Part shown: one piece after another, positions 1 to 29,396 of the stretch
Layout of the letters: every line of letters begins with the position of its first letter
Position numbering within the stretch: position 1 is the stretch's first letter
The notes under the pieces: generated by a model
The model's database searches: none
What the model was told of the DNA's origin: nothing
The model's input: the letters and a program-made list of their open reading frames with translations, nothing else
Source of the DNA: a virus
Taxonomy: Duplodnaviria; Caudoviricetes
Direction: 5' to 3' (one strand)
Length of the DNA stretch: 29,396 nucleotides
Virus record (IMG/VR): IMGVR_UViG_3300020043_004884
Location: 1-29,396 of that record
Program-made: the position numbers and the translations under genes

Positions 1-333
1 GAGTGTGAGGTTTCCGCGAGGATCTGCCAGCCCTTGCCGCAGTCCTGCGACTGAGAAGGCTTGGCAGGGTGTTCCGCCGACGATGAGGTTAGGTCGAAGA
101 GTGTCTGGCCAGTCATTGTGTTTTGTCATGTCGCCCAGGTTGGGGGTTTCCGGCCAGTGATGGGCAAGCACGGCGGAAGGGAACTTCTCGATTTCAGCGA
201 AGGCACAGGCTTTCCATCCGAGCGGTTCCCACGCCACAGACGCGGCCTCAATGCCGCTGCACACAGAAAGAAAAGAAAATGAACAAGGCATCGCATCCGA
301 CGCCGAGGAAGTTGGTTGTTGAATCGGAGTCAT
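1..333 (-). CDS. DNA (cytosine-5) methyltransferase, N-terminal part, runs off the left edge (not in the ORF track)
   Basis: Manual translation from ATG 333: MTPIQQPTSSASDAMPCSFSFLSVCSGIEAASVAWEPLGWKACAFAEIE...NLGDM...IVGGTPCQAFSVAGLRQGLADPRGNLTL. Motif I (SVCSGIEA) and catalytic motif IV (GGTPCQ) are present. The start overlaps the upstream stop as ATGA. Confidence 0.93.
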   Translation of the reverse strand, partial: MTPIQQPTSSASDAMPCSFSFLSVCSGIEAASVAWEPLGWKACAFAEIEKFPSAVLAHHWPETPNLGDMTKHNDWPDTLRPNLIVGGTPCQAFSVAGLRQGLADPRGNLTL

Positions 334-363
334 GCGCGGCGCGGATGGATTTGATCGTTCAAC
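278..363 (+). mobile_element. attC-like recombination site A
   Basis: AATGAAC-AAGGC-ATC[G]CATCCG[A]CGCCG ... CGGCGCGGATGGAT-TTGATC-GTTCAAC. It has an inverse core, a 5/6-nt spacer pair, paired arms with two extrahelical bases, and a GTT core. Confidence 0.85.
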
Positions 364-545
364 TTAACCTCAATCCATTGCGATCTGTTCATCTTCCCGC
401 GCTCCCGATCGATCTTAGCCCATAGGCCAATAGGTAGGGATACGCTGCGGCTGATGCGGTTTCGCTTTCCGCCTAGGCCTGGTTTCCGGCCTGCGCCTTT
501 CCGTGCGCCTCCGTGCTTTTTTATGATGTGGATGGGGTTGGTCAT
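330..545 (-). CDS. Small DNA-binding protein (AT-hook-like GGARKGAGRKP followed by a ribbon-helix-helix-like segment)
   Basis: HGGARKGAGRKP then SVSLPIGLWAKID...NRSQWIE, an RHH-like pattern. Confidence 0.65.
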   Translation of the reverse strand: MTNPIHIIKKHGGARKGAGRKPGLGGKRNRISRSVSLPIGLWAKIDRERGKMNRSQWIEVKLNDQIHPRRA

Positions 546-569
546 GCTGTCTGGTTTGGAGTTGTTGGT

Positions 570-827
570 TCAAGCAAGGTAAACATGCCAGACAAATGCC
601 CCGTCAAGAAAAGTGGCGCAATAATCGCTTCCATCATCGGGGCATTCTTGTCCCGTGCCGATAACGTGGTAAGTCCTTTCCTTGATTTCGCTGTCCGTGT
701 TGACTTCGGCCCAAATGCAAGGTGTTCCGCATGGATCAAGTCCGGCATGACAAGTCCATGAATCGGAAGGCATAAAAAACTTACCGTATCGCTGAACTTG
801 AATCGGGTATTTGTGGATGGTAATCAT
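570..827 (-). CDS. Conserved phage hypothetical protein (probable start ATG 827)
   Basis: IHKYPI...MP...PCIWAEV...GTG...Y..TF...FVWHVY resembles a widespread small phage family. It lies just downstream of promoter P1. Confidence 0.65.
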   Translation of the reverse strand: MITIHKYPIQVQRYGKFFMPSDSWTCHAGLDPCGTPCIWAEVNTDSEIKERTYHVIGTGQECPDDGSDYCATFLDGAFVWHVYLA

Positions 828-849
828 GATTAATTGCTTCGATGCGGGG

Positions 850-890
850 ATCCTACCCATTGGATGATTCAGCGCAACTCTTTTTTTCAA
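850..890 (-). promoter_or_regulatory. Putative promoter P1
   Basis: Minus strand reads TTGAAAAAAAGAG-TTGCGC-N16-TAGGAT, the same layout as P2 and P3. Confidence 0.55.
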
Positions 891-1071
891 GAAAGTTTCC
901 GTTCCATTTCGCGGCGAGTTTTTCGGGCTGGTAATCGTCAATCGCGGCCACGGTCTTTCCCTTCCCGATGCAATGGATGAACGTGCATCCCGGCTCATAC
1001 CGCATGATCGCCTTCGATCCGCACTGGCATCGGGCTAGGGTCTGGTTGATTTGGCTTATTACGTCACTCAT
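853..1071 (-). CDS. Small Cys-rich protein, Lar (restriction alleviation)-like
   Basis: CQCG...HC...AAKWN pattern; ATGA-coupled to the upstream gene. Confidence 0.45.
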   Translation of the reverse strand: MSDVISQINQTLARCQCGSKAIMRYEPGCTFIHCIGKGKTVAAIDDYQPEKLAAKWNGNFLEKKSCAESSNG

Positions 1072-1310
1072 TGCCTGTGACTTGTTATTTTGATCCCGTG
1101 ATGCCATCCGACAACGGTTATTTCCGCGCCAAGTTTTGATCGTAAAAATGTTGCTAAGTCCTCTTGATAGATTTTAGACGGCGCGGCTTTTATGGTTAGG
1201 TGAATTTCCTCAACCATGATCGTCTGTGTGGATCGTATCGTGATTTCGTAAACGTCCCTCAGCCCGCCGTTAGGGCAATCGGCTTGATGCGTGATTTCGT
1301 AAATGTTCAT
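1068..1310 (-). CDS. QueF-like (QueF-L type) T-fold protein
   Basis: CPxxxxxD, then YEITI...VEEI...IYQEDLA...ITVVGWHHGIKI follows the QueF/QueF-L pattern with catalytic Cys and Asp. The QueF NADPH motif ExKShK is absent. The gene is adjacent to queC. Confidence 0.7.
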   Translation of the reverse strand: MNIYEITHQADCPNGGLRDVYEITIRSTQTIMVEEIHLTIKAAPSKIYQEDLATFLRSKLGAEITVVGWHHGIKITSHRQ

Positions 1311-1918
1311 CGGAATAAGTCGGGGTGATTGTGATCGTGGGAAAGGTAGCTCTGAAGCTCTTCAAGGCGCTTGGGGTCGCGGAACCATCCTGTTCCGTCG
1401 CAAGACTCCGCTCCGGCATTTTCTGCCATTAGGAGAAGGCGCAATGAGTTGACTCGCCCAACATGGACACGCGGAAATCTCTCAGTCCATTCCGGCAGTG
1501 ATCGCCATTTCCAGCTTGTAGAGCCGCCGACAAAAACAACTTCCGACTCGGTTGGAACATCAGCGGGAGTCATCCCGTCTTGAACTGCCATTGCCATTCT
1601 TACACCAAACGCCTGCAAGGCCGGGGCGTGGATATCCCAAAGACGAAGAGTTTCGTCGCGGTTTCCGATTGAATCGGGAACAACTACCCAAAGCGGATTC
1701 CATCCTGAGTATCGGTCTAAGAATCGGTAAAGCGGTTCCTCACTCCATTTTTTACCTGTCGAGAACGCCCCGAATACTCCGTTGTCCAATGCCCATGGGA
1801 TGCCTTGAATCGGTTCAGCTAACCTATCAACGGAATGAAGATGCGCAAGTCTTCCTGGGTGTTTGCCGAAAAGGTATCCGGCGTTAAAACCTACGCAGTT
1901 TGACGGCATGACTACCAT
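1307..1918 (-). CDS. TGT-fold guanine transglycosylase-like protein (candidate DpdA-type DNA base-exchange enzyme)
   Basis: WALDNGVF, VVVPDSIG, AVQDG, VFVGGST, HVGRVN and SCDGTGW parallel the TGT/DpdA motifs (DSG, D, QG, GG, H.G, D). It lies between queC and the QueF-like gene. Confidence 0.7.
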   Translation of the reverse strand: MVVMPSNCVGFNAGYLFGKHPGRLAHLHSVDRLAEPIQGIPWALDNGVFGAFSTGKKWSEEPLYRFLDRYSGWNPLWVVVPDSIGNRDETLRLWDIHAPALQAFGVRMAMAVQDGMTPADVPTESEVVFVGGSTSWKWRSLPEWTERFPRVHVGRVNSLRLLLMAENAGAESCDGTGWFRDPKRLEELQSYLSHDHNHPDLFR

Positions 1919-2508
1919 ATTCCCTCCTCTGCTTTGCACGATCCGCATTGTCCGCATGGCTTATCGCCGCCCGCATAACACCACCAGACCATTGATCTTT
2001 TGATTCCGTAAAACTTTGCCTTTTTAGCGATGTCGGCTTTCGTCAAATCCAATAGTGGAGCTTCAACGCGCAGGTCGTATCCGCTCCCTAGTATTGCGTG
2101 GCGCACGTATTCCAGAAATCCGAGTCGGCAGTCGGGAAACAAATCCCGGTCTGTGGCGTTTGCTCCGATGGTGATCTGGTCATTTCCGTTTGCGATTGCG
2201 TAGTTTGCGGCATGGGCGAGGAAAATCAGGTTGCGAGCCGGAACGATAAACGAACCATCGCCCCCAGTTAGCGATGATCCTTGTAGCTTAGGCAGCTTCA
2301 ATACGTGAAGCGGGATTTTCTTTTTCCAGCAATGCCATTGCGCTTTGTCAAATTCCTTGGAGTGCGTTTGGCCGTAATCGTAGAACAAAGCTGCGGCTGG
2401 TCGCATCTCGTAAAGAAGGACGGTTGAGTCGAGTCCTCCTGAGTAAAGCAAGAGGGGGGATTTTGCGGGTTTTCTTCGGCAATTTGCCAGCATGTCTGGT
2501 TCGTTCAT
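1912..2508 (-). CDS. queC: 7-cyano-7-deazaguanine synthase
   Basis: SGGLDS PP-loop, YGQTHSKE, VPARNLIFL, FPDCR, and the C-terminal Zn site CY...PCGQCGSC. Confidence 0.92.
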   Translation of the reverse strand: MNEPDMLANCRRKPAKSPLLLYSGGLDSTVLLYEMRPAAALFYDYGQTHSKEFDKAQWHCWKKKIPLHVLKLPKLQGSSLTGGDGSFIVPARNLIFLAHAANYAIANGNDQITIGANATDRDLFPDCRLGFLEYVRHAILGSGYDLRVEAPLLDLTKADIAKKAKFYGIKRSMVWWCYAGGDKPCGQCGSCKAEEGIW

Positions 2509-2551
2509 ATTTTTGTGGTCTGGTTTATGGCTGGGATGGGGTCGGTCATGG

Positions 2552-3934
2552 TTAGAAATTCACGGGCTTTTTGCAGTTGGTTTGGGGCTGTTCCGGTGGT
2601 TCGCCTTTAACGAATCGGACATGCTCCCTGTCGAGAATCAGTGGCAGTCTTTCCCCGCCGCGTGAGTTGTGCCGATCCTTGGTGATGAGGATGTCGATAT
2701 GCTGCTTGTAGGCGTCGCTCTTCTTGTCCTGATCCTGCCGTATGCTTATCGTCCAATCCGAATCCTCCTCGATTGCGCGGGCGTGTTTCGTTTCCCCTTC
2801 GCTGTTCTCCTGGGACATGATGGCGATGAAAATCCCAAGCTCGGCGGCTAGTTCTTGGATTGAGTTGGAAATGCCCATGATTTCCTGCTCCTTGCTCAAT
2901 CCCCGCTCGCCGCGAATGAGTTGGACGTAATCCAAAAACGCCACCTTTATCCCGTGCTTGCGGTGTGCTCGGCGGATCGCTGACAGGATGGTTGCGATCT
3001 GGCGATTAGCGGGCGGGTCGAAGTGGAATCCGCCAGAAACGATCTTGCGTAAAGCCTTGGCGATGTCCTCCTTTTCTTGATTCGTGATCTTTGCGCGGCC
3101 TTGCATCTGAGCGTATTCCAGCGGCGATGTGATGGCGGCGGATGGAAGGCGGGAAAGCTGGATGATGCATCGGGAATAAGCCGCGTCAACCGTCCCCTCC
3201 AATGGCAGGTAAATCGCCGGCGTTTCCGGTGAAGCTACTCCGCACATGATTTGCGTGGCGAGGGTTGACTTACCGCCGGATGATCGGGCGGAAATCACGC
3301 CTACCATGCCTGGGTGAAGTCCACGAAGCGCGTTGTCGATTTCCCATATGCCCGTCTTGATGCCCATCGGCAGCTTTTCTCCCCGCATCAGCTTTTCGTA
3401 ATTCTCCCACCATATCCGGCCAAGCTCTTTAGCGTCCGGCGCGGGCTTGCTTCCGGTGATGAGGTCGTGAAGCGCGGTAATCGGCGCGGATGTGGCCTCG
3501 ATCAGTTCCGATGGTTCCGGGGCTTCGTAGGCGATGGCGACGATATCATTCGCCAGTCGTATCGCCATCCGGCACGCGTATTTTTTCCGCAACTCTTCAA
3601 GGTGGTGATGGAAATGGCTTGGGACATGGAAGTAGCCGTAAATCTCGGTAACGTATCCCGCCCCTCCGCACGCTTCCAGCTTGCCGCAGTCTAAAAGCAT
3701 CTGAACAAATCCGATATAGTCAAACTCCCTGCCTGATTCCGCCCATTCGGTCATTTTGGCGTATATGAGGCTGTTTGACGGCAGGTAGAACCATTCCGGT
3801 GATAAGTCCCCGCGTTCGTGCCAAAGCTCCGGGAATTGCATCAGCACGCTTAATACGGCCTTTTCCGGCTGGACTGCGTGCGGGAGTGCGCGGGTTACAT
3901 CGCCTTCCGCCCATTTGGAGGTTTCAAAGCTCAT
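2552..3934 (-). CDS. dnaB: Replicative DNA helicase
   Basis: N-terminal LPH...EKAVL, TGIWEID...GLHPG, Walker A ARSSGGKST, FLDYVQL, MSQ, IEEDSD, KDRH. Confidence 0.9.
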   Translation of the reverse strand: MSFETSKWAEGDVTRALPHAVQPEKAVLSVLMQFPELWHERGDLSPEWFYLPSNSLIYAKMTEWAESGREFDYIGFVQMLLDCGKLEACGGAGYVTEIYGYFHVPSHFHHHLEELRKKYACRMAIRLANDIVAIAYEAPEPSELIEATSAPITALHDLITGSKPAPDAKELGRIWWENYEKLMRGEKLPMGIKTGIWEIDNALRGLHPGMVGVISARSSGGKSTLATQIMCGVASPETPAIYLPLEGTVDAAYSRCIIQLSRLPSAAITSPLEYAQMQGRAKITNQEKEDIAKALRKIVSGGFHFDPPANRQIATILSAIRRAHRKHGIKVAFLDYVQLIRGERGLSKEQEIMGISNSIQELAAELGIFIAIMSQENSEGETKHARAIEEDSDWTISIRQDQDKKSDAYKQHIDILITKDRHNSRGGERLPLILDREHVRFVKGEPPEQPQTNCKKPVNF

Positions 3935-4551
3935 TGCGGCTTGCGATACGAATCCCAGTTAAATTCCACGGTTACGCCGTTGCCCCGTATGCGGTCGATT
4001 ACGGACGTATTGAGCGATGCGGCTAGTTGATGCTTGCTTAGGTTGGCAATTAGGATCGTCGGCTTACCCTCGGCGTATCGTGCATCAATCAGGTGAGTTA
4101 GCAGGCGGTTTTCCCAGTCGCTTTCGGATCGCTCTTGCATCTCGTCAATCACAAGCAAATCCGTTTTGGCAAGGTCGTCAATTATGTCCATTTCGGAAAC
4201 GTCCCGATTTGAGAACGTGGCGCGGATTTCGAGAAAGAATCGCATTGCTGTGCGGTAGCGGGATGATCCGTTGCGGATGGCAAACTCTGCGGCGAGCCTG
4301 GTCTTGCCGTTTCCGCGCTGTCCGCAAAGGAGAATGATCCCGCCCGTGTTGACCTTATCTTGTGCTTTGCGGGCCGCTGATAGCCATTCCTCGCCCGTTG
4401 GTGGGGCGGATAGGACTCGATCCACCCAAGCGGAAGGCCATCCGGTTTTTACGCCTAGTGCGTTGGCAATGAGGGTTTCGTTTTTGCGCTCGTAATCCGG
4501 CTCCGTGGCTTCGTATAGGTGCGGGTGCGTGTATTTGGTTTCTTGGCTCAT
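3931..4551 (-). CDS. DnaC/IstB-like AAA+ helicase loader
   Basis: Walker A GQRGNGKT, Walker B LLVIDE, IDARY...PTILIAN, DRIR, FNWDSYR. It lies between the initiator and dnaB. Confidence 0.88.
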   Translation of the reverse strand: MSQETKYTHPHLYEATEPDYERKNETLIANALGVKTGWPSAWVDRVLSAPPTGEEWLSAARKAQDKVNTGGIILLCGQRGNGKTRLAAEFAIRNGSSRYRTAMRFFLEIRATFSNRDVSEMDIIDDLAKTDLLVIDEMQERSESDWENRLLTHLIDARYAEGKPTILIANLSKHQLAASLNTSVIDRIRGNGVTVEFNWDSYRKPQ

Positions 4552-5264
4552 GGCATTGTGTCGATTAGGTGTTGGCGTTCGTTAAATGGGTCGCGGTGGA
4601 TGGCTAGCTGTTTTTGGGCGGGTTGGGTGGATTGAGGTGGTGGGAAAAAAGATTGCCAGTTTTTTTCGATAGCATACTCAATCCATTCGATGGCTGTATT
4701 TTCTCCAAGCGATTTAAGCTTCTTGAGTTGCATCTTGATGGATTGATCCGTGAGGGGCTTCTTGAGTTGTTTTCGATGTAATTCCCAGTCAGTCCAGCTT
4801 TCCTTGAATTTATCTGAATCAAACGGCAAATCTATCCTTATTGGGAGAACCTTAATGGGAGTATCCTTAATGGGAGAACCTTTGTGTTCCACTTTCGGCA
4901 CGGGTGGTGTGCCACTTGTGGAACGGGTGGTGTTCCGTTTTCGGCACGGGTGGTGTTCCGTTTTCGGGTCAGGTTGTGAATTAGCCTGTTCCACTTTCGG
5001 CACGGGTAGGTGTGCCACTTGTGGAACGGGTGAGGTAATATAAACACTCGTTTGGCCTTGCCGCGAAACCTTGGAAATCATCCCTTTTTCCTGTAATGAT
5101 GCGAGGGATTTAAACATTCGTTTCCTGTCCATCTTGCAGATTTTCGCCGCTTCCTTGGCCGATCCGTAAAGCTCTCCCCTGCGGTAAATATGGCACATCA
5201 CCCGAAAGGCATAGGGGTCAAGTTCTGCATCGTCTAGCCATGCGGGGATGAATGCGGTTTTCAT
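4548..5264 (-). CDS. Phage replication initiator (replisome organiser)
   Basis: N-terminal winged-HTH-like region, a central repeat linker, and a C-terminal W..W..HRKQLKKPLT...AIEKNWQS domain. It sits upstream of the loader and helicase. Confidence 0.8.
   Translation of the reverse strand: MKTAFIPAWLDDAELDPYAFRVMCHIYRRGELYGSAKEAAKICKMDRKRMFKSLASLQEKGMISKVSRQGQTSVYITSPVPQVAHLPVPKVEQANSQPDPKTEHHPCRKRNTTRSTSGTPPVPKVEHKGSPIKDTPIKVLPIRIDLPFDSDKFKESWTDWELHRKQLKKPLTDQSIKMQLKKLKSLGENTAIEWIEYAIEKNWQSFFPPPQSTQPAQKQLAIHRDPFNERQHLIDTMP
4836..5031. repeat. Iteron-like repeats (probable replication origin) inside the initiator gene
   Basis: Six ~22-bp copies of GTGTKCCRYTTKYGGMACGGGT starting at 4884, 4907, 4930, 4953, 4986 and 5010, plus three 15-bp-period CCTTAWTGGGAG units at 4836-4880. 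Confidence 0.8.
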
Positions 5265-5271
5265 AGGGTTA

Positions 5272-5395
5272 ACAAAAAGCCCCCATACCTGCCCACCTGT
5301 GCAACCCCGGAATGAAAAACGGGCAGGTGAGCGGATATGGAGGCTGTTTGGTTTGGTTTCATTCTATTCGATCCGGTTGCAGCGGAGTCTTGCGA
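5272..5395 (-). ncRNA. C4/CI-like antisense-attenuator leader RNA upstream of the initiator gene
   Basis: A long stem (5278-5345) followed by a U tract. Its loop UUUUUCAUUC and bulge GUUGCA are complementary to the upstream leader segments GAAUGAAA (5357-5364) and UGCAACC (5375-5381). Confidence 0.6.
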
Positions 5396-5403
5396 CAGGG
5401 GTT

Positions 5404-5431
5404 TTATTACATCTCGGCGTTACAAAGTCAA
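5404..5431 (-). promoter_or_regulatory. Putative sigma70-type promoter for the replication operon
   Basis: TTGACT-N16-TAATAA immediately before the structured leader. Confidence 0.55.
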
Positions 5432-5682
5432 CCCAACTTATTCGATGTTTCGCGCAAGGGGTTATCTGATTCAATTCTAAAAAACCGATTCCAGTATTCA
5501 ACCCGCTCATCATGATTCATTGCTTCCACTTCGGCGGTTATTTCTGATAGCCGATTCATCAGCGTTTGACGGTATGACAAAAGAACGGATTTGGATGTCC
5601 CCAATCCCTTTTGAAGTCCGGTGCGATAGCCTTTGCTGTATCCCGTGGCATGTCCTTGTTGGTATTCTTGCGTATGTTTCAT
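5428..5682 (-). CDS. Hypothetical protein (GxxxG repeat at N-terminus)
   Basis: ATGA-coupled ORF containing YQQGHATGYSKGYRTG. Confidence 0.55.
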   Translation of the reverse strand: MKHTQEYQQGHATGYSKGYRTGLQKGLGTSKSVLLSYRQTLMNRLSEITAEVEAMNHDERVEYWNRFFRIESDNPLRETSNKLG

Positions 5683-5885
5683 ATATCCAGCTTGCTGCTA
5701 GTTTCCTTCGCGGGTTTTCTGCTATCGCTCATGCGGGTGATAATATCCTCGGCCAGGTCGAGCTTGCGGATGGCTTCGTCGCGCTCGCGTTCAAGTTTGC
5801 GGGCGTGTTCGATCGGGACAACTCCAGTCCATCCCATTTCGGGATTATAAAGACCATCCGTTTCCGGCGTGTCTGATTGGTTCAT
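5679..5885 (-). CDS. Phage hypothetical protein (SDTPETD...ARKLERE type)
   Basis: Common phage N-terminal motif followed by a coiled coil; related to 11598-11846. Confidence 0.65.
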   Translation of the reverse strand: MNQSDTPETDGLYNPEMGWTGVVPIEHARKLERERDEAIRKLDLAEDIITRMSDSRKPAKETSSKLDI

Positions 5886-5902
5886 GGTGTTGGTTGGTTA
5901 GA

Positions 5903-6220
5903 TCAGAAAGGCAATGGATCGCAATCATCATCCTGCCACCCCGCCTTAGTGTCCGCTGTCCCGCCCGCTGCCGTGCGCTTATCGTTGGATGAATGCGCGG
6001 TGGTCTTGATCTCGACATGTTTCCAGTTGCCGATGATCGCGCCCTTCTCGCCCGCATCACGCCTTTCCTTGCCGATGTCCTGAATGATAAAACCGTCGTT
6101 ATCATATTGATCGCGGCCATCCCGATTATCCATCAAGGTGAGATCAAGATACGTGCCTTTTGCGCCTTTGAATAGCGCGGTTTTATCAATCTTGGTTACG
6201 TCTATTTTTAGTCTTTGCAT
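5903..6220 (-). CDS. Putative single-stranded DNA-binding protein
   Basis: Beta-rich core (IDVTKIDK...GTYLDLTL...IIGN), a linker, and an SSB-like acidic tail DDDCDPLPF. Confidence 0.6.
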   Translation of the reverse strand: MQRLKIDVTKIDKTALFKGAKGTYLDLTLMDNRDGRDQYDNDGFIIQDIGKERRDAGEKGAIIGNWKHVEIKTTAHSSNDKRTAAGGTADTKAGWQDDDCDPLPF

Positions 6221-6282
6221 GTTATTGGTTGGTGAGTTGTCCCCGTTCGGCCTGCATCGCGGTGATTAGTTGCATGATGGTT

Positions 6283-6759
6283 TCAAAAGGTTTTTTCCGG
6301 ATGAACTTCCCAGTTTTGGATAGCTGACTTCATTGCGAGAGATAGGGCTTTGTATTCCCGTTGTCCGAATATTTCAACGATTTCGGAGGGGTAATATTTT
6401 GCCATGCGTTTTAGTTTGGTTTCAGAGGTAGCGTCCATATATCCCTTTACCTCGATGTATTTATGAGATCCGTCGTTAGCAAATACCTTAAAGTCAGGGG
6501 TGTAGCTTCTTGTTCCACGTTTTATATTGAGGAAGTAGAAAGTATCCACTTCGTATTCCCACCGGGATATTTTGCCGTTTGATTGTAGAAAATTTAGGTA
6601 TCTGGCGTAGTTAGCCTCCCATCGTGAACGGAAATATCTATTTTCCAAATCCGCCCTTTTGCCACCGACGGATCTAGTTTTAATGCCGCGACTCTGATCT
6701 TTTAGACGATGAATTGAGGAGCAGCTAGCGTCGCAGAATTTGGCTTCTCCTGGATTCAT
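6283..6759 (-). CDS. PD-(D/E)xK endonuclease (DUF1064-like / resolvase-like)
   Basis: FRSRWEANYARYL...WEYE...YTPDF...IEVKG; locally AT-rich. Confidence 0.75.
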   Translation of the reverse strand: MNPGEAKFCDASCSSIHRLKDQSRGIKTRSVGGKRADLENRYFRSRWEANYARYLNFLQSNGKISRWEYEVDTFYFLNIKRGTRSYTPDFKVFANDGSHKYIEVKGYMDATSETKLKRMAKYYPSEIVEIFGQREYKALSLAMKSAIQNWEVHPEKTF

Positions 6760-7616
6760 CCTTCCCCCCCTTCGCCGTATCCCCACTCAGGAATATCAAG
6801 CTCCACCTCGCCATCCCACATTGAAGGCCATTCGTTGTGCTCCAGGCACTCAGCAAACCGCTTTACGCCCGTTCGGTATATGTCCGCGCCGTAGAGGATT
6901 GCCCGCAGCGGTAGCTCGATTACGGCCACTCGGAAGGGAGGCTTGGATGTTACGAATATGAACTTGAACTTGGTTCGCTCTTGGCCGGATGCGATGGAAT
7001 AACCTTCGCAGTATGCTCCTGCCTGAATATGATAGCCCCAATCGCAGATGTAATTTGCCAACTTGCGGCGGGATTCAAGCGCGGACGGATCGCACGTTTT
7101 CAGATCAACGATGGTTTCGCCGTCGTCGGGCAGGATGTCGATAAGCCCTTTTGATCCGAACGGATATTTCGTGGCATGGCGGAAAGCGACTTGGAGTTGT
7201 GCATTTCTCCTCAATGCCTTCGCTTCCGGCTTGGCGTAAATCGCGTTCATCTGCGCTTGTGCGGTGTCAAAGTCGGCTTGCTTCAATACAACCTTGCCCG
7301 ATTCCTCCATTTCCGTTCGCCATGCTTTTGACTCGTTGCTTCGGAAATCATCGAAAATAGACATAGCATATCGGTCATGGAACGTATGAGACTCGGTCAG
7401 CAGGCAATCCAGAACGCTCCCGGCTTTCATCGCTCCGGTTGCTTCCTTCCGGATCGATGCCTTCCATGCTGCGGGGTCTTCGATAAAATCGCAGATCAGC
7501 GACTTGGAAACGGACTTGCCAGCAACGGTTTCCCATGTGTCGCGCTGTGTGATGTCGTCGGCGCGGTAGTCGGCAAACGGAACTCCGTGGTGTATTCCTG
7601 GGGATGGCCAGTTCAT
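6756..7616 (-). CDS. RecE/exonuclease VIII-like PD-(D/E)xK nuclease (DUF3799 type)
   Basis: SVSKS, AMKAGS, KGLID...IVDLKT, YHIQAGAY, FIFVTSKPPF, W...IPEW. Confidence 0.85.
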   Translation of the reverse strand: MNWPSPGIHHGVPFADYRADDITQRDTWETVAGKSVSKSLICDFIEDPAAWKASIRKEATGAMKAGSVLDCLLTESHTFHDRYAMSIFDDFRSNESKAWRTEMEESGKVVLKQADFDTAQAQMNAIYAKPEAKALRRNAQLQVAFRHATKYPFGSKGLIDILPDDGETIVDLKTCDPSALESRRKLANYICDWGYHIQAGAYCEGYSIASGQERTKFKFIFVTSKPPFRVAVIELPLRAILYGADIYRTGVKRFAECLEHNEWPSMWDGEVELDIPEWGYGEGGEG

Positions 7617-7891
7617 TGTGTTGCTCCTTTCGTGCGGGCGGTGATCATGATGTTGGCAATTCTGGCAGCGTGTTCGGCGACATCTCCGATGGTTTGCTCG
7701 TTGGCTTGGAATAGTCGATATCCTGGGTTTGCAAGTAGTCCCTGCAATGCCATCCCCGCGAACCAGTCGCGCAAGGACATGCCGTTTCCGCCTTCAAAGA
7801 ACTCAGCGGCAGTCATTGGCATTCCGTCAGCTTGGCGCGTGAACATAGGCACGGGAAACGCAGGCTCGTTGTTTTTGAATCCAACATTCAC
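7613..7891 (-). CDS. Conserved phage hypothetical protein
   Basis: PAFP...GMSLRDWFAGMALQGLLAN...A..MITAR family pattern. Confidence 0.75.
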   Translation of the reverse strand: MNVGFKNNEPAFPVPMFTRQADGMPMTAAEFFEGGNGMSLRDWFAGMALQGLLANPGYRLFQANEQTIGDVAEHAARIANIMITARTKGATQ

Positions 7892-8295
7892 GCTTCACCT
7901 CCTGTCATTTCGGCGCGTTTCGCCCGCATCAAATCAGCATCCGGCTTGGCCTTGATTCTTAGCCCGCAGACAGGTTCCCCGCCAGCAGGATTCCGAACGC
8001 CATCTTTGACGTAAATCTGGCAGGGTTTCCCGATCCAGTTCTTGGTATCCGCTCCGAAACAGGCGGCTAGGGTTTTGCGGTTGGTTGCGTTGAGAACCAT
8101 CCGCTTCGGCTTGTCGTTAAACCCGATGCTGTAAAAAGACTTCTTCTTGCCGTCCTGCATTACCTCGTCGGCGTGTTCGTATACTCCGCTGATCGTAACG
8201 GGGATTTCGCCCAGCCCGATAAAATCCTCCGATGCTAGGAACTTGGATTCTTGTTTCATTTGGGATACTTTTCCCGTAAATTGTTTTTCGCTCAT
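7888..8295 (-). CDS. Conserved phage protein, possible ssDNA-binding or annealing partner of the exonuclease
   Basis: FLASED...KRMVLNATNRKTL...FG.D...WIGK...IY...GLRI; located in the recombination block. Confidence 0.6.
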   Translation of the reverse strand: MSEKQFTGKVSQMKQESKFLASEDFIGLGEIPVTISGVYEHADEVMQDGKKKSFYSIGFNDKPKRMVLNATNRKTLAACFGADTKNWIGKPCQIYVKDGVRNPAGGEPVCGLRIKAKPDADLMRAKRAEMTGGEA

Positions 8296-8320
8296 TGGTG
8301 TTGTTGTTTGGAGATTAATC

Positions 8321-8372
8321 CCCCGCCCGCGTTGAATGTGCTCCCTTGCAATGTCCAGTTTTGCGGGCGGGG
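8321..8372. other. GC-rich 10-bp inverted repeat with a 32-nt loop in an intergenic gap
   Basis: CCCCGCCCGC (8321-8330) and GCGGGCGGGG (8363-8372). Confidence 0.5.
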
Positions 8373-8378
8373 AAAGGG

Positions 8379-8537
8379 TTATTTTGCGCTCAGGTGATAC
8401 GCGACGGCAAGTATCCCCGAAACTCCGACAAGGGCGGCCAGGGCGGGCGCTATTCGCCTTGGGTTGGCGCGGCGGCGGTTGAGTCGGCTCTTGGCAGTCG
8501 TGGCGCGGATGTGGTCGATGTAGGATTGAGTGTGCAT
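8379..8537 (-). CDS. Small membrane protein, 52 aa (not in the ORF track)
   Basis: MHTQSYIDHIRATTAKSRLNRRRANPRRIAPALAALVGVSGILAVAYHLSAK: a basic stretch followed by one TM segment. Confidence 0.5.
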   Translation of the reverse strand: MHTQSYIDHIRATTAKSRLNRRRANPRRIAPALAALVGVSGILAVAYHLSAK

Positions 8538-8541
8538 GGTT

Positions 8542-8658
8542 TTAGCGGGTCATTTTGTAAACGAAAAATAGGAATGCCGATCCCATCAAGACGGCGCAAA
8601 CCATCTCGGTGATCTTGACAAACTCCGGCGATGTGGCGGCTAGTATTAGTGTGTTCAT
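8542..8658 (-). CDS. Small membrane protein, 38 aa (not in the ORF track)
   Basis: MNTLILAATSPEFVKITEMVCAVLMGSAFLFFVYKMTR, preceded by a C/A-rich leader like other genes here. Confidence 0.5.
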   Translation of the reverse strand: MNTLILAATSPEFVKITEMVCAVLMGSAFLFFVYKMTR

Positions 8659-8730
8659 GGTTGGTTAGTTCTGGTTGCCCCTCCCCTCCCCTGCCAAACT
8701 GACAGGAAAAGCGCGGGGAGGTTTGGGAGA

Positions 8731-8904
8731 TTACACGAGGCAAAGCGGGCTAACGAGTCCATTCGATGTCATCGGCCACCAGCTGCGCTTGATGACTCCT
8801 GAGAATCCGGCTTTGTGCTGCTTGCCCTTCATCGCCATCCATGCGGAGTAAGTGGATTCCGAGATTGCGATGCCGTGTTTTTTGCCTGCGGTTACTTTTT
8901 TCAT
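8731..8904 (-). CDS. Hypothetical basic protein
   Basis: First ORF after promoter P2. Confidence 0.45.
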   Translation of the reverse strand: MKKVTAGKKHGIAISESTYSAWMAMKGKQHKAGFSGVIKRSWWPMTSNGLVSPLCLV

Positions 8905-8957
8905 TTTGTTTGTCAGTTTGATGTTGGTTGTGTCGGCGTGTCTCGCTGACAAGAAAA

Positions 8958-9036
8958 GGAATACCCGATTACTTGATTCCGCGCAATAACTTTTTTCATC
9001 TTTCCTGCATTTTGTCAGAATCCCCTTGCGGCGTAT
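8958..9036 (-). promoter_or_regulatory. Putative promoter P2 with upstream box
   Basis: ATACGCCGCAAGGGGATT-N32-TTGCGC-N17-TATTCC, with an A tract before the -35. Confidence 0.55.
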
Positions 9037-9063
9037 GGGTTTGCGGGCGCGTGCGGTGATCGT

Positions 9064-9405
9064 CTAATCTTGGCACGGTTCGACTAACAACTTGTTCTGC
9101 TTGCGAAGTGGGCACACGCGGCAGTATTCGCCGCCCGTGTATTTGATTTGGTTGCACGCCATGCCTTTCCAAGATTTCTGGACGCACTTCCTTTCCATCT
9201 CTTTCCGATTCGCATCTTGCCGCCGCTTCACATCTTCGATCCGGCATTGTTGCTCGAATGTCAGCGGCACATCTTCGGGGATCGGGTCATACTTTCCGCA
9301 GTCGCACCGTTCCTCCTCGCTCTCACAGAAGAAGCAGAACAAGGCCGCCGCATGCAACGCCGGTGGCGCTGCATCTTCAATTCGGTCTATAGGGGCGGCG
9401 TGCAT
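9064..9405 (-). CDS. Cys-rich hypothetical protein (cassette 1 gene)
   Basis: CxxC...CxC and C...CxxC clusters. It starts inside attC B and reads through the attI-like site. Confidence 0.55.
   Translation of the reverse strand: MHAAPIDRIEDAAPPALHAAALFCFFCESEEERCDCGKYDPIPEDVPLTFEQQCRIEDVKRRQDANRKEMERKCVQKSWKGMACNQIKYTGGEYCRVCPLRKQNKLLVEPCQD
9082..9100 (+). mobile_element. attI-like simple site heading the cassette array
   Basis: GACTAAC-AACTT-GTTCTGC. GTTCTGCTT is the exact reverse complement of AAGCAGAAC at attC B. Confidence 0.6.
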
Positions 9406-9422
9406 GGGCTCAATCGTTAGCG
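9334..9422 (+). mobile_element. attC-like site B
   Basis: GCAGAAC-AAGGCC-GCC[G]CATGCA[A]CGCCG ... CGGCGTGCATGGGC-TCAATC-GTTAGCG. Confidence 0.85.
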
Positions 9423-9652
9423 GTAAGAATGATACTGAGAACCGCCCGCACGGTTCGCATCTCTTGCGAGGATATCTCCCCGCAGCGGAGCCGCATTTCT
9501 TGGGCGGGCATATCCCGCCAGAACTCCAGATCAGTTCGGAGCTTGTAGCCCGCGATGGCCTGTTTTTTATACTCGTCTCGCTGTTTCGTAAGGTCAGCGA
9601 CTTTCATTTCGCAGGGCTTGGTTGTGCCGTCATCCATTAAATACATGCTCAT
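9410..9652 (-). CDS. Hypothetical protein (cassette 2 gene; probable start ATG 9652)
   Basis: MSMYLMDD...QEMRLRCGEISSQEMRTVRAVL...AND. The stop lies inside attC B. Confidence 0.6.
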   Translation of the reverse strand: MSMYLMDDGTTKPCEMKVADLTKQRDEYKKQAIAGYKLRTDLEFWRDMPAQEMRLRCGEISSQEMRTVRAVLSIILTAND

Positions 9653-9685
9653 ATTGATTCGGAGTTGGTTGGTATTTCGGAAGAG

Positions 9686-9777
9686 CCACAACAAGGTCGC
9701 AGATGGCGACGCCGTTGGGCGCGTGTGATCATTTTGGACGCGCAGATCGGCGTCGCGCCATTGCATCGGCGTTAGCC
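9686..9777 (+). mobile_element. attC-like site C
   Basis: CCACAAC-AAGGTC-GCA[G]ATGGCG[A]CG ... CGCGCCATTGC-ATCGGC-GTTAGCC. Confidence 0.85.
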
Positions 9778-10709
9778 AATGAATCAATATGAGTGAAACT
9801 TCCGCTGGCATTTTCCACTTCCTTGAGAACCTCGTCACAAAGTTCACATGGCGGCGACTGCTCTTCGTTCTTTGTGTGTTGTTCTTGATCGCCTCTGGTG
9901 TGATTCTCTACGAGGCTTACACGGGACATTTCCGACTGGATAGGATGGCTCGTTCCGCAGAGCTTCTTGAGCAACTTCAAAAGCAACAGGATAGCCTTGT
10001 TACACACCCTAATCCCACGCTCTCCAAGATTCACGAAGGCATTGCCGATGAGTTGCAGAGCTACGTAGGCGGAGATCGGTTGCCCTTTCACATGCCCGTT
10101 TGGTTCTTGAAGGCACTGGCATCTATAGTTCCTTGGGTATTCGCCGCCTTCATTTTGATTCTCACCAACGATAGCGGGATCAAGAATATGCTCGGGGGCG
10201 TTTTGATTATCGCTACGCCACTTGTTTTCATTGGGGCTGTCCTCCCATGCTTCCGACACAGTTGGATCAACTACTTCGGTTACCCGATTGGAAGCTGTCT
10301 TCTTATTATGATCATTTTTTGGCGGATCGGAACGCGCAAACCAAAGAAGGCTAACAAGGCGGAGATGGACGACGCCGAGGAAGCCGTCTGATCTTTTTTG
10401 GCGTCGTTCGCGGCGCGCCATTCCTATATCGTTCGTCTCACCATAAAGATCCATGTCGAGAGCGCCTAGCATGATGCATCGTTTGTCCTCAACCGCGGAG
10501 TCCAGTTCCCGCGTTGTCCATATCAGCTTGCCATCGTTCCGGCGCGCCATGATTTTCAGCACGGTTTCCAGTTGGGCATTGCGGAACTTTTGGGCAGCGA
10601 GTTCGTGCTCAGTGTTTTCGGCGTGAGCAATCGCGGCCTTGACCTGCCCAAAGAAAGACGAATAAGGCGTCTCTGATAACGGGGACTCGCCCCGAGTTAA
10701 ATTTTTCAT
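9729..10709 (-). CDS. Cassette 4 gene. The probable coding core is 10709 to ~10432; the frame stays open across cassette 3 to a stop in attC C
   Basis: The N-terminal ~93 aa look like a helical phage protein. The remainder is the antisense of the plus-strand membrane gene. Confidence 0.5.
   Translation of the reverse strand: MKNLTRGESPLSETPYSSFFGQVKAAIAHAENTEHELAAQKFRNAQLETVLKIMARRNDGKLIWTTRELDSAVEDKRCIMLGALDMDLYGETNDIGMARRERRQKRSDGFLGVVHLRLVSLLWFARSDPPKNDHNKKTASNRVTEVVDPTVSEAWEDSPNENKWRSDNQNAPEHILDPAIVGENQNEGGEYPRNYRCQCLQEPNGHVKGQPISAYVALQLIGNAFVNLGERGIRVCNKAILLLLKLLKKLCGTSHPIQSEMSRVSLVENHTRGDQEQHTKNEEQSPPCELCDEVLKEVENASGSFTHIDSLANADAMARRRSARPK
9789..10391 (+). CDS. Multi-pass membrane protein (cassette 3 gene, canonical integron orientation)
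   Basis: About four hydrophobic segments. It is the only convincing plus-strand gene, starts 18 nt after GTTAGCC, and stops inside attC D. Confidence 0.8.
   Translation: MSETSAGIFHFLENLVTKFTWRRLLFVLCVLFLIASGVILYEAYTGHFRLDRMARSAELLEQLQKQQDSLVTHPNPTLSKIHEGIADELQSYVGGDRLPFHMPVWFLKALASIVPWVFAAFILILTNDSGIKNMLGGVLIIATPLVFIGAVLPCFRHSWINYFGYPIGSCLLIMIIFWRIGTRKPKKANKAEMDDAEEAV
10349..10437 (+). mobile_element. attC-like site D
   Basis: GGCTAAC-AAGGC-GGA[G]ATGG[A]CG[A]CGCCG ... CGGCGCGCCATTCC-TATATC-GTTCGTC. GGCTAAC complements GTTAGCC at 9771. Confidence 0.88.
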
Positions 10710-10777
10710 TTTGGCTTGGTAGTTGTGGGAGTAGTCGGCGGGCGCTCCCGTCCCCGTATCAGGACTCGACGTTCAGG
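10657..10777 (+). mobile_element. attC-like site E
   Basis: GACGAAT-AAGGC-GTC[T]CTGATA[A]CGGGGAC ... GTCCCCGTATCAGGAC-TCGAC-GTTCAGG. AGACGAAT matches GTTCGTCT at 10431 at 7 of 8 positions. Confidence 0.82.
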
Positions 10778-11121
10778 AATTTCGCCGCTTGCCGCTTGGC
10801 TTGCTCCAGTTCACCCTGGGTGATCCGTGTTGATGCTTGTGGCTTGATGCGGTGACTCGCCGGTATGTGGTTGTGGGCGCGTGGTTTCGGTTTCGGGATG
10901 TCTTTCATTTTCGGTTCTGGTTGCGTTCGGATCATGGTGATTTTTACATGCTGGGAAAGGTCATCACGGTAAGGGTCTTTGATTCCTGGAATGGCCGTGA
11001 ATGCGTCGGCAAGGTCGACGGCGGTTCGGGCTACCAGGATGAAGGAAAGATCACCCAGAACCACTTCCGTTGCGATCCCAGACTTGTAGGGGATGTGGCG
11101 CTTAGTCTTGCCCATCCGCAT
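10759..11121 (-). CDS. Hypothetical protein
   Basis: ORF in the operon; its stop lies inside attC E. Confidence 0.55.
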   Translation of the reverse strand: MRMGKTKRHIPYKSGIATEVVLGDLSFILVARTAVDLADAFTAIPGIKDPYRDDLSQHVKITMIRTQPEPKMKDIPKPKPRAHNHIPASHRIKPQASTRITQGELEQAKRQAAKFLNVES

Positions 11122-11299
11122 CCTCCGTTTCCATGCTCAGTCTCATTGCGAGATAGCGATCCCAATATTCCGAAAACGCTTCCTTGATCCGTTCGCGGTT
11201 GTCAGGGTCGGCGGCAACGTAGGTATCGGCCAGCCGTTTTATGAAATTCCCGCCGTAGGTCTGCATGGCGGCTATCACTCCGATTTCAATTGAGTTCAT
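11102..11299 (-). CDS. Conserved phage hypothetical protein
   Basis: M..YGGNF...LA.....ADPDN...I..AF..YW..Y family pattern. Confidence 0.7.
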   Translation of the reverse strand: MNSIEIGVIAAMQTYGGNFIKRLADTYVAADPDNRERIKEAFSEYWDRYLAMRLSMETEDADGQD

Positions 11300-11601
11300 T
11301 CCCCGCTCCTTTCCGCTAGGTTCTGGATCATGTCGTCATAATCAAACCCGATTTCATCGTCGGCACTTTCGATGGCCGCGATCTGCTTGCCGTGGGTAGT
11401 CATGCAGTCCGGGCAATACTTCCCGTCGTATCCCCACCCGTCCGCGTCGAGTTGGTCGGTGATCACGTCCTTGGCCTGATCCCCGAAGTCGTCCATATGT
11501 TCTTCCGTTGCGTCGATTTCGGATGGGCTGGCAACCATGTGTTTTTTCTCGCAGTATCCGCATTCAACCCACGCGCTGATTTTTCCGAAGTAGGCTGTCA
11601 T
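11296..11601 (-). CDS. Acidic Zn-finger-like hypothetical protein
   Basis: CGYC ... GW.....YCPDC; ATGA-coupled start at 11601. Confidence 0.6.
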   Translation of the reverse strand: MTAYFGKISAWVECGYCEKKHMVASPSEIDATEEHMDDFGDQAKDVITDQLDADGWGYDGKYCPDCMTTHGKQIAAIESADDEIGFDYDDMIQNLAERSGE

Positions 11602-11846
11602 AATTTCGGGGCGGTTAGGGTTAGGATAATCCGGCATTCCGTGAGTAGTTCCGGCGTAAGATCAATACAGGAATCCTGCGCGTCATAGAGCTTTTGAAAT
11701 CCCTTCCTGCACGCGGCTAGTCGGCGTTCTAGGCTTTCGGCTTTGCATTTCATTTCTGAGAACGCGCGTTCCGGGTGCATCGGCGGATAGCATCTCACTA
11801 GGGCTTCATCCGTCTCAGGGGTCGGGTATTGGCTAATTGGTTTCAT
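11598..11846 (-). CDS. Phage hypothetical protein (TPETD...LERR type)
   Basis: ATGA-coupled; shares a motif with 5679-5885. Confidence 0.6.
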   Translation of the reverse strand: MKPISQYPTPETDEALVRCYPPMHPERAFSEMKCKAESLERRLAACRKGFQKLYDAQDSCIDLTPELLTECRIILTLTAPKL

Positions 11847-12103
11847 AAAGTTGATTTCCATTTCCTTGCGGTTTTCACGGCATCGCGGATGGCGCATGAG
11901 AGGTTCCACGCGGCTTCGGCGCTGTCGGTGCTACCGTCCTGCCCGCCCACGATCCATCTCACTTCCGGGTCTTCCCACTGCTTGTCCAGATTTTTTCGCG
12001 TCGTAACCCAAACGCTGCTAATGGGCCAGAACCCATCAACCTTGTAAGACACTTCGCGGCGGAACTCGGTGGTTTCCTTTTTGCGGGTGAATGGTTGTTT
12101 CAT
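11843..12103 (-). CDS. Hypothetical protein
   Basis: ATGA-coupled on both sides. Confidence 0.6.
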   Translation of the reverse strand: MKQPFTRKKETTEFRREVSYKVDGFWPISSVWVTTRKNLDKQWEDPEVRWIVGGQDGSTDSAEAAWNLSCAIRDAVKTARKWKSTL

Positions 12104-12318
12104 ACTGGCGCGACTTGCAAGCGGTTGAATTTATCTGTGATGACGCGGATAGAATAAAGCTTGCCGTGTTCATGTTTGCTTACTCCAGCGCGACTCAAAA
12201 GCCCGTGTGTCCAGTCATTCGATTCAACGTGGCAGATTTCTCCTTGGCGCGTAAATCGAGCAAGCAAGGCCGCGTCTCCCGCGCCTCGGTATCCGTCGTG
12301 GATTGATGGGGTGTTCAT
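12100..12318 (-). CDS. Hypothetical protein, first gene after P3
   Basis: ATG 12318 lies just downstream of the promoter motif. Confidence 0.5.
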   Translation of the reverse strand: MNTPSIHDGYRGAGDAALLARFTRQGEICHVESNDWTHGLLSRAGVSKHEHGKLYSIRVITDKFNRLQVAPV

Positions 12319-12328
12319 GTCGGAAAGA

Positions 12329-12407
12329 CACCTACCCGATCCCATGAAACCGCGCAACACTTTTTTTCAAGCGGGATGAAAATTCCCAAAATCGCCTTGG
12401 GGCGTAT
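12329..12407 (-). promoter_or_regulatory. Putative promoter P3 with upstream box
   Basis: ATACGCCCCAAGGCGATT-N32-TTGCGC-N17-TAGGTG at the boundary between lysis and early genes. Confidence 0.6.
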
Positions 12408-12416
12408 AGGATGGAA

Positions 12417-12953
12417 TCAAGCGGGAATAAGCCTATCCTGCCTGAATCGAATCCGGCTGCGGATTTTGGAAATGTGCCGAGACTTGGCAAATACGCCCCC
12501 GCCCTCGCGGCTTCCGGCTGCGTCGGTGTTGCCTTCAATCGTGCGCACCATGCCGTTTTCATCCGGGGATGTGGCTGCAATGCCGATGTGCGAAAAGGTG
12601 AAAACCACGATGTCGCCGGGGAGAATGTCGCCGCGATGCGGTTTGCGAGTCCATGTCGTCAAATCCTGATCCATGCTCCAGTTCTCCATATCCCATGCTC
12701 CGGCTGTTTTAGGGAGTGTGAACGTGCCGGTATGGCCATCAGCTCCCGCTGCCTTGAATGCTTCGCGGATCACCCAGCACACAAAGGCAGCACACCAAGC
12801 GTATCCATCATCCCCTGGCTTTGATCCATTCGGGTCGTAGTTGTCAGCGAGGAAATACTTCTGGATTTCAGGCCCCCTATTGGTTCCGTCAACCTCCTCG
12901 TTTCCAACCTCGGCTTTTGCGATGCGGACGATCTCATGGGCTAGGTCTTTCAT
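12417..12953 (-). CDS. Endolysin, CHAP-domain amidase/peptidase
   Basis: AWCAAFV (catalytic Cys), PGDIVVF, SHIGI (His), TIEGNT. Confidence 0.9.
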   Translation of the reverse strand: MKDLAHEIVRIAKAEVGNEEVDGTNRGPEIQKYFLADNYDPNGSKPGDDGYAWCAAFVCWVIREAFKAAGADGHTGTFTLPKTAGAWDMENWSMDQDLTTWTRKPHRGDILPGDIVVFTFSHIGIAATSPDENGMVRTIEGNTDAAGSREGGGVFAKSRHISKIRSRIRFRQDRLIPA

Positions 12954-13105
12954 TTTGAGAAGATGGCTTTGGGAACCTCGCCGCTGTCAATCATGCGGTT
13001 GATTTCGAGGAACGCATTGTAATCGGGCGTGATCGTTACGGCACATCCGGTCAGGATGTAGATGGCGGCGATGTAGATGACGACGGTGATGATGGAGGTT
13101 TTCAT
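12950..13105 (-). CDS. Small lipoprotein (spanin-like candidate)
   Basis: MKTSIITVVIYIAAIYILTG-C with an LTGC lipobox; ATGA-coupled in the lysis cassette. Confidence 0.6.
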   Translation of the reverse strand: MKTSIITVVIYIAAIYILTGCAVTITPDYNAFLEINRMIDSGEVPKAIFSK

Positions 13106-13311
13106 TTCGGTTTGGCGATTGCATCCAATGTTGGGATGATCACCGCACGGATGGCAAGCGCGATCAGAGCCGTCCCCATTAGGTAGGGTCGCCATTCAGG
13201 CGGCATTGGTAGGTTGGCGGAATCGACTGGCAGGGTTCCAAGTCCGCCCGCCAATGCTGCGAGCGCGGCGGATAGGTTGGTGATGACTTTCACGAATGTT
13301 ACCTTTTTCAT
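13102..13311 (-). CDS. Putative holin (2 TM)
   Basis: Two hydrophobic segments separated by PxEWRPY; upstream of the endolysin. Confidence 0.6.
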   Translation of the reverse strand: MKKVTFVKVITNLSAALAALAGGLGTLPVDSANLPMPPEWRPYLMGTALIALAIRAVIIPTLDAIAKPK

Positions 13312-13610
13312 TGGTCGTATTTTCGGTGTTCGGTTTCGATTTTCTGGAGAGTTCCGATCATTTCCCGGATAGCCGCGTTGTTGCTTTCGGCCACGCGTGT
13401 CTGATGTTCGAAGGCGGTTAGAACGCGCACGTTAAGGGCGGTTAGATCCTCATAAACCCGCACGGTGGCAAAGGCGAATACGCCGGAAATGATCACGCCG
13501 ATTCCGAACTTGGCTACCGCCCAGACGATGATCCCCATCCATGTGTCGGGGATGTCGATTTCGGGCGGTGATGTTTGGTTTGCGATCTTGTGTAGTTCTG
13601 TTCGGGACAT
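13308..13610 (-). CDS. Membrane protein with C-terminal coiled coil (lysis cassette)
   Basis: A TM segment followed by a helical tail. Confidence 0.6.
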   Translation of the reverse strand: MSRTELHKIANQTSPPEIDIPDTWMGIIVWAVAKFGIGVIISGVFAFATVRVYEDLTALNVRVLTAFEHQTRVAESNNAAIREMIGTLQKIETEHRKYDQ

Positions 13611-13614
13611 GGCT

Positions 13615-13731
13615 TTAGTTTCGGATAAAATAAAGGATGATTGTTATGATGACGTAGGCGATCAGTGCGATGCAAAATTCGCTGGGGGGCGCTGTATTTC
13701 GCACGCCATACTGGGGGTGGCGTTGCTTCAT
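13615..13731 (-). CDS. Small membrane peptide, 38 aa (not in the ORF track)
   Basis: MKQRHPQYGVRNTAPPSEFCIALIAYVIITIILYFIRN. Confidence 0.4.
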   Translation of the reverse strand: MKQRHPQYGVRNTAPPSEFCIALIAYVIITIILYFIRN

Positions 13732-13744
13732 GGTTGTGGGTAGG

Positions 13745-13900
13745 TTATGGAAGTTTTCGTGCAGTAATCATCGCGCCTGATAGAACGGTTAGATTCCCCG
13801 CGTCGGATACGTTTTGAGCCGCTTGCAATTTGAGAGTGGCTGTGCCGCTGGCAATCGTGAGGATGCGAATCGCTTTGATTAAAGTAGGATTTGTATTCAT
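13745..13900 (-). CDS. 51-aa ORF, possible remnant of a fibre C-terminal domain (not in the ORF track)
   Basis: ...GTATLKLQAAQNVSDAGNLTVLSGAMITARKL. Confidence 0.35.
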   Translation of the reverse strand: MNTNPTLIKAIRILTIASGTATLKLQAAQNVSDAGNLTVLSGAMITARKLP

Positions 13901-13901
13901 G

Positions 13902-14069
13902 TCATTTGGTGGGTTGGACGATGCGGGCTTTTGGGATGGTGAAGGACAATCCTGCCTTAGCTCCCGAGTCCGGAAAAAGGTAGGTCAAGGATGCTGTCAC
14001 CGGGACGCTGCAAGATGCCAGCATTATCGCGGAGATGGCGAGGGCTGCGGTGGTTAGGCTGGTTTTCAT
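13902..14069 (-). CDS. Small lipoprotein
   Basis: MKTSLTTAALAISAIMLAS-C with an LASC lipobox. Confidence 0.65.
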   Translation of the reverse strand: MKTSLTTAALAISAIMLASCSVPVTASLTYLFPDSGAKAGLSFTIPKARIVQPTK

Positions 14070-14073
14070 TGTC

Positions 14074-16764
14074 TTAGGGATTTGCGCGGCCAAGTGATGT
14101 CTGGAAGGTATCGACAATCGCCCGCCATGCGGTGCGCTCGGCGGCGGAAAGTCCCGTGAATGCAGCCACCATGCGGAGGTTGGCATTCGTAAATCCGGAC
14201 GCGCTGCCCGATGCGTTGCGGGCGAGGACATACATCGGGGATGTCCACGGGGCCACGGATGCCGCCGTGTTGGTCGCATCGGTTGCATTGACCGATCCGA
14301 CGTAATCAGCCGAACCTGTGCGCGTAACGAAGAAGTGCTTGCGTGCATCTCCGCCGTATCCTCCGCCGTTGCCGTCGCTGGTGGTATTGGCGGCGATGGC
14401 AAGCCCGCCTCCCGAGAATCCAAGCAGCGCACGGCTGGTTGTGCCGTTGGTGGCTCCCATCATGTAACGGCTCGTCGTCGGGCTGGTGGTCGAGCAATAA
14501 GCGTAAAGCGAGAAGCTGTTTTGCGCGGCATCCGCCATATCAAAGGCCGATATGCCGAAGCCTGTCGATCCGTCTCCGGTAATGCCGTTCGCGTCGTGCG
14601 TTACCCCGGTTGTCCATGCGCCCGAGTTGGTGACATCAAAGGCGTTTTTCAGATCCTTGCTGTGTGCCGTTGCCGTGCCTCCCGCCACCGGGAGAATGAA
14701 ATAAGCCTTGCTCCAGAGCGTCCCGGTTCCGTCCACGTTCGACGCTTTCAGTGAGATAGCCAGATCATTCAGAGCGTCGATGATTCCCGGGTCGGAGATG
14801 TTGGCGCGGCCTGCGTCGATGAATGCGGACACATCGGAATCCGTAGGGGTCGTTTTCCCTTTGAAAATGTCCCAGTAGAAATAGGTGCCGTCATATTCCC
14901 AGTCCAGCCTGTCGGTCATGGCGGCGGTCGTGCTCAGGGCGAATGCGGGATCTTTGATGGAATTGCTTGGTAGGGTAAGTGTCCGCGATCCTGTTGGGTC
15001 TTGCTTTACGAATATCCGCCCGCGCATCCCGGCTTCCGCGCCGCTGATAACAAGATTGCAGTTCTGAGTAATCCGCACCTTGGCGACTTGGATCGTTTTG
15101 TATTTCGAGCACGTCTGCGTGATCGTCGCGCCATCCGTTAGAGTCACAAAAGCCGGAGCCTTCCCAGTCTCCCAAAGTCCGCTTGCCGACAGCTCGAAAT
15201 GGGTAGTGCCTTCCGGGTTGCCCTTGGTGTATGTGCCACCGCCGCCCGAGAACCCATCGACGGGGCCGCTCGCCGGGTTTTCGGCAAGGTTGATTCGGAG
15301 AATCGTTTCATTGGTGGATGACGATAGCGATGTCGCCTGCATGATGGCGTATCCGGTCGTCTCGGAGCCGCCGTTGTAGCGCTTGGTCTGGAACGTGATC
15401 GCCTTGCTGGGCTTGATCGTATCCGCTGCGCTGGACGATCCTGATACGATATGAAGGCATTGGGCATCCCGCGCACTGGCATTGTTCCCGAACTGGACGG
15501 GGCCGACCGTAATAAAGGCCATACGCCAGACGCTATCGAAAATCGCCTCTCCGCCGTTGAGGTCATGCCCACGCCAATGCCGGATTGCGAAAGTCGCGGT
15601 TCCGGTGGCTGGGTCGCGCCACACCAGTCCCTGCTGGTCTGGAATGTAGATGTTGCCGATGTCCTCAAACGAGGAGGAAAGGTAATTGCCGGATTCGCGG
15701 TTGTCGTATGGGCCGGTGATGAAGTCGCCGCTTGCGTCGGCCTGGAATACCTTCGATGCGCCGCCCTCTGTGGAAAGCTGCGATGTCTGGACGGATGTCT
15801 CGGTGAGCGCAACCGTTCCCGATGCGTCCGGCAGCAACACGGCGCGGTTTGCAGTCAGTGTCGCAGCGGCTCCGATGGTCTGGCTGTATGCCCCGCGAAG
15901 CCACCCGAACAAGCCCGAGACACGGGCAACGAATGAGCGGTTGTCTCCGGTGTCTCCGAACTCAGCGTGGTAGGTTCCTGCGGTGGATGTGAAATGTCCG
16001 CCCGATCCGTTCGTTGACGATCCCTCTATGGCGTCGGAATCGAGGGATGTGGCGTCAACTGCCGGAGACGTCGCTCCTCCCGTTGTATTCGCAAACGCAA
16101 CCTGACCGCCCGCTCCGCGCTTAGCCACGGTGTTTGCGGTTGCCGATGTGGTCGCGTCGGTGATGTCGGCGGATACGTGGGTGTGGGATGCGGTGGCGAA
16201 ATCCCCGGTGTTGGAGGTTGCTGCGGTTCCTAGTCCGAGGTTGTCGCGGGCTTGTGTTTTCTGCGGGCTTGTTAGGGTCTGCGCCGCGTCATACACCACG
16301 GCACGGGCGCGGACGTATGCGTCAGGGTCGGGCATTGCCGATGGCGTGCCTTCGTTTCCCCGGATGATGTCATTGCCCATGATGACGGGGATGACATCGC
16401 TTTTGTGCGTCCCGCCGTCGTCGGTGATGACGAGTTGCGCGTAGAGCTTTAGTGAAAAATCCGTGCCAAGCAAATCGGATAGATCCTCCCCGGCGAGTTC
16501 AAGCGTGCCGGTGTAGATGTCGCTCGCCTCGGAGAAATCGCCGGGTTCGATGATGGCCAGGGTATCGGTTAGCTCTCCCGGTGTCGCCTTGATTCCGAAC
16601 GTGACGCTTGCGGTTCCGGTTGCCGTCCATGCCGTGCCGTTATCCTGGATGCTGATGGCCATTTCCCGATCTTCGTCACGCATGAATCTGAGTGATCGCA
16701 ACGGGCGCAAGCTGCCGGAAGCGTCAACGAACTGGCGAAGGGTGCGGTCGTAGAAATAGTTCAT
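14074..16764 (-). CDS. Tail fibre / receptor-binding protein
   Basis: 896 aa, rich in T/G/S/A, with QARDNLGLGTAAT and HTHVSADITD fibre motifs, a TLTDGATI...KQDPTGSRTLT module and a beta-rich C-terminal domain. Confidence 0.8.
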   Translation of the reverse strand: MNYFYDRTLRQFVDASGSLRPLRSLRFMRDEDREMAISIQDNGTAWTATGTASVTFGIKATPGELTDTLAIIEPGDFSEASDIYTGTLELAGEDLSDLLGTDFSLKLYAQLVITDDGGTHKSDVIPVIMGNDIIRGNEGTPSAMPDPDAYVRARAVVYDAAQTLTSPQKTQARDNLGLGTAATSNTGDFATASHTHVSADITDATTSATANTVAKRGAGGQVAFANTTGGATSPAVDATSLDSDAIEGSSTNGSGGHFTSTAGTYHAEFGDTGDNRSFVARVSGLFGWLRGAYSQTIGAAATLTANRAVLLPDASGTVALTETSVQTSQLSTEGGASKVFQADASGDFITGPYDNRESGNYLSSSFEDIGNIYIPDQQGLVWRDPATGTATFAIRHWRGHDLNGGEAIFDSVWRMAFITVGPVQFGNNASARDAQCLHIVSGSSSAADTIKPSKAITFQTKRYNGGSETTGYAIMQATSLSSSTNETILRINLAENPASGPVDGFSGGGGTYTKGNPEGTTHFELSASGLWETGKAPAFVTLTDGATITQTCSKYKTIQVAKVRITQNCNLVISGAEAGMRGRIFVKQDPTGSRTLTLPSNSIKDPAFALSTTAAMTDRLDWEYDGTYFYWDIFKGKTTPTDSDVSAFIDAGRANISDPGIIDALNDLAISLKASNVDGTGTLWSKAYFILPVAGGTATAHSKDLKNAFDVTNSGAWTTGVTHDANGITGDGSTGFGISAFDMADAAQNSFSLYAYCSTTSPTTSRYMMGATNGTTSRALLGFSGGGLAIAANTTSDGNGGGYGGDARKHFFVTRTGSADYVGSVNATDATNTAASVAPWTSPMYVLARNASGSASGFTNANLRMVAAFTGLSAAERTAWRAIVDTFQTSLGRANP

Positions 16765-16827
16765 CGGGATTGGAGATTAGGTAATCGGTTGGAAGTAGCA
16801 AGTCTGATTGGATCGCAAAGTCAATTT

Positions 16828-18051
16828 TTAGGGTGGTTCCAACCAGCTTGCGAGCGTCGGATTGTGGGTAAGGACTTGACGAACCACAACAGCATCGCCG
16901 CCAACAATATCCACCTTTGCGATTTCGAAGTAAAATGTTGAAGATCCGGTTGGGACGCTTGTTCCGAATGCCAATATCACAGTGTCAGTGGTATCCGGGA
17001 ACACCCTCATGAGTTGCCCCGTATCCCCATTGGAGTCAGTGATATTAATGTCCGCCGTTGTCGCAAATGATGCGTCAATGTATCCGTAGATTGATCCCGC
17101 TCCTGTTACTGTGATGGCCGCCGCCGTTCCGTCGTAATAGTAAAACTCCTTGAGTGTAAGCGATTGCTCCACCCACGAAAGAAGCGATCCAGCAAGAACG
17201 TCAACGGTATTGTCGCCGTTGGGAACAACCTTCCACGGATGAAGGTTCGGAAAGTTGAAAGCAAGATCAACCCCGATCTCAATATCCGAATCGTTCTCCG
17301 TGATGGATATTCCGGGGCCGTAGGATAGGTATCTGAAGTCCCATCTTCCATCCGTAGCATTCCACTCCTTCATCACCCGCGCCTCTCCCGTGCTTGGTGA
17401 GGTTGTCAGGTTCTCCAGTAAGACGGGCTGGAAATGGTCGATATGCCCCGTGTGGAGCTGGTTGCATTTGAGTCTGAACGGATCGGTTTCGCTTTCGTAG
17501 TCGTCAACTATTTCCGCAATCCTGATATGCCGCGCTCCCTCCGCTCCGACCTGATCATCTCCGCCGATGAGGCTTGGCGGATCGTCGGTCGGCCATGATG
17601 TCGCAGAGTTGAAAGACGCTCCTGTCAATAGCCCATACTCGTCTATGTCTATCGTCACCCATAGCTTGCTGCCTGTTACAACGGCAAGAGGGGCGTCTAT
17701 TGTCGGCAAATCGGTGATCGCGTATGGCGCTCCTGATTGTCCGCTCGCGTTGTGCTTCGGCACTACGTGGCCGTATTGGGCGAATACTTCCCAGTCCGGC
17801 GGATCTTCGTCCGGGTCGCCGGGTTTGGCGATGAGGGTAATGTAAAGCGGGGGCTTGATGCGCTTCTTGATCTTGTCCGGGAGCGGATGGATGATCTCCA
17901 GAATCGAACCGTTCGGGCTTTCCTTGATGCGCCCGCCGACAACGGATGTAATGCGGCTGGATCGCAGGTATCGCAATACCTGCCGCGCCCATTCCAGTAT
18001 CGAGAATCCGTCCCGTGGTTCGTCAGGTAGTTTCATTCCGGTTGCTCCCAA
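16828..18051 (-). CDS. Minor tail / tail-tip protein
   Basis: Acidic, beta-rich 407-aa ORF between the tape measure block and the fibre gene. Confidence 0.6.
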   Translation of the reverse strand: MGATGMKLPDEPRDGFSILEWARQVLRYLRSSRITSVVGGRIKESPNGSILEIIHPLPDKIKKRIKPPLYITLIAKPGDPDEDPPDWEVFAQYGHVVPKHNASGQSGAPYAITDLPTIDAPLAVVTGSKLWVTIDIDEYGLLTGASFNSATSWPTDDPPSLIGGDDQVGAEGARHIRIAEIVDDYESETDPFRLKCNQLHTGHIDHFQPVLLENLTTSPSTGEARVMKEWNATDGRWDFRYLSYGPGISITENDSDIEIGVDLAFNFPNLHPWKVVPNGDNTVDVLAGSLLSWVEQSLTLKEFYYYDGTAAAITVTGAGSIYGYIDASFATTADINITDSNGDTGQLMRVFPDTTDTVILAFGTSVPTGSSTFYFEIAKVDIVGGDAVVVRQVLTHNPTLASWLEPP

Positions 18052-18812
18052 AAGATTTCGTCCTTGTCGTGGAGGATTTTCTTAGCCCCCATCCATTCCT
18101 CAACACGCTCCCACCGCGTCCTCTTGCCGACCGTGACATGGCGATCTGCCGTCTTGCGAAACTCGTATCCGGCGGGCTTGCGCGGAAACCCGGCAGGGTC
18201 GTCTTTCTGGCCGGCAATTGATTCGGGAGGCGGACCGCCTGTGTAAGTTGATGTCTTTCGAAGGACGGGCGCGAAGTCCTCAAACGTCTCTTGTCCGAGT
18301 TCGATTCCACGGGCGAAAAGTTTGGCGTTGTCGCTCAATACTCCGGCGTATGATCCCGGCTCCTTCGGGTCTTCGAAATAGTAGAGCGCCTTGAGTTCCG
18401 CAATCGTGGTGATCTTCCACATCTCAAGCTGGGCGATGTCGGATTCAAGTAGCGCCGATCCAGCCCCGCCGCCGATTGCGAACTGCGGGTGTTCATACAT
18501 GCTGCGCCCTACCAATGCCCATTCAATTTCGAAAGTCTCGCTTTCAAGGGTTCCGTCCTCCTCCGGGCTTTCCGTGATCAGTTCTACTATGATTGTAAGC
18601 TCTGAAGTGGAATCAAGCCCATCTGCCGGGATTAGGGAGTGGCTTCGAACCGTCCCTTCAAAATCTCCCCATAATGCACCGATTGCTGGGATGGCCGGTT
18701 CCAACGTCGCGGTTGGGCCAACGTATTCAATACGTGTGGTCTTGCCGTTTTCGTTGGTTTCCGGCTTGGGGAATCCAGGCTTACGGTATGCGGATATGCT
18801 TTCTGCTGCCAT
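18033..18812 (-). CDS. Minor tail protein (distal-tail position)
   Basis: Directly after the tape measure gene. Confidence 0.6.
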   Translation of the reverse strand: MAAESISAYRKPGFPKPETNENGKTTRIEYVGPTATLEPAIPAIGALWGDFEGTVRSHSLIPADGLDSTSELTIIVELITESPEEDGTLESETFEIEWALVGRSMYEHPQFAIGGGAGSALLESDIAQLEMWKITTIAELKALYYFEDPKEPGSYAGVLSDNAKLFARGIELGQETFEDFAPVLRKTSTYTGGPPPESIAGQKDDPAGFPRKPAGYEFRKTADRHVTVGKRTRWERVEEWMGAKKILHDKDEIFWEQPE

Positions 18813-18815
18813 TGG

Positions 18816-20021
18816 TTAGAAGGTTGCTTCGGGTTCTTTCTGCTCGATTTTTTCAAGGACACGGGCGATCTTTTCCAATACGGTTAGTTGTTTGCCCTGC
18901 ATGTCCTTTGCGGGGGATGCGGAAAGGGAAAGTCCGCGCCTTTGGTAGTCGTCAAATTCGGGGGTAAATGATCTCGGCTTGCTGATTGTCGACGCTTTTT
19001 TTGCAATGCTCGATGCCGGATCAATGTAATCCGGTGAGTTCGCGTATTCGAACATCCGCGCCTTTTCGTAAGCCGCGTCGGCTTCGCGTTGGCGGTTGCG
19101 CTCATCCACCGCAGCTTTGTCTTGATTGTCTAGGTCGGCTTGCTCTGCCGCGAATCTCCGGTATGCGTCAATCGGTGTTTCGCCAACTCCCATTTGGGTG
19201 AATGAATTAAATAAGGTGGCAAGGAATTTGTTCTGCTTAATTATCGCCCCAGACAATGCGTCACCAAGATTCTTGCCGATGTTTGTAAAGTCGAACCCGT
19301 CGATCATCTCCAGTGACGGGATGATATTGCCGATAACTCCCGCCGTGAATCCGGCAAAGAACTGGTCAGACTTATTTGGAAACCTTCCAAGTAAGTCCCC
19401 GGCGTGATCCATCTCGCCCGCAAACTCGGCCATGAGTTCCGGCATTTTGCCCAGGCTGCGGTTGATGGAGTCGAGATCCGATCCGTCGAAAACGGCAAGC
19501 AGGCTGCCTCCGCTCTTGCCGAAAATATCCATCGCCCTTGCAGCTCGTTCGGTCGGGTTGCGGATTGATTTGATTGCTTGGCCGATCTTGAAAAACTGCT
19601 CGTCCGGCTCCATCATCATCAGCTTTTCCGCACTGAGTCCGATCTTGGCGAATGGGTCTGATGTGCTACCCTCATCTTTGGATGCTGCGGCGATTGCCTT
19701 CTGCATCTTGTTGATGTCCTTGCCTGCCGCCGACGCTTCCTTGCCGTTGTCCTTGTAGGCTTGTTGGATGCGCATCAGATCGTCAATGGCGACGCCGGTC
19801 TGGGCTGACAGGTCGGTGAGTTCGCCGCCCATATCAATCGTGCGCTTCACGCCAACGGCTAATCCGGCTGCAAGAGCGGATCCTGCCATCGCCCCATATT
19901 TCACAGCCGCTGATCCGAACGCTTTTAGTCTCGCGCCCGCCACCTTCATCCCGGCAACGAATTTCTTATCTCGAAGAGTCAACTCCGCGAAAATGCCGCC
20001 GATACTGGATGATCTTGCCAT
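18816..20021 (-). CDS. Tail tape measure protein (short, 401 aa)
   Basis: IGGIFAELTL...F..GM, LTDLSAQTGV, ERAARAMDIFGKSG..LL; follows the chaperone pair. Confidence 0.85.
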   Translation of the reverse strand: MARSSSIGGIFAELTLRDKKFVAGMKVAGARLKAFGSAAVKYGAMAGSALAAGLAVGVKRTIDMGGELTDLSAQTGVAIDDLMRIQQAYKDNGKEASAAGKDINKMQKAIAAASKDEGSTSDPFAKIGLSAEKLMMMEPDEQFFKIGQAIKSIRNPTERAARAMDIFGKSGGSLLAVFDGSDLDSINRSLGKMPELMAEFAGEMDHAGDLLGRFPNKSDQFFAGFTAGVIGNIIPSLEMIDGFDFTNIGKNLGDALSGAIIKQNKFLATLFNSFTQMGVGETPIDAYRRFAAEQADLDNQDKAAVDERNRQREADAAYEKARMFEYANSPDYIDPASSIAKKASTISKPRSFTPEFDDYQRRGLSLSASPAKDMQGKQLTVLEKIARVLEKIEQKEPEATF

Positions 20022-20337
20022 TTATTTGTTTCGTTTCTGGGCTTGAATTGCGGCGACTTGCGCCATTGCTTTTACTAGGTTGACTTGTCCTTTCGTGCTT
20101 CTCTTCTTGGTCGGTATGAAGTCATCGTGTCGTGGTTTCCTGCCGTTGATTTTCACTCCGTGAATCAGGCAATGGTTGAGCATGTCCGATGCTATATCGG
20201 ATAGCTCCCGTTGCCGTTTTTTCTCCCATGCCTTTAGATACGCTTCGCATTGCTCCGGGTGGGATTGGTTCCATTCATCCGCCTTTATTCCGAGTTCGAT
20301 CCGGGCGAAGGCGATTTCGTCAAACTCCTTTTTTTTT
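20022..20337 (-). CDS. Tail assembly chaperone gpT-like extension reached by -1 frameshift (not in the ORF track)
   Basis: Run of 9 A at 20329-20337. The -1 frame reads KEFDEIAFARIELGIKADEWNQSHPEQ...DDFIP...QKRNK and stops right before the TMP ATG. Confidence 0.8.
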
Positions 20338-20638
20338 CAGCGTCAACCGCCATCTCGCCGTAGAGCTTCGCCAGTGCCTCGCCAAGCTGTAGCCCTTCGG
20401 TTTCCTGGTCGATTGCTACAAACAAATCTTCCGGCGTGGTATATGCCGTCAACTCGGCGGGGGGGAGGAAAGCCCAAAGGAGCTTGCAAGCTGCCGCGTC
20501 CCGCGTGCGTGCACCTGTAAGCTCCCTCTGCGTGGGATGTCCACCGATCAGGCTCAAGCGGTAGTGAAACCGCTTGGCCGTCTCCTGCGTCCATCTCAGG
20601 GCGATTTCCCGCCCGCCGATCTTTACGGGGAATTCCAT
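20285..20638 (-). CDS. Tail assembly chaperone gpG-like
   Basis: VKIGGREIALRWT at the start; ends after AEKK at the slippery site. Confidence 0.8.
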   Translation of the reverse strand: MEFPVKIGGREIALRWTQETAKRFHYRLSLIGGHPTQRELTGARTRDAAACKLLWAFLPPAELTAYTTPEDLFVAIDQETEGLQLGEALAKLYGEMAVDAEKKRSLTKSPSPGSNSE

Positions 20639-20641
20639 GGA

Positions 20642-21028
20642 TTAGGCGGCGATGACTACTGCTCCGGTGATTTTGCACGAGCATGAAAAGTCAACCGTAT
20701 CGTCGAGAGGGTTCGACAGGTTGAACGCGCCGATGATCGCGGATAAGGTCGCGGTGGAGTCGCCGGAATCGTTGTATGTGACAACAAACGCGGCGGTGTC
20801 GCCGGTTCCTGCAATCAGTGCCAGCTGCCCGCCGTCGGCAATGTCGTATTTACCGGAGAGTTCAAGCGTGCCGTAATCGACAAGCCCGCCGACGAAGGTG
20901 TGAGCGGCTGATCCTTGTGTGGTGGTTTGGATGTTGTTCACATCGCCGCCGCTGATATTGACATCGACAAGCCCGCCGATTGCGGTTCCGCCGACGGTGA
21001 CTGTTACGCCGTTTGATTTAGTAGCCAT
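20642..21028 (-). CDS. Major tail tube protein
   Basis: FVGGLVDYGTLELSGKYD...CKITG tube pattern and position. Confidence 0.85.
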   Translation of the reverse strand: MATKSNGVTVTVGGTAIGGLVDVNISGGDVNNIQTTTQGSAAHTFVGGLVDYGTLELSGKYDIADGGQLALIAGTGDTAAFVVTYNDSGDSTATLSAIIGAFNLSNPLDDTVDFSCSCKITGAVVIAA

Positions 21029-21046
21029 GGTATTGTTCTTTCTGTT

Positions 21047-21436
21047 TTAGGAGTTGGTTTTGCAAGATGCGCGGAGTTCCAAGGTTTCGGCAAACAGGTT
21101 CGTTTCTTGATCCCGTTGGCTCGATTCATTGGAAAATGACAGCCAGCACTCGGACGCACCGGGGAGAGTGAATCCCTCCAATGCTGCGCGGAGTTTTGCG
21201 GCGAGGTTGACTGCGGCGATCCGTGAGGTATGCCAGCAGTCGAATTGTAAGAGAGGGTGTATGATGTCCCGCGTCCCGTCGTGGGCGGTGGTGCCACCGC
21301 TGGAAATCACGTTCCAGACGATAAACGGTGCGGCTGCGGCTCCCGGTGCTACGTCGGGATATACACGCGTTCCCACCAATGCCGCAACTGCGGTATCGGC
21401 AATGATCGCTTCATATATGTCCTCTTGGTAGCTCAT
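21047..21436 (-). CDS. Tail terminator/completion protein (DUF3168-like)
   Basis: LVGTRVYPDVAP....PFIV...QFDCW...LRAALEG. Confidence 0.85.
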   Translation of the reverse strand: MSYQEDIYEAIIADTAVAALVGTRVYPDVAPGAAAAPFIVWNVISSGGTTAHDGTRDIIHPLLQFDCWHTSRIAAVNLAAKLRAALEGFTLPGASECWLSFSNESSQRDQETNLFAETLELRASCKTNS

Positions 21437-21969
21437 GCTGCGTTTGCTTTTTTGGCGAGTCGGCGGGCGGTGCGGTGAAGGTATTTTTCCAATCCGTCGC
21501 TCATCGCTTTGAGTGTTTCGCCCTTGGCAGAATCAATGGCTGGGCGGATGAATGGTTGTGGGCGGCTGTGGCGTGATCCACGCTCGACAAGGTGGGAATA
21601 ATACCGCGGGTCTTTGAATGTCTCTACCATGGTTCCTGCTTTTGCGGCGACGATCTTTCCGAGCTTGCGGCTTTTTGCTACGAGGTCTTGACGTAGTTTT
21701 CGCTTACCCATCGAAACCCTGAATCCGCTACGTGCGCCGATGCGAGCGGATACAACGCTTCCTACTTTTTTGACGTTCACTCCGATTGACTTTTTCAGGA
21801 GTCCGGCAGCCTTGCCTTTTCCTACTGGCGCTTTCCGTTTTGCAGCGCGGGCAATAGGTCGCGCTCCAGCTGCAAGAACTGCTTTCTCTGCCGACTTCAA
21901 AAACTGTGGCGGAAGATTGTGGATTGTCTTCCTTAGTTCTTTTATGCCTCTGACATTTATGGAGATCAT
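21433..21969 (-). CDS. HK97 gp10-like neck protein (probable start ATG 21969)
   Basis: VRGIKEL...AP...GLLKKSI...YSHLVERG...PQPFIRPAID. Confidence 0.88.
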   Translation of the reverse strand: MISINVRGIKELRKTIHNLPPQFLKSAEKAVLAAGARPIARAAKRKAPVGKGKAAGLLKKSIGVNVKKVGSVVSARIGARSGFRVSMGKRKLRQDLVAKSRKLGKIVAAKAGTMVETFKDPRYYSHLVERGSRHSRPQPFIRPAIDSAKGETLKAMSDGLEKYLHRTARRLAKKANAA

Positions 21970-22295
21970 GTGATTGATTGGTTCCAAACTGCGGTGATGA
22001 GGAGGCGGTTTGATCTGCCCATCTCCTCTTGAATGTGGCGGATGTCGTAAATCTTGGATTGGTAGGAAACGCGGTGTGTATTGCTGGCGATTCCCGTCCG
22101 GTATCGGATGCGGAATTGCCTTGTCTCTTGGCTGCGGTCTGCGTCGGCGATGGCGGATTCGTTGCCTGCTTGCCGAGGGATTTCCGCCCATACGGAAAAC
22201 TGATCTTCCCATGTTTCGGTAACGCCTCCAACTGCGTCACGCGTAACCACGGAACGCTGGATGATAATCCGCCGATCCATTGCGCCAGGGTTCAT
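21966..22295 (-). CDS. Head closure protein (SPP1 gp16-like)
   Basis: MNPGAMDRRIIIQ...D..GG...W....VWAEI...FRIRYR...YDI. Confidence 0.9.
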   Translation of the reverse strand: MNPGAMDRRIIIQRSVVTRDAVGGVTETWEDQFSVWAEIPRQAGNESAIADADRSQETRQFRIRYRTGIASNTHRVSYQSKIYDIRHIQEEMGRSNRLLITAVWNQSIT

Positions 22296-22906
22296 CCGAC
22301 ATGCCCCCTTTCGCGGTGATGGTTAAGCAGGGCGTGGAGTGTCTGTGGGATGGGCATAAGGTTGACGGGCGCGACTGGTAGGCGGTTTTCATACCAGTTG
22401 GCCGCAAGCAACTTGATGGCGTGGCGAAGGCTTGGGGATACGTCCGATGCGTCGGCATGTCCGGCGATAAACTCGATCTGGACCGCATCAGGGCGGGTCG
22501 TGTTGAGGTCGGGGAAATCGTAGGCAGAAGCGAATACAACGCCTCCCGGTTGGTACGCGGTGATCACCGAATAGCTGCCGGATGAAACGGTGGTGAGCGA
22601 GCTTGCGTCCTCGGTAATGTATTTCACCGACGAGACGGAAATAAGCGGGGTCTTTTCGAGTTGGATGAAATATCCATCGCCGCTTACCGCTTTGATGTCA
22701 TCCCATGTTGGCGAGGTCAGGCGATACGTTGCCGACAAGGTGCATTTGCCTGTGATGTTTTCAACGTATTCGCGGGCTGCTGCGATTAGGTCAAGTAGGT
22801 AAAGCTCATCCTCGTCCGAATCCACGCGCAGATGCTCGGCAAGCTCGTCGTAAGAGACGGGGCTGGCCGATGCGGTAACGAGTGAGTATTTCGGGCGGAT
22901 GGACAT
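22292..22906 (-). CDS. Head-tail connector (HK97 gp6-like)
   Basis: PVS..EL.EHLRVD..ED...LI.AAREYVE...AIKLLAANWYENR. Confidence 0.9.
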   Translation of the reverse strand: MSIRPKYSLVTASASPVSYDELAEHLRVDSDEDELYLLDLIAAAREYVENITGKCTLSATYRLTSPTWDDIKAVSGDGYFIQLEKTPLISVSSVKYITEDASSLTTVSSGSYSVITAYQPGGVVFASAYDFPDLNTTRPDAVQIEFIAGHADASDVSPSLRHAIKLLAANWYENRLPVAPVNLMPIPQTLHALLNHHRERGHVG

Positions 22907-23728
22907 TTACTTGGCTTTCTTGCGGGCTTGCGGGCGTGGCATTGAGGCGGTTTCCGGCGTTTCGATCACCGCTGATTCAATGATCGGCTTTTCGGCGGGC
23001 GGTGAGTAAGGCTCCGCGCACCGATTTGATACCAGTTCCCCGGCAACCTTCGGGGAGAAGGATGCGATTTCGCCAAGGTAATACGGCTTTGCTTCCGCGA
23101 AACAGTTCTTGGTCATCTTTACAAATACTCGTCCGTCGTTTTGCATGGTGTGCGTTTGGTTGTGGAATTTAAGGGTCATGCCCATGATCTTCGCCGCGTC
23201 GATAGCCGCGCTCCTGATTGCGTCGTAGTCCTTCGCGTGGTCTTGCCTGAGTCGGGTTCTCCAGATGTATCCGGGCGCGTGCTGCCCTCCACCGTCGATG
23301 CCGACAAGGTGAAGTTCGCGGATTCCCATGATGCGGATGATTTGCAACGCGCTGCCAAGCGTGCCTCTCCTGATCGAAAGGCATTCAGCGAGTTTGTGAG
23401 GTGGATATGTGAGGCGTTCATCCTCGCTATCGTCCTTGAAGGTGACGACTTCGCAAGCAACTGCCCCCGGTTTTGTTGAGTCGTATTCGTGCAGGCAGCG
23501 GGATGGCTGGAAAAGGATATGATGCGGCTCGTATGCGTCTGACCACTTGGCAACGCCGTCATTAGCGAAACCATAAGCACAATCAGGAATGTGAGCGATG
23601 ACATCATTTATTGCGAACCGGATTGATCCGGCGGTTTTGAAATCGAATGTGGAAAGGGATGGCCCCTTGCCGAATATCCATGCTGTTTCCCCTTCGTGCT
23701 TTCCTAGAAAGTCTGAGAGTTGCCGCAT
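22907..23728 (-). CDS. DUF115/Maf-like (glycosyltransferase-related) domain fused to a small virion-protein-like C-terminal domain
   Basis: AWIFGKGPSL, FAIN, MGIRELHLVGIDG. The C-terminal segment is VKMTK...YYLGEIASF...AGELV....AE followed by a P/K-rich tail. Confidence 0.65.
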   Translation of the reverse strand: MRQLSDFLGKHEGETAWIFGKGPSLSTFDFKTAGSIRFAINDVIAHIPDCAYGFANDGVAKWSDAYEPHHILFQPSRCLHEYDSTKPGAVACEVVTFKDDSEDERLTYPPHKLAECLSIRRGTLGSALQIIRIMGIRELHLVGIDGGGQHAPGYIWRTRLRQDHAKDYDAIRSAAIDAAKIMGMTLKFHNQTHTMQNDGRVFVKMTKNCFAEAKPYYLGEIASFSPKVAGELVSNRCAEPYSPPAEKPIIESAVIETPETASMPRPQARKKAK

Positions 23729-23751
23729 GGGTTGTTTTTCTTTTGGGTGAA

Positions 23752-23784
23752 TCCTAGCGGGAGGGATTGAACCTCCCGCTAGGA
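23752..23784 (-). terminator. 13-bp hairpin after the major capsid gene (weak U tract: leaky terminator or stabilising stem)
   Basis: TCCTAGCGGGAGG-gattgaa-CCTCCCGCTAGGA. Confidence 0.65.
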
Positions 23785-23811
23785 CAACATTAACACGATC
23801 CAAGGAGAGGA

Positions 23812-25137
23812 TTATGCTGTTAGGGCATCCAACATGGCACTGAAACTTTGAGCGCGGCGAACGCCGGCGTCGTAGTATGTGCTGGCAACGAGCGTGCGGT
23901 ATCCCGCCTTTGCGTTGGTTGTGTCACGGACAAGCTCCAAGCTCATTCCACCCCAGTATCCAACGATGAAATCCCCGGCATTGCCAAAGAAGATCGCGGA
24001 GCTGAGGGATTGGTTGCCCTTGGTGAGGTCGCTGCGGATCGCATTGGTGATGCTGGTCGCGTAACCGTTGAGCGGAGCTTCTGGCGTGCGGACATCCCAT
24101 ACCTTGACGGAATCCGTCGAAGAGGTGTTGAGAGTCTTTTTCAGCTTGCCGCGAACCTTGGCGTTGGTGAAGTAGCGAACCGCGCCATCAAGGGCGTTGT
24201 CGATTGCCACTTCGGTTTCAAGGTCAACAATGTCGCTCCAGTCCGGCGCAGCACCGTTGGTTCCGCCGACAACCGATCCAATGCCGGAAGTCGCGGCGAT
24301 ACCGGTAGGTTCGCTGGTTCCGGTGCCGTGGAAGAATGCCTTTTCCTTAACCGCGTTCATGGACTTCATGATTTCGCTGCCTACGAATGTTTCGATGTTC
24401 TCAGGGGTTTGAGCCATGAGTTGATCGGAAATATCGCAGTAACCAGGAAGACGCTTTGGCGTCAGGTTTAGGTCGGTGAAGGTTCCGGCAACGTCGCCTG
24501 CGGCTTCGTTTTCGGTTTTTTTCACGGGTGCGGTTCCTTGCACATAACGTGGGATGTCGAGGTTGTTGACGAGTCCGGTGAATACAAGTGCTCCGTTCTG
24601 TTCAAGGACAGACGAGTTGTAAAAGTCACCGATCAATCCTTGCTTGCTGGTTGCCACAAGTGCGCCGCCGTATTGGTCGGTGGTGCCTCCGGTGACAGAC
24701 AGCGTAGCGCGTTGCTCGCGGCTGCGCATGAGGATGGATGGCAGGGAAATGCCGGAAATGTTCAGTCCTGCGGTGCGGGCTTCGCGCTCGCCTTCCTGAA
24801 TCATCTCAGCTTCCACGCCGTCAATCTGGCCGGGATTGCCTTTGAATGCGCGGTCAAGGTGGCGAACGATCTTGCCAAGGGAAAACTTGGCAACGTCGCG
24901 CTCTTCCTGCTTGCTGAACTGAATCGGCTTGCTGCCTTCAAGGGCAAGCTGGCGAAGTTCGGACTCGATGGTTACGGCAAGACCGTCGATTTCCCCTTGC
25001 AGGGCTTCGATCTTGTTGGCTTCGTCGCCGGTGAGGGCGCGTGCTTCCCCTGCTTCCGTTTTGGCGGAATCAAGGATGGTGCGGGCTTGCTTGATGAGGC
25101 CGCCGCGTGTTTCTTGTAGCGTTTTCAGCTTGTTCAT
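23812..25137 (-). CDS. Major capsid protein, HK97 fold with N-terminal delta domain (probable start ATG 25137)
   Basis: Coiled-coil N-terminus, GGALV, E......F..L.LTPKRL, ISDQL, GTGTSEPTGI, LNGY, FFGN, D.GVRRAQSF. Confidence 0.93.
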   Translation of the reverse strand: MNKLKTLQETRGGLIKQARTILDSAKTEAGEARALTGDEANKIEALQGEIDGLAVTIESELRQLALEGSKPIQFSKQEERDVAKFSLGKIVRHLDRAFKGNPGQIDGVEAEMIQEGEREARTAGLNISGISLPSILMRSREQRATLSVTGGTTDQYGGALVATSKQGLIGDFYNSSVLEQNGALVFTGLVNNLDIPRYVQGTAPVKKTENEAAGDVAGTFTDLNLTPKRLPGYCDISDQLMAQTPENIETFVGSEIMKSMNAVKEKAFFHGTGTSEPTGIAATSGIGSVVGGTNGAAPDWSDIVDLETEVAIDNALDGAVRYFTNAKVRGKLKKTLNTSSTDSVKVWDVRTPEAPLNGYATSITNAIRSDLTKGNQSLSSAIFFGNAGDFIVGYWGGMSLELVRDTTNAKAGYRTLVASTYYDAGVRRAQSFSAMLDALTA

Positions 25138-25157
25138 ATGCGTGTGGTGGTATTTGG

Positions 25158-25832
25158 TCAGTTGGTGGCCTCGGTTTGGTAAAGCCCAAGAACCGGGTGC
25201 CAACGGTTCTCAGGAGATTTTTCGGGTTCCGGTTCTGGCTCCGGTTCGGGTGAAATTTGCAAGGCCGCTTCCATGCTGCGGAGTGCAACGGATGTATCCA
25301 AGTATGCGGGATAAGTGACGGGGGAAACGTCGAATAGACGGGCAAAGCTGCGGATCGTTCGGAGAACGGTCGTCTTTGCTCCGTCGCGTTTCTCTTCCCA
25401 CTTCTGTCCTTCGTCCGTAACGGAAAACCCGAATGAAGATTGATCGACATCGCCACGGCGAATGCTTTCTAGGAGGTCGTCCCCGGCTCGCGTCTGTGGC
25501 GCGTCGAACTCATACCATAGCCCCGTCTCGTCGGTTCCGATGCGGAGCGTATCACCTTCCATGCCGCGCGAACGGGCGAGGATTTGCGAAGGGTCGTGAT
25601 TGAACAGGGCGCGAACGTCATCCTTCAAGACTGGATCAAATGCGCCTTGCTCGATGATTTCGTAAAACTCCCAATCCACGCCTCCGAGGTTCTGCGAGCG
25701 TTGGCCATACTTCGCAGCGTAGCCACGGACGGTGCGGCTGGGTGTTCCGTCCGTGGCGTTAGCGCGGATTTCCAAGGAGCTAGGCATAAACCTACGCTCC
25801 GTGGTGTTTGGTTGTGTGGGTGGAGTTTTCAT
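25158..25832 (-). CDS. HK97-family prohead protease
   Basis: GYAA, EIIEQGAF, ALFNHD, DETGL, SFGF, LFDVSPVTYPAY. Confidence 0.95.
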   Translation of the reverse strand: MKTPPTQPNTTERRFMPSSLEIRANATDGTPSRTVRGYAAKYGQRSQNLGGVDWEFYEIIEQGAFDPVLKDDVRALFNHDPSQILARSRGMEGDTLRIGTDETGLWYEFDAPQTRAGDDLLESIRRGDVDQSSFGFSVTDEGQKWEEKRDGAKTTVLRTIRSFARLFDVSPVTYPAYLDTSVALRSMEAALQISPEPEPEPEPEKSPENRWHPVLGLYQTEATN

Positions 25833-26191
25833 GCTTCAACGGCAATGATTTGGATTCTGACAGCGGCGGTGTTCGCCTGGGCGTAAAGGGTTGCGGATGC
25901 CGGCGTGAAATACATTGATTTCCCAGCGAGTAGCTTAACCTTGAAAACGGTTAGCCCTGAATCGCCACCAAACTCGACGTAGTTTGTCGCGTCTATGTTT
26001 GTGATCATTACGGCTTGCGGTGCGCCGGAAATCTCCCCGAATGAAACCGTTTCGGCGGTGGTGCCGATTGATTGGGTGGTCTGGATCAGGTCGTCCCCGG
26101 CCATGTCAGACCGCCCGGAAACGGAGTGCGCAACCTTTGCTCCGCCTTTCGTGGCGTTTAGCTGCAATGAGTAGTATAATTCGTTGGCCAT
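25829..26191 (-). CDS. Beta-rich hypothetical protein, possible capsid decoration protein
   Basis: ITNIDATNYVEFG...KLLAGKS...TLYAQANTA; coupled between portal and protease. Confidence 0.55.
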   Translation of the reverse strand: MANELYYSLQLNATKGGAKVAHSVSGRSDMAGDDLIQTTQSIGTTAETVSFGEISGAPQAVMITNIDATNYVEFGGDSGLTVFKVKLLAGKSMYFTPASATLYAQANTAAVRIQIIAVEA

Positions 26192-27498
26192 TATTCTTCG
26201 GGTGGTTGTGGTGGCGTTGCGGATGAAACCGCGCCTCCGGTGTTGTTGAGCGGAAGTGTGTAATCCTCGCCAATTGCATCGTTATCGAGGTCGTTCATCT
26301 CCATCAGGTTCCTGATTTCGTTGATGTTCATCACTCCGATTGAGCGCATCTTGCTGTAAAATTCAGCTTGCGCGGCCAATGCGACTTGCATCAGCGCGGC
26401 GCGGGAAAACTTAAAGTATAGTCCTGCGCGTCGTTCCGGCGTGGTGAGCAAGGTATAGTTTAACGATTGCTCCCAAGCGATGAGGTGCGGATTGAGTGAA
26501 TACGAAAGAAAGCCGAGGTTTTGCTGCTCGATCCCACTGCCCCAAGTGGTGCTTGCGGTGCTGTCTCCGATGAGGAAAGACGGAATACGGAAGGCGCGGG
26601 CGATTTCCTGAATCTCGAAACGGCGGGACTCCAGGAACTGAGCATCCGTCATGGTCATTCCGTTCGTTTGCTGATACTTCCAGTCTCCCCAAAGGATAGG
26701 AGTCTTGCCCTTGTTGTTGCCGTTGACGTAGCTTTTTTCCCACTCTTCCCGTGCATCCTTGATTTGATCCGCCTTCATTTCCTGCGGACTGGTTAGAACT
26801 CCGGGGAAGTTGGTTCCGTTCTTGACGAGGTTTCCAGCGGCTTGGGATTGGGCAATGGAAGTCCCGATGGGATTGCGGAGAAGATGGATGGGAGAGCATC
26901 CTTTAACGCCGTCTAACGAAAGGCTGTTGCGAACGTAAAGGACATCATATCGGGTGAGCGGCTGGCGAACACCTTCCACTTGGAAAAGGAGCATCCGCTG
27001 ATTGGCGACTTTCTGCGGCTCGACATTGTGCGGGCAAAGCCACTCCAGTTCCATCGGGGTTCCGTCCCCGGCGCGGTGGACTCGCGCGTATCCGTTGCCG
27101 TTGAAACCTTTCCCCGTCTCCATGAGCTGGCGTAGCTCAAAGGAGGTGTGCATGTCTCCCGGCGAATCGACAACAAACGCGGCGGGGTGGTCGGGGACTT
27201 CCTCGCGGCCAGCCGGGGTTTTGCGGTAGAGTTTGATCGGGAGTGATCCAATCATGTCGGCCAGCAATCCTACGCACGCGGTTACCGCCGATACGCTCGA
27301 CGCGGTTTTTTCCGTGACGGTTACGCCTGCCCCATTGCTTTGGTCGAGGATCAGGCTCAATTTCCCCGTCAAACTGTCGGGATGAGCGCGTGTTTCGGCC
27401 TGATCGCGGCGATTTGGCAGCGATTTGCCAACCATTCGCGGCTCCGAGATCACCCGAAGTTGTGGCTTTTTGCGGTTGGCGAGTCCGAACACGGACAA
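26191..27498 (-). CDS. Portal protein, HK97 family
   Basis: AVTACV..LA..IGSLP, GNGYA, GCSPI, DAQFLESRRF...EIARAFRIP, IEQQ, NEIR. Confidence 0.95.
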   Translation of the reverse strand: MSVFGLANRKKPQLRVISEPRMVGKSLPNRRDQAETRAHPDSLTGKLSLILDQSNGAGVTVTEKTASSVSAVTACVGLLADMIGSLPIKLYRKTPAGREEVPDHPAAFVVDSPGDMHTSFELRQLMETGKGFNGNGYARVHRAGDGTPMELEWLCPHNVEPQKVANQRMLLFQVEGVRQPLTRYDVLYVRNSLSLDGVKGCSPIHLLRNPIGTSIAQSQAAGNLVKNGTNFPGVLTSPQEMKADQIKDAREEWEKSYVNGNNKGKTPILWGDWKYQQTNGMTMTDAQFLESRRFEIQEIARAFRIPSFLIGDSTASTTWGSGIEQQNLGFLSYSLNPHLIAWEQSLNYTLLTTPERRAGLYFKFSRAALMQVALAAQAEFYSKMRSIGVMNINEIRNLMEMNDLDNDAIGEDYTLPLNNTGGAVSSATPPQPPEE

Positions 27499-27510
27499 CC
27501 AAATACGCTA

Positions 27511-27551
27511 ATGGACAAAAACTGTCCATCTTTTTGGACAAAAATTGTCCA
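27511..27551. promoter_or_regulatory. Tandem palindromic operator-like sites upstream of the portal gene
   Basis: TGGACA-AAAAC-TGTCCA (27512-27528) and TGGACA-AAAAT-TGTCCA (27535-27551). Confidence 0.6.
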
Positions 27552-27559
27552 TTTTCTTT

Positions 27560-28060
27560 CTATGCGGGCTTTCTTACCCACCAAGACGGGTGTTTTCCGT
27601 CGTCAATTATGGACAATTCCAGCCCATGACGGACGCAAAAAGCGTCAACTGCGTCCACCGTCGGCTGGTATTCGGGGCAGTAATCATGCCCTGCGAAGAT
27701 TCCGCCAGGCTTTACGACGGGATACCAGTCCTCAAGCGTTTGCCCGCCTTCCTGCCCGGTGTGCGCGTAGCCGTCGCAATAAACCATGTCCGCGTATCCG
27801 TGCGGAAAGATCGGCAACGCCTCGGTAAAGGTCATGCGGTGAAATCCCACCCTGTCCCGCCATTGCCACAAGTCTGACATGGCAAGCTGCATTTCCGCTT
27901 CATCGTGGTGATCGCTCCACCTGTCGATCCCGATGTAATACATGGACGGGTTGGCGGCGAGCATCTCAGCGGCGAATTTCCCGGCAGCTACGCCAAGCTC
28001 GATGACGAGTCCGCCTGATGGGATGAGGGTTACTAGTTCTGCGCGGGTTGTTGGGGTCAT
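27560..28060 (-). CDS. Class I SAM-dependent methyltransferase (Methyltransf_24-like)
   Basis: IELGVAAG, GIDRW, DMVYCDGYAH, W...VKPGGIFAGHDY, V..AVD.F, SWW. Confidence 0.88.
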   Translation of the reverse strand: MTPTTRAELVTLIPSGGLVIELGVAAGKFAAEMLAANPSMYYIGIDRWSDHHDEAEMQLAMSDLWQWRDRVGFHRMTFTEALPIFPHGYADMVYCDGYAHTGQEGGQTLEDWYPVVKPGGIFAGHDYCPEYQPTVDAVDAFCVRHGLELSIIDDGKHPSWWVRKPA

Positions 28061-28374
28061 GGTTTTTGTAATTTATATTTTTGCTTCCCCATTCTCATCC
28101 TAGTGCTCCAGACGGCTTTGCGTGATCTTCCTGTTTCTTTCCCGATAGCTGAATCTGTTTTGTTCCAGTCGATTTCGCTCCATTTGTCCATCATCGCTGA
28201 TTTTTTTAAATGGATTGCAAATACAGTATTAGGCGCGTATTTCCTTCTTGCTTTTGAAACCGTTGATTGAGCGATTCCAAGTTGCGCAGCAATTAAATCT
28301 GTTGGTTGATCCCAGTTGATGAGGTGCCACGCGTGTTTGGTTTTATGTAATTCGCCGTTTTTGTTGTATTTCAT
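28057..28374 (-). CDS. Twin-HTH DNA-binding protein
   Basis: Two repeats: WHLINWDQPTDLIAAQLGIAQSTVSKARRK and WSEIDWNKTDSAIGKETGRSRKAVWSTRMR; AT-rich. Confidence 0.7.
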   Translation of the reverse strand: MKYNKNGELHKTKHAWHLINWDQPTDLIAAQLGIAQSTVSKARRKYAPNTVFAIHLKKSAMMDKWSEIDWNKTDSAIGKETGRSRKAVWSTRMRMGKQKYKLQKP

Positions 28375-28439
28375 ATCTTAGTGTTCTTGTTAATTTACTC
28401 TAAATCCTAAATTCCTTAGGAGGGTTTGAATCCAAAAAG

Positions 28440-28750
28440 CAGCCTCTTACAATTTGTTCGGAGTCAGATTCGCGAACCATAACTGGCCGTTTCGGAATTT
28501 CGCTCTTCCTCGCGGATGGGATGAACCACTTCGCGCTCGGGGTGATAGGCTGCAATCATTGCCCGACGAGCTTCCTAGAATCCATGAGGCTTGCGCCCCT
28601 TTGCCTCTTGAGGGAAGGTTTCCCATCCGATTTAAGGCATGTCCGGTAAAGGAGTAAGCCCTGAGCGGGAGAGTGGAATACCGCTTCAGGGCTTTCAGCA
28701 TTACTGCTGGGGAGAAACTTTTGACGATTGATTCCACTCTCGCGTCGGGG
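28440..28750 (-). ncRNA. Candidate structured RNA
   Basis: Several stems, GNRA loops (GUAA, GCAA), an 11-nt loop-loop complementarity and a 9-bp long-range closing helix. Confidence 0.5.
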
Positions 28751-28790
28751 AAAGACAACCACCAATATGGACTTCCCGCAAGCATTATTT

Positions 28791-29396
28791 TCACCCAAAC
28801 GAAAACCCGTGCCTGATTACCGGCTCCGCTGGCCTTGTCATCGCCCTTCCCAGCGCAAAGATCGTGGAAACAACCGGGTCAATCTTGCTGCGGTTGTCCT
28901 CTTTGTTCGGATAGACATTCTCCTTTTTGTCCTCCTTCGCCGTCACGTTGCTGATCGCCCATGAAAGTATCGGGTCGCCGTTGTGGATAATCCGCTTGGA
29001 ACGGATCAAGGCATCAAGCTCCTTCATCGGTTCGCTCATGGTCAACATCACGTTGCGGTATTCGATCACGGGGATGTTTCGTTTCTGCATCTCCGCGAAA
29101 ATCCCCCACGCTCTGTTAGGGTCGCAGGCTACTTCGTCAACTTTGTATTTCTTTACCAACTCTTCCGCGTCATCCAGGAACGTCTCCGCATCCCATACAT
29201 CACCCGGCGTTTCGGTCAACCATCCTGCCCGTTTCCAAGTCTTGTAATGCTGGTTTTCCGGTAACTCAATCGTCGCTTCCGGCAGGTAGTATTTCCCAAA
29301 CAAGGCATACCGCTTTTCCGGCAAAATGAATAGCTGCATCATGGCCACGAGATCGTGCTTGCTGGCAAAGTCCGCGCCAATGATGCACGGGTATTC
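28791..29396 (-). CDS. terL: Terminase large subunit, C-terminal nuclease domain (partial)
   Basis: IIGADFASKHDL, Y..W...GWL..T.G, DP, MSEPMKEL, HNGDPILSWAISN, KIDPVV. Confidence 0.93.
   Translation of the reverse strand, partial: EYPCIIGADFASKHDLVAMMQLFILPEKRYALFGKYYLPEATIELPENQHYKTWKRAGWLTETPGDVWDAETFLDDAEELVKKYKVDEVACDPNRAWGIFAEMQKRNIPVIEYRNVMLTMSEPMKELDALIRSKRIIHNGDPILSWAISNVTAKEDKKENVYPNKEDNRSKIDPVVSTIFALGRAMTRPAEPVIRHGFSFG

Follow-up and report, generated by a model that had tools for sequence, protein, structure and literature searches.

A phage early region with four integron-type cassettes, three of them reversed

Introduction

Can a phage exchange its own accessory genes by integron recombination when it carries no visible integron integrase? 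The question is raised by an uncultured siphophage contig of 29,396 nt (IMGVR_UViG_3300020043_004884), which is 43% complete and is called the window below. A sequence-only reading of the window had proposed an attI-like site followed by four attC-like sites, with most cassette genes pointing away from their attC. It had also proposed recombination by an integrase from the host or encoded elsewhere. The array probably consists of four integron-type cassettes within a phage early operon, three of them reversed. It was likely assembled by, and is likely still open to, an in-trans integron integrase from the host or another phage.

Results

attC sites

All four array sites are present where they had been proposed (Table 1), and each has the order R''-spacer-L''...L'-spacer-R'. 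An attC grammar found five sites on the + strand of the window and none on the - strand. It found no site in 60 of 60 dinucleotide-shuffled windows. The crossover G positions are 9094, 9416, 9771, 10431, and 10771. Sites 1 to 3 and the fifth site carry AAC/GTT triplets, and site 4 carries AAT/GTT. In five of five sites, the L'' and L' arms pair with extrahelical bases on one arm at fixed positions. The extra base at L'' position 4 is G, G, G, and T in attC1 to attC4 (top strand), and there is a second extra A. By the grammar, the stems are still fully paired in all sites.

Table 1. Features of the array and its surroundings in the window
Feature	Position	Strand	Description
Left junction, attI-like simple site	9082-9100	+	7-nt box ending AAC, 5-nt spacer, G|TT at 9094
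attC1	9334-9422	+	First spacer 6 nt; recombinogenic fold disfavoured; 54.3 bits, E 1.6e-14
attC2	9686-9777	+	First spacer 6 nt; 44.2 bits, E 2.3e-11
attC3	10349-10437	+	Spacers canonical; three extra bases; 77.8 bits
attC4	10657-10777	+	121 nt; R'' end AAT; long loop with gene 4 start; 16 pairs by grammar; 17.3 bits, partial, E 0.0056
Fifth attC	278-363	+	Canonical, apart from array; 65 bits
Cassette 1	9095-9416		322 bp, reversed type; R'/R'' complementary over 9 nt
Cassette 2	9417-9771		355 bp, reversed type; R'/R'' only 4/7
Cassette 3	9772-10431		660 bp, canonical (sense) type, mobile; R'/R'' 7/7
Cassette 4	10432-10771		340 bp, reversed type; R'/R'' 7/8
Gene 1	9064-9405	-	113 aa; starts inside attC1, reads through attC1 and left junction
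Gene 2	9410-9652	-	80 aa; stop in attC1 spacer
Leader frame (predicted)	9649-9732	-	27 codons across attC2; ATGA overlap with upstream stop and gene 2 start
Gene 3	9789-10391	+	200-aa hydrophobic protein, antisense to phage transcription
Gene 4	9729-10709	-	Start in attC4 loop; conserved part ends at junction (residue 93)
Conserved flanking phage gene	10759-11121	-	Last codons and stop in attC4; 38% identical homologue borders array of relative L001
Conserved non-coding block	8898-9039		Left of array; 87% identical in L001
C5 DNA methylase frame	1-333	-	PF00145, E 1.4e-15; starts inside fifth attC, overlaps stop of gene 330-545

The canonical attC R''-L'' spacer is 5 nt. The first spacer has this length in sites 3 and 4, in the fifth site, and in 26 of 26 family sites on other contigs. 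It is 6 nt in sites 1 and 2, so the extra bases of these two sites are in register with L'' and out of register with R''. The common register claimed for the extrahelical bases thus holds relative to L'' and fails relative to R'' in sites 1 and 2.

Our own covariance model (not IntegronFinder or HattCI) was built from the 26 sites on other contigs. It scored all five sites on one strand, the fifth at 65 bits. The covariance-model support that had been called for was obtained, with 78, 54, 44, and 17 bits for the array sites; attC3, the highest, had partly supplied the search pattern that seeded the model. Compensatory changes occur in 11 of 14 stem pairs of the family (model alignment, 26 sites), a statistic that leans towards structure because the grammar had pre-selected the sites. 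Rfam gave no matches for the window.

Folding energy alone is unremarkable, with z values of -1.66, -2.77, +0.24, and -0.73 for the four array sites. The predicted L-stem probability is 0.5 to 0.9 in four sites and about 0 in site 1, and that of R-box pairing is 0.02 to 0.77. The bottom strand of attC1 is predicted to favour a different hairpin. Sites 1, 2, and 4 look partly decayed, and site 3 looks recent. It is doubtful that sites 1, 2, and 4 are active at present.

The hairpins could instead be linkers for RecE-type homologous recombination, or RNA hairpins, rather than IntI substrates. A gene for exonuclease VIII is 1.5 kb distant, family sites are 71 to 74% alike, and one gene 4 homologue has a different attC-derived N-terminus. 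The family also has invariant GTT/AAC triplets and a fixed register of its extra bases, R' and R'' are complementary, and boundaries fall at the G. These are signatures of IntI that would not be kept otherwise, and they make this reading very improbable.

Cassette units and left junction

The four unit lengths that had been proposed were recovered. The junction pairings quoted as a sign of cassette circles are correct (9/9, 7/7, and 7/8). When the R' remainder is compared with its own R'', three of the four units match at 7/7, 7/7, and 6/7. Unit 2, which had been left out, matches at only 4/7.

The 7-5-7 geometry of the left junction precedes 8 of the 661 GTT triplets of the window. A syntenic relative (L001) shares this geometry at its left junction, as do four phage attI sites linked to an integrase. 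Geometry aside, the sequence shows no conservation with either. The attI-like call therefore stands for geometry and not for sequence. An 11-nt identity between the left flank of the window and a phage attI (shuffling p 0.003) was found post hoc and is about 30 nt out of place. It is kept as a lead only.

Cassette genes and their orientation

Only cassette 3 has a gene upstream of its own attC on the top strand. Genes 1, 2, and 4 are on the bottom strand. The start of each lies within its own attC or immediately behind it, and the end lies in the adjacent site. No function was assigned to the four cassette genes from PHROGs, Pfam, or the protein atlas.

Gene 1 has no homologues in viral contigs or GenBank phages. 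A resemblance of its end to a small gene of L001 was discarded after alignment (p 0.17).

Gene 2 has 14 homologues on the - strand, up to 90% identical. Of 13 that reach the junction, 11 have Asn there, and 10 different tails follow.

Gene 3 has one homologue (32% over 90%) and no Pfam or PHROG family. Its protein has no match in metagenome contigs. A genome match in L011 (31% over 50 residues) is weak and probably spurious.

The frame of gene 4 (326 codons) crosses cassette 3 from end to end without interruption and terminates in attC2. Among control sense cassettes, the antisense frame is open in 2 of 67. Gene 4 has four homologues on the - strand, two of which are 87% identical with other tails. 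For genes 2 and 4 alike, similarity to homologues ends at the junction, with divergence after the junction Asn.

Judged by these homologues, genes 2 and 4 are antisense and point away from their attC. The description of the three reversed genes as phage-like is not backed by families, as genes 1, 2, and 4 have no PHROG or Pfam family. Genes 2 and 4 do have their 14 and 4 homologues on the antisense strand, and gene 1 lacks a homologue.

The longer ORF is in the sense orientation in 3 of 17 viral units versus 66 of 80 units on metagenome contigs (p 5.8e-7), by a longest-ORF proxy that misfiles cassette 3 as antisense and that takes two cassettes for one unit in places where the grammar overlooked a site. 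Six duplicate loci (L014, L026, L028, L029, L030, and L091) were excluded from this count. All 24 frames that cross a true G|TT have the junction AAC in frame, compared with 12 of 17 controls (p 0.008). When one out-of-frame frame at a junction of L158 that lacks GTT is included, the count is 24 of 25 (p 0.03). A one-in-three null was dropped for this comparison, since the control rate is 12/17 (71%).

A piece of a host chromosomal integron could have been captured as one block, like the Vibrio prophages of Qi et al. 2023. The attC family is shared between the phage and arrays on bacterial contigs, and cassette 3 is canonical. Three of the four genes have a polarity that is rare on bacterial contigs, L001 has other cassettes at the same place, and the fifth site lies 8.7 kb away with the same polarity. 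Against these three observations, block capture is extremely improbable.

Mobility and relatives

Run X2 has a contig of 2,224 nt that contains cassette 3 in full. The copy has 3 differences (99.5% identity), and both of its ends are at G|TT. The sequence on both sides is unlike this phage; run X1 is from the same study. Contigs of runs X4 and X8 span the junction between cassettes 3 and 4 with no mismatch. No RNA data set containing this locus was listed, and run X10 probably stems from DNA. Mobility at G|TT boundaries is seen at the DNA level for cassette 3, only at the protein level for cassettes 2 and 4, and not for cassette 1. Among 201 loci, none holds reversed cassette 1, 2, or 4 as DNA in another array. 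No excision joint or circle was found in the eight runs examined of the twelve listed, all of them contigs, which drop rare variants.

Relative L001 is 90% complete. It has three other cassettes at the same locus, which are also reversed, each with R'/R'' of 7/7. Its conservation with the window ends before both junctions, at differing offsets. A search with the flank motif returned nine loci, of which one contig is a true relative. The gene at 11102-11299 gave no new locus as a query. In this relative, no attC follows the homologue of the gene at the fifth attC.

Other loci of the family also vary at the junctions. L175 and L197 share 3,705 bp at 99.97% identity, and their sequences part at G|TT. 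The first cassette of L167 recurs as the second cassette of L191. L036 has a reversed phage-family cassette in a bacterial array. The variation exactly at G|TT that had been predicted was thus found, in cassette 3 and in other phages of this attC family, and comparison with a relative showed that L001 has other cassettes at this locus.

The array could also be a frozen relic, built by IntI long ago and now domesticated. Its hairpins would be kept as coding or coupling sequence, and cassette 3 would be a late accident. Departures from the family pattern occur in three of the four sites, and because genes and sites overlap, the sites could persist through selection on the coding sequence alone. 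Excision was absent from the contigs of eight runs. Cassette 3 is 99.5% identical elsewhere and lies inside the array, so its insertion is recent. The stems of all sites are fully paired, and the close homologues of genes 2 and 4 are flanked differently. These observations speak against a relic, which we regard as unlikely.

Integrase

The window has no match to PF00589 and none by tblastn. As had been noted, no tyrosine recombinase is encoded in this contig (43% complete). Four attC sites lie within 1.45 kb, with flanks of 9 kb and 18 kb without an integrase in this incomplete contig, as in a CALIN. The 125 metagenome loci that carry attC sites of this family (270,680 bp) gave no integrase, and therefore no host IntI was seen.

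IntI-like genes adjoin an attI and reversed cassettes in five viral loci of the same family. The best family for these phage enzymes is TIGR02249, at 236 to 260 bits, below the cut-off of 265. One aligns across the IntI-specific insertion of 2A3V (E 5.8e-37), and catalytic motifs are present. Where an integrase is present, it sits directly behind attI. L156, L158, L159, and L160 carry intI on the strand opposite the attC top strand. The attI of these loci differs from the left junction described here. The integrase of L158 is encoded by a provirus of Haloferula luteola, a cultured host. Virus Rctr41k, with a true IntI, was rejected as an example because no attC lies within 11.6 kb.

An IntI-like integrase could be encoded in the missing part of this genome, in which case the phage would have a complete reversed integron whose array lies apart from the integrase. 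The contig is 43% complete, four other phage types of this attC family encode such an enzyme, and G005 has a second attI and a cassette away from its integrase. The integrase elsewhere lies directly behind attI and is absent from that place here. None is present in L001 or in G012, a 100%-complete phage with reversed cassettes. On this evidence, an integrase of its own is quite unlikely.

Recombination of the array by an IntI from elsewhere is supported by the covariance model, the variation at G|TT, and the cassettes of the relative. The phage-encoded IntI-like clade is a concrete candidate for the integrase encoded elsewhere.

Discussion

Comparison with known systems

Phage CALINs have been described as 17 attC clusters without intI in 10,705 genomes, and IntI1 recombined five of six phage attC sites tested (Qi et al. 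2023, PMC9892861). The locus described here is likewise an attC cluster without intI in a phage, with a DNA methylase among the attC-linked genes. The cassettes of TJE1 and PH101 have the typical orientation, and no genes antisense to attC are described (Qi et al. 2023, PMC9892861). The grammar found one site in TJE1, in sense. In contrast, three of the four genes here are reversed, overlap the sites, and belong to the phage operon, and the array has a left junction and exact mobility. Phage attC clusters were thus already published. Reversed polarity of attC-linked genes was not found in the literature searched and appears to be new here.

Canonical integrons (IntI, attI, and Pc; VchIntIA, PDB 2A3V) share with this locus the attC anatomy, the G|TT crossover, and the R'/R'' complementarity, and related phages keep the same intI-attI-array geometry. 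Unlike them, the locus has neither intI nor a recognisable Pc, and its genes point to attI. Transcription would therefore come in from the end distal to attI, and a newly inserted cassette would become the last of the operon. No sigma-70 consensus occurs in 8500-11300 (2.1 expected), and sigma-70 may not be the promoter type of the host.

IntI inserts cassettes at GWT sites outside integrons, and this has been proposed as the origin of small CALINs (Loot et al., 10.1101/2022.09.11.507474, in the part of that text available to us). Such attG insertion, or SALINs, would fit the lone fifth site and the junctions inside gene ends. As far as that part goes, these are single canonical cassettes in bacterial chromosomes, whereas a phage locus is reused here with several reversed cassettes.

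The integrase of Treponema integrons is flipped relative to attC, according to the summary in Cury et al. 2016 (PMC4889954). By that summary, integrase and cassette genes are co-oriented, as in the related phage integrons. Unlike the summarised arrangement, the phage integrons (L156, L158, L159, and L160) have a canonical integrase and flipped cassette genes.

Proposed mechanism

An integrase made elsewhere likely lets this phage swap accessory genes, because the cassettes are bounded by attC hairpins and one of them is nearly unchanged in another array. IntI would fold and recombine the bottom strand, as in any integron. The reversed cassettes would be read with the early operon and would need no Pc, because the phage transcribes the same strand. 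Each junction AAC would be read as Asn, so that any cassette could borrow a stop from the next site. Short ATGA overlaps may couple translation across the hairpins. Cassette 3, the canonical one, would be carried along unexpressed, and the phage would tolerate it since its length and its antisense frame, which is open, do not interrupt read-through.

A broader proposal is tentative, and we hold it at somewhat less than even chances. Phages may run a mirror-image integron, with a shared pool of reversed-cassette phage genes that have a start in a hairpin, an in-frame crossover Asn, and the stop of a neighbour. These would be moved by a phage IntI clade with its own attI, which integrase-less phages would use in trans. 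Traffic with host integrons would run both ways, host cassettes would be kept if antisense read-through is unbroken, and phage early genes would be a source of new cassettes.

Significance

Integrons are stores of anti-phage genes, so phages with the same recombination system matter for the arms race. To our knowledge, the origin of cassettes from genes is an unsettled question. Phage genes with and without a junction are possible intermediates in cassette formation. If the reading is true, the integron rule that genes face their attC would describe one of two formats. Phage mosaicism would gain a site-specific, programmable route in which small promoterless early genes are swapped as cassettes. 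Short phage genes whose ends look unusual may then in many cases be cassettes.

Genomic setting

Record G000, which the window covers in full, is a linear virus contig with an estimated completeness of 43%. The minus strand carries all of the PHROG matches (terminase, portal, protease, capsid, tail, endolysin, exonuclease VIII, DnaB/DnaC, and a replication initiator). G000 is a siphophage with leftward transcription, with the lysis region on one side of its cassette array and the recombination and replication genes on the other. The contig also encodes a QueC-like gene with two conserved unknown neighbors (phrog_15826 and phrog_37496); their predicted function is possibly that of a DNA-modification module.

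Coordinates of the features discussed (L numbers, loci; G numbers, virus genomes; X numbers, sequencing runs)
Feature	Sequence	Position	Remark
Left junction (attI-like)	window	9082-9100	
Cassettes 1 to 4	window	9095-9416, 9417-9771, 9772-10431, 10432-10771	genes 1, 2, and 4 minus strand (reversed)
attC1 to attC4	window	9334-9422, 9686-9777, 10349-10437, 10657-10777	
Fifth attC	window	278-363	
Fifth attC context	window	1-545	
QueC-like gene trio	window	1068-2508	
11-nt identity with phage attI	window	9046-9056	
Shared leader and gene 2 start	window	9646-9680	
Segment in X2 contig	window	9769-10435	
IntI-like integrase loci	L029; L156, L157/L159, L158, L160	2526-7146 (L029)	up to nine mostly reversed cassettes
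Second attI and cassette of G005	L169; L199	3991-4314 (L169)	between large gene and terminase
IntI of Virus Rctr41k	L163	4680-5678	KX853513
Reversed phrog_419 cassette	L036	2430-2750	
Reverse transcriptase beside attC	L076	7691-9472	
PEP-CTERM cassette	L012	4222-5442	

attC sites

The attC grammar consisted of AAC or AAT, 5 to 6 nt, three pairs, one extra base, at least four pairs, a second extra base, a loop, the mirror arm, 5 to 6 nt, and GTT. It found five sites on the plus strand of the window and none on the minus strand, with no matches in 60 dinucleotide shuffles. All four sites proposed by the sequence-only reading were recovered, and the fifth was additional. The unit lengths in that reading (322, 355, 660, and 340 bp) are correct. 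The three junction pairs quoted there are also correct; unit 2 matches at only 4/7. The first spacer is 6 nt in attC1 and attC2, and attC4 has AAT in place of AAC. On folding, attC1 prefers a different hairpin, and by folding energy alone three of the four array sites are unremarkable.

As an outside check, the same attC family was gathered from metagenome contigs (at least 132 loci among the matches listed; about 790 estimated), and a model was built from 26 nonredundant sites of this set. Compensatory changes occur in 11/14 stem pairs, and the covariation score was reached by 0/500 shuffles; the pairing percentage is biased because the same grammar selected the sites. The model scored attC3 at 77.8 bits, the fifth site at 65.0, attC1 at 54.3, attC2 at 44.2, and attC4 at 17.3, all on the bottom strand. 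The best score outside these sites was 13.1 bits. The seed pattern for the metagenome search was taken from attC3 and the fifth site, so independence in this test is limited to attC1 and attC2. Contigs of runs X4 and X8, one of which may be the source sample, span the cassette 3/4 junction without differences.

Gene polarity in the window

Three of the four cassettes lack the polarity of the canonical test. Gene 2 has 14 homologs in the minus-strand frame; 13 of these extend as far as the junction, and in 11 the junction residue is Asn, after which 10 different tails follow. Gene 4 has four homologs in the minus-strand frame; two of them have Asn at the junction, each with its own tail. No homolog of gene 1 was found, leaving the open frame as the basis for its polarity. 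The sense gene, gene 3, has one homolog (32% identity). PHROG and Pfam gave no family assignment for genes 1 to 4.

Judging by the reading frames, minus-strand translation through the array could be almost unbroken. The minus-strand flanking gene has its stop inside attC4. Gene 4 starts in the attC4 loop, and its frame remains open across attC3 and the whole of cassette 3 and stops in attC2. A 27-codon frame has ATGA overlaps with both this stop and the gene 2 start. The stop of gene 2 is in attC1 and precedes the gene 1 start by four bases. If all four cassettes are deleted in silico, the frame of the flanking gene would continue as far as the present stop of gene 1. Among control cassettes, 2/67 have an uninterrupted antisense frame along their whole length, which hints that cassette 3 was retained because it does not interrupt read-through; this is one case and proves little.

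The hairpin of the fifth attC contains the start of a minus-strand C5 DNA methylase frame, which shows the same ATGA overlap and is truncated by the contig start. The homolog of the upstream gene in G001, a syntenic relative, has no attC behind it.

Polarity across the attC family

The viral set comprised 19 viral-contig loci with attC sites of this family. In 3/17 viral units, versus 66/80 metagenome-contig units, the longer ORF lies on the sense strand (p 5.8e-7); longer-ORF polarity is a crude proxy, and six duplicate loci were dropped. A script found 24 antisense frames that cross the left junction among 35 curated viral units. AAC is read as Asn in all 23/23 script-found crossing frames at a true G|TT, and likewise in gene 4 by hand. 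The control already has in-frame AAC in 12/17 (p 0.008, or 0.03 if the junction without GTT is counted), so the excess of in-frame Asn is modest.

L036, a bacterial contig that encodes ClpC and glutamate dehydrogenase, has one reversed cassette, of the phage family phrog_419 (E 3.7e-31), within an otherwise sense array. L076 encodes a group II intron reverse transcriptase directly upstream of a same-family attC. In L012, a viral contig, a ubiquitin-family gene comes after a sense cassette that encodes a PEP-CTERM protein.

The available text of Qi et al. (2023, PMC9892861) reports 17 phage CALINs (attC clusters without adjacent intI) in 10,705 genomes, with activity in 5/6 sites. There, TJE1 and PH101 have typical orientation and P12002L has divergent attC sites; genes antisense to attC, as in the window, are not described in that text. 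The single TJE1 site found by our grammar is sense. No paper on reversed phage cassettes was found in the literature covered, which took in few subscription journals and no bioRxiv supplements.

Mobility

Eight of 12 listed runs were compared, as contigs only. A 2,224-nt contig of run X2 contains cassette 3 with three differences, and both flanks are unlike the window, with another attC-like arm before the copy and another cassette start after it. Run X1, from the same study, agrees with X2 on cassette 3. Cassettes 1, 2, and 4 were not found as DNA elsewhere among 201 loci, and no excision joints were seen in the eight contig-only runs. The 35-nt leader and gene 2 start also occur in another element (X1 and X2) with a different gene and attC.

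L001, in G001, was the sole syntenic relative found. It shares the flanking gene and a noncoding block with the window. Its array has three other cassettes, all reversed, with R'/R'' matching 7/7 in each. Conservation ends short of both array junctions at differing offsets; each array may therefore have been founded on its own at a secondary site, by analogy with the attG insertion of cassettes in the available text of Loot et al. (bioRxiv 10.1101/2022.09.11.507474).

Phage IntI-like integrases

L029, in G005 (100% complete), encodes an integrase with TIGR02249 as its best family. Its best structure is VchIntIA, and the alignment spans the IntI insertion. Its relatives occupy five loci in four phage types (236 to 260 bits, below the TIGR02249 cutoff of 265). 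Another IntI-like integrase belongs to a phage that is complete and has terminal repeats. Each IntI-like gene lies immediately behind an attI that is conserved up to G|TT, and the first cassette of this attI has matching R boxes. Cassette genes in these arrays are mostly directed toward the integrase. The L158 integrase is encoded in a provirus of Haloferula luteola; this locus alone suggests a verrucomicrobial host lineage for the window's phage. Verrucomicrobia encode integrons, according to the available text of Cury et al. (2016, PMC4889954).

The phage attI search returned 35 loci. The full motif is present in 10, of which 5 have no integrase nearby. L175 and L197 share 99.97% identity across the 3,705 bp that end at G|TT and differ beyond it, where L175 has only 40 nt left. 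In an alignment from G to the next GTT, cassette 1 of L167 is found again as cassette 2 of L191. A 290-bp cassette is present in G005 in two identical copies, one in the main array and the other beside a second attI (38 bp identical).

No IntI was found in G001 (90% complete), G008 (85%), or G012 (100%), or in 125 metagenome loci. Virus Rctr41k encodes a true IntI above the TIGR02249 cutoff, annotated xerD and co-oriented with the phage genes, and no attC was found within 11.6 kb of it. The window's left junction resembles the integrase-linked attI sites in its 7-5-7 geometry and not in its sequence; this geometry is present at 8/661 GTT in the window. An 11-nt stretch about 40 nt to the left of the junction, noticed post hoc, is identical to part of the hairpin in the integrase-linked phage attI.

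Proposed mechanism

The array in the window is a genuine CALIN whose cassettes are mostly reversed, and exchange is directly evidenced. It would operate as an integron array does and is not a complete integron. We infer recombination and expression at this array, as well as the identity of its enzyme. Either the host or a co-resident phage would likely provide the integrase in trans. As the phage reads the bottom strand, reversed cassettes would be expressed from the early operon without a Pc. Each would take its start from its own hairpin or just behind it and its stop from its neighbor. The CALIN is part of a broader phage system, one with IntI-like enzymes of its own. The attC sites of the window are most likely ordinary IntI substrates, with the novelty in the cargo format.

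Follow-up and report, generated by a model that had tools for sequence, protein, structure and literature searches.

The strand selectivity of integrons is explained as aligning cassette genes with Pc, and how cassettes first form is an open question. The attC sites that bound cassettes follow a grammar of inverted R''/R' cores (AAC ... GTT) spaced by about 55–140 nt, L boxes and two extrahelical bases. Integrons in phages have already been published: in the excerpted text of Qi et al. 2023 (PMC9892861), phages carry attC clusters without an integrase and with methyltransferase cargo, the host IntI is able to use phage attCs, and the complete integrons are host or class 1 fragments. Excerpts of two further articles describe ORF-11 of attI1 and short attC ORFs as aids to translation on the top strand (the review PMC8876359), and inverted-integrase integrons, in which intI shares its strand with attC (PMC13323075).

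The DNA analysed here (the window) is an entire viral record, linear, 29,396 nt long and 43% complete. It holds an attC array that has no integrase and whose cassettes are reversed and locked in one frame; we regard this as a real feature and as a case of a phage integron variant that is widespread.

The attC array of the window phage

The genes for portal, capsid, prohead protease, terminase, DnaB and CHAP lysin all lie on the minus strand of the window. To judge by the family of the attC sites and by the related prophages of Luteolibacter and Haloferula, a member of the Verrucomicrobiota is the likely host. Five attC sites of 86–121 nt were found, every one with its top strand on the plus strand, the minus strand being at once the attC bottom strand and the phage coding strand.

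278–363, plus strand: attC A; crossover G357/T358; score 14.5; minus-strand TGA 330–332 overlaps ATG 331–333 (ATGA)
9334–9422, plus strand: attC B; crossover G9416; score 14.5; minus-strand TGA 9410–9412 and ATG 9403–9405
9686–9777, plus strand: attC C; crossover G9771; score 13.5; minus-strand TGA 9729–9731
10349–10437, plus strand: attC D; crossover G10431; score 13.5; one extra bulged base; AAC-frame stop absent
10657–10777, plus strand: attC E; crossover G10771; score 13.0; minus-strand TGA 10759–10761 and ATG 10707–10709

The sites were identified with a grammar detector that scores R cores, L boxes and the two bulges, the grammar having been checked on host arrays. It replaced a free-energy screen, which missed most sites, and an nhmmer profile, which missed long-loop sites such as E. 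Shuffled loci totalling 1.12 Mb gave three hits at a score of at least 12.5. All five sites retain intact L boxes, the L''/L' pairing and the two extrahelical bases that set the strand, and four of them have a normal core, the R'' of E reading AAT. Hairpin energies are modest: bottom-strand z-scores of the DNA folds range from -0.2 to -3.0, the top strand is about equally stable, and only the hairpin of C (-3.0) beats all shuffles. Because folding energy does not single out one strand, the bottom strand was assigned from the extrahelical-base pattern and core complementarity. Four sites cluster within 1.45 kb and a profile search of the record, 43% complete, found no PF00589 or tyrosine-recombinase match, which makes the array a CALIN; with no intI beside it, it is not a complete integron.

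The genes and cassettes at these sites are as follows.

1..333, minus strand: DNA methyltransferase, truncated by the record end; PHROG 116/363, E 5e-29
330..545, minus strand: 71-aa gene; passes the A crossover as Asn, stop 9 codons further
9064..9405, minus strand: 113-aa gene of cassette B (9095–9416); start in attC B, crosses 9094 as Asn, stop 10 codons on
9094..9100, plus strand: left end of the array; complementary at 7/7 positions to the R'' core of B, crossed as Asn
9410..9652, minus strand: 80-aa gene of cassette X (9417–9771); core match just 4/7
9649..9732, minus strand: 27-codon leader ORF, opened by ATG 9732 overlapping the stop in C (ATGA)
9729..10709, minus strand: gene Z of cassette 10432–10771; start in attC E, 326 aa to the stop in C
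9772..10431, plus strand: cassette Y, 660 nt, forward, host-type; cores 7/7
9789–10391, plus strand: Y gene, 200 aa, with hydrophobic stretches; one homolog at 32%
10759..11121, minus strand: 120-aa phage gene leading into the array; Asn at the E crossover, stop 4 codons later

At every site, neither of the other two minus-strand frames stays open as far upstream as the one in which the crossover reads AAC; this frame extends over 70, 163, 333, 113 and 121 codons at A, B, C, D and E, respectively. A sequence-only reading of this locus had claimed that upstream genes cross as an in-frame Asn codon (AAC) and stop inside the attC, and that downstream genes start there. Its coordinates were all reproduced on recomputation, and the Asn crossing was found at five of five sites. 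The AAC-frame TGA lies within A (330), B (9410), C (9729) and E (10759), and this part of the claim fails at D. The downstream start was recovered in A (333, in the ATGA overlap), B (9405, 4 nt past the stop) and E (10709, 49 nt past the stop), but at C the overlapping ATG (9732) opens only the leader.

The stop of this leader overlaps the ATG of gene X (9652), giving a relay of two ATGA overlaps; an alternative in-frame ATG of gene X (9766) lies within C. Gene Z has 93 codons of its own and then continues through D and antisense to Y. Beyond D, the AAC-frame ORF continues for 234 codons, passing antisense through the plus-strand gene 9789–10391, before it reaches the TGA in C. Both candidate ATGs of the truncated methyltransferase (333 and 291), which by its motif we take to be of the cytosine-C5 type, lie within A and none outside it; three of four homologs with no detected upstream attC have an ATG of their own just ahead of the motif. 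The gene at 330–545 has a homolog in phage L175 (53% identity, pairwise E 3e-19) that runs in frame into a different attC, ahead of a different gene.

Only Y has the gene orientation of a canonical cassette, and A, B, X and Z are reversed. Complementarity between the start of a cassette and its own R'' is 7/7 in B and Y, 6/7 in Z and 4/7 in X. Genes X and Z had no relative among the viral contigs searched, and public sequencing runs gave one 36-nt hint of cassette X at another array position. The left boundary at 9094 may be an attI in degenerate form or else a secondary site of an attG-like kind; it was not accepted as attI, since the attI weight matrix ranks it 87/660. In run X5, a record of depth 2 joins 9034 to 9404 and removes most of cassette B (9035–9403); this joint, with 5 nt of microhomology, was rejected as a product of IntI. 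No joint at a crossover was seen in any of the 8 runs, out of 12, that were compared with the window; cover of the phage itself in them is thin.

Of 31 window genes, just 2 have an SD-like 4-mer ahead of them. A scan of both strands from 8700 to 12450 found no sigma-70 consensus, a consensus that may not suit the host. An intergenic motif occurs three times (864–891, 8973–9000 and 12344–12371), each upstream of a minus-strand gene block, and is possibly a promoter of the window phage. Elsewhere, sequence copies spaced by 23 nt (4884–5032) within a gene resembling HTH replication initiators (4548–5264) suggest an iteron-like origin. A QueC-family gene with two unknown neighbours (1068–2508) and a separate methyltransferase (27560–28060) suggest DNA modification in this phage.

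The crossing frame in phage and host integrons

The frame was surveyed at 195 attC sites from 45 viral contigs and at 165 host chromosomal-integron sites (32 of 46 host stretches), using one detector for both sets after removal of 16 duplicate loci and of identical sites. Cassettes were defined by two detected bounding sites, with a maximum of 1.2 kb for phage and 1.5 kb for host, and the ORF was the longest ATG frame, taken without a gene caller. The sites share phylogeny and are non-independent.

The main ORF lies on the bottom strand in 126 of 138 phage cassettes versus 14 of 128 host cassettes; a top-strand gene is present in 114 of the 128, the detector giving the canonical sense. Seventy-one of the 126 bottom-strand phage genes cross in frame 0, the AAC frame, none in frame 1 and one in frame 2. 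The remaining 54 do not cross: 20 end on the crossover TAA and 34 inside their own cassette, a class inflated by undetected sites. The longest open bottom-strand frame was 0, 1 or 2 at 121, 55 and 19 phage sites versus 52, 61 and 52 of the 165 host sites, where no frame is preferred. Conservation of the AAC frame over homologous sites, proposed earlier as the check, was thus upheld, with 71 of 72 crossing phage genes in agreement.

The same preference is seen where R' is not GTTA (88/17/8 for frames 0/1/2 in phages, 41/50/38 in hosts). Phage sites with a GTTA R' lose the frame-0 excess (33/38/11) because many genes there end on the crossover TAA. Genes at TAAC-type sites (L005, L010, L013 and L016) are likewise on the bottom strand and end at or before the crossover. 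Counted by contig, the modal frame is 0 in 29 phage contigs, 1 in 14 and 2 in two; within the group with distant IntIs, the longest-open-frame test alone is non-significant (14/18/6 of 38). Extra attC sites or second arrays, with their AAC frame open, lie apart from intI in L031, L033, L064 and L071, and some of them are on the opposite strand. In L031, L064 and L071, second arrays of that opposite orientation obey the frame rule.

An AAC-frame stop lies within the attC at 188 of 195 phage sites versus 124 of 165 host sites (Fisher 2e-9), and a start opening at least 40 codons at 119 of 195 versus 19 of 165 (Fisher 2e-23). The ATG falls in the variable loop at 84 of these 119 sites, and the stop at 77. 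Exact ATGA overlaps occur at 49 phage attC sites, and a usable start is absent from 76 of the 195. At the in-attC starts, the mean unpaired value of the RNA is 0.46; coming from a set without controls, it is given no weight here. The stop position that had been proposed therefore generalises, also to attI (28/28), but the start position holds at just the 119 sites. The earlier wording that each attC supplies a stop and a start was too universal: a start is present in only about 60% of the sites, the crossover TAA terminates 20 of the 126 genes, another 34 stop within their own cassette, D has no stop, and a relative of the window phage (L176) reads through in frame 1.

Integrases, attI sites and cargo in related phages

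A pattern scan gave 19 loci, its first version including one non-attC hit. Locus L018 carries an integron integrase ahead of an array in which every gene is on the bottom strand; the integrase matches TIGR02249 with E 6e-70 and 236 bits, below the cut-off of 265. A search with an alignment based on L018 found IntI relatives in 53 viral contigs, three named genomes and nine metagenome loci, and also in 4 of 401 genomes from the host family. A quick tree was built from 77 IntIs, a sample seeded from L018; in it, 25 viral and four prophage or metagenome rows form one clade (SH-aLRT 99) that includes none of the 30 host rows; 18 further viral rows fall outside it. The patterns that we take to represent the catalytic motifs were all matched in 52 of the 77, the misses being nearly all in the lysine pattern, host rows included. 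The flanks of two IntI loci encode DnaB, initiator and resolvase families.

Arrays upstream of intI have their attC sites on the opposite strand to intI. In 28 loci intI is closely preceded by an attI, which in every one of them supplies an AAC-frame stop within 15 codons. The sequences of L046 and L048 lose their identity at the AAC of attI, with 7/30 matching on the cassette side and 28/30 on the intI side. At phage attI sites from L026 to L079, intI begins shortly past the attI stop on the same strand, and would thus be the last gene of the cassette transcript.

IntI was absent from all ten other attC-bearing viral records searched, three of them at least 90% complete. Among relatives of the window phage, L175 has three frame-0 sites, two with an ATGA overlap, L176 one site, with the frame-1 read-through, L179 one unclear site and L178 one likely false hit.

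Luteolibacter marinus and Haloferula luteola are cultured hosts that carry an IntI of this kind. In the former (L078, 2731–10975), a reversed integron whose cassettes include a methyltransferase and an HNH protein follows a large ORF and an ATPase-like ORF that resemble a Mu-type early region. The H. luteola prophage (L027/L080, 8300–10060) has a phage-clade IntI and attC-like sequences that were seen by eye and missed by the detector. In L029, the same attC sequence occurs in the array (7806) and about 4 kb past intI (15024), with a different right neighbour. Virus Rctr41k (L090, KX853513) has a gene annotated as xerD (4680–5678) that is 37% identical to a phage IntI, with one good attC detected downstream.

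Cassette proteins outside the window were compared with PHROGs (124 of 143 scanned), and 34 matched, among them 14 DNA methyltransferases, two Mom-like proteins, one Lar-like protein, one PAPS reductase and two HNH proteins. One methyltransferase family occupies differing array ranks in L023, L048 and L072. The cassette methyltransferase of L072 is 82% identical to a copy in L040; the L040 protein keeps its natural C-terminus, and the cassette form ends in Pro-Asn at the crossover. The L040 locus stops short of the upstream region, and the pair gives no direction of change. No near-identical inverted cassette was found whole at two array positions, the best pairs showing 67–82% DNA identity.

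Interpretation and relation to known integrons

The window array is, in our view, probably of a phage type in which genes lie on the attC bottom strand, cross into the next site in frame as Asn and take their stops, and often their starts, from attC; such an array likely keeps an early operon translated during shuffling. Ribosome reinitiation and the reshuffling of inverted cassettes are here inferred from sequence patterns. IntI would recombine the sites at G/TT, acting for this phage in trans, encoded either by the host or by the part of the genome that the record lacks. The circles that it moves would each carry a single gene whose start lies within the attC loop or shortly past it and which has no stop of its own. 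Any att site must then supply a stop in an agreed frame, and the shared frame could be a compatibility convention, because each cassette needs a stop at attI or at any attC. Phage promoters at the distal end of the array, rather than Pc, would drive transcription toward attI and intI. A ribosome terminating in the hairpin may open it and restart at the nearby ATG; the rarity of SD-like motifs (2/31) makes such coupling a plausible start route. The payoff would be a rapid turnover of accessory genes, with DNA methyltransferases prominent.

More tentatively, temperate phages may own a mirror-image integron, in which a dedicated clade of IntI reshuffles a pool of early genes, anti-restriction genes among them, that were cut from ordinary phage genes and had both ends replaced by attC under the Asn-frame rule. 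If so, phages would be an observable site of cassette creation and would exchange cassettes with host integrons in both directions; the L072/L040 methyltransferase pair makes this origin testable.

It is also conceivable, though we think it unlikely, that the layout is a by-product: attC DNA lands at GTT near the ends of phage genes, insertions that spare the operon survive, overlaps evolve later and no convention is selected. IntI does insert cassettes at many genomic GWT sites (excerpts of bioRxiv 10.1101/2022.09.11.507474), and isolated attCs such as A occur. ATGA overlaps are moreover a general style of the window phage (12 of 30 listed gene intervals, 6 of the 30 being long gaps), which favours this account and counts against our own. 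However, simple survival would not pick frame 0, since host-type attCs stop all frames about equally: at non-GTTA sites, stops in frames 0/1/2 number 95/92/82 of 129 in hosts and 110/64/57 of 113 in phages. Cores are 7/7 complementary in 108 of 138 phage cassettes, and arrays adjoin attI and a dedicated intI, which also counts against this account.

Quite improbable, too, is a fossil array, once modular, whose sites in the window are now domesticated junctions that no longer recombine. No integrase was found in the 43%-complete record or in the examined stretches of five relatives, of which L177 shows no attC; the core of X is 4/7, the R'' of E is mutated and attI is unrecognisable. Against this stand the L boxes, intact at all five sites, and cassette Y. 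Contigs in runs X1 and X2, from one study, match 9770–10435 with 3 differences in 666 nt (99.5% identity) and diverge from the window at both Y crossovers into other neighbours; in X2, another attC precedes Y and a forward ATG follows it. Cassette Y is thus mobile between contexts and ends at both crossovers, and its near-identical copies elsewhere indicate a host-type cassette that was recently inserted. Parts of Y also occur in runs X6 and X9, whereas a search of 401 genomes from the host order did not recover the Y protein. The antisense AAC frame of Y is open end to end, as in just 2 of 128 host cassettes, which lets gene Z read on to the stop in C. This fits a filter for unbroken translation, as a single post-hoc case.

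That the array is a captured piece of host integron with antisense shadows for genes, or a misassembled contig, is largely refuted and very hard to credit: Y and D are host-type and 220 codons of the 326-aa ORF are antisense, but the proteins encoded on the bottom strand, the methyltransferase at A among them, have matches in phage families, host cassettes are top-strand in 114 of 128, and records in runs X4 and X12 span the D junction with no differences, which shows that the assembly is sound.

The reading of a reversed, frame-locked phage array can be set beside the published systems. The phage arrays of Qi et al. 2023 share integrase-less attC clusters and methyltransferase cargo with the window; the excerpts of that article (PMC9892861) describe no bottom-strand genes, fixed frame, stops or starts in attC, or phage IntI clade. 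Its TJE1 array is forward at both detected sites, and reversal is not universal in phage arrays. Its ctTUS972 methyltransferase ends Pro-Asn-Val-stop at an apparent attC bottom strand, in an array with one weak detected site. In L170 (MW202573, 2794–3186), the methyltransferase of a published phage CALIN also ends Pro-Asn-Val-stop, like the reversed cassettes. The reversed frame-locked layout was not found in the literature searched, much of it in excerpt and with subscription journals outside its scope, in which Qi et al. 2023 was the only source on phage integrons; nor is it described in the portions consulted of PMC8618304, PMC13323075, PMC13366799, PMC8876359 and bioRxiv 10.1101/2022.09.11.507474.

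A canonical integron, represented by control chromosomal integrons from the Luteolibacter family, shares with the phage arrays the attC grammar and sequence family, the intI-attI-attC geometry and self-complementary cores. In contrast to it, the phage genes are reversed, co-directional with intI and often built from attC at both ends, and the median attC length is 94 nt in phages against 126 nt in host chromosomal integrons. The helper ORFs of attI1 and attC resemble the phage genes in crossing the recombination point, taking a stop from the recombination partner and, as proposed for the phage genes, working by termination and reinitiation (excerpts of PMC8876359); they are small and top-strand, whereas in the phage arrays it is the cargo genes, encoded by the bottom strand, that extend over the crossover, and they do so array-wide. 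Inverted-integrase integrons, as far as the excerpts of PMC13323075 describe them, likewise have intI and cassette genes co-directional, but in the phage arrays intI keeps the classical opposite strand and it is the genes that are flipped. The layout is common to dozens of phages and likely keeps shuffled genes translatable in any order. Phages would thereby gain a programmable accessory-gene shuffler rich in methyltransferases, a counterpart to host integrons as defence banks. A whole class of arrays with reversed genes, a fixed crossover frame and a phage-borne integrase would show the integron machinery coupled to another logic of expression.
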